A stretch of DNA of 64,000 nt, taken from positions 186,001 to 250,000 of the forward strand of contig CAVNZM010000011.1 of assembly GCA_963693365.1 (NCBI GenBank), given 5' to 3'. The notes under the pieces were generated by a model. It made no database searches and was not told the DNA's origin. It saw nothing but the letters and a program-made list of their open reading frames with translations. The position numbers and the translations under genes are program-made. Below are positions 1 to 64,000 of this stretch, piece after piece. Source of the DNA: Amoebidium appalachense (lineage: Eukaryota; Protista; Ichthyosporea). How positions within the stretch are numbered: the first letter of the stretch is position 1; each line of letters starts with the position of its first letter.

Positions 1-2203
1 CACAGCACACAAGGGTGTGCCCGAGCCCTCATGCAGCCACAACCTCACCACGTGAATTGCACATACATTTATCTGGGGCGTTGCACACTGGAGGCGTAGT
101 TGCTTCCGCTCTAGCCCTACGGGAGAGTATCGAAAAACCAGCGTTGACTCCACAGGCACACAGGCACACAGCAAGGGCTAGTGCCTTGGCTGCCATCCTT
201 GCAGATCTTGCAGCGTGGGAACAGAGCAATCTATTATTCGCAGTATTAGGGGTGCGTGTATTATGTGCCAGCCAACGTGGAGCTACTCAGTACTATGATA
301 GAAGCCTAGAGAGCGGCGAGAGCTGGTCATGAACAGAAGAAGGCCACACAACAAACTGTTCATGAGCGAGCGCCTGAGTCTGACGTCTGTTTTGTTGTCA
401 ACGTGACCCCTAAGATCTTCAATATATCTGGGCTTGATGGAACAAGGATCAGGATTTTCTCAATGGCAAAGAAAAGTGAAAGAGTATTTAAATCGTCATG
501 AAAAACCCCCCCAAGTCTATGATTTTGTGAGTGAGCCCAACGTGACTACCATATAAGGTAAATACGGTTCTTATGAGCCAATAGGGAACTTGCTGGTCAC
601 AGCTGGACTGAGGTGAGCTGGTGCCAGTCTGACTGCTGATTGGCTGCTCAATGAGCAACAATTGCACAGCTGTTCAACTTGATGCCCAACTCAGAGCTCT
701 GCCGGAGACTCCCGGGACCCGGTCCGCCGGAGTCTGTAGTGCTCGAGGGCGGTGTGCCAGTGGCCACTTACAAACTGTAGAGTTCATGACGCGCATGCGT
801 GGGTGCTTGCCGCCTTGCAAAACCTCATTAGAAGGTGTGCCATATAGCGTGGCTTGCTCGGCCAGCCAGCCTAATTATAAGGGTCAGATTGTCTTTAGAC
901 GGTCGAACTTTGCGTCCCTGGGAGCGATTCGACCATACGACATGCATCCTCTTTATACATATAATACTTGCTGACAGTCACTCTGCGTGGGGGTCTTACT
1001 ATGTGTTAGCGTGATAGAGGAGGTGCCGGGGGGGGAGGGGGGGGGGGGGGGAGGGGAGAGGAGGGGGGGGAGGGGGAAGAGGAGGCCTTGGGGACTTTCT
1101 GATAGGAGACAGTAGGAAGGAACAGGGGGAACAAAGAGGGCCACCGAGATAGTTGGGCCCAGAGCTATCACCGAAATGCCGGCAAGTCAGCGGTGCAATG
1201 AAGAGATAAGTTTGAACGGCTCAGCCTGTGAGGAAGGGCGGGATAAGGAATATATGCTCACGAAGCCAAGAAATCTCATGGAAAAAGCCCAGGATGAACG
1301 GAGCTTAGGGTGTTATATTATATGGGGTCAAGTATCGAGGATGCACACTTGTGATCGTGAGCGTATGAGGGATCATTTCACTATATTGGCCGCTCCTAGG
1401 CTCCCTCCGGAAGGATCCGGCCTATCCGGTGCGAGTGCATGCACGCGCACTTATGTCCAACTTGTGGGCTGGGTGTTCATGTGTATGGTGCGGTCGCGTG
1501 TGTGAGCGGCTGGACGGTCATTCATGGTCACGCTGCCCGTGCACGTTTAATTGTGCGCCCTTGTGACACGTGCTGACTCGATCACTGCTGAGCCTCGTGC
1601 CCGTTATTATATACGCAGGTGTTGATGGCATGTTTAACAACTTCGCGTGTGTTCTTTTATGCATACATGATTGTGTGTGAAGACAAAGGGTGAACGTGGT
1701 TCAAACAGGTCGGTGCACGTGGGCGTGTGGGTTAGGTGGTGGGGGAGAAGAGGGGGGGGGGGGGGGAGGGAGGGAGGTCTTTCGAGGGAGGGCTTCCATT
1801 GCAACGTTTCTGGTTTGTAGGCATCAAAATAATCATCGCCTTGATTTTAACGCATTCGTGTGTGGTTCCGGCAACGCTTGTTTCGGCTACTGGCTAGGGC
1901 TGAGCGGCTGAGCCATTGCAAGCAAGTGTGCTGATGGCGCCTCGAATCGGTCCAAGAACAAAATTGTGATCGCATAATCGAGATTTCAAAATCATGAGCG
2001 ATCCCGGATCGGATTGGCTGGTGGCTCTAACCGCCAAGTTCAAATTTGGGTGCTGCACCACTTTGGCTGGCAGTTGTGCGCTTAGTGAACTTTGAAAGGC
2101 TGAGAGGAGATAGAGCAAACTGGCATGGATGCTTAGGTCTGCAACAATCGAACGAAAAATTACCAAGCTTGCGCGGACACTTATGAGCTATATGTAGAAC
2201 ACC

Positions 2204-2563
2204 ATGGAAACTGACGAGGTGTCCATTATCAACTGCACAGACTTTGTGCTCAGGTGCGTAGGTGTGGCTGCCACATCAAGAGCTGTGTCACTAAAGAGTG
2301 CCCGAGCACGAAGAGAATCTTTTTCTGCGTATCAACATACCAAGTCAAACATAGATCAGGCCTGCGTAGTAGCAGGCTGTCAGTAATGTTAGATAGCCGA
2401 GCACTTGCGCTTCAGAATGACTTCGGACATCGATCGCCAAAACAAACACACTCGACAAACTTTGCACTGACTGCACTGCACGTGTTTTCTCACAAATCCA
2501 CCTGAGGCACACCAACTTGATGGCATGCACCTGAGCACCAGCTGCACAAAAGTACAGAGAAAA

Positions 2564-2633
<70 letters not shown>

Positions 2634-2698
2634 AAACACACACAAAGTACAGAGAAAACCACACACACACACATATACACACACACAGACACACACAG

Positions 2699-2754
<56 letters not shown>

Positions 2755-3181
2755 ACGCACATACACACATGCACACGCACACACACATCCACACAGACAC
2801 AAACACTCGTATGAATGGCAAGCACTCGCACACATTAGTACAATCACACACAAAACGAGATACACATGCATACTGTATTTTGCGCAAAGGGCATATCCAC
2901 ACACTCGCGCATGCTCGATTCCAACCACACCGACCCTTTTACAAGTTCACAGGCTCACCCACTGTCACTCTAAGCCACCTACCTGCACACACACGCACAC
3001 GCACGCGCACACAGACATGTACACCCACACACTAACTACACAGAAACGTACGAACACACTCCCACCCATCAATTTTGAGCACAAGCTCCTAAGCCCACTC
3101 GTTTAAAATCATTACCAGACAAACACACATTCCCACAGCCCTATCTTGTCTGCATTCACACCTTCATGCACATCCACACTA

Positions 3182-3260
<79 letters not shown>

Positions 3261-3267
3261 CTCTCAC

Positions 3268-3345
<78 letters not shown>

Positions 3346-3459
3346 TTGCACACAGCCTGTTGGAGCACGATGGAGACACCATGGAGGTAGCCAGCCAGAC
3401 CGACACAGGAGATGAGGTGCCCTCCTCCCCCTCCCCTCCCTCCCCTCCCTCCCCTCTCC

Positions 3460-3532
<73 letters not shown>

Positions 3533-3943
3533 AAATGGAGCCCACCACCTATTCATAGCAGTCGGTCATTCTACTCCCCAGGCCTCTGTTTGTGCGTGTG
3601 AATACCCACAGCGCTTCCTCTGCTACTGTGTGGTTTGGTGTTTAAGGGATGGTGGGGGTGTCCAACCAGGCAGGGGGGGTGCAGGGGGGGTCTGAGGAGT
3701 ACGAGGACACAGGCACGGGGCAGGACTACATGTTGGGGGGGGACATGCGGCCAAAGCGGGTAGGTGCCTTATGTGGTAATGTCTGGTTGGGCATCTGGCA
3801 GGCGTTACAGTCTCATTAGGTGTTGGTGGAGAGCTGTGGAGACGTGGTGCACAGGCATGCTACTATGGGCACACGCATGCGCGCGCGCACACGTGTGTGC
3901 GTGTGTGCGTGCGTGTGTGTGCGTGTGTGTGTGTGTCTGTGTG

Positions 3944-3974
<31 letters not shown>

Positions 3975-4205
3975 TTGTTTGTGTGTGTGTGTGTGTGTGT
4001 TCGTGGTCAGAAATAGCAAACGTGCACACAAGTTTGTTAATAAACCTGATAAAAGGAGCAGTTAGTATGTTAGTGTGTTACCTCCGCACCCCCGTTCCCC
4101 ACCATCACCACACACACCCCTGGAGCGATGCACACCCGTGTGGGCACTACTTACCACACGTGGCCAGATGCACACAGACCCCAGCCGTTAACGTATCCTC
4201 CCTCT

Positions 4206-4274
<69 letters not shown>

Positions 4275-4295
4275 ACACACATACACACACACATA

Positions 4296-4370
<75 letters not shown>

Positions 4371-7176
4371 ACACATACACACATACACACATACACACAC
4401 ACACACATACACACAGGGCACTTTGGCATGTGACCTGGATGTCAACTCGTCGATGGAAGAATCTTTGGAAGAAGCAACCAAAGAGGTGAGACCCCCCCTC
4501 CCCGCCTCCTCCTTCCCCAAGAATAAAGACAAAAAATTCGAGAAAGAAATAAAGAAAAGAAAAGGTAAGGAAAACGGAAAAGAAAAAGGAGGTGGACAAA
4601 GAAAAGAAAAGGAAACAACCAATAAATGGAAGGAAGTAAGAGACGAAAAAGCTGGGAACATAAGCACACGAAAGAAGGTACAAAAGGGAAACGGGAAGAT
4701 TTGCAACCACCCACCCGCACCTTATAAGCCCTGTGGAGCTCGTCTTTATCTGCCAATATGTTCGAGCAGGCTGTAAACCGGATGGTATTACGGCATGTTT
4801 GTATTGGGAGGTTTTAAATCGGGGGGGGGGGGTGTCACTGTGTGATAATAGATAGGGAGGGTGTAAAAGAAGGCATCGCTATCTGTTTGGTCCCAGGGGG
4901 CTGCAAGCTAGTCGGCTTCACTGCAGAGTTCGTAGTGGCCAGCACCACAAATCAGAAGCTTTAATCTCTCATTCTCATCAACCCCCCCCCCACCGCACGA
5001 CTCCCGCAGGACACCATTGCAAACATCCTTGCACAACCCTGCCCTTGCAACGACCCGCACTATGCGCCATACGTACACCCACAACACGGACACGTGCTTA
5101 CATCGCGCTTAGACATTCCCGGCCTGCCCGCAGACTTTGCATCGCTCATGCATTTTGGAACCAAGTTCCGAATGCAGGTCGAGCAAACGGAGGACACCAC
5201 CTGTAGCAATTTATTGACACAGGCGTTGCAAAGTGTAACAAGATGTACGATCTTGGTATGGCAGCTTATCCCTCTTTGAATCCGTGGGCAGCCGCCGTCT
5301 TTACTAAGTGTCGCCCCTTCCTGCCATATGCACAACACGCACCCAACACACACACCGTACCACAAGCTTCTGTGCTTCTACTGCGTCGCTTCCAAAAACG
5401 TTTCGTAGTCACCACAATGGATAAAGCTAGCAACACGTTCGTGATCGTCTGCAAAAAACACTACGTTAGCAGCATTACAGCCGAACTGCATGCACCTGCC
5501 GCAACATACACCGTCTGCAACACTGCACCAAAAGACATTGTTGCACAACACCTTGCATTTCTCAAAACACATGACATAAAAGGCACACCAGGACGTCGCA
5601 CTGCACGCTTGCCCACATTTCAGGCCATAGTTAAAATGCACAAAACACCACCCACCTTCCGTTTCATTGCCAACTCCTCTGCCACATCACTTGAACCTCT
5701 CTCCCGCCTTCTCACTAGTGTGTTTAAGTTCGTCTCCCCTGATGTCGAACGTATGTGGTGTGATGTTGTCAAACCCCACCTGCCACACAACACTAGCTCT
5801 TGGATTCTCACGGATAGCACCGCACTCACACACACAATCAACGCCCTTAACCGTACCACACGCCAACACGAAAATACGCCCGTGTCTGTGTTTGATTTTT
5901 CCACACTCTACACCAAGATTGACTTGCATGATTTGAAAGCTCGCCTCACTACACTGATTGACGCAATATTTGTCAAAAAATGCACGGACGCTCGCAAACC
6001 ACACATGTTTATTAAGAAAACCGGCTCCACGTTGTCCTGGGTGGATCGTGTAGATGATGATTCCCAGGATGATTCCTTTGAGCCTAAAGAACACTCTCTA
6101 CATCTCTCTAAGGCACAGCTTGTGGATTTTCTATGTTTCCTCGTAGATAACATATATGTTGTGTTTGGCGATACCCTCTACAAACAGGACATTGGTATCC
6201 CCATGGGTACAAACTGTGCTGTTTTCTTGGCTAATTTCTATCTCTTTACTTATGAGTTGGATTTTGTTCGCAAGCTTATTGCACACGAACGCATTGATGT
6301 CTTGGTAGATTTTCAGTTTACTCGCCGCTACATAGATGATTTGATCTCCCTTCATAATCCTCGCATTCTCTCCCACCTCTATTTAGAAGATTGTGATTTC
6401 GGTCTATATCCCAAGACCAGCCTTCAACTCAACCCTGCCGGTTCCTCCCCCTCTGTCCCCTACCTCGACTTGCATATCACCTGCACTAATCACGGCATTC
6501 ACACAACCATCTACAACAAGCTCGACACACCCACGTTCAATACACTAGACATCGTTCGTTTCCCACATCACGACTCATTCATCTCCCGCACTGCAAAATA
6601 CGGCATCATGACAAGTCAAATGCATAGCTACCAGCGCAAATGCTCCACACTTGCTGCATTCACCACATGCACTGCACGACTTGCTAAAACATTGCTTAAC
6701 AAAGGCTACTCGTTTAGACTCTTGCACCACAAAATGCACAGCTTTCTCGCCACACACCCGCACATATACCGTGGCGTTCACTCCTCTCACATACTCTCCA
6801 TCATCACTAAAAAGATCAACACTCCCTAGTCCCCCACTCTATCCCGGTTCCCCCCCCCCCCCCCCCCCCCCCCCTCCCCCCCTACCAGCCCCTACACCTC
6901 CCCCCCCCCCCCCCCCCCTCCCCCCCCCCCTCCCTCTCTCTCTCCCTCTCTCTCTCCCTCTCCCTCTCTCTCCCTCCCTCTCTCTCTCTCTCCCTCTCCC
7001 CCTCTCCCCCCCTTCCCCCTCCCCCCCCCCCCCCCCCCCCCCCCCCCCTCTCTCTCTCCCCCCGCTCCTTTTCCCAAACAATTCCCCCGCCGTTCTTCTT
7101 TCTCAGCCGGCTAGGTTTTTTGGGTTGCCTGGTAAGTTTTGAAATGGAGGTCTCGTCTCTGATCTGTCCACCACAG

Positions 7177-7210
<34 letters not shown>

Positions 7211-7249
7211 CTTCTTTTTCTTCCCCCTCCCTCCCTCCCCTCCCTTCCC

Positions 7250-7319
<70 letters not shown>

Positions 7320-7917
7320 CCCCTTCTCCTCCCCCCCCCCCCCCCCCCCCATTCCCCTCCTACCTTCTTTTTCCCCCCCTTTCCCCTCCTCCCCCCCCCC
7401 CCCCCCCCCCCCCCATTCCCCTCCTACCTTCTTTTTCCCCCCCCTTTCCCCCCCCCCCCCCCCCCCCCCCCCCTGGCCAAACCCTGTATACACTCTTCTC
7501 ATCAGCAGGTCTCTAACCCACTCTGCAGAACGTTTTACGCATTTCTCCCCTCGGAGAACTTGGTCGTTGGTGCGTTTTTGTCTGACATCTAACGACTCTG
7601 CAGGGTCCCCTGAGACTACTGACACTCTAACATTCCCTCCCCTCTCTTACTTCCCCCCCCCCCCCCCCCCCTCCCCCTTTCCCTCCCTCCTTCCCCTCCC
7701 ATTTTCTCTGCACACCCAACAGGTCTTAACCAGATCTGCACATCGTTAGTCACAATCTTCTCACATATATGAGAGAATGATCGTATTGGTACGATTTGTC
7801 TAATATCTGACGATTCTGCAGCATCCATAAGACCCCCCTCCCCCTCCCCTCCCCTCCCCCCCCCCCCCCCCCCCCCCCACCTTCTCTCTCTCTCTCTCTC
7901 CCTCTCTCCCTCTCTCC

Positions 7918-7975
<58 letters not shown>

Positions 7976-8072
7976 TTCCTCCTTTTTTTTTTTTTTTTTT
8001 TTTTTTTTTTGGCGCCTGTTGTTTTGCTTGTCATTTGTTGTTCTGGTTGATTACCTGTAATCTTCGCTTATT

Positions 8073-8107
<35 letters not shown>

Positions 8108-9060
8108 TGTGCGGGGTTGCACATACCGGTGTCTACTTTTCTTCTTACTGTTTTTCTCTCCACACACTTCATCTGTCCACTTCTGCATACCCCCTTTCAT
8201 AGCTATAGACACACTTCACACATTGCGTTACGCGCACGCATGCACACACCGCTCTGTTGGCGACAGCTCCCTTGGAACCCATGCGGCATGTTACCCGCCG
8301 GCGTAACATAACTCGGACTATCGGTTTGGCTTTTTTCAAGCCCAAAGCAATGGGTGATACCATATTTCCGGCTGACATCCGGGGGCATAGCTTTCCGTTC
8401 GAAGACGATAAAGTTCCGCCCTAGTAAGCGTGTTACTACCCTGCGGCGTGGGTCAAATCTCATATTTTCCCCTCTGATTACGAATTCTGTGGCCTTCGGG
8501 ACTTAATTCTTTTCAGCTGGTGTAGTATGTTAGCCAGGGAAGTATCGACTTAGGTATCGACGGGGGAGCTTCCTAGAAGCCCCGTCTCCTGAGTTCCTAT
8601 CTATATTTTTCTTGCTTCTGCTTTACTGCTGCAACTTTAACCCCCGGCCTTTCCCACTGCCCTTGCCTGCATAAGCAACCCTGCTCGTCTCTGATCAAGA
8701 CGGGTGACCTACTCATGTTCAAGTGAAACAGTATCTGAGTTGGGTTTCGTTAACGAGGGGAATAGGTCGAAACTCGGGTACTGTGGATGACGTGGGCCCC
8801 CCCTGAGGATGGGCTCTGCTTATTATGCATACTCTTTATGTATGGCTTGCATTCTGCATCGTGTTATCCGTTTGTTCTTGTGTACTTCGTACTTTTTGAC
8901 GCATTCAAACCCCCCCCCCCCCCCCCCCCCGGGCTTCCCCAGCCAACACACATATGTTTGCTGGCATTTTACAGCACATAAAATGACAAATATGCACGGA
9001 TGTTCGTAATGCACAAAGACAGGGGCACATACTCGCTCGCTCACTCGTGTACCCAAACGG

Positions 9061-9098
<38 letters not shown>

Positions 9099-9326
9099 CC
9101 AAGAGCTGCAGCACAAGTACGACCAGGAAGTTGTGAGTGGCCTTGGCCCCCCCCCCTCCCCCCCCCCCCCCTCCCCCCTTTCTCCTCACAAGCTTGCTAC
9201 AGACACAGCCACAAAAGAGCTGTGATGGTGTGGTCACTGTGAAGATTGGAAAGCACCTGTTCCTTTAAATATTATATGCCCAGCCGGTGTCAAAAGTGAT
9301 TCTATTAAAAAAAAATGAAGATGTCT

Positions 9327-9359
<33 letters not shown>

Positions 9360-11976
9360 GGGGGTGGTGGGCAGGGGGGAGGTTTAGCTGGTGGATGGGC
9401 TCTTTAGCAAATTGTAGGACCACACGTGCCTGTTTATTGGCTGTTGTTGGAATATTTCAGTGGGGCAGAGACAGCTGTTCCGATCCTGTCCTCTTTTGTG
9501 TGGGGAAGTGGTGTGAATAGCCTGCCAGACATATCGCTATAGTGTTGGCAGCTAGAACGTTTGGTGGTCACGCAGTAATCTTGGTCATAGTGATGGTCTT
9601 TACTTGCAGCGAAGCGGGCGGCGGCGGCAACGACATTCTGGACACTGACACAGTCCAGAGCTTATATACTATGATTGGAATGTGGAGTCATCCCAACAGA
9701 GATCCAATCACATACCAGCCGAGATCCCTATATGACTTAGAACCAATCATCATCCCATAGTCATCACGATCACGATAGCGAGTGAGATGGGTTGACATAT
9801 GCGATCACATATCCTGACAGCTGTGTATCATGCCGGTATGCTGACACCCCACCAATCAGATGCGGACCGAGGAGTTGCAGCTGCTGCTGGCATGTGCTGT
9901 GGGTCCCCCCTCCCCCCTCCTCCCCTTCCACGTGGCATGTGCTTGGTGGGCTCTGTGCTATTTTGCTGTTTTTTGTGTGCCTTGTTAGATGCTGTTTGTC
10001 GCACATGTCAACTCTCCTAATCACCCACCATAACGCAGGACTTTCACACACACACACACACACACGAACACACACGAACACACACACGAACACACACAGG
10101 AGGCCGATGTAGCCCGCCTGGAGTGTGAGTGCGAAGAGTTGAGGCAGCAGCTGGGGGAGGCCAAGGGGTGGGCCAAGAGGGCCCAGCACCTGACAGAGCA
10201 GGTGGGGGGGGTTTATTGCAAAAGTGCATGTGATAGGTGGGGGGGTTTAATTGCACAGTGCATGTGATAGTTGGGGGGGTTTAATTGCACAGTGCATGAG
10301 ATAAGTGGGGCGGTTTGGTTGCACAGTACATGATATAGGTGGGGGAAGGGGGGGGGGGGGGGGGGGGGGGGGGTAATTGCACAGTACATGAGATAGGACC
10401 CCCTGGCCTATCACCTTAGGCATGATATGGCACCACCCCTCGGCTGTTACAGGAGGGTGGCCGGGAGGGCTGGGGTTGCTTTATCCAGCGCCGATTGTGC
10501 ACATTTGATGTGCCAATCCGTTTGGATTGGACAGTGGACAGGGGTATGTAGATTGGGCAGACCATGGAGTTATCATTCACGTAGGCACATATGTGTTAGT
10601 TTTTTTTTTTTTTTTTTTGGGGGGGGGGGGAGGGGGGGGGGGGAGTTGGAGGCACACAGCACCTGCACGGGTGCACGTGCAGATGCCTAACATGTACCTA
10701 AACCCACCTGACACCCCCTCCCCCCAGCACGTGCAGATGCAGCAGCAGCTGTGGGGGTTGGAGGAGCAACTGGCTGCCGTGGCCGAGAGAGAGAGAGAGG
10801 CACAGAGGGCATGCAGGGGCGCAGGGGAGAGGGCCCGCAGGTGGGAGGAGGATTGTGCTGACATGGCGGTAAGTGGTGGGGGAAGGGGGAGGGAGGAGGG
10901 GGGAGGTGGCGATGGGAGTGGTGGCGGAACTGACAGGGGGTGCAGGCACGCATGGGGGTGGAGAGGGAGGAGTGGGCCAAAGAGAGGGGGGCCTGGAGAG
11001 TGCCCTCCTTGAGTTGGAGAGGGAGAGGGAGGGGCTGGCAGTCAGGGTGTTTGAGCTGGAGAGAGAGAACACCGTGCTGGCTGAGGGCCTGCTTGCTGCC
11101 AGCGACCAGCTGGATGCATGCAAGGTGGGTGCATGCACACATGCAGGGATTGGTGCTGGGCAGGGGGGAGCGGGGAGGGGGAGGTGGGCTCTAGAGCTAA
11201 CGGGGGGGTTTTACAGACTTTGGCCGACGATGGACGGGCCGGCAGCAGACCACCCAGCCCCTATGGAGTCCCCCAGGTGGGTGGGGGTGGGCACTGGCTG
11301 GCATGGGGGTGGGCACTGGCTGATATGGGGGGAGGGCACTGGCTGATATGGGGGGTGGGCACTGGCTGGCATGGGGGGTGGGCACTGGCTGGCATGGGGG
11401 TGGGCACTGGCTGATATGGGGGGTGGGTTTTCAGCTGCCGTCACTGGCACATGAGCTCCGAGCCAGCGGGCACAGAGGCAGCCCAAAGGGTATGTGGCTC
11501 CCGGTAATTGCTTGGCTCTCCCAAGTCTTATTCCCCAGCACCCATTTTGCTTTTTCAAGTTCTATTTCCCAGCACAGTCCTATGTGCCTCCAGCACCCAT
11601 TTTGCTTTTTCAAGTTCTATTTCCCAGCACAGTCCTATGTGCCTCAGCACCCATTCAGTCCTACTTTTAAAACCACCTCCAGCACCCATTCAGTCCTACT
11701 TTTAAAACCATTCAGTCCTACTTTTAACACCATTCAGTCCTACTTTTAAAACCATTCAGTCCTACTTTTAAAACCACCTACATCATGCACCTTCCTCACC
11801 CCACCCCCCTGTACCCCCCAGCCACACCGCGCAAGGCCACACCAGCCAGCCCCCAGCAGGCATTTGCCACGGCAAGACAGACACAGGGCAAGCACACGGA
11901 CAGCAAAGAGAACAGATACAGCACCCCCACAGTCAGGAAGCAGCTGTTCCCTGCAGGTGCACACACGCGCGCGCAC

Positions 11977-12034
<58 letters not shown>

Positions 12035-12090
12035 ATACACACATACACACACACACACACACACACATACACATACACATACACGTACAC

Positions 12091-12127
<37 letters not shown>

Positions 12128-12172
12128 TACATACACACACATACACATACACACACACACACACACGCACAC

Positions 12173-12254
<82 letters not shown>

Positions 12255-12371
12255 GCACATATACACATACACATACACATGCACATACACATACACATAC
12301 ACATACACACATACACACGCGCGTGACCCCACATGGCATCTGTTTGTACATGGTGGGCTAATGGTGGTCGT

Positions 12372-12408
<37 letters not shown>

Positions 12409-12436
12409 ACCACCACCACCACCACCACCACCACCA

Positions 12437-12473
<37 letters not shown>

Positions 12474-14184
12474 ATCACCACAGCTTCTGTTGCCACCAGT
12501 GCCACACCACCCGCTCATCCTACCACATACATACCACCCCCCCCCCCCCCCCCCCTCCCCCCCCCCCCCTTCTCCTCCTCGGGCATGCCAGGAACTCCCA
12601 ATATGTTCCAACCACAAAGCAAGCACACGTCTTCTACTTTCTCAAACCTTTTACCTCCCCCCTGCCCCACCACCACTACCAACACACCAACCACACACGA
12701 AACATCCCTCACACACGACCCATACATCCTGCCCATCCACATACACACACCATCCATTGACGCATACAATTCTTACAGACGCCAACACGGTCTACTTCAC
12801 GGGCCGACCGGACGGGCGCCGACCACTTGGAGAGAGCACAGCACCCAACCGCAAACAGAGAAGAGAGAGGGAGGGCGAGTGGAAGGGCATGTGGGAGGAG
12901 GAGAGGGCAGCCAGGGAGCAGATGGAGAGGGAGTGGGCCAGCGGCCAGGAGAGAGTGGTGGCATTGGAGGGGCAGGTGGTGGCATTGCAGGCAGAGAAAG
13001 TGGTGTTGGTGGGGGAGATAGAGACACACCGGGGCACTATACACCACTTGGAGGGGGAGATAGAGACACACCGGGGCACTATAAACCACTTGGAGGGGGA
13101 GATAGAGACACACCGGGGCACTATACACCACTTGGAGGCGGAGTTAGAGACACACCGGGGCACTATACACCACTTGGAGGGGGAGATAGAGACACACCGG
13201 GGCACCATACACATGTTGGAGGCGGATATAGAAGCACAGCGCGGCACCATACACCAATTGGAGGGGAAGATAGCAACACACCGGGGTACTATACACCGAT
13301 TGGAGGGAAAGGTGGATCGGGCGAACCGTGAGACCGAGACACACCGCAAGGAGATAGGACGGTTGAAGGATGAGGCGGCAGAGAGAGGGGCAGTCGTGGA
13401 GTACCTGTATCGGGCCATGGAAAGTATCACGGCCGAGACGCAACTTATCCTGGCCACACACGATACAGGGAGGAAAGGGTGGGAGGAGGAGAGGACATGT
13501 CTGCAGGCAGAGATTGGGCGGCTAGAGGGGGCACTTGGTGCAGCACATGAGCTGACAGACGAATTGGGGGGGGAGATGGGTGCCCTGGCACAGCAGAAGC
13601 AGCAACTGGCCAATCAGGTTGCAGCGTGGCAGGATCGGGCCAATCGGGTGCGAGAATGCCTCGGGCGTGCGCTGGAGGTGCACTGCGGGCTGCACGGGGA
13701 GGTGGACAGGGTGTGGGGGGAGGAGGGGGGCAGGTGGAGGCACATGTTGTGGGCCCTGGCTGTGGGGGTCGACGTGCTGGGGGGGGTTGCTGGAGAGGCA
13801 GCTAGGCACCTGGATGAGGCAGAGGAGGTGCGTGGGTGGGTGGGTTGGTGGGTGGGGTGGTGGAGGTGGCGGTGGTTGGGGTGGGGAGGGAGGGGGGGGG
13901 ATGGCTGGGTGGGTGGGTGGGGGGGGGGGGGGGGGGGGGGGGAGTGGGATTGTGGGTGCGTGGCTAAGGCTTGTATTGGTGTTGTGCACGCATGTTCCAT
14001 GGTGGCCTGCGCTATCCGGCCGTTGGCATCGGCACTGATTTGTGTTGTCGTTTTTTCGAATGCACTGCCACTCAAAGATCAACACGAAGAAGTAACATGC
14101 AAACACACCTCACGGTCCACACGCTGCACTGCCAGGGGCTACGTGTGTGCATTCTGGACAGAACCACTGACCCCCCACTGCCCC

Positions 14185-14218
<34 letters not shown>

Positions 14219-14425
14219 ACCACACACACACACACATTGCCATTTCCCCAACAGCCGGCACCATGCCACCAGCACGTATCGACCCGCATCCAGGCACTTC
14301 TGGAAGCATCCACACCCACGTGGCTGCCACGTGAGACTGGGCTGGTGGCTGGGGCAGTGGCCGTCTACACACTGGCAATGACGGTGGCAAGACACTGGGC
14401 CAATGAGGGGGTCTATCCCGTTTAA
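2204..14425 (+). CDS. Multi-exon long coiled-coil protein with 14-aa tandem repeats and a predicted C-terminal transmembrane anchor
   Basis: Candidate exons with GT/AG ends at 2204-2253, 3356-3416, 3670-3759, 4417-4485, 9097-9132 and 10100-10200 join in frame. Further exons lie at ~10728-10868, ~10946-11124, ~11217-11276, ~11821-11956, ~12779-13827 and 14255-14425 (not all junctions checked). Products are E/Q/R/L-rich heptads (EADVARLECECEELRQQLGEAK; WEEERAAREQMEREW). The last exon encodes GLVAGAVAVYTLAMTVA then RHWANEGVYPV*. Confidence 0.65.
4870..8900 (+). mobile_element. Penelope-like retroelement (Chlamys/Naiad-type), 5'-truncated, in an intron of the coiled-coil gene
   Basis: PLE-type RT ORF followed by ~2 kb of non-host sequence with poly-C/T tracts, between host exons 4417-4485 and 9097-9132. 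Boundaries are approximate; no TSD was identified. Confidence 0.75.
4930..6829 (+). pseudogene. Penelope-like reverse transcriptase, frameshifted, no C-terminal GIY-YIG endonuclease
   Basis: ORF 5243-6829 has DKASN, KMHK..FRFI, FDFSTLYT, QDIGIPMGTNCAVFLANFYL and RYIDD, plus thumb motifs YLDL and TTIYNK. An upstream segment in another frame (5010-5279) encodes CPC..HPQHGHVLT..GTKFR. There is an in-frame TAA at 4962 and a frameshift near 5240-5280. Confidence 0.88.
9445..9820 (+). repeat. Dispersed repeat (~370 bp); inverted copy at ~49752-50147
   Basis: ggaatatttcagtggggcagagacagctgttccgatcctgtcc...gatagcgagtgagatgggttgacat matches the reverse complement of 49752-50147, with scattered substitutions and one short indel. 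Confidence 0.9.
13010..13310 (+). repeat. 42-bp coding tandem repeat (~7 units of (G/A)EIETHRGTIHHLE)
   Basis: Repeated gagatagagacacaccggggcactatacaccacttggagggg; each unit is 14 aa (two heptads). Confidence 0.95.
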
Positions 14426-14517
14426 CGGGGTGTTTTAATTGGTTGTTGAGTTATATGGAATGTAGGGTTAGACGGAACGAAAGGGTTGGTGCCACGGTGA
14501 CGTGGTAGGTGGTTGTG

Positions 14518-14632
14518 GTGGCCTGTTGCCTTTTGTGGGTGTTTTTCCTCGTGTTTATTTTTATTTTTCAGAAACTTGTTGAAACTAGAAAATCTAATGT
14601 AAAATATGCCTGTGTAGAGACAACATATTTAT
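14518..14632 (+). repeat. 115-bp direct repeat, copy 1 (copy 2 at 17399-17513)
   Basis: gtggcctgttgccttttgtggg...gagacaacatatttat appears identical at both positions. Confidence 0.95.
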
Positions 14633-15396
14633 CCCCCCTGTAGTCCGGATGATTCACATTGAATGTGAATCAATTTTGTGGCGCTTCTCAATTTCTACCC
14701 TGTGGTCAAAAAATACATGTTACTTAAGCAAAAACTTAGTTTTGGTAGTCAAAAAAACGCCCATATAATTTTTTTTGGGTGTTTATGTCTATATTTTTCA
14801 TGTTACTTAGAGACGTTCGAGAGGTGGTGCGAGCTCCAAACAATGTGAATCAATCTGAAAACAATGTGAATCAATTCGCGACTCACACTGGATCGCGGCC
14901 GCGCCAGCCGGGGGGGCCACGTGATCCGACATATCATACTAATTAGTGACTAAGTGACACGTGCAGCGTGCGAGGGCTTTTAATGCCGGCATGTCATAGT
15001 GCCTGCCAAATGAATAGCGTGTGTCTGTAGGTGTGTGTGTGCGCGCATGTGTGTGAGTGGGTGGGTGGGTGGGTGCCGGGTGGGTGGGTGTATGTGTGTG
15101 TGTGTGTGTGCGTGTGGCGGTGTGCACATGTGTGTACGGTGTGCGCGCGCGCGCGTGTGTGTGTGTGTGTGTGTGTTCGCAGAACGTGTGTGTGTGCGAC
15201 TATGATGTGTGTGTCATTATGGTGAACATTGGTGTGGCACTGTGTGTGTGTGTGTGTGTGTACATGTGTGCATGTGTGTGCACCGGTGTGTGTGTGTGTG
15301 TGTGTGTACATGTGTGTGTGTGTGTGTGTGTACATGTGTGCGTGTGTGTGTATGTACATGTGTGTGTGCGTGTGTGTGTGTGCAACGGTGTGTGTG

Positions 15397-15434
<38 letters not shown>

Positions 15435-15537
15435 GTGTGTGTGTGTGTATATGTCTGTGTATGTGTGTGTATGTGTGTGCACGGCCGGGCGTGTGTGTGT
15501 GTACAAGTATGTGTGTGTGTGCCTGTGTGTGTGTGTT

Positions 15538-15596
<59 letters not shown>

Positions 15597-15754
15597 CAGT
15601 GCGTGTGTACATGTGTGTGTGTGTAACAGTGTGTTGTTTGTGTGTGTGTGTTCGGTGGTTACTGTCACGGTTGGGTGATGGCAGTATCGCGTGTGTGTGG
15701 TCAGGCGGATGTTGTTGTTGTTATTAGAGAGAGGGAGGGAGGAGGAGGGGGAGG

Positions 15755-15786
<32 letters not shown>

Positions 15787-16236
15787 AGGGGGGGGGGGGG
15801 GGCAAACGTATGCACGTACTCAGCCAGGCGAGCTGCATGTTTTGCTGGTTCTTTCCCGTGTCTTATATAGTGAACAAGTGTCCAAATTTGTAGATTGCCA
15901 TAATAAATGGTCGGACATGCAGGTTTGCGTACACTTGCAATTTCACGTTCAAACAAATTTTTTATTCAATGATACAGTAACTCAGCTTGAAGCTCCTTCT
16001 AAATGTCTAAACAAAGTTTTACATAGTGTTCCGAAAAATAACTGTGATACTGGTACACTCTGATCTTAGCAACACAAGAACTTATATTTACAGTAGTAGA
16101 AGACCACGAAATTTGAACTATTAAGTGTCTTACACTTGAAATTACGTAACAATCCCTCTAACGGGTTAACTTGGGTATCATAGGCAATCCCCCCCTTCCC
16201 CCCCCCCCCCCCCCCCCCTCCCGAGCCCTCCCCCCC

Positions 16237-16270
<34 letters not shown>

Positions 16271-16337
16271 ACCACCACCACCACCACCGTGGCATCATAC
16301 ACCACCACCACACACGCATACACACACACACACAGGG

Positions 16338-16422
<85 letters not shown>

Positions 16423-16455
16423 GGCACACACACACACACACACACACACACAGGG

Positions 16456-16515
<60 letters not shown>

Positions 16516-17398
16516 CCAAAAAAAAAAAGAGGGGGGGGGGGGGGGGGGGAGGGGGGGAGGTGAAGGAAAAAACACAAGAAGAACTCTTTGGTAACAGCAA
16601 AGCCTGCAAGTGACGTGACTCTAACTTAACCAATCATTTCACACTGCGACCACCGTGTCTACTGAGGCTCGTAATCTGCCCAGTATTCAGGTGTTTTGAT
16701 ATCCTTGTTCGTGTGCCATATATCGAAGCAGGATTTGGCGTTTGGATTACTGGACTTGCGCCTGAACGTCTCTAGGAGCCTGTTTTCAATATCGTCTGCT
16801 TTGAATGTTATGTCTACTTGCTTGGGGTCAAAAATACGCCATTTCCCTGAGAGAGCGGTATCCTCTGTAGCCTCGCTGTCTTCTGTATCACTCTGTGTGC
16901 TATCGTCGGAAAAAATATTGTCAAAGAAATCCGAGTCAAGTGCCCCTGCTTCGAACCCCACACAACTGCCATCACCAAGTTCCATGCCCCCGTCCATTCT
17001 TTGTGTGCATTGTAAGAGACACCAACTACTGGTATATATCAAGGAGATGTGACATTATAACGGTGCAATTCAATCACGGGTATGGGACGATGATCTACGT
17101 GCAGCTCTTTCAAGGGACCACGGTGCGTTGCTTTGTTTACAAGAGCCAAAAAAGGCTACGTCTAAACACCATATATGGTTTTCCTTTGTGTAACAACCAA
17201 TGGTTTTCAGTCTTCGAGGGGTGTAAAGCTCAATAGATGAAACGCTGTTCAGAAGCTCATTATGAGGTAACATATTGCAAGGCAGCACACTTACATCAAT
17301 CAGTCGATTGCAATCATTGATCATTCTATGGGTTGTCGATATCCAACTTTGTGTGCCAGCACGCCCTCGCTGCGCCGCAAAGTCCATATACAACCCAT
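14633..17398 (-). mobile_element. Degenerate DNA-transposon remnant (possibly piggyBac-like) between the 115-bp direct repeats
   Basis: The left end reads ttat|CCCCCCTGTAG, with repeated aatgtgaatcaat motifs at 14660-14875. Minus-strand ORF fragment 16659-17042 has an acidic N-terminus (DSDFFDNIFSDDSTQSDTEDSE..W). A GGG|TTAA end-like motif lies at ~16165. No catalytic motif was recognised. Confidence 0.35.
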
Positions 17399-17513
17399 GT
17401 GGCCTGTTGCCTTTTGTGGGTGTTTTTCCTCGTGTTTATTTTTATTTTTCAGAAACTTGTTGAAACTAGAAAATCTAATGTAAAATATGCCTGTGTAGAG
17501 ACAACATATTTAT
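17399..17513 (+). repeat. 115-bp direct repeat, copy 2
   Basis: Matches 14518-14632. Confidence 0.95.
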
Positions 17514-17879
17514 GAACCGAGGCATCCTTATTCGTCGATGCTGTTGGTGTGAGAGTATTTTCAATACTTCAGAGTTCAAAATCCAATCGAATGTACATAT
17601 GAATCTAAGGCAGGCGTGGTGCCATGTGTTGGTGTGATAAGAACACGATGCAGCCGAGTGATATGGATGGACGGTGCACGTGCTTGATTTATTCAAAGGC
17701 CAGGGCCAGCCTAGCCTTGGTTGCACTCGGGATCTTCGAGTCACTCCCTCCATAGTCTATTCACCCTTTAGACATACCCTCAGTTATGCATCATTCACAC
17801 ACTACCTAATTCGGTACTCATAAATTGATTGTCTTGGAACACCAATTAGTCACTCCATCAGCCATGCCTCATTCACAAT

Positions 17880-18177
17880 TCAGTAGCTTCCTCAGTAATG
17901 TGTTACCTCACTTATGTCTCATTCACACTCTTTAGTAACTCTCTCAGTAATGTGTTACCTCACTTATGTCTCATTCACACTCTTTAATAACTCCCTCGGT
18001 AATCTGTTATCTCCCTTATGTCTCACTCACACTCTTCAGTAACTCCCTCAGTAATGTGTTACCTCGCTTATGTCTCATTCACACTCTTTAGTATTAGTAA
18101 CTCCCTCAGTAATGTGTTATCTCCCTTATGTCTCATTAACACTCTTCAGTAACTCCCTCAGTAATGTGTTACCTCAT
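17880..18177. repeat. ~52-bp minisatellite (~5-6 units)
   Basis: Unit ctcagtaatgtgttacctcacttatgtctcattcacactctttagtaactcc, repeated with variants. Confidence 0.9.
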
Positions 18178-18458
18178 TGGGCCGTGTGCAAACATTCGCC
18201 CCAGTGCACGTGCGTGCCTGTGCTGTGGCACACACATAGACACACATGCATAGCTACACATGCAGTCGGCTTCATTCATGCTTGCTGCAACTGTGTGCAT
18301 ACATACCCATGTTTGCAGTAACTGAATGCATGCTTCTGTTGGAGCAACTGTGTACGTACTATCATGGCATGCTTGCTGTGTCTGTGTGCACACATAATCA
18401 TGCATGCTGTAACTGACATCGAATACATTTTCATGCATGCTGTGGCCATTCACGCTAT

Positions 18459-19048
18459 CTACGTGTGGCCGGTAGTCAGCGCCCACCTCACAAAGAAGTG
18501 TTCTTCAAATGCATCCCTTGCACGGCTATTGGCAGGGTAGCATGTGCTGATGTCTGGTGCATGACCCTCCCAGCCCTCCACTGGGCCCCCTGCCGTGTGT
18601 GGTAGCCCAACTGTGGCTGCAGAATATCACATCAGTGGCGGTGTTTGCATGCTTGTGCGAATAAATCGCTACACGTGCATTATGTGTGCGCACACACGTG
18701 TGTGTGCCCCTGTCCCTGTGCATGTGCATCAAGCGTACATGTGTGGGTGTGTTTATATCTGTGTTTTTGTCGTGCATCCATATATGTGTGTGTGCAGATG
18801 TGTTTTGAGTATGTGCATCTCTGAATACACGCCACTCGGGTGCCTTCACGTGTGTTTCCATGTGTGTTCCTGTGCCTGCACTTTTCTGTGTGTGACTGCA
18901 AGTGTCTGTGTGTATGAGTGTATGCCAGCACACGGCCCCTGTGTGTGTGCCTGCACGTGTGCTTGCGCGTGTGTGTGGATGTCAGCACGATTCTCTGTGC
19001 ATGAGCCTGCACGAATATGTGGCTGCACGTGTGTGTGTGTGTGTGCCT

Positions 19049-19102
<54 letters not shown>

Positions 19103-20610
19103 GTGTCTTTCTTTTTGTGCCTTCATAAGTGTCACGGTGGGTGCCTGCACATGCATTTCTGTGGAAGAATGTGCACGTGGGTCTCTGTGTGTGGCCGTGT
19201 GTGCGCGCACAAGTGTAGATGTGAGCGTGCACACTTCCCTATGCGTGTCTGTGTGTCTAGCGCATGCCAGCACATGTGTGCCTGTGGTGTCTACCCCGTA
19301 TGTCGCCCAGCCTCCTCTCCATGGCCCCTATGGCCTCTCTCATGCCCTCACTCCGCCCTGCCAGCTGCTCCTGTGAACCCGTCTATTTTTAGCTCCAACA
19401 CAATGCCCGTGTGGCAGCACAAGTCCATCCACCACTGCACATTGCCACGCAAAACATATACTGCACTGGTGACCAGCTTAAGCCCTACTATCAGTCCCAC
19501 CAGCAGCACGTAAGGTAAATGAACCTTCTCCCCGTCTTGCAATATCCCTTAGCCTCTCTCCCCCCCCCCCCCCCCCCCCCCTCCCCCCCTTCTCCCCCCA
19601 CTCACTCTCTCTCTGCCCCTTCCCCCTTCTCCCCTCTCTCCCACTCCTTCCCTTCTCCTCTCTCTCAATGTTTCTGAGTAAAGGTTGACAGGAGACTCAC
19701 AGTCAGGGGAGGGGAGGTGTGTTTGTGTGTATGTGTGTTGGGGGGGGGGGGGGGGGGGAGGGGGGGGGGGGGGGGGGGGGGGGGGCTGTTACCAAATGTT
19801 TCTCACAGGCTACCATCCTCTCCATGATGTTTGCACGGCCAAAGCCCTCTGCTGACTTTGAACCAATAACAAGCAGGTCCTTGGTGCGCACCAGGCATGC
19901 CGCCCTGTGTCTGAGACACGTGTCCACCAATTGGCTGTCACCGTCCCTACCATATAAGGCAGCTGCATGCCCATATATGGACGCCAGGCTGGCCCAGTGG
20001 CTGGCACTGTTGCACTCGGCAAGCACCGCACACTGCCCCGCTGCCAGCTGCCCTGCAGGGAGACATGTGGTCTGTGTGAGGGATTAGGGTGGTGCCAGGT
20101 TGCGCAAGTGAGTGAGGTGGTGTGTGCAATCGGACTTGTGGTGTGCATTGGTAGTGGCTATATGGTGTGCATTGGTAGTGGCTATATGGTGTGCATTGGT
20201 AGTGGCTATATGGTGTGCATTGGTAGTGGCTATATGGTGTGCATTGGTAGTGGCTATATGGTGTGCATTGGTAGTGGCTATATGGTGTGCATTGGTAGTG
20301 GCTATATGGTGTGCATTGGTAGTGGCTATATGGTGTGCATTGGTAGTGGCCATGGTGTGCATCGTATATTTCCGTCCCCAAACACACACACAAACACACA
20401 CACACACACACACACACTCACGTCTACCCTCTCTCTGGCCCAGCACACACACACACGCACTCACTCACTCAATCACGCCTACCCTCTATCTGGCCCAGCA
20501 CACACACACACATACACCTACCCTCTATCTGGCCCAGCACACACACACACACACCTACCCTCTATCTGGCCCAGCACACACACACACACACACCTACCCT
20601 CTATCTGGCC

Positions 20611-20680
<70 letters not shown>

Positions 20681-20732
20681 ACCCTCTATCTAGCCCAGCA
20701 CACACACACACACACATACCCTCTATCTGGCC

Positions 20733-20816
<84 letters not shown>

Positions 20817-21051
20817 CTTACCCTCTATCTGGCCCAGCACACACACACACACACTTACCCTCTATCTGGCCCAGCACACACACACACACACACACTTACC
20901 CTCTATCTGGCCCAGCACACACACACACACACACACCCTCTATCTGGCCCAGCACAACACACACACACACACACACTTACCCTCTATCTGGCCCAGCACA
21001 CAAACACACACACATACCCTCTATCTGGCCCAGCACACGCACACGCACACG

Positions 21052-21120
<69 letters not shown>

Positions 21121-21301
21121 CCTCTATCTGGTCGAGCACACACACACATACACATACCCTCTGGCCCAGCACACACACACACACACACAAACACACAAAC
21201 ACATACCCTCTATCTGGCCCAGCAAACACACACACACACACATACCCTCTATCTGGCCCAGCACACACACACACAGACACACACCTACCGTCTATCTGGC
21301 C

Positions 21302-21342
<41 letters not shown>

Positions 21343-21358
21343 CCGTCTATCTGGGCCA

Positions 21359-21411
<53 letters not shown>

Positions 21412-21425
21412 CCGTCTATCTGGCC

Positions 21426-21470
<45 letters not shown>

Positions 21471-22029
21471 CCCTCTATCTGGCCCAGCACACACAGACAC
21501 ACACAGACACACACACACACACACCTACCGTCTATCTGACCCAGCATGTGGTGGGCAGTGGCCAGTAGCTGCCACGTGGCTGCCTCTTTTGCCTCAAACC
21601 CCTGCACGTGCAGGGTTAGAACCCGCAGACACTGACACATCTTGCAACCATCCCGTTAGCACCCTTACCCACTAACAATTGGTGTTGCAATCCCGTTAAA
21701 ACCGTCCCCACTAACAATTGGTGTTGCAATCCCATTAGAACCCTCCCCACTAACACATGTTACAATCAGGGTTAGAACCATCACGCATTAACAAACCCGA
21801 TGAGAACCCACCTCCCGGGCATCCGCGGTAATATTATTGGAACCCTCACCCTCGAGCCCATCCCCGCAAATCCCAACCCCGTAAAATATCCCTTCCCCAA
21901 CATCAGTTACCGCTATCCGCCTCCCCTCCTGCCTTCCACCCGCTCCCCCGCGTCCTCCCCCCCCCTCCCTCCCCCCCCCCTCCTTCAAACAAAAAAAAAA
22001 AGAAAAAGAAAGAGAAAACGAAAAAAGAG

Positions 22030-22108
<79 letters not shown>

Positions 22109-23110
22109 CCTTATCACCCCCCACCAGCCCCACCACTTATCCACAAACAGCATGCATCATCTGCATACAGACGAACACTACACCCTCACTTCATATCCCA
22201 TCTACCCACCCAACATCCCGCCCAAAACCGAAAGACGCGCGCACACACACACACACACACGCACAAACACGCGCACACGCACATACACACACACAACACA
22301 CCCTCGCCCCTCGGCGCCTCCCCCAACCACACACACACATACAACACGCACACGCACACACTCAGGCACACACACAAGGGCTAACAGGGGGCCAAATGCC
22401 TTCCAAGAAAAGGCACATGGCAGAAAGGGGGGGCATGCAGACATACGGCAGTGAGAGCCAGGTCGATGGCTGCCTGAGGCTGGTCAAGAGCAATGTAGCA
22501 TCGCACAGCAACACCCAGCATCTGGGGGGACAGAGTATACGTGTTTGCTCCAAGACTAACAGCCAATCCTAGCACCAAACATCTGGGGGGACAGAGTATA
22601 CGTGTTTACTCCATGACCTACAGCCAATCCTAGCACCAAGCATCTGGAGGGGCAGAGTATACGTGTTTACTCCATGACCTACAGCCAATTCTAGCACCCA
22701 GCATCTGAGGGGACAGAACATGTGTTTGCTGCATGACCGCATGACCTACAGCAATTCCTAGCACCAAGCATCTGGGGGAATAGAGAGCACGTGTCTATTG
22801 CAAGTCCTACAGCCAATCATAGCACCCGGCGTCTGGGGGGACAGAGATCACGTGTTTGCTGCATTGCCTACAGCCAATCCTAGAGCCACGACACCACCAT
22901 AGCACGCACGGCACGTCTTGCCGTGTGCCCACAGCTCACTGCTAATATCAGTCGGCACGGAGCAACCCACAGGCACACAAACAATACATGCTGCAACCCA
23001 CGTGTGCCTGGGAGCAAGAAACACATGAACTGTGAACGAATGCACACAAGCACGTAGACACATGCAGCGGCACGCTAAGGCAGATGTGGGTGTAGGGGCG
23101 TGCGCGCGCT

Positions 23111-23142
<32 letters not shown>

Positions 23143-23397
23143 TGCTTGTCCAGCACAAGTGTTCCGGTCGATTTGATCAGCGGTCGGCACAGTTCAAGTG
23201 CCTGTTAAAACAAGAGTGTCAGCAGGGGTGCACGTGTCCGGGTCACAGGTGTGTGTGTGTGTTGAGAAAACCGGGGGTGGGGAGGGGGGGGGGGGGGGGG
23301 GGGGGTTCTCTTGTGGCCTGGGAGGACTAAGATGAAAATACTGAGAGGGTTGCTTCATATGCTGGCCTGCGCATGGCAGGCCCAAGTGCCGTTCGTG

Positions 23398-23463
<66 letters not shown>

Positions 23464-23646
23464 ACCTTTGCATGGTCCCCCCTGTAGTAGGCCAAGTCAA
23501 TCATGTGGCGTTGCTCTTCCAGGCCATCCACGCCTGCATACCACTGCCACGTGATGTTAGCACGTGCATGGAAGGCGTAGCTGCATAGGTGAGAGTCTTC
23601 TTTCTTTTTCTTTTCTTTTGCATTTCTTTTTTTCTTTTCTTTTTTT

Positions 23647-23677
<31 letters not shown>

Positions 23678-24926
23678 AGGGGGGAGAGGGGAGCAACAGG
23701 AAGGGAAGTAGGCGAAAGAGGGCGAGAGGAGAGAGGACAAGGGGCACATGCTTTATCCGCTGCATATGCAGGTACATACGCTAGGATGCACACCTGATCA
23801 TTCCAAAGGAACTTTATCTCTCTCATTCTCTCTCTTTCTCCCCCCCCCCCCCCCCCTCACTCGCTCTCTGTGCCTCCCTCTCTCCAACCTACCTCCCTTT
23901 CGCCTTCCTCTCCGTCCTCCTCCACGACCCCATCACATCTTACAGCCTCCTTCTCCCCTACCCTACCCTCCCTCCATTCTTCCCAATTCGCCCCCCTCGT
24001 CTTCCCAACACCAAACCACACCTTGTTCAAACCCCTCTCCCTCAGTTGGCTCGCCTAACCACTTCAATCCTGTCCAGTACCCACAAGTCCTCAATCTTTT
24101 TTCTTCCTAAGCAAGTATGGCATCCTTCGCTCACCCACACTATCACCACCTTTCCCGCCCAACCAGAGGACCCTTCTGCCTTAGCCGGTCACTCTTTCTC
24201 TCCCCCCTCCCTCCCTTCGTCTCTCAGAGTCTCACTCACCTCCCCCCCCCCCCCCCTAAACAGACACACACACACACACACACACTCAGTCTCTCTTTAT
24301 CTCTCCTTCTCCCTAACTCGTTCTCTCACTCTTCCTCTTTCCCTCGCTTCCCCTCGCTCCCTCCCCCTCCCCCCCCCTTCTCCCCCACCCTCCTCCCCCC
24401 TCCCCCCGTCCCCTCCCCTCCCCCCCCACCCTCTCTCTCTCCCTCTCTCCCTCCCTCCCCCCCCCCCCCCCCTCTCTCTCCTTTCTCTCCCTCCCCCCTC
24501 CCTCACCCCCTCCCCCTCCCTGCGTCCCCTCCTCTCCCTCCCTCTCAACCCCTCCCTCTCTCTCTTTCCCTCTCTCCCTCCCTCCCTCCTTCCATCCCTC
24601 TCCTTATCCCCCTCTCTACCCTCCGTCCCCCCTCTCTCTCCCTCCCTCCCCTCCTCCCTCACTCCCTCCCTCACTCCCTCACTCCCCACCCCACCCCACC
24701 TCCCCCGTCTGTCCCCCCTTCCCTCCTCCTTTTCTCCGTCCCTCCCTCCGTCCCTCCGTCCCTCCCTCTATCCCGCCGCTCCGCCTCCTGTTGCACGCAC
24801 CCTTGCCTCGACGTATTTAGCAACATAGTCCGTGCTTGCGCCCTGAGTGTGTGCCCTGACCCTCTGCTCTCCAAACAGACTGTCGTCGTCACCCCCCCAC
24901 TCTCCAAACCCGGGCAGCTCGTCCAT
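18459..24926 (-). CDS. C8orf76-like TPR/helical protein, multi-exon
   Basis: Exon peptides [103 protein letters not shown] and AFEEHFF..*. These follow, in order, motifs I recall from metazoan C8orf76 (FGGEFEDSVF, YCAKLCEPQWF, DLAYRRQEY, ASFIRTRLLL, FEDKWF). Internal splice sites are approximate. Confidence 0.7.
20139..20361. repeat. 24-bp intronic minisatellite (~9 units)
   Basis: tatggtgtgcattggtagtggcta repeated near-perfectly. Confidence 0.95.
20424..21546 (-). repeat. Array of >20 copies of a ~21-bp motif separated by variable (CA)n; the motif is the exon end plus donor site of a C8orf76-like exon
   Basis: taccctctatctggcccagca + (CA)n. On the minus strand it reads tgctgggccagatagag/cg|gtaggtgtgt, and the copy at ~21525-21546 is continuous with the exon (..HHMLGQID). 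Confidence 0.9.
22513..22885 (-). repeat. ~62-bp tandem repeat (~6 units) spanning an intron acceptor/exon start
   Basis: Unit cagccaatcctagcaccaagcatctgggggacagagtatacgtgttt...; on the minus strand it contains ctctgtcccccag|atgctg, the acceptor of the MLGVAVRC exon. Confidence 0.85.
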
Positions 24927-25209
24927 GGTGCTCTGTGTATGGTTTGACGTGCTTGCTCGTATGTGGCAGCCACGGATGCCGTTCCACTTTCCACCTACGA
25001 TACCGTCCCTGCGTACAAGCCTTGGCCTTTCAGCTTCAAGGAGCAAGAGTCCAGTTCCTTCAAAAGTTTCAAAGTTTCGTTCGAACGCATGACATACGCA
25101 CGAACGCAAAATTTGTGGCCAGGTTGCAAAAACAATTTTTGACCAATGGGTGCAAAGGAAGCATGTGATTGGTGCGATAAAGCAGGAATGTGGCCCATTA
25201 CGTCACTTT

Positions 25210-25675
25210 TCTGTCATGATTGTCCGCACACCCCTGCCCGGACCGGCGTTTTTTTGTAGCTCGAGATAAATTCATGTGGCTGTGTTCGACCCGTGCGAGA
25301 TAGCCTAAATTCGGTGGGGCTCATGTACGAAAGGGCGGGCGCCCCAAGGACTTTCCGGGGCTAGAGTAGCCACCGTGTACGCCCAACGTTAACTTTGCGT
25401 TTGTTTGCTACTCGAAAACTGATGCTTAGCAGAACTTCAGCCCCAGTATCACAGAGATGAGAGAGGGGGTGCTCTGGGTAAGACCGAGACAGAGAGACCG
25501 GCTGAGATAGACTCCGGAGGGAGGATTCGAAGGATCTTCAGAGGGAGATCTGAGAGCTTGATAGAGCCGAGAGAGAGATTCGAGAAGAGATTCTCAGTGT
25601 GCGTGTTTGTGCCTGTGAGTTGAGCGTGTGTGTGTGTGAGGCTGGGCGGGGGGGGGGGGGGGGGGGGGGGGGGGG

Positions 25676-25712
<37 letters not shown>

Positions 25713-25744
25713 GAGGGAAGGCGAGAGGGAAGGCGAGAGCGAGC

Positions 25745-25841
<97 letters not shown>

Positions 25842-25880
25842 GGAGAGAGAGAGCCGGTGAGAGAGTGAGCCCGGAGAGAG

Positions 25881-25927
<47 letters not shown>

Positions 25928-25966
25928 GAGAGCCTCGGAGAGGGAGAGAGAGAGCCTCGAGGAGAG

Positions 25967-26025
<59 letters not shown>

Positions 26026-26083
26026 TCAGAGAGAGAGAGAGACTCCTCGCGGGGGGGGGGGGGGGGGGGGAGAAGAGAGAGAC

Positions 26084-26150
<67 letters not shown>

Positions 26151-26886
26151 CTCTGAGAGAGACAGAGAGAGAGAGAGAGAGCCTCTCGAGAGGGAGAGAG
26201 AGAGAGAGAGAGAGAGCCTCGGAGAGAGAGAGAGAGAGAGAGAGAAAAGAGCCTCAGAGAGAGCCGGAGAGAGCCTTGGAGAGAGAGCCGAGGAGAGACA
26301 CTGTGAGATCATGATATGCTAATGCGGTGCACAAGCTGTGTGTCGGACACTGTGTGTGTCTGCACACCAGCCTGCATTATGGTAAAACCACTCTTTGAGA
26401 AGCATAATGTTAAACACAGAGCGCGTGTCCAGCTGCAGCCGGAAAACACGGAGGCAACGCGGTGTGTGCATATGCTAGCTGGCACCCGCTCGCAGCGTGT
26501 ATGCATGGAGTACACAAGGGCACAGTGCACAGAAAAAAAAAAAGAAAAAAAAAACTTACTATGGATCTGTGGAGTGCTCCTTTAGCTAAGGTTCAGTATG
26601 CATACAGCGTGCATATGGTTTGCATTCAGCGCACTTAGTACTAGTTAGCACAAAGCTCCCAGGTAGCAAACAAACGCAAAGTTAACGTTGGGCGTACACG
26701 TCAAACAACGGTGGCTCGGCGGATCCAGCCCCGAAAAGTCCTCGGGGCGCCCGCCCTTTCGTACATGAGCGCCACCAAATTTAGGCTATCTCGCACGGGT
26801 CGAACACAGCCACATAAATTTATCTCGAGCTACAAAAAAACGCCAGAATCCGGGGGTGGTAAATGTGTGCGGTCATTCGTCCCAGA
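25210..26886. mobile_element. Non-autonomous element with ~200-bp TIRs and a GA-microsatellite core
   Basis: 25245-25410 (gcgttttttgtagctcgagataaatt...aacgttaactttgcgtttgtttgctac) is the imperfect reverse complement of 26662-26845, with looser similarity to ~25210/26886. No TSD resolved. Confidence 0.85.
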
Positions 26887-27065
26887 GTTTGCGCTGTGGC
26901 TCGCCCGAAAGGGTGCACTTTTCCAAAAAAAAATGGTGAAGGCCTACTGACTGCTGTGTTGGCTTGATTTCGAGGGCTTTGGGAGGTCTTGCTTGCACTG
27001 CATGTTCTGAGGGTAACCGTTCGTCCTTCCGCATCCACTTCCCCCGTCTCTCTGTGCACGCAGCC

Positions 27066-28333
27066 ATGGCAGCCACACGCCATGCCGAGACCGCTGCTGC
27101 GGCGCTGCAGCAGCAGCTACTAAGCGAAGACACCCCCCTCGCTCTGCTCTACGACCTGGCCGCCTTCCGCCAGGCCATGCACGACCTGACTGCCGCCTTC
27201 CCCGCCCACTTCCTGCACACAATGGCCGTCAAGTCAAACCCCACCCTCGCCATTATGCAGCTGGCATACACCGACGGCAGGCTGGGCTTCGAGGCGGCCT
27301 CGCTGGGAGAGCTGGTGCAGTCGCTGAGGACCGGCGCACCCCCAGGTGTGTGTGTGCTGGCTGCTTGCAGGGCAGTTAGGTGGGTGAAGCGGGGGGAGTG
27401 GTTGGGGCAGGCAGAAAGCCGGGGAGGAAGGGGGTAGAGCAGGAAGACAAGGGCGGGTGGGGGGTGGGGGCATTTTCCCCTATATATTTGTTCCTTTTTC
27501 TCTTCGTTTTATTCAATTTTACTTTTGAGTGAGTAAGAAAGGGTTCCGATGGCATTACACAAATTAAGCCATCTTAAGGTAGCTGGAACCATGCAATTGC
27601 AACGATCGATCTCCGGGCCAAACTCATATGAAAAACAGGGTTACATCGAGAGTTAAAAGGTACCAGGGATATGCGCTAGAGCTATAATTTTTGCATGATA
27701 TTTATGAAAATTGTGTTTTCATCAAATGCTCCGTAGAGAAAATTTATAACTCACTTGGTTCAGTGTCAGCCAAAAAAAAAAAAAATGACCAAATCTGGTA
27801 CGTTTTAGTACTATGTAAAATGTACCAGATTTGGTGCAGTTGGTTTTTTTGTTGCTGACGCTGACCAGTTGAGTTATAATTTTTCTGTACTGAGCATTTG
27901 AAGAAGACACTAATTTCATAATTATCATGCATATTTTATAGCTCTAGCGCATATCCCTAGTACCTTTTTACTCTCCATGTGACCCTGTTTTTCATATGAG
28001 TTTGGCCCGGAGATCGACCGCCGCAACTCCATGGTTCCAGCCATCTCAATAAAAATACCATAGTACTGGTGTCTAACAACTGGCACACACTCGCACTATG
28101 TATGAGTAGTATAGTCCGTTCTCCACGGCAGAGGAAAACGGGGGAGGGGGAGGGGAAGGGAGAGGGGGGGGGGGGGGGGGGGGGGGAGAGAAAGGGGGGG
28201 GGGGGGGGGGGGGGGGGGGGACGGGAGGGGGAGTATATTGGACAGCCAACGAGGAACCAAGTAGAATTTGACGTATGGCTGACACTTCTCTAGGAGAAAT
28301 CGAAAGCCTTTTTTCGTTTTTTTTTTTTTTTGT

Positions 28334-28364
<31 letters not shown>

Positions 28365-29880
28365 GGGGGGGGGCAGGATCTACCGGCTTTCGCCCAAAGG
28401 TATGGAGAGCTGCGGGGGAAGAGGGTACATGCGATGGGCACACCTCATGATCTCTGGTGGCCGGCTGGACATCTAGCTGTTCATTATCCCTCTGAAGCTT
28501 AGAGCGTTCGACCGCATATCCTTGGCCTTGTAATTATGAGCAGGCTGTATGTATCTGCTGAACACAATACGGTATCATCACAACGGCTGTAAAGGACTGT
28601 TAAAGCTCTGGGACTCGGAGTACCTATCTATTGGACACAGTGCCCATAATTAAGTGCTTTCAACCCACCCATCTACTTGAGAATAACCTTGAACCCCCCA
28701 CAGATATGATCGTGTTTGACTCGCCCGTGAAGACACGCAAGGAGCTCAAATATGCACTGGAAGGGGGGGTTCATATCAACCTGGACAATTTCCAGGAGCT
28801 CGATAGGTTGGTGACCATCCGGGCAGAGAAGACACCCATAGTGAAGGGGGTCCAATATATCGGCCTGCGCATAAACCCACAGGTGGGTTCGGAATTCCCT
28901 TTGGAATTTGTCTGCGTAACCTTATATGGCATTCGAATCATCTGATTGGCCTCACTTTCCGAAAGGGCTGGGGTAAGGGCTGCCCTCATACACCCGATCG
29001 GGCCCGAGGCGCAAATATAAAGGCTTTGAGGTGCATGTTTCACTCGTTTTTTACTTAGAAAACCGGCTTTGGTTCATTATGAAAAGTTGTCGGAAATAAA
29101 AAATGCGTAATAATGACATAGGGTGCAGGGGATGTTCGGCACTTCCTTCATCGTCAAAATCGGCCAAAATCCGTCCGTCTAAGCCTCCGACTGTCAGGGC
29201 AATCCAATTGGCCGATCGTCTATGACAAAATCATAGTTTTTCTAGTTTTCACCATAAAATAAGCAGCGGACACCCCATGTTGCTTATACAATAAATGTGT
29301 GTCGCGTTATGTATAAAAATTTTAATTAGTTGACCAAAACCTGTTTTTCATTCACATTATAAACTTTGATCACTTAAAGCGTCATTTGGTATATGAGTAG
29401 CCCTTCTCTCAGCCCTTCATTACGTCATCGCATTTTTTGGAGCGAAGCAAAACATAAAGAAAATTTACATACGCAATCCGAACTAGATTAGTGTTACACT
29501 TCCTGATATTTCACTCATTACATGTACAAGACGGTTTGGGAAGGGGTAAAGTCCTTCGTTTGTTTTGTGTGTGCATTACATGTCTTAAAGTATTTCTAGT
29601 CGAGAAAGCCTGGTGGCCAGGGTGGAGGAGGGGGGACTGCAAGTGGGTCGGATGGAGAAAACACGGGGGGGGGGGGGGGGGGGGGTTTGAGGGGAGGGTG
29701 GGGGAGGGGGAAGGGGCTGAGGGGGAGGGTTGGAGAGGGGGGGAGATAACGCTCGGCGGGGTTGTATGGTGGGATCTTCATGGCAGACTTTTACTGAATC
29801 TGGCGAGGTGCTGTAGGCACATGGGGTGCCATAATCGATGCACATGTGGTGTAGTGGCGCCTGACACCTCTCACACACAT

Positions 29881-29967
<87 letters not shown>

Positions 29968-30784
29968 TGGTGCCGGCAGCATTGCCACACACTCGACGTC
30001 GACCGCGACATCCAAATTTGGGTTTGCGCTGAAGGACCAATACGAAGAGATCCTGGGTGGCTATGCGCAATATGATTGGCTCAATGCCGTGCACGTGCAC
30101 GTGGGCTCGCAGGGCATTGGCTTTGACATGGCCGTGGCCGGCATACGGGCAGGGGTGGAGCTGGCTCTAGAGGTGAACAGGAGGGCAGGCAGGCAGCAGG
30201 TGCGTGGGTGAACGGGACTGTTTGATTGTGCAGATGCACGAGGTAGCTCTCCTTCCCTTTCTTTTTTTTTTATTAAGAAAATTAAAAATTAAAAAAATGT
30301 GTGGGTTTGTGGATGGTGGATGGTGGTGGCGGGCAGGGGGGGGGGCTGCTATCTATGTTTGGTTTGAAGAGAATTTGCCCGAATCCAAAGGTACATTGAA
30401 TGCTGCCATATCAGTAATTTAGTTGTCTGTGTGTGTAGTGCAGCAAGTATGTGACCTACGTCCCTGGTGTAGGTGGTGTGCATGGACATCGGGGGGGGCC
30501 TGTCGGTCAACTTTGCATCTGCAGAGGTCACCCCCTCATTTAAGGCCTATGCCGATGCACTTAAGGCTAGCATACCCGAACTGTTTTCTGGGGATTTTAA
30601 AGTCATCACAGAGTTTGGCCGGGCACTGACGGCAAAGGCTGGTTGGTTTGCCAGCCACGTGGAGTACACAAAGGTCTCGGGGTACGTGGTCTCTCTCTCT
30701 CTCTCTCTCTCCCTCCCTCCCTCCCTCCCTCTTTCTCTCCCTCCCTCCTTCTCTCTCTCCCTCCCTCCCTCTCTCTCTCCCTCC

Positions 30785-30822
<38 letters not shown>

Positions 30823-32711
30823 CTTCTCTCTCATATATATATATATCTCTCTCTCTCTCCCTCTCTCTCCCTCTCTCTCTCTCTCTCTGCCCTCTCCCCT
30901 CTCCCCCTCCCCCCTCCCCCCTCACCCCTCCTCCGCCTCCCCAAACATCACCACCACCACCGCCGCTGCCACCGCCACCTCGTTGCTTTTTTTTTTTCTC
31001 CCCGCCCTCTTCATTTTCTCTTCTTCTTTTCCCCAAGAGGAGGGAGGAGCTTTGTGCGGAAGGGAGGGTGTGGTAGTAGAAGTAAGCTCGAAGTAAGTGG
31101 TGAGGGAAGGAGCAGAATGATAATTCGCATGCGAGGACATTTCAGTCCTTTTTAATCGCTGATTAGGACACGGTGTCTTAATTATTTTCGGCGTGCTCCC
31201 AGGCCCCTCCCCTGTTTTAAACCCCCAACTTTCTGGGTATGGCCAATGAGCTTAGGTAGTTTATAGCCTTTTTTATTAATACGTCAGGTCATTGGAGTAA
31301 CGGCGCTCAAGTTATGAACGGTTTTATGGAAGGGGGTGAAGCCGTTTTTCGTTCGTTTTGGCGCGATCGACCGACTGACTGCAGCTGGGACTGAGCGCAA
31401 CCCTTATAGCAACAGAAAAACATGACAAAAACAAATGAAAAAGGGCCAGAAAACATATATTATTGTATTGTTTGTCTTTCTAAAGGGTTTATGAACCTAC
31501 ATGGGTGAGTTTCTATTTGCTCATGTGCTCTAATGTGGAGCGGTTGTTGTGGCCTGGCTCAGACCGACTGGCAGCCCAGGAAAACGAGGCTCGCACCAAA
31601 GGGGCACCCGTTACCATGGGCACAAAGGTCAAACAAAGGGCAAAATAAGCGCGAAGAAGCCAAAAAAAAACGCGTTTAAAGCACTTTAGGACCACTGAGA
31701 ACACTTTCCAGCAAGAGCGAAAACGGTTGACCTCCATCATCTTGCTCATCTGCTCCGGGAAGCTAGTTGGGACAATCATCATGAGAATCCTCGCTAAAAA
31801 GGGCTCAGAGTAGCCACTAGCCAAGTTGCCTCAGAATGGAGAAGTTGAGGTCGGGATGGTGGCATTTGAAAGCTTATGTGGTATATTTTCACGAGTAGTC
31901 GCTCTTTCGCCTGAGAAACACATAAGCGCTTCCAGTTTACTTTTTATCAGAATTTGCACCAAAATAGTTGGGACAATCATCATGAGAATCCTCGCTAAAA
32001 AGGGCTCAGAGTAGCCACTAGCCAAGTTGCCTCAGAATGGAGAAGTTGAGGTCGGGATGGTGGCATTTGAAAGCTTATGTGGTATATTTTCACGAGTAGT
32101 CGCTCTTTCGCCTGAGAAACACATAAGCGCTTCCAGTTTACTTTTTATCAGAATTTGCACAAAACACGTGTTTCCGCAAAAAGGGCAAACTTTGCCGGCA
32201 CAATGCACCCCGAAGATGTCTTCGGAGACCCCACAAACCGTATATCGCTGTAATATATACGGTAACGGGCATGACTTCAGCTTCACGTTTCTGCCTTTTT
32301 CCTCCTTTAGTTGCTATAGGCATATGCCACATATAGCGCAGATAACGATCTTTAGCTAATAAGGACTCAAGTGTCCTAATTAGTCCATGTGAATTATCAA
32401 GAAGCATCGGGGTTTTTTTTCCTTTTTTTGGGGGGGGGTGGGGGGGGGGGGGGGGGGGGGGGGGGGGCTGGAGGGGGGGTAGGGGGGAGGGGGGGAATGG
32501 ATAGAAGGGCAGGATAAGGGTGGCAAGGAGCATAAAGGAAACTGTGATGTTCCATCTCCTGTCCGTTTCTTTCTTGCTTACCTCTTGCTGTTGGTATGTG
32601 TTGCCCCCACACACCCACTCCAAGCCTCAACACTCTGTTTGTGGCTAGCTGCTCACCACAAGCACCCCTGTCTCCCCTTCCTCGTCCCCTCCCCACCCTA
32701 CCCATCCACCC

Positions 32712-32782
<71 letters not shown>

Positions 32783-33779
32783 GGGCGGCACATAGCAGCA
32801 CAGCATGCCGGTGCGGACATCTGCATCCGCACCATCTACCACCCCGACAAGTGGCCCCTCAGACTCACCGTGCTGGATGCGGGGGGCAGGGAGAGGGTCG
32901 AGCCTGAGGGCACGTGGGTCGAGTGGGACGTGGCTGGCCCATGCTGCATTGCGGGTACACCTGCACAGCCCCCTGCTTCATCCTGCCATGCATGGGTAGA
33001 AACACGTGCCATGGTGCCGCATTATGTTTCTCTGTTTCTCTCTTTTTTTTTTTTTTTTTTTTTGGGGGGGGGGGTGTGTGTGGGGGGGGGGGGGAGGGGG
33101 GGGGGGCATCATGTAACTTTGCAGAGGTGTGGCCATTTCAGACACAGCAAGAAACAATGCACCCAATGCAAACACACACGGGTGGTGATGTCTTTTTGGG
33201 GCGCACACAGTGACTGTTTGCACACAGGCGACATCATTGCGCATCAGCGGCGGCTGCCCGTGATCCAGCCAGGGGATTGGCTGGTGGTGCACGACGTGGG
33301 GGGGTACTACCACTCATCGTACAGCAGATACAACTGCAGGCAGGCACGTGCATTCCTGCGCATGTGTTTGTGTGCACGTGCATGCCTGTGTCTGTGTGTG
33401 CATGTGCGCACATGTCTTCCTACGCTTTTGGTTGCGGGTGGAAAGGAAGGCAGGTAGGCAGTGGAAGAAGGGGTGGGGGGCAGCAGAAAACAGGCTACGG
33501 TGGTTAATGTGAGTAGGCTATTCTTTGCTTTCCCTTATCTTTCCCTTTTCGTTTTTTTATGTGGTCTCGTTGTGCATGCCTGTCTTTGTTTTGGGGGGAA
33601 ATGGGGGATTATTGGGGGGGGGGGGAGGGGTTGTGCACACGATTTACTGACAATTATGGCTGCAGGCGCCGCCTGTGATTGGCTACGAGGCCAGCGGGGA
33701 CGGACCAATCACATTCACCGTGCTCCAGCGGGGGGAGACCGCGGCCGAGTCGCTGCGCATGTTCTGTCTCGACCAATGA
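27066..33779 (+). CDS. Orn/DAP/Arg decarboxylase family PLP enzyme (diaminopimelate decarboxylase-like), 7 exons
   Basis: Exons 27066-27345, 28704-28882, 29966-30199, 30473-30681, 32782-32954, 33228-33343 and 33666-33779 join in frame. Motifs: AVKSN (PLP Lys), [63 protein letters not shown]. Confidence 0.92.
27578..28045. mobile_element. MITE with ~130-bp TIRs and TTAA/TCAA flanks, in intron 1 of the decarboxylase
   Basis: ttaa|ggtagctggaaccatg...gggccaaactcatatgaaaaacaggg...gggatatgcgctagagctataa is mirrored by ttatagctctagcgcatatccc...catatgagtttggcccggagatcg...catggttccagccatc|tcaa. RR termini with TTAA are Kolobok-like. Confidence 0.85.
28963..29417. mobile_element. Probable decayed MITE with ~30-bp imperfect inverted repeats
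   Basis: aagggctggggtaagggctgccctcatacacc versus ggtatatgagtagcccttctctcagccctt; AT-rich interior. Confidence 0.5.
31159..32383. mobile_element. Probable non-autonomous DNA element with short TIRs and an internal 201-bp tandem duplication
   Basis: ctgattaggacac... versus ...gtgtcctaattag. Segment 31764-31960 is repeated at 31965-32161. It lies in decarboxylase intron 4; no TSD found. Confidence 0.55.
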
Positions 33780-34104
33780 GCAGGCACCGTGCTGGCGGCG
33801 TGAGCCATGCACGTGCAGGTCACGTGACAAATGGCCCGTGTGTAGGCCTCCATGTGCCTGAGGCACACAAACACGTCGCCATTGAGCAGAGGGGGTTGAT
33901 TTGGAACCCTGTAAAGCAAATGCTCTCCTGTTCCCCACCCAACACACAAACACGCGTGTGTGCACGCACGTACACACACACACACACATACACAGTGTCA
34001 CGCATAAAAAAAAATACCTTTTTTTGGGGGGGGGGGGGGGGGTTAGGTTTTCGTGCAGCTCGTGAATTGGATACAGAAAATAGTAGCAGAACGTGCCCCG
34101 TCCA

Positions 34105-34137
<33 letters not shown>

Positions 34138-34170
34138 TGGTGGTGGTGGTGGTGGTGGTGGTGGTGAGGG

Positions 34171-34207
<37 letters not shown>

Positions 34208-35159
34208 CGCTTTCTGTCCCCCTTCTTCTTCTTTTTTTTTTTTTTTTTTTTTTTTTTCCTTTTCTCTTTCCCTTTTCAAACATCGGGTATAGCCGCTGAT
34301 CACACGGTGTCACGATGAAAGATGCGCGCTATGCATTACTAAGTCTAATGAAGAAACGGAACTGTTCGTGTGGGAATTCTGGCCATCAATCTTTTCATGA
34401 CGTCAGCCCAATCTCGGAAAAAGGTCAGGGCCCGTGCGGCCACTGATATTAGCACGAGCAGTGAGTGGCTGCGACATGTGCACTGACTCTCATGATGCAC
34501 CAATTCTGTTGTACTACCCGCTGTGTGAGCTGTGGATACAATGGGTCTAGACAAGGTGTGCTGTACCGTTAGGCACAAACTGCAAGCCAGGTTACTCCAT
34601 CCATCGTGATATATCAGGTATTGTTATGTAGTAGACAGTAGGTGTTGTGACAGACGGCACATAGGTCCGATGTCGGCGCAAACGTGCACCGCTGTGATAA
34701 AAAGCCACAACGTTGCAAATCGTGCATGGTGTTTCGACCAGATCTATTCAAAATAAAGGGATGCTCGGTCAGCCACTCGTAGCAACAAATATCTTGAACG
34801 CGGCGAAACAAAATTAGTCAGTTAGTATCCGATATGTACCCAGAACAGATCAAACCCAGGCCATCAATGTGCGCCCAGGTATGAGGTACTTTTATATTTT
34901 CGTTTTTTATAAAAATATATCAGAGCCAAAAATCTCAGAATGTCGATAAATTGCCTCTGACTGGTCATGCAATTATGGATGTTTGTTCCCGGCCTCCTGC
35001 GTTTTCGATCAAGGGAATTTTGCACTCCTCCTGACCCCCCTCAAGGGGAGCTCGCCGCATATGAAGCCTTATAAATATTAGTCTACGGCTGCACATGGGA
35101 AGATCAAAACATTAATTTAAGCTCGCCCTATTCAAAGCGCATGTAGCGGAGCCAAAGAA

Positions 35160-35610
35160 ATGGAGGGTTTGCGAGGAGAGGGTAGATTGTGGGTGTGCGG
35201 GGCGGATGGACAAGCAACGTGTTATTGGGCAAGGGTGGAGGGGGGCAAAGTACTGCTGCATGCATATGGCGTGGATACAGATAATAAGAACAGTGGGGGC
35301 AAAGGATTGGGGCAGTTGGTGGCCTTGGGCGCAGGGGCTGGCTCGGTGGCACCAGTCGGTGAGTATCTCTACTCCCATGCATATGCACACACATTCAAAC
35401 GCGCACTCGGGCGACAATTCTTAACATACCAGTGTACGGGGTCGCTTGCACTTGTACATGCACACACGTGCACAAATTGTCATTGGATTTTAACTCTATT
35501 CCTTGTACAGTTCTCTGTAAGTCTATATGCCTGTATGCACACGCGGCAGGCCTACCTGCCGGTACGATAAGCATAACACACGAGCATACACACTCACATA
35601 CACACACGCA

Positions 35611-35655
<45 letters not shown>

Positions 35656-35779
35656 GCACGTGCACACACGCGCGCACACGCACACGCACACACACACACA
35701 CGCACACGCACACGCACACGCACACGCACACGCACACACACACACACACACACATACGCACAAACACACACACACACAA

Positions 35780-35834
<55 letters not shown>

Positions 35835-37349
35835 GCAATCACTCAACTCACTCCGACACACGCACACACATGCACACACACTGATACACACACACACGCC
35901 CATACACAAGGGCACAACCGGTCACCGACACACGTACTCTCACACGTACACAAACACACACACGCACGCACTTATTCACGCACGCACACGCGCACACACG
36001 CGCGCAGAGACATACACAGACACCCGCACGCATGTAGTTTTTTGTTTTTGTACATGCACACCCATGGCTTATGTACACAATGTGGGATCCATAGCGACAC
36101 GAAAACATGAGGTGCGGCAAACGTTGTCCCCGGAAACAAACAAATTAGCATTAGAAAGTGGGTGTTGATTTATAGGCAACGGGTGTGGCACGTGCGATTG
36201 ATTTTCATTTTTTTTTTCTTCGGGACGGGGGGGGGAGGGGGGGGGGGGGGGGGAGGGGGGCTATCCACTTTGCTCTGTGGAAAAACATCTCCGTGTAAAT
36301 CTATGGGTATCCATTCATCTGCACATATCTAGCACCCTCTCCCTTTTCCACCCTCCCTCCCCCCACGACCTCCTATGGCCCACCTCACCCTGCCCCGACG
36401 ATGTTTGCATGCGGGGGGGGGGGGGGGGGGGGGATACCTTACTCTGGATATCGAAGAAACTTTTGAAATCACCGCTTGTTGGCTCGAAGTTGCTTTTGCA
36501 TCTGAATGAAATTCGTCCAAAGAGAAGGTGGAATCCGTTTAGAAATGCACATATGGAATCTTGGAATATATTAGACCCCTCGCCTCCCCGGGCCCCTCCC
36601 CCCCGTGACGCCATCTGGCCAAAACACCAGAACCCCCCCCATGCTAGGCCCTCTTTGACCCCTCCCACCCTCTCTCCCAACCCCCCCACCCCACAGGAGA
36701 GATTGATTTTGCGCAAGCACGCAGGGTGGAGGCCACGGAGACTAAGTTTGGCCCCGACTGGACCCCGCGCTACTTGTTTAGAGTACTGCATGCACACCCA
36801 CAGGCTCAACCAATCACATTACAAACGGCAACATCGTTCGAGAGATCTGATTGGATTGCAGTCATGCGTCGCTTGATATCCACCAATGCGGAAAGGCGGA
36901 ATAGTGGTGCTGAGCCGCTATTGGTCATGTACAGCCAATCAGATCAAAGCGCCGACAGTGCGGTGTCCATTACTAGCCTTAGTCCCAGTGTGTGCACGTG
37001 GCAAAGTGACGACACAAACCACAGTTGCCTAGCAACCACCAACCAATTAAGTACCACATCACACGTGGATACGACCCCATCCTCCAGACCACCCCCCCTT
37101 GCCACGATCAGCGAAGCACCAGACCAGCCCCCTGGCCCCACAGCCCAAGAGCCTCCCACCCAATCAAAATGGGACAGACCACTGCCACCCCCAATCGCCC
37201 AATCACAAAGCCCCGTGCCAGATGACGGCAAGAGGCCATTGGCTGCAAGCCGACCAGCAGTTTCCATAATGTCACGTGACAGCTGTGGTGTGCCGCCATT
37301 GGCCCACTACTCTGGGCTCATGTACATAGCAACGGCAAGGGCCGCCTAG
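35160..37349 (+). CDS. PH-domain protein (2 exons) with a Ser/Pro-rich disordered tail
   Basis: Exon 35160-35358 (GEGRLWV..CYWARVEGGKVLLH) splices in phase 1 (G|GTGAG..CCACAG|GA) to 36697-37349 (GEIDFAQARRVE..YLFRV..ITLQTATSFERSDWIAVMRRLI). This gives the PH strands and the C-terminal Trp helix. Confidence 0.8.
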
Positions 37350-37523
37350 AGGGGTGTGGCAGTAACCTGCGTGTATCGTATGAGTGCATCGGTAGAGAAA
37401 GGAGTGGGCAGCCCATACTGCTGCAACGGATGAGGACAGGGAGGGAGGGGAGGGAGGGGGAGAGTAGGAAATGTAATACTCCCTGTGGAGTACTTTTTAA
37501 TAAGATTGACTTTGCTGCCGCTG

Positions 37524-37613
<90 letters not shown>

Positions 37614-39356
37614 CCGTGTACACACACGCAGGTGGCACCCGTGTTGATGCATGCAAGTAAGACATGCGGGCATTGTACTCCTCACACTCACCTGGTGCGA
37701 GAAAAGGGGAGAGAGAGGGTGGATACCCCCAGTATCACCACCCCACCAGGGCTTTTCTGCATTTCGATAATTTGAGCTCTTTCTGGGTGCTTTCTCTTTC
37801 TTGTGTGCGTGCGTGGGTGCGTGGGTGAGTGCGGGATTGGGTGTTTTGTTTTCTTTTCTTTTCCTCTTTTTTTAGGGGGGTAAGGGGAGGGGGGAGGGGA
37901 GGAGGGGGGGGGGAGGAGGGGGAGGAGAGGTAGGTCGGAGGGTGCTGTGTATGTTTTCTTCTCTTTTTTTTCCTCTCTTTTTCCTCTCTTTTTTCTTTTC
38001 CTTTTTTTTTGCCGGGGGGGGGGGGGGGGGGGGGGGGGGGGAGGAGGGGGGGGGGGGGGGGAGGAGGGGGGAGGGGGGGGGGGGGGGAGGAGGGGGGGGG
38101 GGGGGGGGAAAGAGGGGGGGGGAGGGAGGAGATGGGGTAGCAACACTCTATGGCCCTTTCATTTTTCATAGCTTTTTCTTGTCCGTTTAGTTCTGTGTCA
38201 CAGCTGGGGTCGGGGAGCAAGGTGGGGTGGGGTTGGGTCGTAAATAGGGGGGAGGGGGGGGGGGTGGGGAAGGAACACGGGAGCAAGAGGGGGAGGGGGA
38301 AGGGGGGGGGGGGGGGGGATGAACATAGCTGGTGTGCAAAGGTGGAACTACTATGCTCGGCCCTGCCGAGGCCTTTACTGTGCATATGACGTCATGGAAA
38401 TCACGTGGTTGTTCACAACACATCCATGTTTCACATATCAGAGTATATCTAGCCGTCACATATCGCATATCACACTATGTCTAACGTCGCGTTTCACATA
38501 TCAAAATATATCTGAACGTTACATTTCCCAAAATATATAAAGTTTCCCATACCATAATATGACTTAATGCCACATATCGAATACATATCCAGGATCACAT
38601 ACAAAGTTATACGTCCACATACCAAAATATACGTAATTTGGCATCCAAAAAAATACCACAAATCGCGGACCCCCTCGGAAAACTCCTAACTTTACTCTTA
38701 TAGCCTATGCGAGCTCCACAAATCAAAATGCACCCAATCAGCACGCCCCAAGTCATACGACACAAATATTGCATTTGGGCTACCTCTACTATCACCGAGC
38801 AAGACCAAACTGACCGAAGTAGTTGCCATGACTTACTTGTAGATATCAATATGCCGACCGTATTCACAGCATATTCATGCCCTGCATACAAGTCATGCCT
38901 GGAAATACACACAGCATATCTGACCGTATTCACAGCATATTCGTGCCCTGCATATAAGTCATGCCTGGAAATACACACAGCACATCTGACAGCATTCACA
39001 GGACCTAAAACATGCGGTGTATTAAAGTATTCACCGGGACTCAGAGGGTTGTCACGGGCCCCGACACCCATTTTAGCGGATTCTATACCTTACGAACCTC
39101 CGTATTCTCTCGATGTTCACAGCATATTCACAGGCTGCTCGTTTTAGAATCTATCAAAACCGCGCCACACATGCGCATTCTTACCCCCCCACCCTTACAC
39201 CCACCCCTTGTACCCTTTCACATCCTTCACCTATTATCTCCCCTCCCCCCCCCCCCCCCCTCCCCCCCCCCTTACGTCGGGTATTCCTGGCCCAAAAACT
39301 CCAAAAGACACATGGGGTGGTGACAAGAGAGCACTCATATTCTCTCAGGCTGGCCC

Positions 39357-41320
39357 TCAGAAACTGGGCGGTGGAGTTGCAATCAGGGGCCGGTTATCTT
39401 CGTCATCTGGATGGGGCACGGCGGGGTTATAAATGTCTCTCTGGGTTACAAATCATTGCGTGGAGTTTCTGGTTGAGTTGTCTCAACACACAAACACTCC
39501 CCACCCCGAAACCCCCCCCATCTCCCCTCCCCCCTTCCCCTCTCCCCCACCACCACCACCACCACCACATACAAAGAACCACACAACACCAGCCCAATGT
39601 GCCCGTCCATCAACCTCGCCAATCCCACCTACTGAACCCACTACCGCCCATTTCCACTATCGCTTTACCCCTCGAGCCGTCAGAACAACCCCTCCCCCCC
39701 CCCCCCCCAAAAAAAAAAAGAAAAGAAAAAAAAAAAGAAAAAAAGAAAAAAAGAAAAAAAGAAAAGGAAAAAACACCCACCCTCACAGAACTACCCTCCC
39801 TCCTCCCCCCGCTCCCCTCCCCCTCCCCCACCCCCCCCCGTGATTACCTCTAGTCTGTGTGTATGTGAAGGCTGCCGGCTGTGAGCAGCCATTTGGGCCA
39901 CTGACTGTGACGGTGACTGGGCCTGGCTGGGCACATGGAGGGACTACGCACCATAGACTGCTGTTGGTTGTGGCCTGGAGGGGGAAGAGGGGGGTGAGGT
40001 GTGTGCAAAGAGGAGTGCTGGGTGGGTTTACATGCCGAGCAGAGTGTTGGGGGGGTTTATTTGATGGGGTAGAGGTTGGGGTGAGCAATTGCACAGTCTT
40101 GGGGGGGGGGGGGCTTACGTGGAGGAGGAGAGGGAAGGGCCAGAGTGCTAAGGGCACAAGGATACAGTCTAGTGCATGGGTGAGCAATCTTGGTTGTGTG
40201 GGGAAGGAGGTATTTCTTGGAGGGCTGTGAGAAATGCAAACGAGGGGGCTTGGACATTGTGTTGGATGTCAGTGGTGGGTGGAGGGTCGGTAAGATGGAG
40301 CCCTCGGGGCAATGGGCGGTGGGTGGATGGGTGGGTAGGGGGGGGGGGGGGGGGGGGAAGGGGATGTATCAACCTGGACGTCCATGACGGTGTCACCAAA
40401 GCGCACAGAGGTCACATGACCAAGGTTGCGACCAATCAGAGCGCAGGTGGCCCCTCCACTGATTGGGCCACTGTCAGGAAGCACGTGCTCGATCTGGGGG
40501 GCCACTGAGGGTAGAGGGGGACAGAGATTCAGTCGGGATATTCGTTAGTTTGTGTCTTCCATAATTCTTTTCGGTAGGGGGGGAGGAGCGGGGTAGAAGG
40601 GGGGGGGAGGGGGGAGGATGGGGGGGAAGGGGGAGGGGGGGGAGGGGGGGGGGGAGGGGGAGGGTTGGAAAATGCAAGTGGGGAATTCAAGAGGGGAGGG
40701 GCATGGTGGGTCTAATGCGAAGGATAATGCAGAGCAGGCGCAGGCAACACCTCACGGAGGACACTGTACCCGTGCACTGATTCATTTGCATGCTGCGGGG
40801 TGTATCAGGCAATCAATCAGCACGCCCCACAGTGCACCATTTGTGAATCAAAAATACGAGCAAAACCGAGAAAAGATCGGGAAAGCCACCACCTCTGCGG
40901 CCAAAAAACAAAACAACATTACACCCTTTACACCATTACACCATTACAACCTTCGTCAATAATCAATTTCAAATGCCACACAGGCCATACCTCTGCACAT
41001 GGCTTCTTAGTGGGAGAGAGGGGGGAGGGGGGAGGGGGGGGGATGTGAGCACTGACGTGAGAGTTGGGGATCGTCATTTAGCAGGAGACAGTAGTCGTGG
41101 GGGCGAGGCATGGAGAAACTATTGAGCCCCCCAGAGAAGAAGGACGGGAGGTTGAGCGCTGGCTCGGACAGCGATAAGGGGTGGCTGGGTTGGGCGGATG
41201 GGGGGATGGTGTGGGCTCTGGGGCCAAAAGGGTGGGGTGGGTTGAGGGTGGTGGGGGGGGTGGAGGGGAGGGTTGATAGAGGGTGAGTGTGTGGTGTTGT
41301 GTTTTTGTAAGTGAGTTTGT

Positions 41321-41351
<31 letters not shown>

Positions 41352-42453
41352 GGGGCATGTTAGAGAGATAAAGAGAGAGAGAGAGAGAGAGAGAGAGAGC
41401 CAGGGGAGCTGGAGGGAAAGAGAGAGGGAGAGAGAGATCAAAGTGTGTGTGGAGTGCACGTGTATGTATGTTGCAACAGCAGAATGGGGTCAGAAATTCA
41501 ACAACAGCAACCAAAAAGTAGAAGGCCGGAGTCTTTGGTCTCAACCATTATCCGAGGCACAGGGGGGAAGGAAAGGTGTACAGGAGCATACCGAGCCATA
41601 TTTGCTGTACGGGAGGAGGATGGTGGTAACTCGAAAAAATGGATTTAGCAAGGGCAGGGGAGGTGGGGGCTGCGACTATGGCGAACAGATTGATGAGGGA
41701 AAGCGGGGAAATGGGAATGGGCCTGGAGGGGTGGTTGAAAGTGGGTGTGTGTGGGAGGAGGGGGCGGGGGGGGGGGGGGGGGGAGGGGGGGGGGGGGGGC
41801 GGTTTGCAGTTTGACAACATCTACTCTATGGGGGAGGTAGGGGCAGAACCTTTGCAGCAGGCCCAGGGGTGATGACGGATAGCCCATGTATCCCCCTAGC
41901 CCCTCACTCATGTCGTACTCGGGGGAGGGGGTACTCGGGGACGTGGGCCTCAGCCCTGCCGTGGTGAGGGGGGTCTGAAGTGAATATTCGCCGTAATTTG
42001 GACGGGAGGGTCCGGCTGCGGCCAGGGCACGTGTGCGTCGTGTGATGGACTTGTGGTCGTCGGTGATCATGATGGGGGGGCTCAATGCACACGCAATCAT
42101 TTTCTGGTGCTGGTCCCGCAGCCCAAAGAAAATGCTGGGGGGTTGGGGGGGGGGGATGGGTTAGTTGGGGCTGTTGGTTTGAAAGAGGAAGGAGGTGGGT
42201 GGTGGGTGCTACAAGGGGATGAGGTCGAGGGGGAGAGCTAAAGGGAAGACGTGGTTTTTGTTGTTTTGACATACTTATTGATAGTTCTATATATGTCTAT
42301 GACTATCTCGGTACAGTATCATATGCTAATAGAATTTGTATAAGTACACATTTTTGCATGGATGTATATATCTCTATTGATATCATAACGACTTACATTA
42401 ACCTGGGCTTAATTGTACTTAAGAAGTGTTTTTTTTTTGTTTTTTTTGTTTTT

Positions 42454-42486
<33 letters not shown>

Positions 42487-44325
42487 GGGGCATGAGAACG
42501 CATAGACGAGGGAGAGAGAAGCTCTGAATGTGTGGGTCTCCGATGTTATGGAATGTGGTGGCTGAGGTGCACGTGTGTGTGTGTTTGGGGGGGGGGGGGG
42601 GGGGGGGAGGGGGGGAGGGGGGGAGGGGACGGCTTATGAGGATGCTGGGAAGAAAGAAGTGCATGACATTGGTAGATAAGAGATGCCCCTTCATCTTTGT
42701 TTTTATCCTTCATGCCTCTAGCGGTTTATTAGTCCTCTACGCCTCTTTTTAGTTCTGTATTTCTATTTCGGAGAGGTTCGACACACCTAAAACCCACAGG
42801 CTCAGCGTGGTGGCGGCAGTAGCATGTGATGCGGGTGGGCAGGATGACGTCACCATTGCTAAAGGCCATCTGGGGCCTGCAGTTGAACAAGAGCACACGG
42901 TCCTTCTCTCCATGCTCTGTGTCCTCACGGTCTGACAGCCCTGGGGGGGGGGGGGGGAGGGAGGAGGGGGGGGGGGGGGGAGGGGGGGTCATGGTGTGGC
43001 TGGAATGGGTGCGGGGTGGTTGGGTGACAATGATGGGGTGATGATGGATTTTCGGGGGAGGGGGGGGGGGAGGACCAGGCCAGTTGGTGAGCCCCTGGCT
43101 GAGTGGTGAGAGGATGGGGCTGGGCACGTGTAAAGAGAACCCGGTGGGTTAGGTGGGTTTTGTTTGCATGTGTGTGGGGGGGTGGAGGAGGGGCTGGGGG
43201 TAGGGGGGGGGGGGGGGGGATGGGAGGAGGGAGGTGGGTGCGGAGGGGATGGTGGAGATGTAGGGATATCTGGCTGATGGCTGAGTGGCTGGGTGGGTGT
43301 GGAATGTGTGTGTGTGTGTCTGCCGGTCCCGGGGGGTGTGTTCGTGGGAGGGTCGGTGGGTGAATCGGTCCGCGGGGGCGGGGAGGTGGGGGAAGGGGTG
43401 GGGGAAGGGGAGGGACGGAGGTGGGGCGGAACGAGCAATAAGGGAAAACGTTTGTGCATGCGAATGTTGAGGTTTAAATTCTAAAAATGGTGGCTGTTTG
43501 CTCAGAGAATAGCAGATGCATGTACATGTTTTTGGACATGTATGCGTGTGCGTGTGGGTACTCCAGATGTGTGTGGGTCTCATATCTTGTCTGTCTGTGT
43601 GTGCATCTGGCATTGTTAATCGTTTGGTTGGGGGGAAAGCCTAGATATACGACCAGGAGTGTACGTGTGTGTATGGGTGTGTGTGTGTGTGTGTGTGTGG
43701 GGAGGGGGGGGGGGGGGGGAAGGGAGCAAGGACTTGTCTGGTAGGGCTGGTCTCTCTTCCCTTTGGCACGTTGCATCCTCTTTCTCTCCCGCAGCACACA
43801 GCGCTCACACACAGTCACCTTCTGTGCACAAACGAGAAGGGCCGCAGTAAAAAATAAAACAGAAACCGGGGGAGAAGGGGAGGGTGGGGGGTGAGGTGGG
43901 GGAGGGGGGGGGGGAGGGGAGGGGGGGACGAGGAGAGTGTTGTGGGTATGAGGGGTTTGAGATAATATGTGTGTCGGGTGAAGTTGGACGGGTGCTGAGG
44001 AGGCTGTGCGATAAATTGGTGTGAGCAAAAATCTGTCGGCGGTACTGAGTGCTCCCTCTCACTCCCTGCTCTCTCTCGAGTGTCCCACCTTCCCCTCCAC
44101 CTTCCCCCCTCCCCTTCCCCCTCCCCCGTTCCCGGCCCCATCTCACCCATAAAGGTATAATGACCTCTACTTGACCGTGGGGTGCTTGGGGGTTGACACC
44201 TTGGGAGGGGGGAGGGGGGGGGGGGAGTAGGAGGAAAGAAAAAAAGAGGAGCTGGGGTGAGGGGGGATTGCACAACGGGGAAGGGGAGGGAGGGGATGAG
44301 GGAGAATAAGAAAGGTTTTTTTTTT

Positions 44326-44366
<41 letters not shown>

Positions 44367-45276
44367 AATGGGCATGCCTTTGCTGGGTCGGAGACACACA
44401 TGACGATGGCCTGAAGGTGAAGGGTCTTGCTGGGGTCACCAGAGCCCTCGATCTGGGGGTATAGATTAGACCGAGAAAAAGGTGCTAAGTTATAATGGGC
44501 CAGTGTGATTGGATATTGTCAGCACTAAATGACGTATGCTATTGCTGCTTTTTGTTGCAATCTAAGTATGTAAAGTCCACAATCAGGCAATATAGCCAAA
44601 AAGATGTGTTCTTCATGATTTTTCGTATGGAGGGTTTTCCATGTTCCAATGGCAGGGGGATACAAACAGTCATATGAAAGCAACCAATGTGCATAAAAAA
44701 GAGGAAAGGAAAGAAAAACCCTGTGTGTTCTTTAATTGGACTAATGCGCAATGCACATTTCTTTAAGTGGACTAGGGCACACTTTGCGCTTCTCAAATGG
44801 GACTAGAGCATCATTTGCATCTCTTTAGGGGGGCTAGAGCAACATGTGCATTTCTTTAAGTGGATGAGAGCATACAGTGCGCATCTCTTTAAGGGGCCTG
44901 TAGCACCTTGTGCTTGCCCATGCGCTTGGCAGCACAGAGTGGGGGCAGTGTCAGACAGTCCCAGTCAGTGACCCTCGTGTTGTCGTCATAGACCAGTTGC
45001 AGGCACAGGTTGATTTGGGTCTCCACACGGCTACGTGCACCATCACTGGGCACACCCAGTACTTTGAGCTGGGGGGGGGGGGGGGGGGGGGGAAGGGAGA
45101 GGGGAGGGGGGGGGGGGGGAGGGAGAAGGGTCAGGGTGGAAGCTTGTGGTGGATGTTTCTAGGGTAAATTGTTAATAAATCCCCACAGCCGTCGTTTCTG
45201 CTACTTCTCTTCCTACAGCCATTCCTGTACAAAGTTCCCCTTTGGCTCTTTTTTCTTCCCCTGCTGGGTTGGGAGT

Positions 45277-45309
<33 letters not shown>

Positions 45310-45310
45310 G

Positions 45311-45350
<40 letters not shown>

Positions 45351-46444
45351 GGGGGGATGGGGCAGGCAGCGCTCTCGCTTGTTAAGGCCAGAGGAAGAGA
45401 GGTGAAAGCAAAAAGCAAAAAGTGGATGGAACGTAGGATACAGGGTTTGGGACCATGCACTATCGGCAGAGTGGGTCGGATGCATAAAAAGGGAGGGAAG
45501 GGATTAAGTAAGCTCCAATTTTGTTAGCGAATCCATCTATGTGCCTCTTCGGTGTTCTCCCCCCCCCTTCCCCCCCCCCCCCCCCCCCCCCCCCTCCCCC
45601 CCCCCCCCCTACTTTTTCTCTCTCCCTTCTTTCCCTTTTCTCACACCACATCGACATCCTTGCTTCCCTGCAAGCTGTTTTATTCCTTCCCCCCCGCCCC
45701 CCGCCCCCCTCCTCCCCCCTCCCCACCACCACCACCACAGCGGCTTCCCTCCTATCCTCTACCCCAGCATCCACCCCCATAATTCCTAATTTTGTGGGGG
45801 CTCATAACTGCACTATCTGTACGTGGGTTCTTATCTAGTTATCCATTGGGGGGGAGGGGAAGGGGGTAAGGGGGGGAGGCGAGAGGAGGGGGTTTCATGC
45901 TTAAATACTGTGTGCGGGCTCTTATGTAATTATTTGTGTGTGTGTGTGTGGGGGTGGGGGGGTGGTCATATCCGATTTTCTGGGGGGGGGGTCCTACCCA
46001 ATTATCGGGGGGGGGGGGGTTCATACCTGCATTCCCTTTTGCTCCTCCTGCGCCTTCATCCACAGCGCCATCTGGTCGACCTCCCCTGCCTGTTAACCCC
46101 CACCTAAATCACTGTGTGCATATACCCAACAACACAAGCCATCGATTATGGTGGATCTATGACCACACCGGTTGGTAGGATGTGCAATTCACTTGTGTAG
46201 TTGTGATACAGCCAAATTGACTTATGTGAGGCAACACCGTGCACAATATGTGGTTTTAGGTCAGCGGCAGGCAGCAGAGCCACATCTGTAACGCCTAATC
46301 GCAACACACATACACACATGGATCAGGGCACACTCAAACACACAGGTGGGGACACGCAGACACAGACGGCCACCACCAAATATGGACACACACAGGCACA
46401 TGTACACCAAAGGGTATACGCACACCCACACACGCGAGCGCGTG

Positions 46445-46489
<45 letters not shown>

Positions 46490-46830
46490 TTTCAGCTGCG
46501 CGTGTGTACGATGCACACCCACCCACTACAAACGTTTACTGCATCTGCCATGAGCAGATACATGCCCTTACCGTGGTTCACTCGTTGCACACAGACATGT
46601 GCACACTCCCACGCAAAAAGCAAAAACATATGCGCGCAGGCATAAGCACACGGACAGCTTCACGCACAGTCGCACGGCCAGACACGCATAGTCTAAGGGA
46701 CATACACCACACACGAACACACATACACGTGCACTCAAGGCCCGGTGCCATGGTATATGTATCGTTAATAAACATGATCTCTTTTTAACCTCCCCCCTCT
46801 CCCCGTCATCTACGCATTGAGCCATGGCCA
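39357..46830 (-). CDS. Spt23/Mga2-like transcription factor (DNA-binding domain + IPT/TIG); 5' end uncertain, may extend to ~47800
   Basis: Exon peptides GARSRVETQINLCLQL (~45000), VTVCERCVLRERKR (~43800), LPTRITCYCRHHAEPVGF (~42820) and SPPIMITDDHK (~42070). IPT: PQIEHVLPDSGPISGG..GRNL..VRFG (~40450) and CVVPP..PGPVTVTV..FTY (~39900). The last exon reads DDEDNRPLIATPPPSF*. Confidence 0.85.
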
Positions 46831-46992
46831 TGCATATGAAGCTGTATCCGGCAGATCTGCCTGGGCCCAAATCGCCACCAGTGCTGCCACTTAACCCTGC
46901 GCCAGGTTCCCCTTCATGCACTAGCACCCCTAGCTTCCGTGCCAATTCCTGGTTACCCCAATCCTCCCTCATTACTCCATCAGCACATCCAC

Positions 46993-47033
<41 letters not shown>

Positions 47034-48430
47034 CGCACACACGCGCGCGCGCCGCGCGATGGCACACCCACACAGACATACTCAGGAGATAGAGGCACAC
47101 AAATTTGTTCATACACACACACACAAGTACAACTTGATACACGGATAAATACAAACGCAAACACGCATGCACAGTGCATAGGTGTGCACACACGCACACG
47201 TACGTGTACACACGCAAGCACGCGCGCACACACACACAAGCAAGCTCGTGCGCGCACACGCACACACGCACAGACACACACACACACACAAGCACACGCA
47301 CACGCACGCACGCGCACGCACACGCACGCGCACGCACACACACGCACACGCACGCACACACAAACTTACACATACACTCACAAAAACAAGCCGGATCACA
47401 GTCATATGCATACACGGCTCCATTAGGCCGAGGACTTACTCACCTGCTGCATCAGGGGGGGCAGGGACTCGATACCGTCCCTCCCCCCACCACCGTGCCT
47501 GCCCTGCGCCATGTCCCCGTCCTCTCCCCCCTCGTCTCTCTGTGCACGTGCACACACACCTTTCCCCCCAACCGCGTGCTTGGCTCTAGAGGCATCAGCG
47601 CCTACCGTGCTGCGTCTACGTACTACCAAAGACCCACCCTCCCTGCTTGCTACATGGGCTCTTCGGCGGTGCACTTTTTTCTTGCCTACGCCTGGTGGTG
47701 TGTGCGTGCATGTGTGCCGTGTTCCCCCTACGCCCAGCCGGCATGGCTGTTCGAAGGTGCAACCCAACATTTTCCTCCGCCGGCCCCAACTCCATGAACG
47801 ATACACAGGCGCGTTGTCCGTCGGCCAGGTGTGTGAGGCATGGATGGCCCGCAGTGGCAGTGTGGTGGCAGGAAAAGCAGCCGTGAAACGAGATGACGCG
47901 AAGTCCCGCCCTGAGTGTGAGCCCTGCCACCTGTCACGGCCACTCTGAGCGCGGCAAGAACCATGTTGTTTGCAGGCGAGATGTGGCCTGCAGCATGACA
48001 CATGCGCCTGTATGGCCGCGCGCGTGGGCACACACGGCACGCATGCAGAGCGCTGGCATGCATGTGGTAGCAGCCCAACATGTTGGGCCTCTCTCTAGCT
48101 GGCTGCCAATATTCTGCATCACATACCACACATAGTTTATTTCTCGATGCAGTACAGGTTATCTTTCCGGGAATTTACGCCTATCAATGCTCCCTTACAC
48201 ATTATACGCGCGAAACCATGCAGCAGGCCATGCTTGCTAGTATGGCAATACGTCATGAAAAGGGCCAAATTCCTGAAAGTTGACTTTGAAACTAATGGCA
48301 TTGAATCCGTTTGTCTATCACATTTTGTGAGACAACAGTCAGTGGTGTGTGTGTGACATGTGCAAAGCGTGTGCGTGCTGTGCATAGCACGCGGGGTGGC
48401 AGGCCGTGGCAGGGGTGTGAGGGTGCCAAG

Positions 48431-48803
48431 TAAGCCTATGTAAAAAAATCCCGCATCTCCACAGGATATTCAGGGGTCCTCGGGATATGGGATATATCCG
48501 GATATTTAGGCAGTTTTGGGATAGTTCCAAATGATATTTAGGGAGGGGCGGGATTTCCAATCTATCCACAGGGGGTGGATATATCCAGGTCGAGCGCTCA
48601 GGATAGATTTAGGTATCCCGTGGGTTTAGGGATATATTATAAATGTTTGTGGCCAGGGATATCACAGCAAATAGGCTAAGGTCAAGGTTGTGAACGAGAG
48701 CAAAGTCAGGCTGATAAAAAGTCATGTATATGTAGTAGAAGATAAGTAGTCGACGTGAGCAAGGATAAAATTTCATTGTGGTGGCAAGACCGTCCCGTGC
48801 CTT

Positions 48804-48836
<33 letters not shown>

Positions 48837-48898
48837 AGCCTTTGGCCTTCTGGTTCGTGCACACACACTCTTTTTCATGCATGCATACAAGTTATTCC

Positions 48899-48929
<31 letters not shown>

Positions 48930-49069
48930 TTCCCCCCCCCCCCCCACCCCACCCCCCGCCCTCAATCGAGGCCGGGGCCGGCCACACGTGCACTGCAGAC
49001 TTGTCACGACTCACACGTACGTAATGGTGCATATGATCCATATGCATATCCTTTTTATGCATGCATGCA

Positions 49070-49101
<32 letters not shown>

Positions 49102-49133
49102 ACCCCACCCACCCACCCACCCACCCACCCACC

Positions 49134-49192
<59 letters not shown>

Positions 49193-49477
49193 GCACACGT
49201 GATACTTAGGCCTGAGTCTTCGAAATATTATGGATACCTGCCCGCCGGGCTAAGTTTAGCACCGGATATTAGCCCGGATATTTAGGCTTCAGCGAGAGAA
49301 AAATGATATTTCTCGGGATAGATAGGGGCCCAAGGGATAGATAAACTTGATATTTAGGTCCATTTTTCGGGATTTTCCGGGATATGATCTATGATATTTA
49401 GGTAGGTTTTGTGATAGATCGGGAGAAAAGCAATATGATATTTAGGTAGTTTTTTGGGATAGATTTACATAGGCTTA
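48431..49477. mobile_element. Non-autonomous hAT-type element
   Basis: 14-bp TIR taagcctatgtaaa / tttacataggctta, with a perfect 8-bp TSD gtgccaag at 48423-48430 and 49478-49485. Dense subterminal GGATAT/GATATTTAGG motifs occur at both ends. Confidence 0.92.
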
Positions 49478-49751
49478 GTGCCAAGTGTCAGAAAACGCTT
49501 CACACTATATTATCTCTGGAGACGGCACTCCACTTCAGTACAACAGTTCAGATTCTATAGAACGCCTCGCGAAGAAGCGGCACCAGTCAGATCTATACTG
49601 AGCAGCACGTGGGAAACCTCCGGCACTCCACTTATTAGCTAGAAGGGCGGCACTGTAAGCTAGCTATCCTCTATCCGAGTATCGTGTCACTAAACTAAGG
49701 CACATGGGGTTGGCACCCAGACTATTAATAAAGTCTTCACACTATTGAGTC

Positions 49752-50147
49752 TGTCAGAATATGCAATCGCACATGTCAACCCATCTCACTCGCTATCGTG
49801 ATCGTGATGACTATGGGATGATGGTAGCTTAAAAGGAGGCGACATGATTGGTTCTAAGTCATATAGGGATCTCGGCTGGTATGTGACTGGATCTCTGTTG
49901 GGATGACTTTGCATTCCAATCGTAGTATATAATCTCTGGACTGTGTCAGTCCAGATTGTCGTTGTCGCCGCCGCCCGCTTCGCTGCAAGTAAAGACCATC
50001 GCTATGACCAAGATTACTGCGTGACGACCAAACGTTCTAGCTGCCAACACTATGGCGATATGTCTGACAGGCTAGTCACACCACTTCCGCACACAAAAGA
50101 GGACAGGATCGGAACAGCTGTCTCTGCCCCACTGAAATATTCCAACA
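49752..50147 (-). repeat. Dispersed repeat copy (inverted relative to 9445-9820), partly duplicated again at ~50683-50785
   Basis: Direct sequence comparison; atgattggttctaagtcata..gggatc..ggctggtatgtga..ggatctctgttgggatgactttgca occurs at both ~49845 and ~50710. Confidence 0.88.
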
Positions 50148-50991
50148 TCGTAGCATGAGATCTGGTTCGCGCCGCCCTAGGCCTGCAGTGTCGCCTGCAG
50201 TGATATGATATCGTCGACAGAGGTCGACATGATGCTATTGTGCAGGGGTGCCGTTGGAAACTGCACCGTAGCAACGTGCCTCGCCACAGAGCGAGAGGGG
50301 TGTGTGCCTGGAAGTGTTGTTTGAGGGGTGCTACATCCTACCTTTCCGGATCAGACACGGATTTATCTATCAAGACAAAGTATTTACTACGGCAACTTAC
50401 TGTACTGCTGAAACTGCTGTTAGTTGAGAGAATGGCTCCATTTTGAGACTACTATGATATGGCTTGCTGAGTCCTGCGGGTAGATGTCTATGTAGAGAGA
50501 GTGTGCCGTCACCATGCATAGAAAGAGCCAGTGTCATGACGTAGCGTTTCGTGTTGGCCGCTTTGCAGAGCCCGTGAGTCCCGCCGTGGTATCGGTATGA
50601 GATTTAGCTTCAGCTAATCGGCAATTTGATGTAGATGAATACGCACTTTGATTGGGTGAGACCTTGGATGCACACCTGCGTGGATGATGGTAGCTTGAAG
50701 AAGGCGATATGATTGGTTCTAAGTCATAAAGGGATCCCGGCTGGTATGTGATTGGATCTCTGTTGGGATGACTTTGCATACCAATTGTAAAATGCGGCTT
50801 ACTGACCGTCGATGATGTCCATGCACTGATAAATTTGTAGAGGTAGTGATCAGTAGTGCTGCGTAGAAATTATAAGATACTGGCAGCCGAATGCGGGGCT
50901 CCCGTCTGCTAAAAAGGGGCCAGAGGCCATGCCCCTCTCGCAAAGGTTTTTATGCATGTGCTTGTGTTGAAGTGCGTGCTGTGTGTCACAG

Positions 50992-51076
<85 letters not shown>

Positions 51077-51254
51077 CACAATAACGGTGCGTGCACGTGT
51101 AGTCTATTAGATCTACGGTGTGTGTGGGTGGGCGGTGTGTATATGGGTGTATATCATGGTGTTGTGTCTGGTGTGCACGTGTGTGTGTGCGCGCGCGTGT
51201 GTGATCTAGTTGCGTGCGTGTGTGTGTGTGTGCGCGTGCGCGTGTGTGTGCATC

Positions 51255-51292
<38 letters not shown>

Positions 51293-51477
51293 TGTGTGTG
51301 TGGGTGTGCACGTGTTTGTGTGCACGAGAAAGAGAGATTGAGAGTGGGTGTATGGGTGTGTGTGTGTATGTGTTTGTGTTTCTGCCGGTGCGTCTTTTTT
51401 TTTTTTTTTTTTTTTTTTTGTGGGGGGGTGAGGGGGGGGGGGGGGGGGGAGGGGGGGGGGGGGGGGGGGGAAGGGTG

Positions 51478-52769
51478 TTGATAAACACTCTTCCCACGGC
51501 AACTTGGGACAGAAAGAGTTTCTTTGTATATGGGTGGCATTATGGTTTTAGACACATGACCAAAACAAAAATTGCAGGGTGGGGGTTCCACCCTAGTGGT
51601 ACCGTGTGGGCATGTTTCATCCACAACGCAGGCAGGCTCGGAGAAAAAGACATGGGTATGGTTGACTCCCCTACCTTGGGGGGAAATCACCATACGCCCA
51701 TTTCCAGAAGGACACTGTACCACCTGCAAGCAATTGAAAACTGTCAGCATGTGTGTTTGTTTTGCACATTCAGTGTGTGTGTGTGTTGAGTGTATGTGTG
51801 TGCAGCATGTGTATGTGTGTGTGCATGTGTGTGTGACTGTGCTTGTGCGGAGTGTGCGTGCGTGCACGTGTGTGGGTTGTGTGCTTGTTATTGTGTGTGT
51901 ATGTGTGGGTGGGTTTGTGTGCGTATGTACACGTGTGCAGATGCTTTTGCCTATAAAAGAACGTGTGCGTTATGTGCGTGCCAGCAGACAAGTGTGTGAG
52001 CAAGCTTTGTTTGCACGTGTTTATGACTTGTCAACATTCAAGTGTGTGCGTATGTGTGCGCACGTGTGTTTGTATTTGTGTGTTTGTGTTTGTGGGTGTG
52101 GGTGTGCGATGTGTGTCTGTGTTTTTCTTTTTGGTTTGTGGTGTTTGTGGTATTCTGTTGGTGCTTATGCTTGCCCATGTGTACGCGTGTCATACACGTT
52201 TGTTGTATGAGTGTGCATGTGTGTGCGTATGAGTGTGCATGTGTGTGTGTCTGTGTGTGTCACGGTGTGTGTATGTGTGTGTGTGTGTGTGAACGAGCGT
52301 GTGCACGTGTGCGGATCTGGTTGCCTGCACGTGTGTGTATGCGTGCATGGTGCGCATGTGCACGTGTGAATGTTTGCCCATGTGCGCGCGTTTCAGTCAT
52401 GCACGTGTGTGTATGTGTGTGCAGGCGTGTGTGTCTCTTTGTGTGTGTATGCGTGTGTGTGTCTGTGTGTGCGTGTGTGTGTGTATGTGTGTGTGTGTGT
52501 GTGTGTGTAGTGCATGTGCACGTGTGAATGTTTGCCCATGTGCGCGCATTTCAGTCATGCACGTGTGTGTATGTGTGTCCAGGCGTGTGTGTCTCTTTGT
52601 GTGTGTATGTCAGTCTGTCGCGCGCGTGTGCACGTGTGCGGATCTGGGTGCCTTGTACCTGTGGTGCTGCAGAAGGTGCAGCCAGCAGCAGCAGAAAGAG
52701 CACGAGCGAGAAGACCACGCCCAACGCCTTACCGACCACGCCCAACGCCTTACGCGGCGTTCCTTTCAA
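51478..52769 (-). pseudogene. Possible two-exon small secreted-protein gene or remnant, no ATG found
   Basis: Signal-like VVFSLVLFLLLLAAPSAAPQ ends at CAG|GTAC (~52658). It joins in phase 0 to ttgcag|VVQCPSGNGRMV..PACVVDETCPHG..CNFCFG (~51722-51480). Confidence 0.3.
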
Positions 52770-53461
52770 AAAAACCCCAATTGCTTCTATTAGTATCCGC
52801 AGTAAGTCGGTCGACCACTATGCAAAAACAACGCGTTTTCTTCTCAGTTTTGCCCTCCGACGTCTGATCAGGCTCCAATCATCATGATCACGGAAACGGT
52901 ATTTTTACCGCGCTTATGCTGTTCTTTGCCAGGTATCGACGCTAAACCGGACATTTCGATTCGCAAATCAAGGTACACTCAAATAGCATTGAAAAGCCCC
53001 AACGAATGATTGTTCGACACCATATTTACCTAAATTACAGATTTAATATAAACTAAATGATTCCCGATTTTGCTGACAGGGTAATTGTTACCATCTAGTT
53101 ACCGCGCTCCTGGAAGCGAATCCAATGCGTTATCTCTCATTCCATCGACCCAGGAGCCAATCCAATCGAGTTTTTGAAAGTGATTTTTGTCCACCGTGAC
53201 CTTCCCCCGCCCAAAAAACGTTACCGGTGACCACCCTCCCCCTTCCAACCCAGTGCGAAATTAAGGGATACGGGATCGGCGATTTTGAGTGGTCCCCGAT
53301 TTCTTTCTGGCGCCGCCTTTTTTTCCCCTGATTACGTAACGCGTTGCTACGCACCCACGCCGTACAACGAGTTTTGTGTTCGCACGTTAACGCAGAGGGC
53401 GCACAACCCGAAATAATTTTTTTCATGTAAAGAAACTACTTTGAATACATGCACTTTTACC

Positions 53462-54202
53462 ATGGGTGTGCAGGGCTTGCTCCCAGCACTCGGCATTAGT
53501 GCCGAAAAAGCCACAGATGTTACTGCAGAGTTGCAACGTGGGGTAGTTGCTTTTGACGGGATGGTGCAGGTCCACAAGTCCTTTTCAGTTTTCGCTGACA
53601 CAGTAGCCAAACAGCAAATAGATGACAAAAAAGTCACAGACGACACATATGCAGCTATTGCAAATCACTTTATGTCCAAAGTTAATACGTATAGGCTAGC
53701 AGGGGTCCAGCCACACTATGTGTTTGATGGGCGCAGATTGAAAGAGGGAAAACTAGTTGATAACGACCGTGCAGAAAAGGTGGTCAAAGCCCGCCAAGAA
53801 ATAGCCACAAAAAGAGAGAAACAGGAGGAGGTAACTAAAAACAAATGGAGAAGCGCTGCAGAGTTAGATAACAGAGTTTTACATGCAATCATCCTTAGAC
53901 TGAAAGATGAGAATGTCGATTACACAGTAGCTCCATACGAAGCAGACCCCCAGCTTGCCTATATGGCACGTACCGGTTTGGCACACACTGTTGTCACTGA
54001 GGATGCCGACCTTCTTCTGTATAACATCCCGCGGGTTGTATACAAACTGCGCATTGCGGATGTGGCGGTCATCCCTGGGACCGCTAATGCGGTGCGCATT
54101 CCCAAACTGTACGGAGTGATTGTAACCCCCGCCGATGTTTTTACCAGAAGCACAAAGTACAACATAATGTGTGTGTGTGTGTGGGGGGGGGGGGGTCAGT
54201 AA
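53462..54202 (+). CDS. Exo1/XPG/FEN1-family (PIN-like) 5' nuclease, N and I regions; truncated or spliced before the H3TH motif
   Basis: MGVQGLL, VAFDG..HK, GVQPHYVFDG..K, VAPYEADPQLAY and VVTEDADLLLY..VVYKL match Exo1 motifs with the acidic residues intact. There is no intron over ~700 bp. The frame runs into a GT/G-run repeat at ~54168. Confidence 0.9.
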   Translation: MGVQGLLPALGISAEKATDVTAELQRGVVAFDGMVQVHKSFSVFADTVAKQQIDDKKVTDDTYAAIANHFMSKVNTYRLAGVQPHYVFDGRRLKEGKLVDNDRAEKVVKARQEIATKREKQEEVTKNKWRSAAELDNRVLHAIILRLKDENVDYTVAPYEADPQLAYMARTGLAHTVVTEDADLLLYNIPRVVYKLRIADVAVIPGTANAVRIPKLYGVIVTPADVFTRSTKYNIMCVCVWGGGGQ

Positions 54203-54488
54203 TCTTCTGACCGATCTAGTGAACCTATAATGAATGAATGAAGACCGTGTGTCAAATCTGAGAGCAATGTACCAGACCCTGGTGCCTGCATATGTTTCCT
54301 ACCCCCCCCCCCCCCCCCCCCCACCCCCCCTCCCCCGGTCCCTCCTCCCCCCTTGGTGTTTGCATACGTGCCTACCTTCCCCCCCCCCCCCCCCCCCCCC
54401 CCCCCACACGTGTGTGTGTGTGTGTGGGGGGGGGGGCGTGCATGCGTGCGTGTGTGCAAATGCATGCGTGGGTGCGTGGGTGCGTGGG

Positions 54489-54519
<31 letters not shown>

Positions 54520-54701
54520 TTCCGTGTGTGCGTGGTTGTGTGTGTTTGTGAAGGGGGGGGGGGGGGGGGGGGGAGAACGACTCAAGGTTGTACTTGGCAC
54601 ACAAATACATAATAATTTCAATTATTATTATTATTTTCCTATACAGGAAAAGTGGAGCCCTACTGGCCGAATACATACATGCAAGCATTCATTCATATTT
54701 T

Positions 54702-54785
<84 letters not shown>

Positions 54786-54834
54786 CAGAGAAGGGGGCTT
54801 TAGGGAGAGGCACTGGCAATCGAAAACGAAAATT

Positions 54835-56751
54835 CTACACCATGCTTTTGGTGTGCCCGGGCCCCACCATATCCTTATATAGTGGCTCTTGCATGTTACA
54901 CAAGAAAGCCACAGCCTTAGCTACCATCCAATGGGTGCCTACCATCGACATCTGCACCTGATTGCTAAACAGCCGATAATTTTTCATGCGCCCAAAAGCC
55001 CTCTCCACATGCACGCGCACACTAGACAGTCTTTGGCTATATATGGTGTCTTCAGCGTTTAGCTGCCCATGCTCAACAAACGACGGTAATAGCAAGGAAG
55101 CACCCTTCTCCATGATTAGCCCGTGCACTCTAAACCCTTTATCAGCTGCTATTTCATCCCCCTCTTCTATCTGATCTACAAATTCACGCTTGCATACACC
55201 TGTGAGATCCGGGTCTTTGAACCCCCCCACATGTGCATCGGACACCGGTCTGAGTTTCATATCCGTTGTGATGCCCCCGAAGTACTTGAGAGTATAATTG
55301 CTTTTGTACTCTGAGTAGAAACATCGTTTCAGAAGGAGGTTTGTCGGCACCTGTACAAACACCTCGGTGCAATCAATGATCCACCGTACATCGTCCCATT
55401 GCCCAGTGTAGCAACCGGCTTTAAACTTCGAAAGTTGCTCTCTGGTGGGGGCTTTTTCGTATAGAAAAACCTGTGCTAACGCCAGTGCACCAAGAAAATG
55501 GCGGAATATACGCGAAAGATTCGGTTCTGACACATCCACCAGCCGACTCAATAGTTGGAAGGATGTGCCGTGGCGGAGGCGAAAAAGTGTAAAAAGACAT
55601 CCATCATGCCATATTATTTCCTTTCCTGTTTTGGTTTTAAAATCATTCATGTTTATAGTTGATTGGCCAATAAAAGCAACAATCCCCAGCACTCCCATGA
55701 GAGCATCAAAACTATCCAACCCCGTGTATGTTTTCACCACATCATCTCTAGCCTTCCCTTCCTCTTCCGCCACTATGTGCTCCATGCATATTCTTTTCTG
55801 GTTTTGTAGTAATTCCTCCCTCGCTTGATCAAGCGCTTGTTCGAGCTCCTTCTTCTCCAATCTTTGTTTCTTCTCATTTTCCTCCAATTGCTTCGTAGCT
55901 ATCTCAAGTTCGATTTGCATTTTCTCCGCCTGCTCCTTATAGAAAGCTCTTGAACGTTCCAGGACATTCACATAATCCTCTACATCCATCCCTTCCTCAC
56001 CTGCCTTCGACTCTAGATAGTCAAATGTCCTTTCACGCACATGTTCCCTCCTTCTTTTCGCTCGTTCACTGTCCTCTGCTTCTTCACTGCTCGTCTCCCC
56101 CCGCTCCCTCGCTCGTTTCCGTGTTTGCTCAATATCTGAGGCATCCATTCCTACAGCTTGCATATGACTATTGGCCCTTTCCTCCCTCAATAGCTGTACC
56201 TTCTCTCTGTACATCGGGTCTAGTTCCATTCGGATGGGACATGCATCCTTTGTTAATTTCAGTTTTCCATTCTTAGCAGTAATATCATCATCGGTGAAAT
56301 GTGCCTCGCATACAACCAGTTGCTTAAGGATAGCCAGTGGCCAGGGGACTTCCACCTTCGGTTGCCCCCGTTTCCTCTTTGGTTGTGGTTCTTGTGCCGA
56401 CTGCTCAGCTGGCACAGCCGAGTCATTGGCATTTTCGGATTGTGTGTCAGCTGTGTGTGTCTCAGTAGTGGTTGTGTCTGTATTTACGTCTGTCCCATCC
56501 GAGGCCTTTGGCCTTGTGTCTGTGTGTGTGTCTGGGTCGGGGGGTGCTTGCTTTGTGTGTTCTGCTATTTGTTTCCGCTCATACTTTGTTTGCTCCTGCC
56601 TGCCTATAGCATTTAACCAAGCATGCCTCCTAGCCAATACATTTGGTTTGTATCCATATGGAACAGTAAAAAGCTTTATCTTCCTGGTAGGATCTTTGGG
56701 AGAGACTGTTTCTTCGTCATTTTTGCAGTAGTTAGCCGCGCAAGTTGGCAT
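54835..56751 (-). CDS. THAP + HTH + DDE_Tnp_4 transposase (ISL2EU/Harbinger type), 638 aa, intact
   Basis: THAP: MPTCAANYC..LFTVP..RRHAWL..VCEAHF..LTKDACP. HTH: YTGL..LFTLFRLRHG..LS..F. Catalytic triad: IIDCTE, ADKGF, RVHVERAFGRMK. Also YSEYKSNYTLK. Confidence 0.95.
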   Translation of the reverse strand: MPTCAANYCKNDEETVSPKDPTRKIKLFTVPYGYKPNVLARRHAWLNAIGRQEQTKYERKQIAEHTKQAPPDPDTHTDTRPKASDGTDVNTDTTTTETHTADTQSENANDSAVPAEQSAQEPQPKRKRGQPKVEVPWPLAILKQLVVCEAHFTDDDITAKNGKLKLTKDACPIRMELDPMYREKVQLLREERANSHMQAVGMDASDIEQTRKRARERGETSSEEAEDSERAKRRREHVRERTFDYLESKAGEEGMDVEDYVNVLERSRAFYKEQAEKMQIELEIATKQLEENEKKQRLEKKELEQALDQAREELLQNQKRICMEHIVAEEEGKARDDVVKTYTGLDSFDALMGVLGIVAFIGQSTINMNDFKTKTGKEIIWHDGCLFTLFRLRHGTSFQLLSRLVDVSEPNLSRIFRHFLGALALAQVFLYEKAPTREQLSKFKAGCYTGQWDDVRWIIDCTEVFVQVPTNLLLKRCFYSEYKSNYTLKYFGGITTDMKLRPVSDAHVGGFKDPDLTGVCKREFVDQIEEGDEIAADKGFRVHGLIMEKGASLLLPSFVEHGQLNAEDTIYSQRLSSVRVHVERAFGRMKNYRLFSNQVQMSMVGTHWMVAKAVAFLCNMQEPLYKDMVGPGHTKSMV

Positions 56752-57338
56752 TGTGAGTGCCTAACATATATAGTTAGAAAACAACCCGCCTTCATGAAAA
56801 ATGTGCAGCGCAGTTTTGTCCGGACACGTGTGTGGCATGCCGTGTGTACATGGTATAGCTCGGCCACACGATCTTAGGTGCCCAATAGGCAGATCAAGCC
56901 CACTCAATCCAGATAGATATCGATCTGAGCGGCGCCAGAAAGTATTCGAGCCGCGCGATCCCGTATCCCTTAATGGGCACCGTATGCAGAATAGAAAGGG
57001 CCTCTGGCCCCAATAAGCCTCCTGTACTCAAATCAATCTTTTCATCGTAGATATTTGTCTTTTCACGTGTTCGTGTATGAATGGTTGTGTGTGTGTGTGT
57101 GTGTTTGTATGTGTGTGTGTGTGTGTGTGTGTGTGCATGCATATGGTGTGTGTGTGTGCATGTATATGTGCAGGACATGACTAATGGTGTCGTGTGTGTG
57201 TGTGTAGTACGTTTGTGTGTGCACATGCATATGTGTACGTGTGCCGTGTGTGTGCTTGTGTGTGTGTCTGTGTGTGTGTGCGTGTGTGTGCGTGTGTGTG
57301 TGTGTGTGTCACGGTGTGTGTGTGTCACGGTGTGTACG

Positions 57339-57410
<72 letters not shown>

Positions 57411-57689
57411 TGTGTATGTGCATGCACGTGCGTGTTCCAACGGTGCGGTGCACATGTGCATGCATGGTAAAAAAACGTGTGGGACACGCCTGCATCATGA
57501 ATGCCCCGGCCCAGCTGTGACCGTCCGTTACGGGCCGGGCTGTACTGTGTACACTTGTTACAGTCCTTGAGTCATAATAGGCACCTGAGTCACCTGACCG
57601 TCTCAGGCTCGAGACTGAATTGGGGTTTACGCTGTTTACTCGAGGCAAAGACTGAATTCTGACTGATCATTTTGAAACACTGCAAATAG

Positions 57690-57790
57690 ACAGCCAATCA
57701 ACATCTTACAGCACATGATTGGTTGCTTGTTAACCTTTTTCAAGCGCTATGATTGGTGTTTCCCATCAGCATGCGTCCTATTGGCTCCTT
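57690..57790. promoter_or_regulatory. Cluster of CCAAT boxes
   Basis: agccaatca (57691), gattggtt (57717), gattggtg (57751) and tattggct (57779) within 100 bp, ~1.1 kb upstream of the gene at 58865. Confidence 0.35.
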
Positions 57791-58864
57791 CTATCAACTT
57801 GGCGGTGCGCATTGTCTGAGGCTCTGAGCCGTGGCCGGTGGGCCCGTGGCTTCAACGCCCATGTGCACGTATTACACCCACAGTACGATATTAGGGTTAT
57901 GCATTTGCAGCAAAGGTGAAAGATTATGCACCCACGTAGTGAACTTTCCTATCTTTCCTTTTTTTTTTTTTTTTTTTTTTCCCCCCCTTTTGTTTTGTTT
58001 TCTATTTTCCCCCGCCACTGGTGGCACGTGCAGGCCACATGCGAATCATAAAACTGCAAATTTATAGTGCGACCATCTTTGAAAATATCGAAGTTGATAA
58101 ACCTAGTATAGTCTGCTTTACAAAAACAACTGCAAAAAGCAGTTCTTTTGTGTCTTTTTTTTGTCCCCCTAGGTAGTATGATAGTATTATATAATATATA
58201 GTAAAATTGTTTACAAGCGTATCCGATATATACAATCACAACGCTGTTCAACCCTCCAATCGGCTTGAAGTATTTTATTGAAGTTTGCGAATCATAAAAG
58301 TACTTGTAAAATGTGAAATTTAATTATGTATCTTTAAACCCCATTCTTTACAGTCCAGTGGGGGTGTTGCAAGATCCTATTTATTAGATTTTCAAATAAG
58401 TCCGTAATGACCCAAAAAGACAGGTATGCACACTATATCGTTGCATCGACAAGGTTGTGAGCCTGTGATATCACTGTTTTTCAGTGTGTTTCCCCACCCT
58501 ATTGTATGTACATGTCTGTTCCGCATTCAGTCACCAGCTGGGGATTGCGCACTTAATATAGGCACGGACAACGAGAAAATAAAAGACCTATCATGGGCCT
58601 CTGCCCGACTAGACGTTCTGGATAAACGCTTATATATTTTATATTGCATACGATTACGAACGTTTTGATAGACTAGACTAATCTAGTGTACTGTTATTCA
58701 CACACCCCCACCAACTTCTCCTACCCCTTCATTCAAGTTTGGATTTCGATTCCACCCTTATATTCATACGATATCCGCTCGCACACTTTTAGCACCCATA
58801 ACATACACTGTTTCCTCTCACAAAACGTCCTTGTACACGAAACCGTGGCACGTATCGCCCCAGC

Positions 58865-59473
58865 ATGATGCCCTCGCGAGGCACAAAGCGAAGGCGGGTG
58901 GGCACTGCACAGTTGTTGGCCTGTGCTTTGGCCCTTGCACACACGATACATGCAAACGGCCTGGCAGAGGAGGGTATGCCAGGCATCGAGCTTGCTGGGA
59001 AGGTGAGTGTGCCACACAGGGTGGTAGTGGGGCATTTGTGTATGTTGACTGGGACCACTCTTGCGTGCCGCTAGTTCAACTGTTGCTCGCTTCCAAAGGG
59101 AGGACCCGGTTTAATTTGGGAACATTCTCGAAATATTCAGTGCATTCGGTGTGCATGTGCATGTCTAGTTCGTTTGCTTGTGAGTGCCCTCATGCTTATC
59201 TACATTTCTGCGCATGTCCGTGTACTTGCACATGCCATACGAGGGAATGGCCTCTTTCACCTACGTATGCACAAACGATGTGGGTGTGCTTGTTGTCGCC
59301 GATTCGCAGTGCATGTCAATGCACCGGTGTGCGCCATGTTTTGTAATTTCATGTGAATTCACTTTCATTTCTCTATTTTTTTCTGTACGGGTACACGTAT
59401 TTATACATATCATGTGTCCGCGCGCGCGCGTCGCATGCGCGCACGCACGCACACATGTGTGCACGTACCAGCA

Positions 59474-59568
<95 letters not shown>

Positions 59569-60731
59569 ACGTTGTCTACATCATCGGATGCTGGCATAAG
59601 CTAACTTCGTGAATGCGCAATCAGACCTTGCCAGTTTTTCTGTGTATGGGATTTAGTCCGTATGCATGACCGATGAATGATGGTTATGGGTGCCTCCTGC
59701 TGCAATATCAACAGCTAAAGGTCATAATATCCGTGCCATCAGTCTGTTTGCTTGTTTTTGCTCTCCCTTTGTCCTATTACAGAGCCCGTCCTCGCTGCTG
59801 CTCTTGATTGAAATGGGCGCCCTGTAAATGGGCGGTGCATGGGCCCCCACCATGCTTTCTTTGCAATGTATTATGCCTAGTGGCCGTGTGCCAGCCCCGA
59901 TGTAGGAGACAGTGATTCCTGGTGGCTGCATGATGCATTATATGGTGGGTGGGCAAAGTGCCCCCAACATACACGTACAGGCACTGTGGTCCTGTGCCCT
60001 AGTATGATTAGTGATGTTATGGGCTTTTGTTTGCCCTAATATGGTTTGGTTGTATGCTTGTGTTTGGCCTACCATGGTGTGGTTATGTGCTTATATTTGC
60101 CCTAATATGGTGGTGTTAAATACTTCTGTTTGCTCCACTATGGTGTGGTTTGTGCTTGTATTTGCCTTAACACGGTGTGGTTTGCGCTTGTATTTGCCCT
60201 AATATGATCTTTGCCTACTATGGTGTTTGCCCTAATGTGGTGTTTGCCCTAATATGGTGTGGCTGGGTGCTGCATAGGCGGCAAGGTCGTCTGTGTCCAG
60301 AATACAGAGAGAGGTCGCGATGGCATCTGATTGGCTAGCAGCATCCAATCAAACTGGCTTCTATGAGCCCGCTGCGTTTCAGAATGCCGCTAAGGTGTGT
60401 CCCCTCCCCCCCCCCCCCTCCTCCTCCTCCCCCACCCCCCCAAATGCAATATCTGCGCGTGCTGTTCTTTTCTAAAGCATTACCCCCCCCCCCCCCCCCC
60501 CCCAAAAGAAAAAAAAAAAAAAAAAAAAAAAAAAGGAGAAGAAGAAGAAGAAAGAAAAGAAAGAAAGAAAGAAAAAAGAAAAGAAAACAAAAGAAGAATG
60601 GACCAAAAGAACGAACAGCACAACCGAGTGATAATAAATGCAAGTAACAACAAAGTGCGACAAAAACCAACCCAAAAACGAAGTACTGGAGCCAAATGAA
60701 TATGTCTTTATCTGAGCTGAATGCTTGTAGC

Positions 60732-60763
<32 letters not shown>

Positions 60764-63700
60764 CCCTTCTTCCTCCTAGGTCTCTGTACCCCCCCACCCC
60801 CCTCCCCCCTCCTGCCCCCAAACCAATTAACCAACCGGGAAAAGAAGAAGTGGGGAGACCTAGGGAGGGAGAAGAGACAGCCCCGGCGGGGGGGGGGGGG
60901 GGGGGGGGGGGGAGGGGGGGGGGGGGGAGATGAGGAAGTGAGAGCAAGGGGGGGGGGGGGGGGGGGGAGGGGGGGGGATGGGGAGGGATTGAGTGAGAGA
61001 GGGACTGAGAGTACGTGAGGAGTAGGAAATGAAGAGAAGAGACAGGAAAACGGTATAAACGAAGAAAAGTAGAGGGAAACAACAAGCGCAAAAGTTCTCT
61101 TACCATCCCCCCCTCCCCCCCCCCCCCCCCCCCCCTTCCCTCCCTCCCCCTTCCCCCTCCCTCCCCCCCCCCCCCCCCCCCCCCCTCCCCCCTCCCCGAG
61201 ATAATAGACTCCACCTATGTTTGAAAATCTACTTGGGAGTTCTTTGGTGTCAGTTCTGAAACTCCTTTCTCTCTACCGCATTATAAACCAAAAAAAGAAG
61301 CAAAGACATCCCTAATTTGGAAAGTGGTCAACCCAGGTGAATGCTGCTTTTGTTCTTGAGGTGATTGGCTAATATAGAGGTAGTACAAACAGGAGTTCTT
61401 GTGGTACCAATGACAATATATAACAAAACCATAGTTCCGTGAGCACAAAAATATCAACACGATGGCATAACACACAAAAGCATGTGACATTTTGCAGGCC
61501 CCATACGCCCACGTCAATTATGACAGACATAGAAGCACAAAAATAATCTGGGTGTCACACGCATATAAGCACAACAGATCGGACCAGAAAACAGTTTATA
61601 CACAGGTTGACACCACGGTGTAACAGGTACATAAACTACACCCTACGACGCACTGCAGGCATGTAGACCACACCATGATCCATATTGAATCCTGTCAGCA
61701 ACGGATCATCACCACCCAATGCACCCACCCAACACCACACCCCCTTGTACTCACTGTGCTTTTGCTCTCAGACGTGCTTCATGCCCCGCAAGCTGATCAC
61801 CCTAGACACCACCCACGGGACCCAATGGTTGGCCACAAATCTGCCACTGTGCCACTCCAACGCCTGCAAGCTAGGGCAGTGCACCAGCCCATACACAGCA
61901 AAGATGGTGAATAGCGAGGGCAACCTGGGGGGCCACTTTAACCCCCAGCATGATAGTGGGGACGGCCAAAAGCGCATCGACATGTGGCCCGGCAGCCAGG
62001 TCGACGGGGGGTCTTTGGACTGCGACTGTAATTTCGTAGCTCGGGGGGAGGTGGGGGCACAGGAGGTGCGCAGTGAGGGGTGTGAGGGGGGGCAGAGCAA
62101 CTGGGGGATGGCTGCGGCCAGTGACGGATTCTACCAACCAGACTCCTTCAAGCGCGCAGTACAGGTGCTGACCGAACAGCCCCCCCCCCCCCCCCCCCCC
62201 CCAAACACACACACAAAAACACTCCCCTCCCCCCCCCCCCCCAAACACACACGCAAAAACACTCCCCTCCCCCTCCCCCCCCCCCCCCCCCCCCCCCCCA
62301 AACACACACACAAACGCACTCCCCTCCCCCCCCCCCCCCCCCCAACACACACACAAAAGCACTCCCCTCCCCCTCCCCCCCCCCCCCCCTCAGACACACA
62401 CACACAGAAGCACTGCCCTCCCTCCCCCCTCCCCCCCCCCCCCCCCCCCCCCCCACACACACACACAGACACGCATTCACAAGGACACAGAAACACATCC
62501 CCCCGCTCTCCCAAAGATAAAAAGAAAATGAAAGAAAAGAGGAGGGTGGGAGGTGTGTTTTTGGGTGGGGGGGGGGGGGGGGGGATACTTTAGAGTGCCT
62601 ATAGAAGAGGCGGTCAGATAGAGGCACCCAATGTGCACCAGAAAGGAGACAGAAAGAAATGATAGCCTAAGCTCATTGAGCCCGCCACACAACCACCATG
62701 GGTAAGCATGAATTCGCTTACTCAGCTATACAGAGCCAATCAGCAAACGTTACGTCATTTTTAACCAAATATGTTTATTCGAGAAATCAAGATAGTGATC
62801 TGATTGGTGTTGCCGTGAAGTTTGGAGCTGGAGTTTCGGGTCGAATCGGTTTCACTTAGTAGGAAACTTTTTCCTTCTGGCAGCCTGAGTTTTGCAAATC
62901 GCAGGCTTTTATTTGAATAATATGAGTAATCGGCAGAGACTTTGTTCACCCTTGAAAGCCGCGTGTACAGGAATGCTACACTAATAGCGCGAAGGTCGAT
63001 TCGCGAAGACTTAGGCGGATTCAGTCGGATGCACCTCTCTATAAATTCTCAAAATTCCAGAGGCTCAACGCACTTTTTAGCCCGACCCGAAATTGGCGAT
63101 CGAAACGAAAATTACGTAATTTTGCCTAAACCAATCAGGAAGTCAATAACGTCAAAAATAGACAAATTTGGCTACTTTGGAATTTCTATTAATTCAATCG
63201 GGTCACACCAATCAGAATCTGCGTACAGCAAGCGAATTCATGCTCCATGGGTATGTATCTGCATCCACACACCATCCATACCACATGCCCTCGCTGATCC
63301 CCCCCCCCACCCCCACCCGTCCCCCTCCTCCCCCCTTCCCCGCCACGAGAATTCTGACGGCTCCCCCTGCTGTGCACCTCCGAGCCTCCGAAATCCCCTC
63401 CCCCCATTCCCCCCCCCCTCCGCCCCCACCACCACCACCAACACCCTTTTCACCTTCGTCTCGACCAGCGCTTCTGAGTCGAGTTGTTGGTAATTAATGA
63501 AACTAACTATTAGTCCCCCCCCCCCCCCCCCCCCCCCCTCCTCTCTCCCTTCTGTGCACTGCAGCGATGCTACCAGCCACTATTCCTTGTCAAGACATCA
63601 TCAACAACGGGTGCACTGTGTGGCCACCGCCTGCCCATCTGCCAGGGTGGGGGCTGTGATGGGGGCCCATGTGGCCGGGGCTACACCCCCCACCTCATAG

Positions 63701-64000
63701 ATGCCACTGGTAACCCCGGGGACCGCTTCAACAGCAGCAACCAGATGCCTAACCGTGCAGATATGTGGCCCGGCAACGAAATACCGGGGGGGTTTCTGGA
63801 CTGCGCCTGCCGGTGGAAGGCCTTCGACCCTCTAATTGGCCCCCGGGTGCAGATTGTGGCCAGCATACGGGTCGAGCCAATGGACTCGCTGGTGGCCGGC
63901 CCGATAGCTAATGCCACGGTGCTGCTGTACGGCCAGAACAAGACTGAGCCCTTGGCCCGGGGCCTGACAGGTCCTGACGGGCAGTATGACTTTGGCAAGG
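58865..64000 (+). CDS. Secreted/surface protein with two Cys-rich repeats followed by a Cna-B/carboxypeptidase-regulatory-like beta domain (runs off the window)
   Basis: Exon 58865-59002 carries a signal-like LLACALALAHTIHA and ends AAG|GTGAGT. Further exons lie at ~60278-60394, 61772-62164 and 63565->64000 (open to the end; absent from the ORF track). The last exon ends with PIANATVLLY..LARGLTGPDGQYDF. Confidence 0.72.
60030..60262. repeat. Degenerate intronic minisatellite (tttgccctaatatggtgtgg core)
   Basis: The core recurs several times with variable spacing just before an acceptor site. Confidence 0.75.
62705..63244. mobile_element. 540-bp MITE with a 9-bp TSD (Mutator-like)
   Basis: TIR agcatgaattcgctt (62705-62719) / aagcgaattcatgct (63230-63244), with a perfect TSD ccatgggta at 62696-62704 and 63245-63253. 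Confidence 0.92.

Follow-up and report, generated by a model that had tools for sequence, protein, structure and literature searches.

Two genes converge within the window analysed (the whole stretch of 64,000 nucleotides), one for a DDE transposase and one for a protein resembling EXO1. Do they form a single transposon, and, if so, what does an XPG-family nuclease do in the position that YqaJ occupies in elements of the ISL2EU type?

Ends, target duplication and copies of the element

The transposon extends from 53262 to 56972 (3.7 kb), as delimited by an inverted-repeat match and by empty-site contigs. The inverted match is perfect over 19 bp (53260-53278 and 56956-56974), consisting of a 17-bp TIR plus AT, whereas shuffling the two 300-bp end regions 1000 times produced no match longer than 13. 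The left TIR (TAAGGGATACGGGATCG; 53262-53278, plus strand), to which foreign flanks join, and the right TIR (56956-56972, minus strand) are accompanied by a 14-bp subterminal motif at 53303-53316 (plus strand) and its inverted copy at 56929-56942 (minus strand), confirming the perfect TIRs and the second inverted motif of the first-pass annotation. The 14-bp motif is likely a binding site of the transposase.

The empty-site contigs of sequencing runs X1 and X2 match the window up to 53261 and continue directly into the right flank, and the mirror join is present in contigs of X1, X12 and X2. Because the empty sites contain a single AT, the TIR starts with TAAGGG and the target duplication is AT (left copy, 53260-53261; right copy, 56973-56974), so that the termini, initially placed at the GGG of 53265 and 56969, move outwards. 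As AT is palindromic, this duplication is formally equivalent to a blunt insertion between A and T if the element is taken to have one additional base on either side. Among the matches listed, AT is retained in 4/4 right-end and 4/7 left-end junctions, the remaining three left-end rows starting 1-3 bases within the TIR, without AT joined to TAAGGG; in one X1 contig, AT lies immediately 5' of GGG. A Kolobok-like TTAA duplication was rejected: TTAA borders the GGG/CCC core at both ends, yet the empty site has AT only.

The element is present in multiple copies with differing flanks, a conclusion supported by a contig comparison (leaving out 54296-54789) in which three different flanks are joined after 56974 or 56976 at the right end. 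The flanks of the copies also differ between sequencing runs, and in one X12 contig a different flank of 125 bases leads into the left TIR, with the nuclease ORF following over 640 bases. Since this other flank, the left TIR and the nuclease share one contig, a one-off capture at this site, the case that would have told against the original description, is excluded. As to the co-occurrence of XPG and DDE_Tnp_4 at independent loci, the nuclease is found with the left TIR elsewhere, but among the sequencing-run contigs listed no second locus has both genes on one contig; as no listed contig covers both genes, we infer their linkage at other sites. Contig depths are similar for the nuclease and the right arm (979 vs 959 in X2; 219-249 vs 231-273 in X1), which is a hint only because contig depth is no copy number; the corresponding depths of the flank are 186 and 44-63.

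The family looks young: its copies are nearly identical, their flanks differ, and both genes occur in naturally deleted forms. Purifying selection was not seen in the seven coding differences among copies (one synonymous, five missense and one nonsense), and dN/dS is uninformative because the copies are too similar. Four window bases (53414, 53428, 54063 and 55779) disagree with the covering X1, X12 and X2 contigs and are therefore private changes or errors in the window.

The transposase and its deletion derivative

An uninterrupted ORF (56751-54835, minus strand), convergent with that of the nuclease, encodes a transposase of 638 aa in which Pfam, motifs and alignment identify a split THAP domain (C4, C9, C148 and H151), a coiled linker, HTH_Tnp_4 (residues 383-424) and DDE_Tnp_4 with the triad D460, D537 and E583. 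Two convergent ORFs thus lie between the TIRs as originally described, one with XPG_N and XPG_I and the other with THAP, HTH_Tnp_4 and DDE_Tnp_4 intact. The Atlas neighbour cluster of the transposase is named 'Putative is4eu-1 dr' (score 0.96); a homologue search returned only two matches, at 28% identity, and a PDB search with the transposase profile only a weak THAP match.

A segment of 1,080 bp (55004-56083, minus strand) that is kept in the window is deleted in frame from a derivative, whose joint (55003-56084, with 2-base microhomology) is present in X12, X2 and X15. The deletion takes out the HTH, D460 and D537 and leaves a predicted THAP protein of 278 aa. The non-coding middle of the element (54268-54834) consists mostly of simple repeats (poly-C, poly-G, TG and poly-A).

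The EXO1-like nuclease

The nuclease ORF (53462-54202, plus strand; 246 aa) is uninterrupted and matches Pfam XPG_N (3e-5) and XPG_I (4e-13). Its residues 1-234 (53462-54163, plus strand) are EXO1-like and cover the XPG N and I regions, as judged by (i) Pfam; (ii) comparison with human EXO1 (E 1e-17); and (iii) a predicted model (pLDDT 78), for which Foldseek retrieves EXO1 with E 1e-14 and TM 0.72-0.76. The conserved residues are G2, D32, H38, D89, R103, E160, D162, D181 and D183, with D32, D89, E160, D162, D181 and D183 corresponding to D30, D78, E150, D152, D171 and D173 of human EXO1, and the equivalents of human H36 and R92 are likewise kept (R103 occupies the R92 column). The near-invariant Lys column (human K85) has Gly96, with Lys97 adjoining; K85 and R92 are presumably the gateway basic residues of human EXO1. 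The WLH motif of EXO1 is replaced by QVH.

The description of this protein as Exo1-like, with FDG, VFDG, EAD and EDAD retained, stands as to the motifs, but the ORF is incomplete and its H3TH/GCDY part is missing. The window copy retains six of the seven acidic residues, and GCDY (the H3TH motif, human EXO1 D225) is absent from the whole window. A transcript-derived Amoebidium protein (P0003), 96% identical to the nuclease, follows the window copy up to KYN and then runs into GCDY; it contains the seventh acidic residue, for which no coding DNA copy was encountered. Because this close relative retains the H3TH motif, the window copy is probably an internal-deletion derivative. The departure from the sister transcript at 54163/54164, followed by a TG/G repeat that reads as 12 junk codons and by a stop (54164-54202, plus strand), would be a deletion junction at which the H3TH-coding part was lost, and the window nuclease likely lacks its last third, with about 128 C-terminal residues gone. 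An X2 contig of 900 bp stops at 54163, 5 letters beyond 54158. An intron after N234 is less likely than one deletion, since AT instead of GT at 54164 and the absence of a downstream exon would require two lesions or an assembly collapse. The nuclease mRNA probably has its 3' untranslated end at 54203-54267 (plus strand), as delimited by an X12 contig in which this stretch is followed by 22 A, X12 being RNA by guess as none of the runs is recorded as RNA.

The first-pass annotation had contrasted the two ORFs, intron-less over their conserved parts, with host genes all broken into short exons; a split host gene was indeed found, the Pfam domain of a PLP decarboxylase being divided between 26940-27434 and 30473-30700, but 'every host gene' amounts to this one gene checked.

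With respect to origin, structural alignment gives identities of 25-27% to cellular EXO1 vs at most 20% to viral FEN proteins, and the nuclease is, as modelled, nearer to the former. Neither FastTree (160 rows) nor a quick IQ-TREE run (51 of those rows), both leaving out the partial P0003, settled the sister group. In IQ-TREE the branch of the nuclease is long (1.16 vs a median of 0.51), yet its motifs are kept. Its median identity to its matches is 31%, and it is ~65-70% diverged from every EXO1 found, catalytic motifs and open frame being retained. It shares with cellular EXO1 (XPG/Rad2/FEN1 family) the N and I regions, the fold, the acidic residues and, in P0003, the H3TH motif, and differs from it by the absence of an intron in residues 1-234, the long branch, QVH and the Gly at K85.

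Comparison with known transposons

The AT duplication and the THAP-HTH-DDE_Tnp_4 transposase support the assignment of the element to the ISL2EU type (IS4EU), a group of the PHIS superfamily in the available text of PMC4482050, PMC4122938 and PMC9179366. Short TIRs, a length of about 4 kb and two ORFs, the second of which is by family a 5'-3' nuclease in both, add to the likeness. The differences are that the second ORF is XPG/EXO1 instead of YqaJ, that the TIR starts with TAAGGG where that of ISL2EU usually has GG, and that the host is an ichthyosporean, whereas the 25 surveyed ISL2EU families are all from animals in the consulted part of PMC4482050. In the same part, YqaJ is listed for only 13/25 of these families, three published families have a second ORF to which no domain is assigned, and the three supplementary files of that paper mention XPG 0 times. 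YqaJ gave no match in any of the 12 other frames of the element scanned (12/12), and this, together with the AT duplication and the domains, upholds the initial view of an ISL2EU-like element with an XPG nuclease in place of YqaJ. Such a variant is likely new: XPG/EXO1 paired with an ISL2EU/Harbinger-type transposase was not found in the literature among the matches listed, and neither ISL2EU nor Harbinger is mentioned (0 times) in the portion seen of the Amoebidium genome paper (PMC11244446) and two of its supplementary files. If the assignment is true, the range of AT-duplicating ISL2EU-type elements would extend past the animals surveyed in 2015.

PIF/Harbinger elements have the same DDE_Tnp_4 core and two-ORF layout, but their TWA duplication and Myb/SANT partner are not found in the Amoebidium element. 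The AcademX nuclease is also of XPG type and lies within the same protein as the transposase. AcademX resembles the present element in that it is a DDE transposon and itself encodes an accessory nuclease, but belongs to another transposase superfamily and has a TSD of 3-4 bp; in the available sections of PMC10045372, AcademX encodes the nuclease and AcademH a helicase. Kolobok differs by its transposase and by the TTAA duplication that the empty site rules out here. Its lineages D, E, H and P exchange accessory enzymes (DEDDh, lambda-exonuclease, RecQ and His-Me; PMC9587614, in the part consulted), so the swap of an accessory enzyme as such is not new; XPG has 0 mentions in the main text of that paper. 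Spy elements of the PHIS superfamily mostly have one ORF, according to the part seen of PMC4122938.

Possible role of the nuclease in transposition

EXO1 and lambda-type YqaJ are unrelated in fold but share 5'-3' polarity, and in Tn7 the processing of the non-transferred strand is done by TnsA. We propose, with slightly more confidence than doubt, that in this multi-copy ISL2EU-type transposon the EXO1-like nuclease is likely to cleave or trim the non-transferred 5' strands of the transposition intermediate for the DDE transposase. The loss of the H3TH part from the window copy, the Gly in the K85 column, the count of 13/25 for YqaJ and the single ORF of most Spy elements weigh against it. The THAP domain would bind the TIR and the subterminal motifs, the DDE core would nick the 3' ends and join them to the AT target with a 2-base stagger, and the nuclease, by family a 5'-flap endonuclease and 5'-3' exonuclease, would free or trim the other strand, a task that in animal ISL2EU would fall to YqaJ; host repair would then close the gaps. 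The pairing likely means that such transposons depend on a 5' nuclease which they encode themselves; the displacement of YqaJ and the functional requirement for 5' resection or flap processing that the first-pass annotation read from it are hypotheses at this stage. The window copy, its nuclease likely short of the 128 or so C-terminal residues, would supply transposase only, and the transposase-deleted derivative would supply the nuclease and perhaps also a THAP-only repressor. The difference in TSD length between nuclease- and helicase-coding Academ lineages, reported in the available part of PMC10045372, is a precedent for an accessory enzyme that acts on a transposition intermediate.

The nuclease could instead be dispensable for cutting and joining and resect the broken donor site, homologous repair then recopying the element and raising its copy number. 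Resection is what EXO1 does in the host, and deletions inside an element whose ends stay intact, which aborted gap repair typically leaves in P and Ac/Ds elements, are represented here by the 1,080-bp deletion with its 2-base microhomology and by the inferred one in the nuclease. We nevertheless regard this as unlikely: the host EXO1 could do the resection, nuclease-free elements also produce such deletions, and the present data do not separate it from second-strand processing. It is equally improbable, in our view, that an intron-less EXO1 was captured once by an ISL2EU element that had lost YqaJ, was amplified with it in a burst not long ago, and plays no part in transposition. The near-identity of the copies, which argues for recent amplification, the loss of the H3TH part from the window copy, the Gly at the K85 column, the lack of a selection signal in the seven coding differences and the failure of the searches made to find a second species would all fit; however, a long-neutral passenger would not keep its catalytic motifs and open frame at such divergence, and the nuclease forms a separate, convergent transcription unit that probably ends in a poly(A) site, and occupies the slot of the usual ISL2EU 5' exonuclease. 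That the pairing arose by chance or by assembly, or that the supposed transposon nuclease is simply the EXO1 gene of the host, is very hard to credit. The homopolymer-rich DNA between the ORFs is bridged by no contig, and the four discordant window bases point the same way, but matching TIRs close both arms, the empty-site contigs join the flanks with exactly this stretch missing, and the nuclease recurs behind the left TIR in another flank.

Relatives elsewhere and the second ORF

We suggest, tentatively and with more doubt than belief, that the element may belong to a distinct and widespread protist branch of ISL2EU-like transposons in which an EXO1-type enzyme of the element acts on the second strand, making a two-enzyme transposase of eukaryotes comparable to TnsA-TnsB. 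A second species with both genes at one locus was not found in metagenome contigs, viral contigs or protein searches. Viral contigs gave 0 nuclease relatives (5 pattern matches) and 0 transposase relatives, and the three FEN-like loci that an alignment search located in them had 0 DDE matches. None of the nuclease matches among 194 proteins has a DDE domain, and 0/528 candidates (proteins of 1118-3190 aa) are nuclease-transposase fusions, which is weak evidence. The single exact TIR match in metagenome contigs lies inside a bacterial gene, with no further similarity, and was dismissed as chance.

The Discussion of PMC4482050, as far as available, states that the function of the second ORF of PHIS transposons is unknown. 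If this position is filled by two unrelated folds that share 5'-3' polarity, it likely serves a defined chemical function, although the surprise is lessened by the exchanges of accessory enzymes already published for Kolobok and Academ. The question becomes testable because catalytic mutants of the EXO1 family are known, and, if the protist-branch reading is true, complementation between the transposase-only and nuclease-only derivatives of this young and transcribed family would be a direct test of the ISL2EU second ORF.

Termini and insertion site of the element

The element is bounded by a perfect 19-bp inverted match (53260-53278 vs 56956-56974), compared with a longest chance match of 13 bp in 1000 shuffles of both 300-bp end regions, and a further 14-bp inverted motif is present (53303-53316 vs 56929-56942). 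The perfect terminal inverted repeats (TIRs) and second motif of the first-pass annotation are thereby borne out; its ends, 53265 and 56969, were shifted to 53262 and 56972 by empty-site contigs. In contigs of the public sequencing runs X1 and X2, the left flank reaches 53261 and is followed directly by the right flank, and the mirror join of the flanks was found in X1, X12 and X2. Because the empty site has one AT and the filled site two, the element spans 53262-56972 (3,711 bp), with a 17-bp TIR beginning with TAAGGG and an AT target duplication. A TTAA duplication and the initially proposed GGG termini were both ruled out by the empty site.

Since the flank is itself a repeat, the empty-site contigs may be paralogous to the window locus. 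The element is inserted in the end of this other repeat (about 52790-53261 and 56975-57000), and the joined-flank contigs are diverged versions, continuing into several different sequences past about 56998-57018. Among the matches listed, AT was kept at the right end in 4/4 rows (which give three flanks differing from that of the window) and at the left end in 4/7, the remaining three beginning 1-3 bases within the TIR. The match of two right-end contigs is confined to 30-32 terminal bases.

The transposase and a deleted derivative

The transposase ORF (56751-54835, minus strand, 638 aa) matches the Pfam domains THAP, HTH_Tnp_4 and DDE_Tnp_4, and its D460, D537 and E583 sit where these motifs are expected. 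It converges with the nuclease ORF (53462-54202, plus strand, 246 aa), so that two convergent ORFs lie between the TIRs, as first described. In X12, X2 and X15, a joint of 55003 to 56084 marks the in-frame absence of 1,080 bp, which takes out the HTH, D460 and D537. This would leave a predicted 278-aa THAP protein, which by analogy may resemble KP, the repressor of P elements. The X15 transposase-deleted copy has a nonsense change at 56403 (codon 117).

An EXO1-like nuclease

The nuclease ORF matches XPG_N and XPG_I, while none of the 12 other frames of at least 83 aa within the element matches YqaJ, in agreement with the earlier claim of an Exo1-like partner gene in place of YqaJ. Its best solved relative is human EXO1, both by sequence (E 1e-17; FEN1 5e-10 or weaker) and by predicted fold (TM 0.72-0.76); viral FEN/XPG models are more distant (at most 20% identity). 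On sequence and modelled fold, the window nuclease is thus best described as EXO1-like. In trees it falls among EXO1-like sequences on a long branch, and its sister group does not resolve. Extra "exonuclease 1-like" genes of Branchiostoma (P0004, P0015, which is fused to HIRAN, and P0176) and Ptychodera (P0172) cluster together (SH-aLRT 94), separately from the cluster of short-branch EXO1 sequences; these may be transposon-borne too.

Six acidic residues and the equivalents of human H36 and R92 are kept, and Gly occupies the nearly invariant K85 column. The acidic motifs noted at first are present, but the ORF stops before the H3TH motif. The closest proteins are P0003 and P0047, two fragments of a single Amoebidium parasiticum transcript in EukProt that are 96% identical to the window nuclease; going by this protein of the element, the host is likely Amoebidium, an ichthyosporean. 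P0003 and the window agree up to KYN (residue 234, base 54163), after which P0003 runs on for another 128 residues. Among them are GCDY and a GIG motif, both of which align with human EXO1 212-236; this GCDY-bearing part is found nowhere in the 64-kb window. The main X2 contig breaks off at precisely 54163, where it should if this is the point of divergence between copies, and a contig of X12 has a poly(A) end at 54267. The simplest reading of these sequences is that a loss from the window copy removed about 380 bp of coding sequence but spared the 3' end of the gene, in which case full-length copies would be about 4.1 kb and their nuclease about 360 aa. Damage to an intron donor together with loss of an exon, or assembly collapse, may also explain the missing H3TH part. 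A 9-base inverted match (54157-54165 vs 54588-54596), probably due to chance, starts just ahead of the inferred deletion point. Once the ends are corrected and the truncation of the nuclease in the window copy is allowed for, the original observation largely holds.

Transposition and the possible role of the nuclease

Transposase, ends and duplication define a cut-and-paste style insertion at AT. The nuclease gene has the position held in animal ISL2EU by the YqaJ lambda-type exonuclease; EXO1 and the latter have unrelated folds, and both attack 5' ends. We lean towards a role in which the nuclease would cut or trim the non-transferred 5' strands of the transposition intermediate, by analogy with Tn7, where TnsA does the equivalent job. 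It might instead resect the donor break and favour copy-restoring gap repair, which we consider unlikely, the present observations fitting this and strand trimming alike. That the nuclease is a passenger is similarly doubtful. The seven coding differences among copies (one synonymous, five missense, one nonsense), too few for dN/dS, give no sign of selection.

In a single X12 contig, a 125-base flank unlike that of the window is followed by the left TIR and then by nuclease ORF sequence up to 54099, so the nuclease moves together with the TIR and is not confined to the window site. The check first suggested, for co-occurrence of XPG and DDE_Tnp_4 at independent loci, gave the left TIR with the nuclease at another site; no contig bridging both genes was among those listed from five runs, and no second copy lies within the 64-kb window. 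We regard it as very improbable that the pairing is a juxtaposition artefact.

Copies and relation to known transposons

At least half of the sampled words of the element occur in 18/24 public runs listed. Contigs of five of these 18 runs were compared over the left and right arms (52850-54295 and 54790-57070), with 54296-54789 outside the comparison. Depth was 979 for the nuclease and 959 for the right arm in X2, and 219-249 and 231-273, respectively, in X1; these values are ~4-5x that of the flank within a run, a hint only, as depth is no copy number. At 53414, 53428, 54063 and 55779 the window bases are unlike the covering contigs of X1, X12 and X2, being either private mutations of the window copy or assembly errors.

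The element belongs to a real ISL2EU-type family that is multi-copy and looks young, its partner gene being EXO1-like. ISL2EU, as outlined in PMC4482050, comprises animal elements whose target duplication is AT, whose transposase has the THAP-HTH-DDE layout and whose second ORF mostly carries YqaJ; in Table S2 of that study, YqaJ is listed for 13/25 families, and three (C. japonica, Hydra family 4 and Leptinotarsa) have a second ORF without an assigned domain. The supplements of PMC4482050 make no mention of XPG. Since the element shares the AT duplication and transposase, but lacks the YqaJ second ORF and the GG terminus, it would be placed, by duplication and transposase domains, as an ISL2EU-type variant and not a plain member. 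Accessory-enzyme swaps are published for Kolobok (PMC9587614) and Academ (PMC10045372). We found no description of XPG/EXO1 paired with an ISL2EU or Harbinger transposase in the literature searched (mainly open-access, with Repbase/Dfam outside its scope), and no second species with the pairing in our sequence searches. The AcademX nuclease is of XPG type.

Other features of the window

At 25237-26854, immediately upstream of the first match to PLP decarboxylase, GA/CT repeats are enclosed by an inverted repeat of about 190 bp (86%), possibly a non-autonomous transposon, and a palindrome of about 480 bp (85%) lies between both such matches (27574-28049). An open frame of 540 codons at 5207-6826 (plus strand) has no Pfam match; its DKA-type motif presumably recalls Penelope-like reverse transcriptases. 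The open frames 61679-62590, which has no Pfam match, and 63514-63999 (both plus strand) have the motif DMWPG...GG.LDC.C in common. A dispersed 400-bp repeat is present in inverted orientation (9445-9820 vs 49751-50147, 89%), and an identical 115-bp direct repeat is found at 14518-14632 and 17399-17513.
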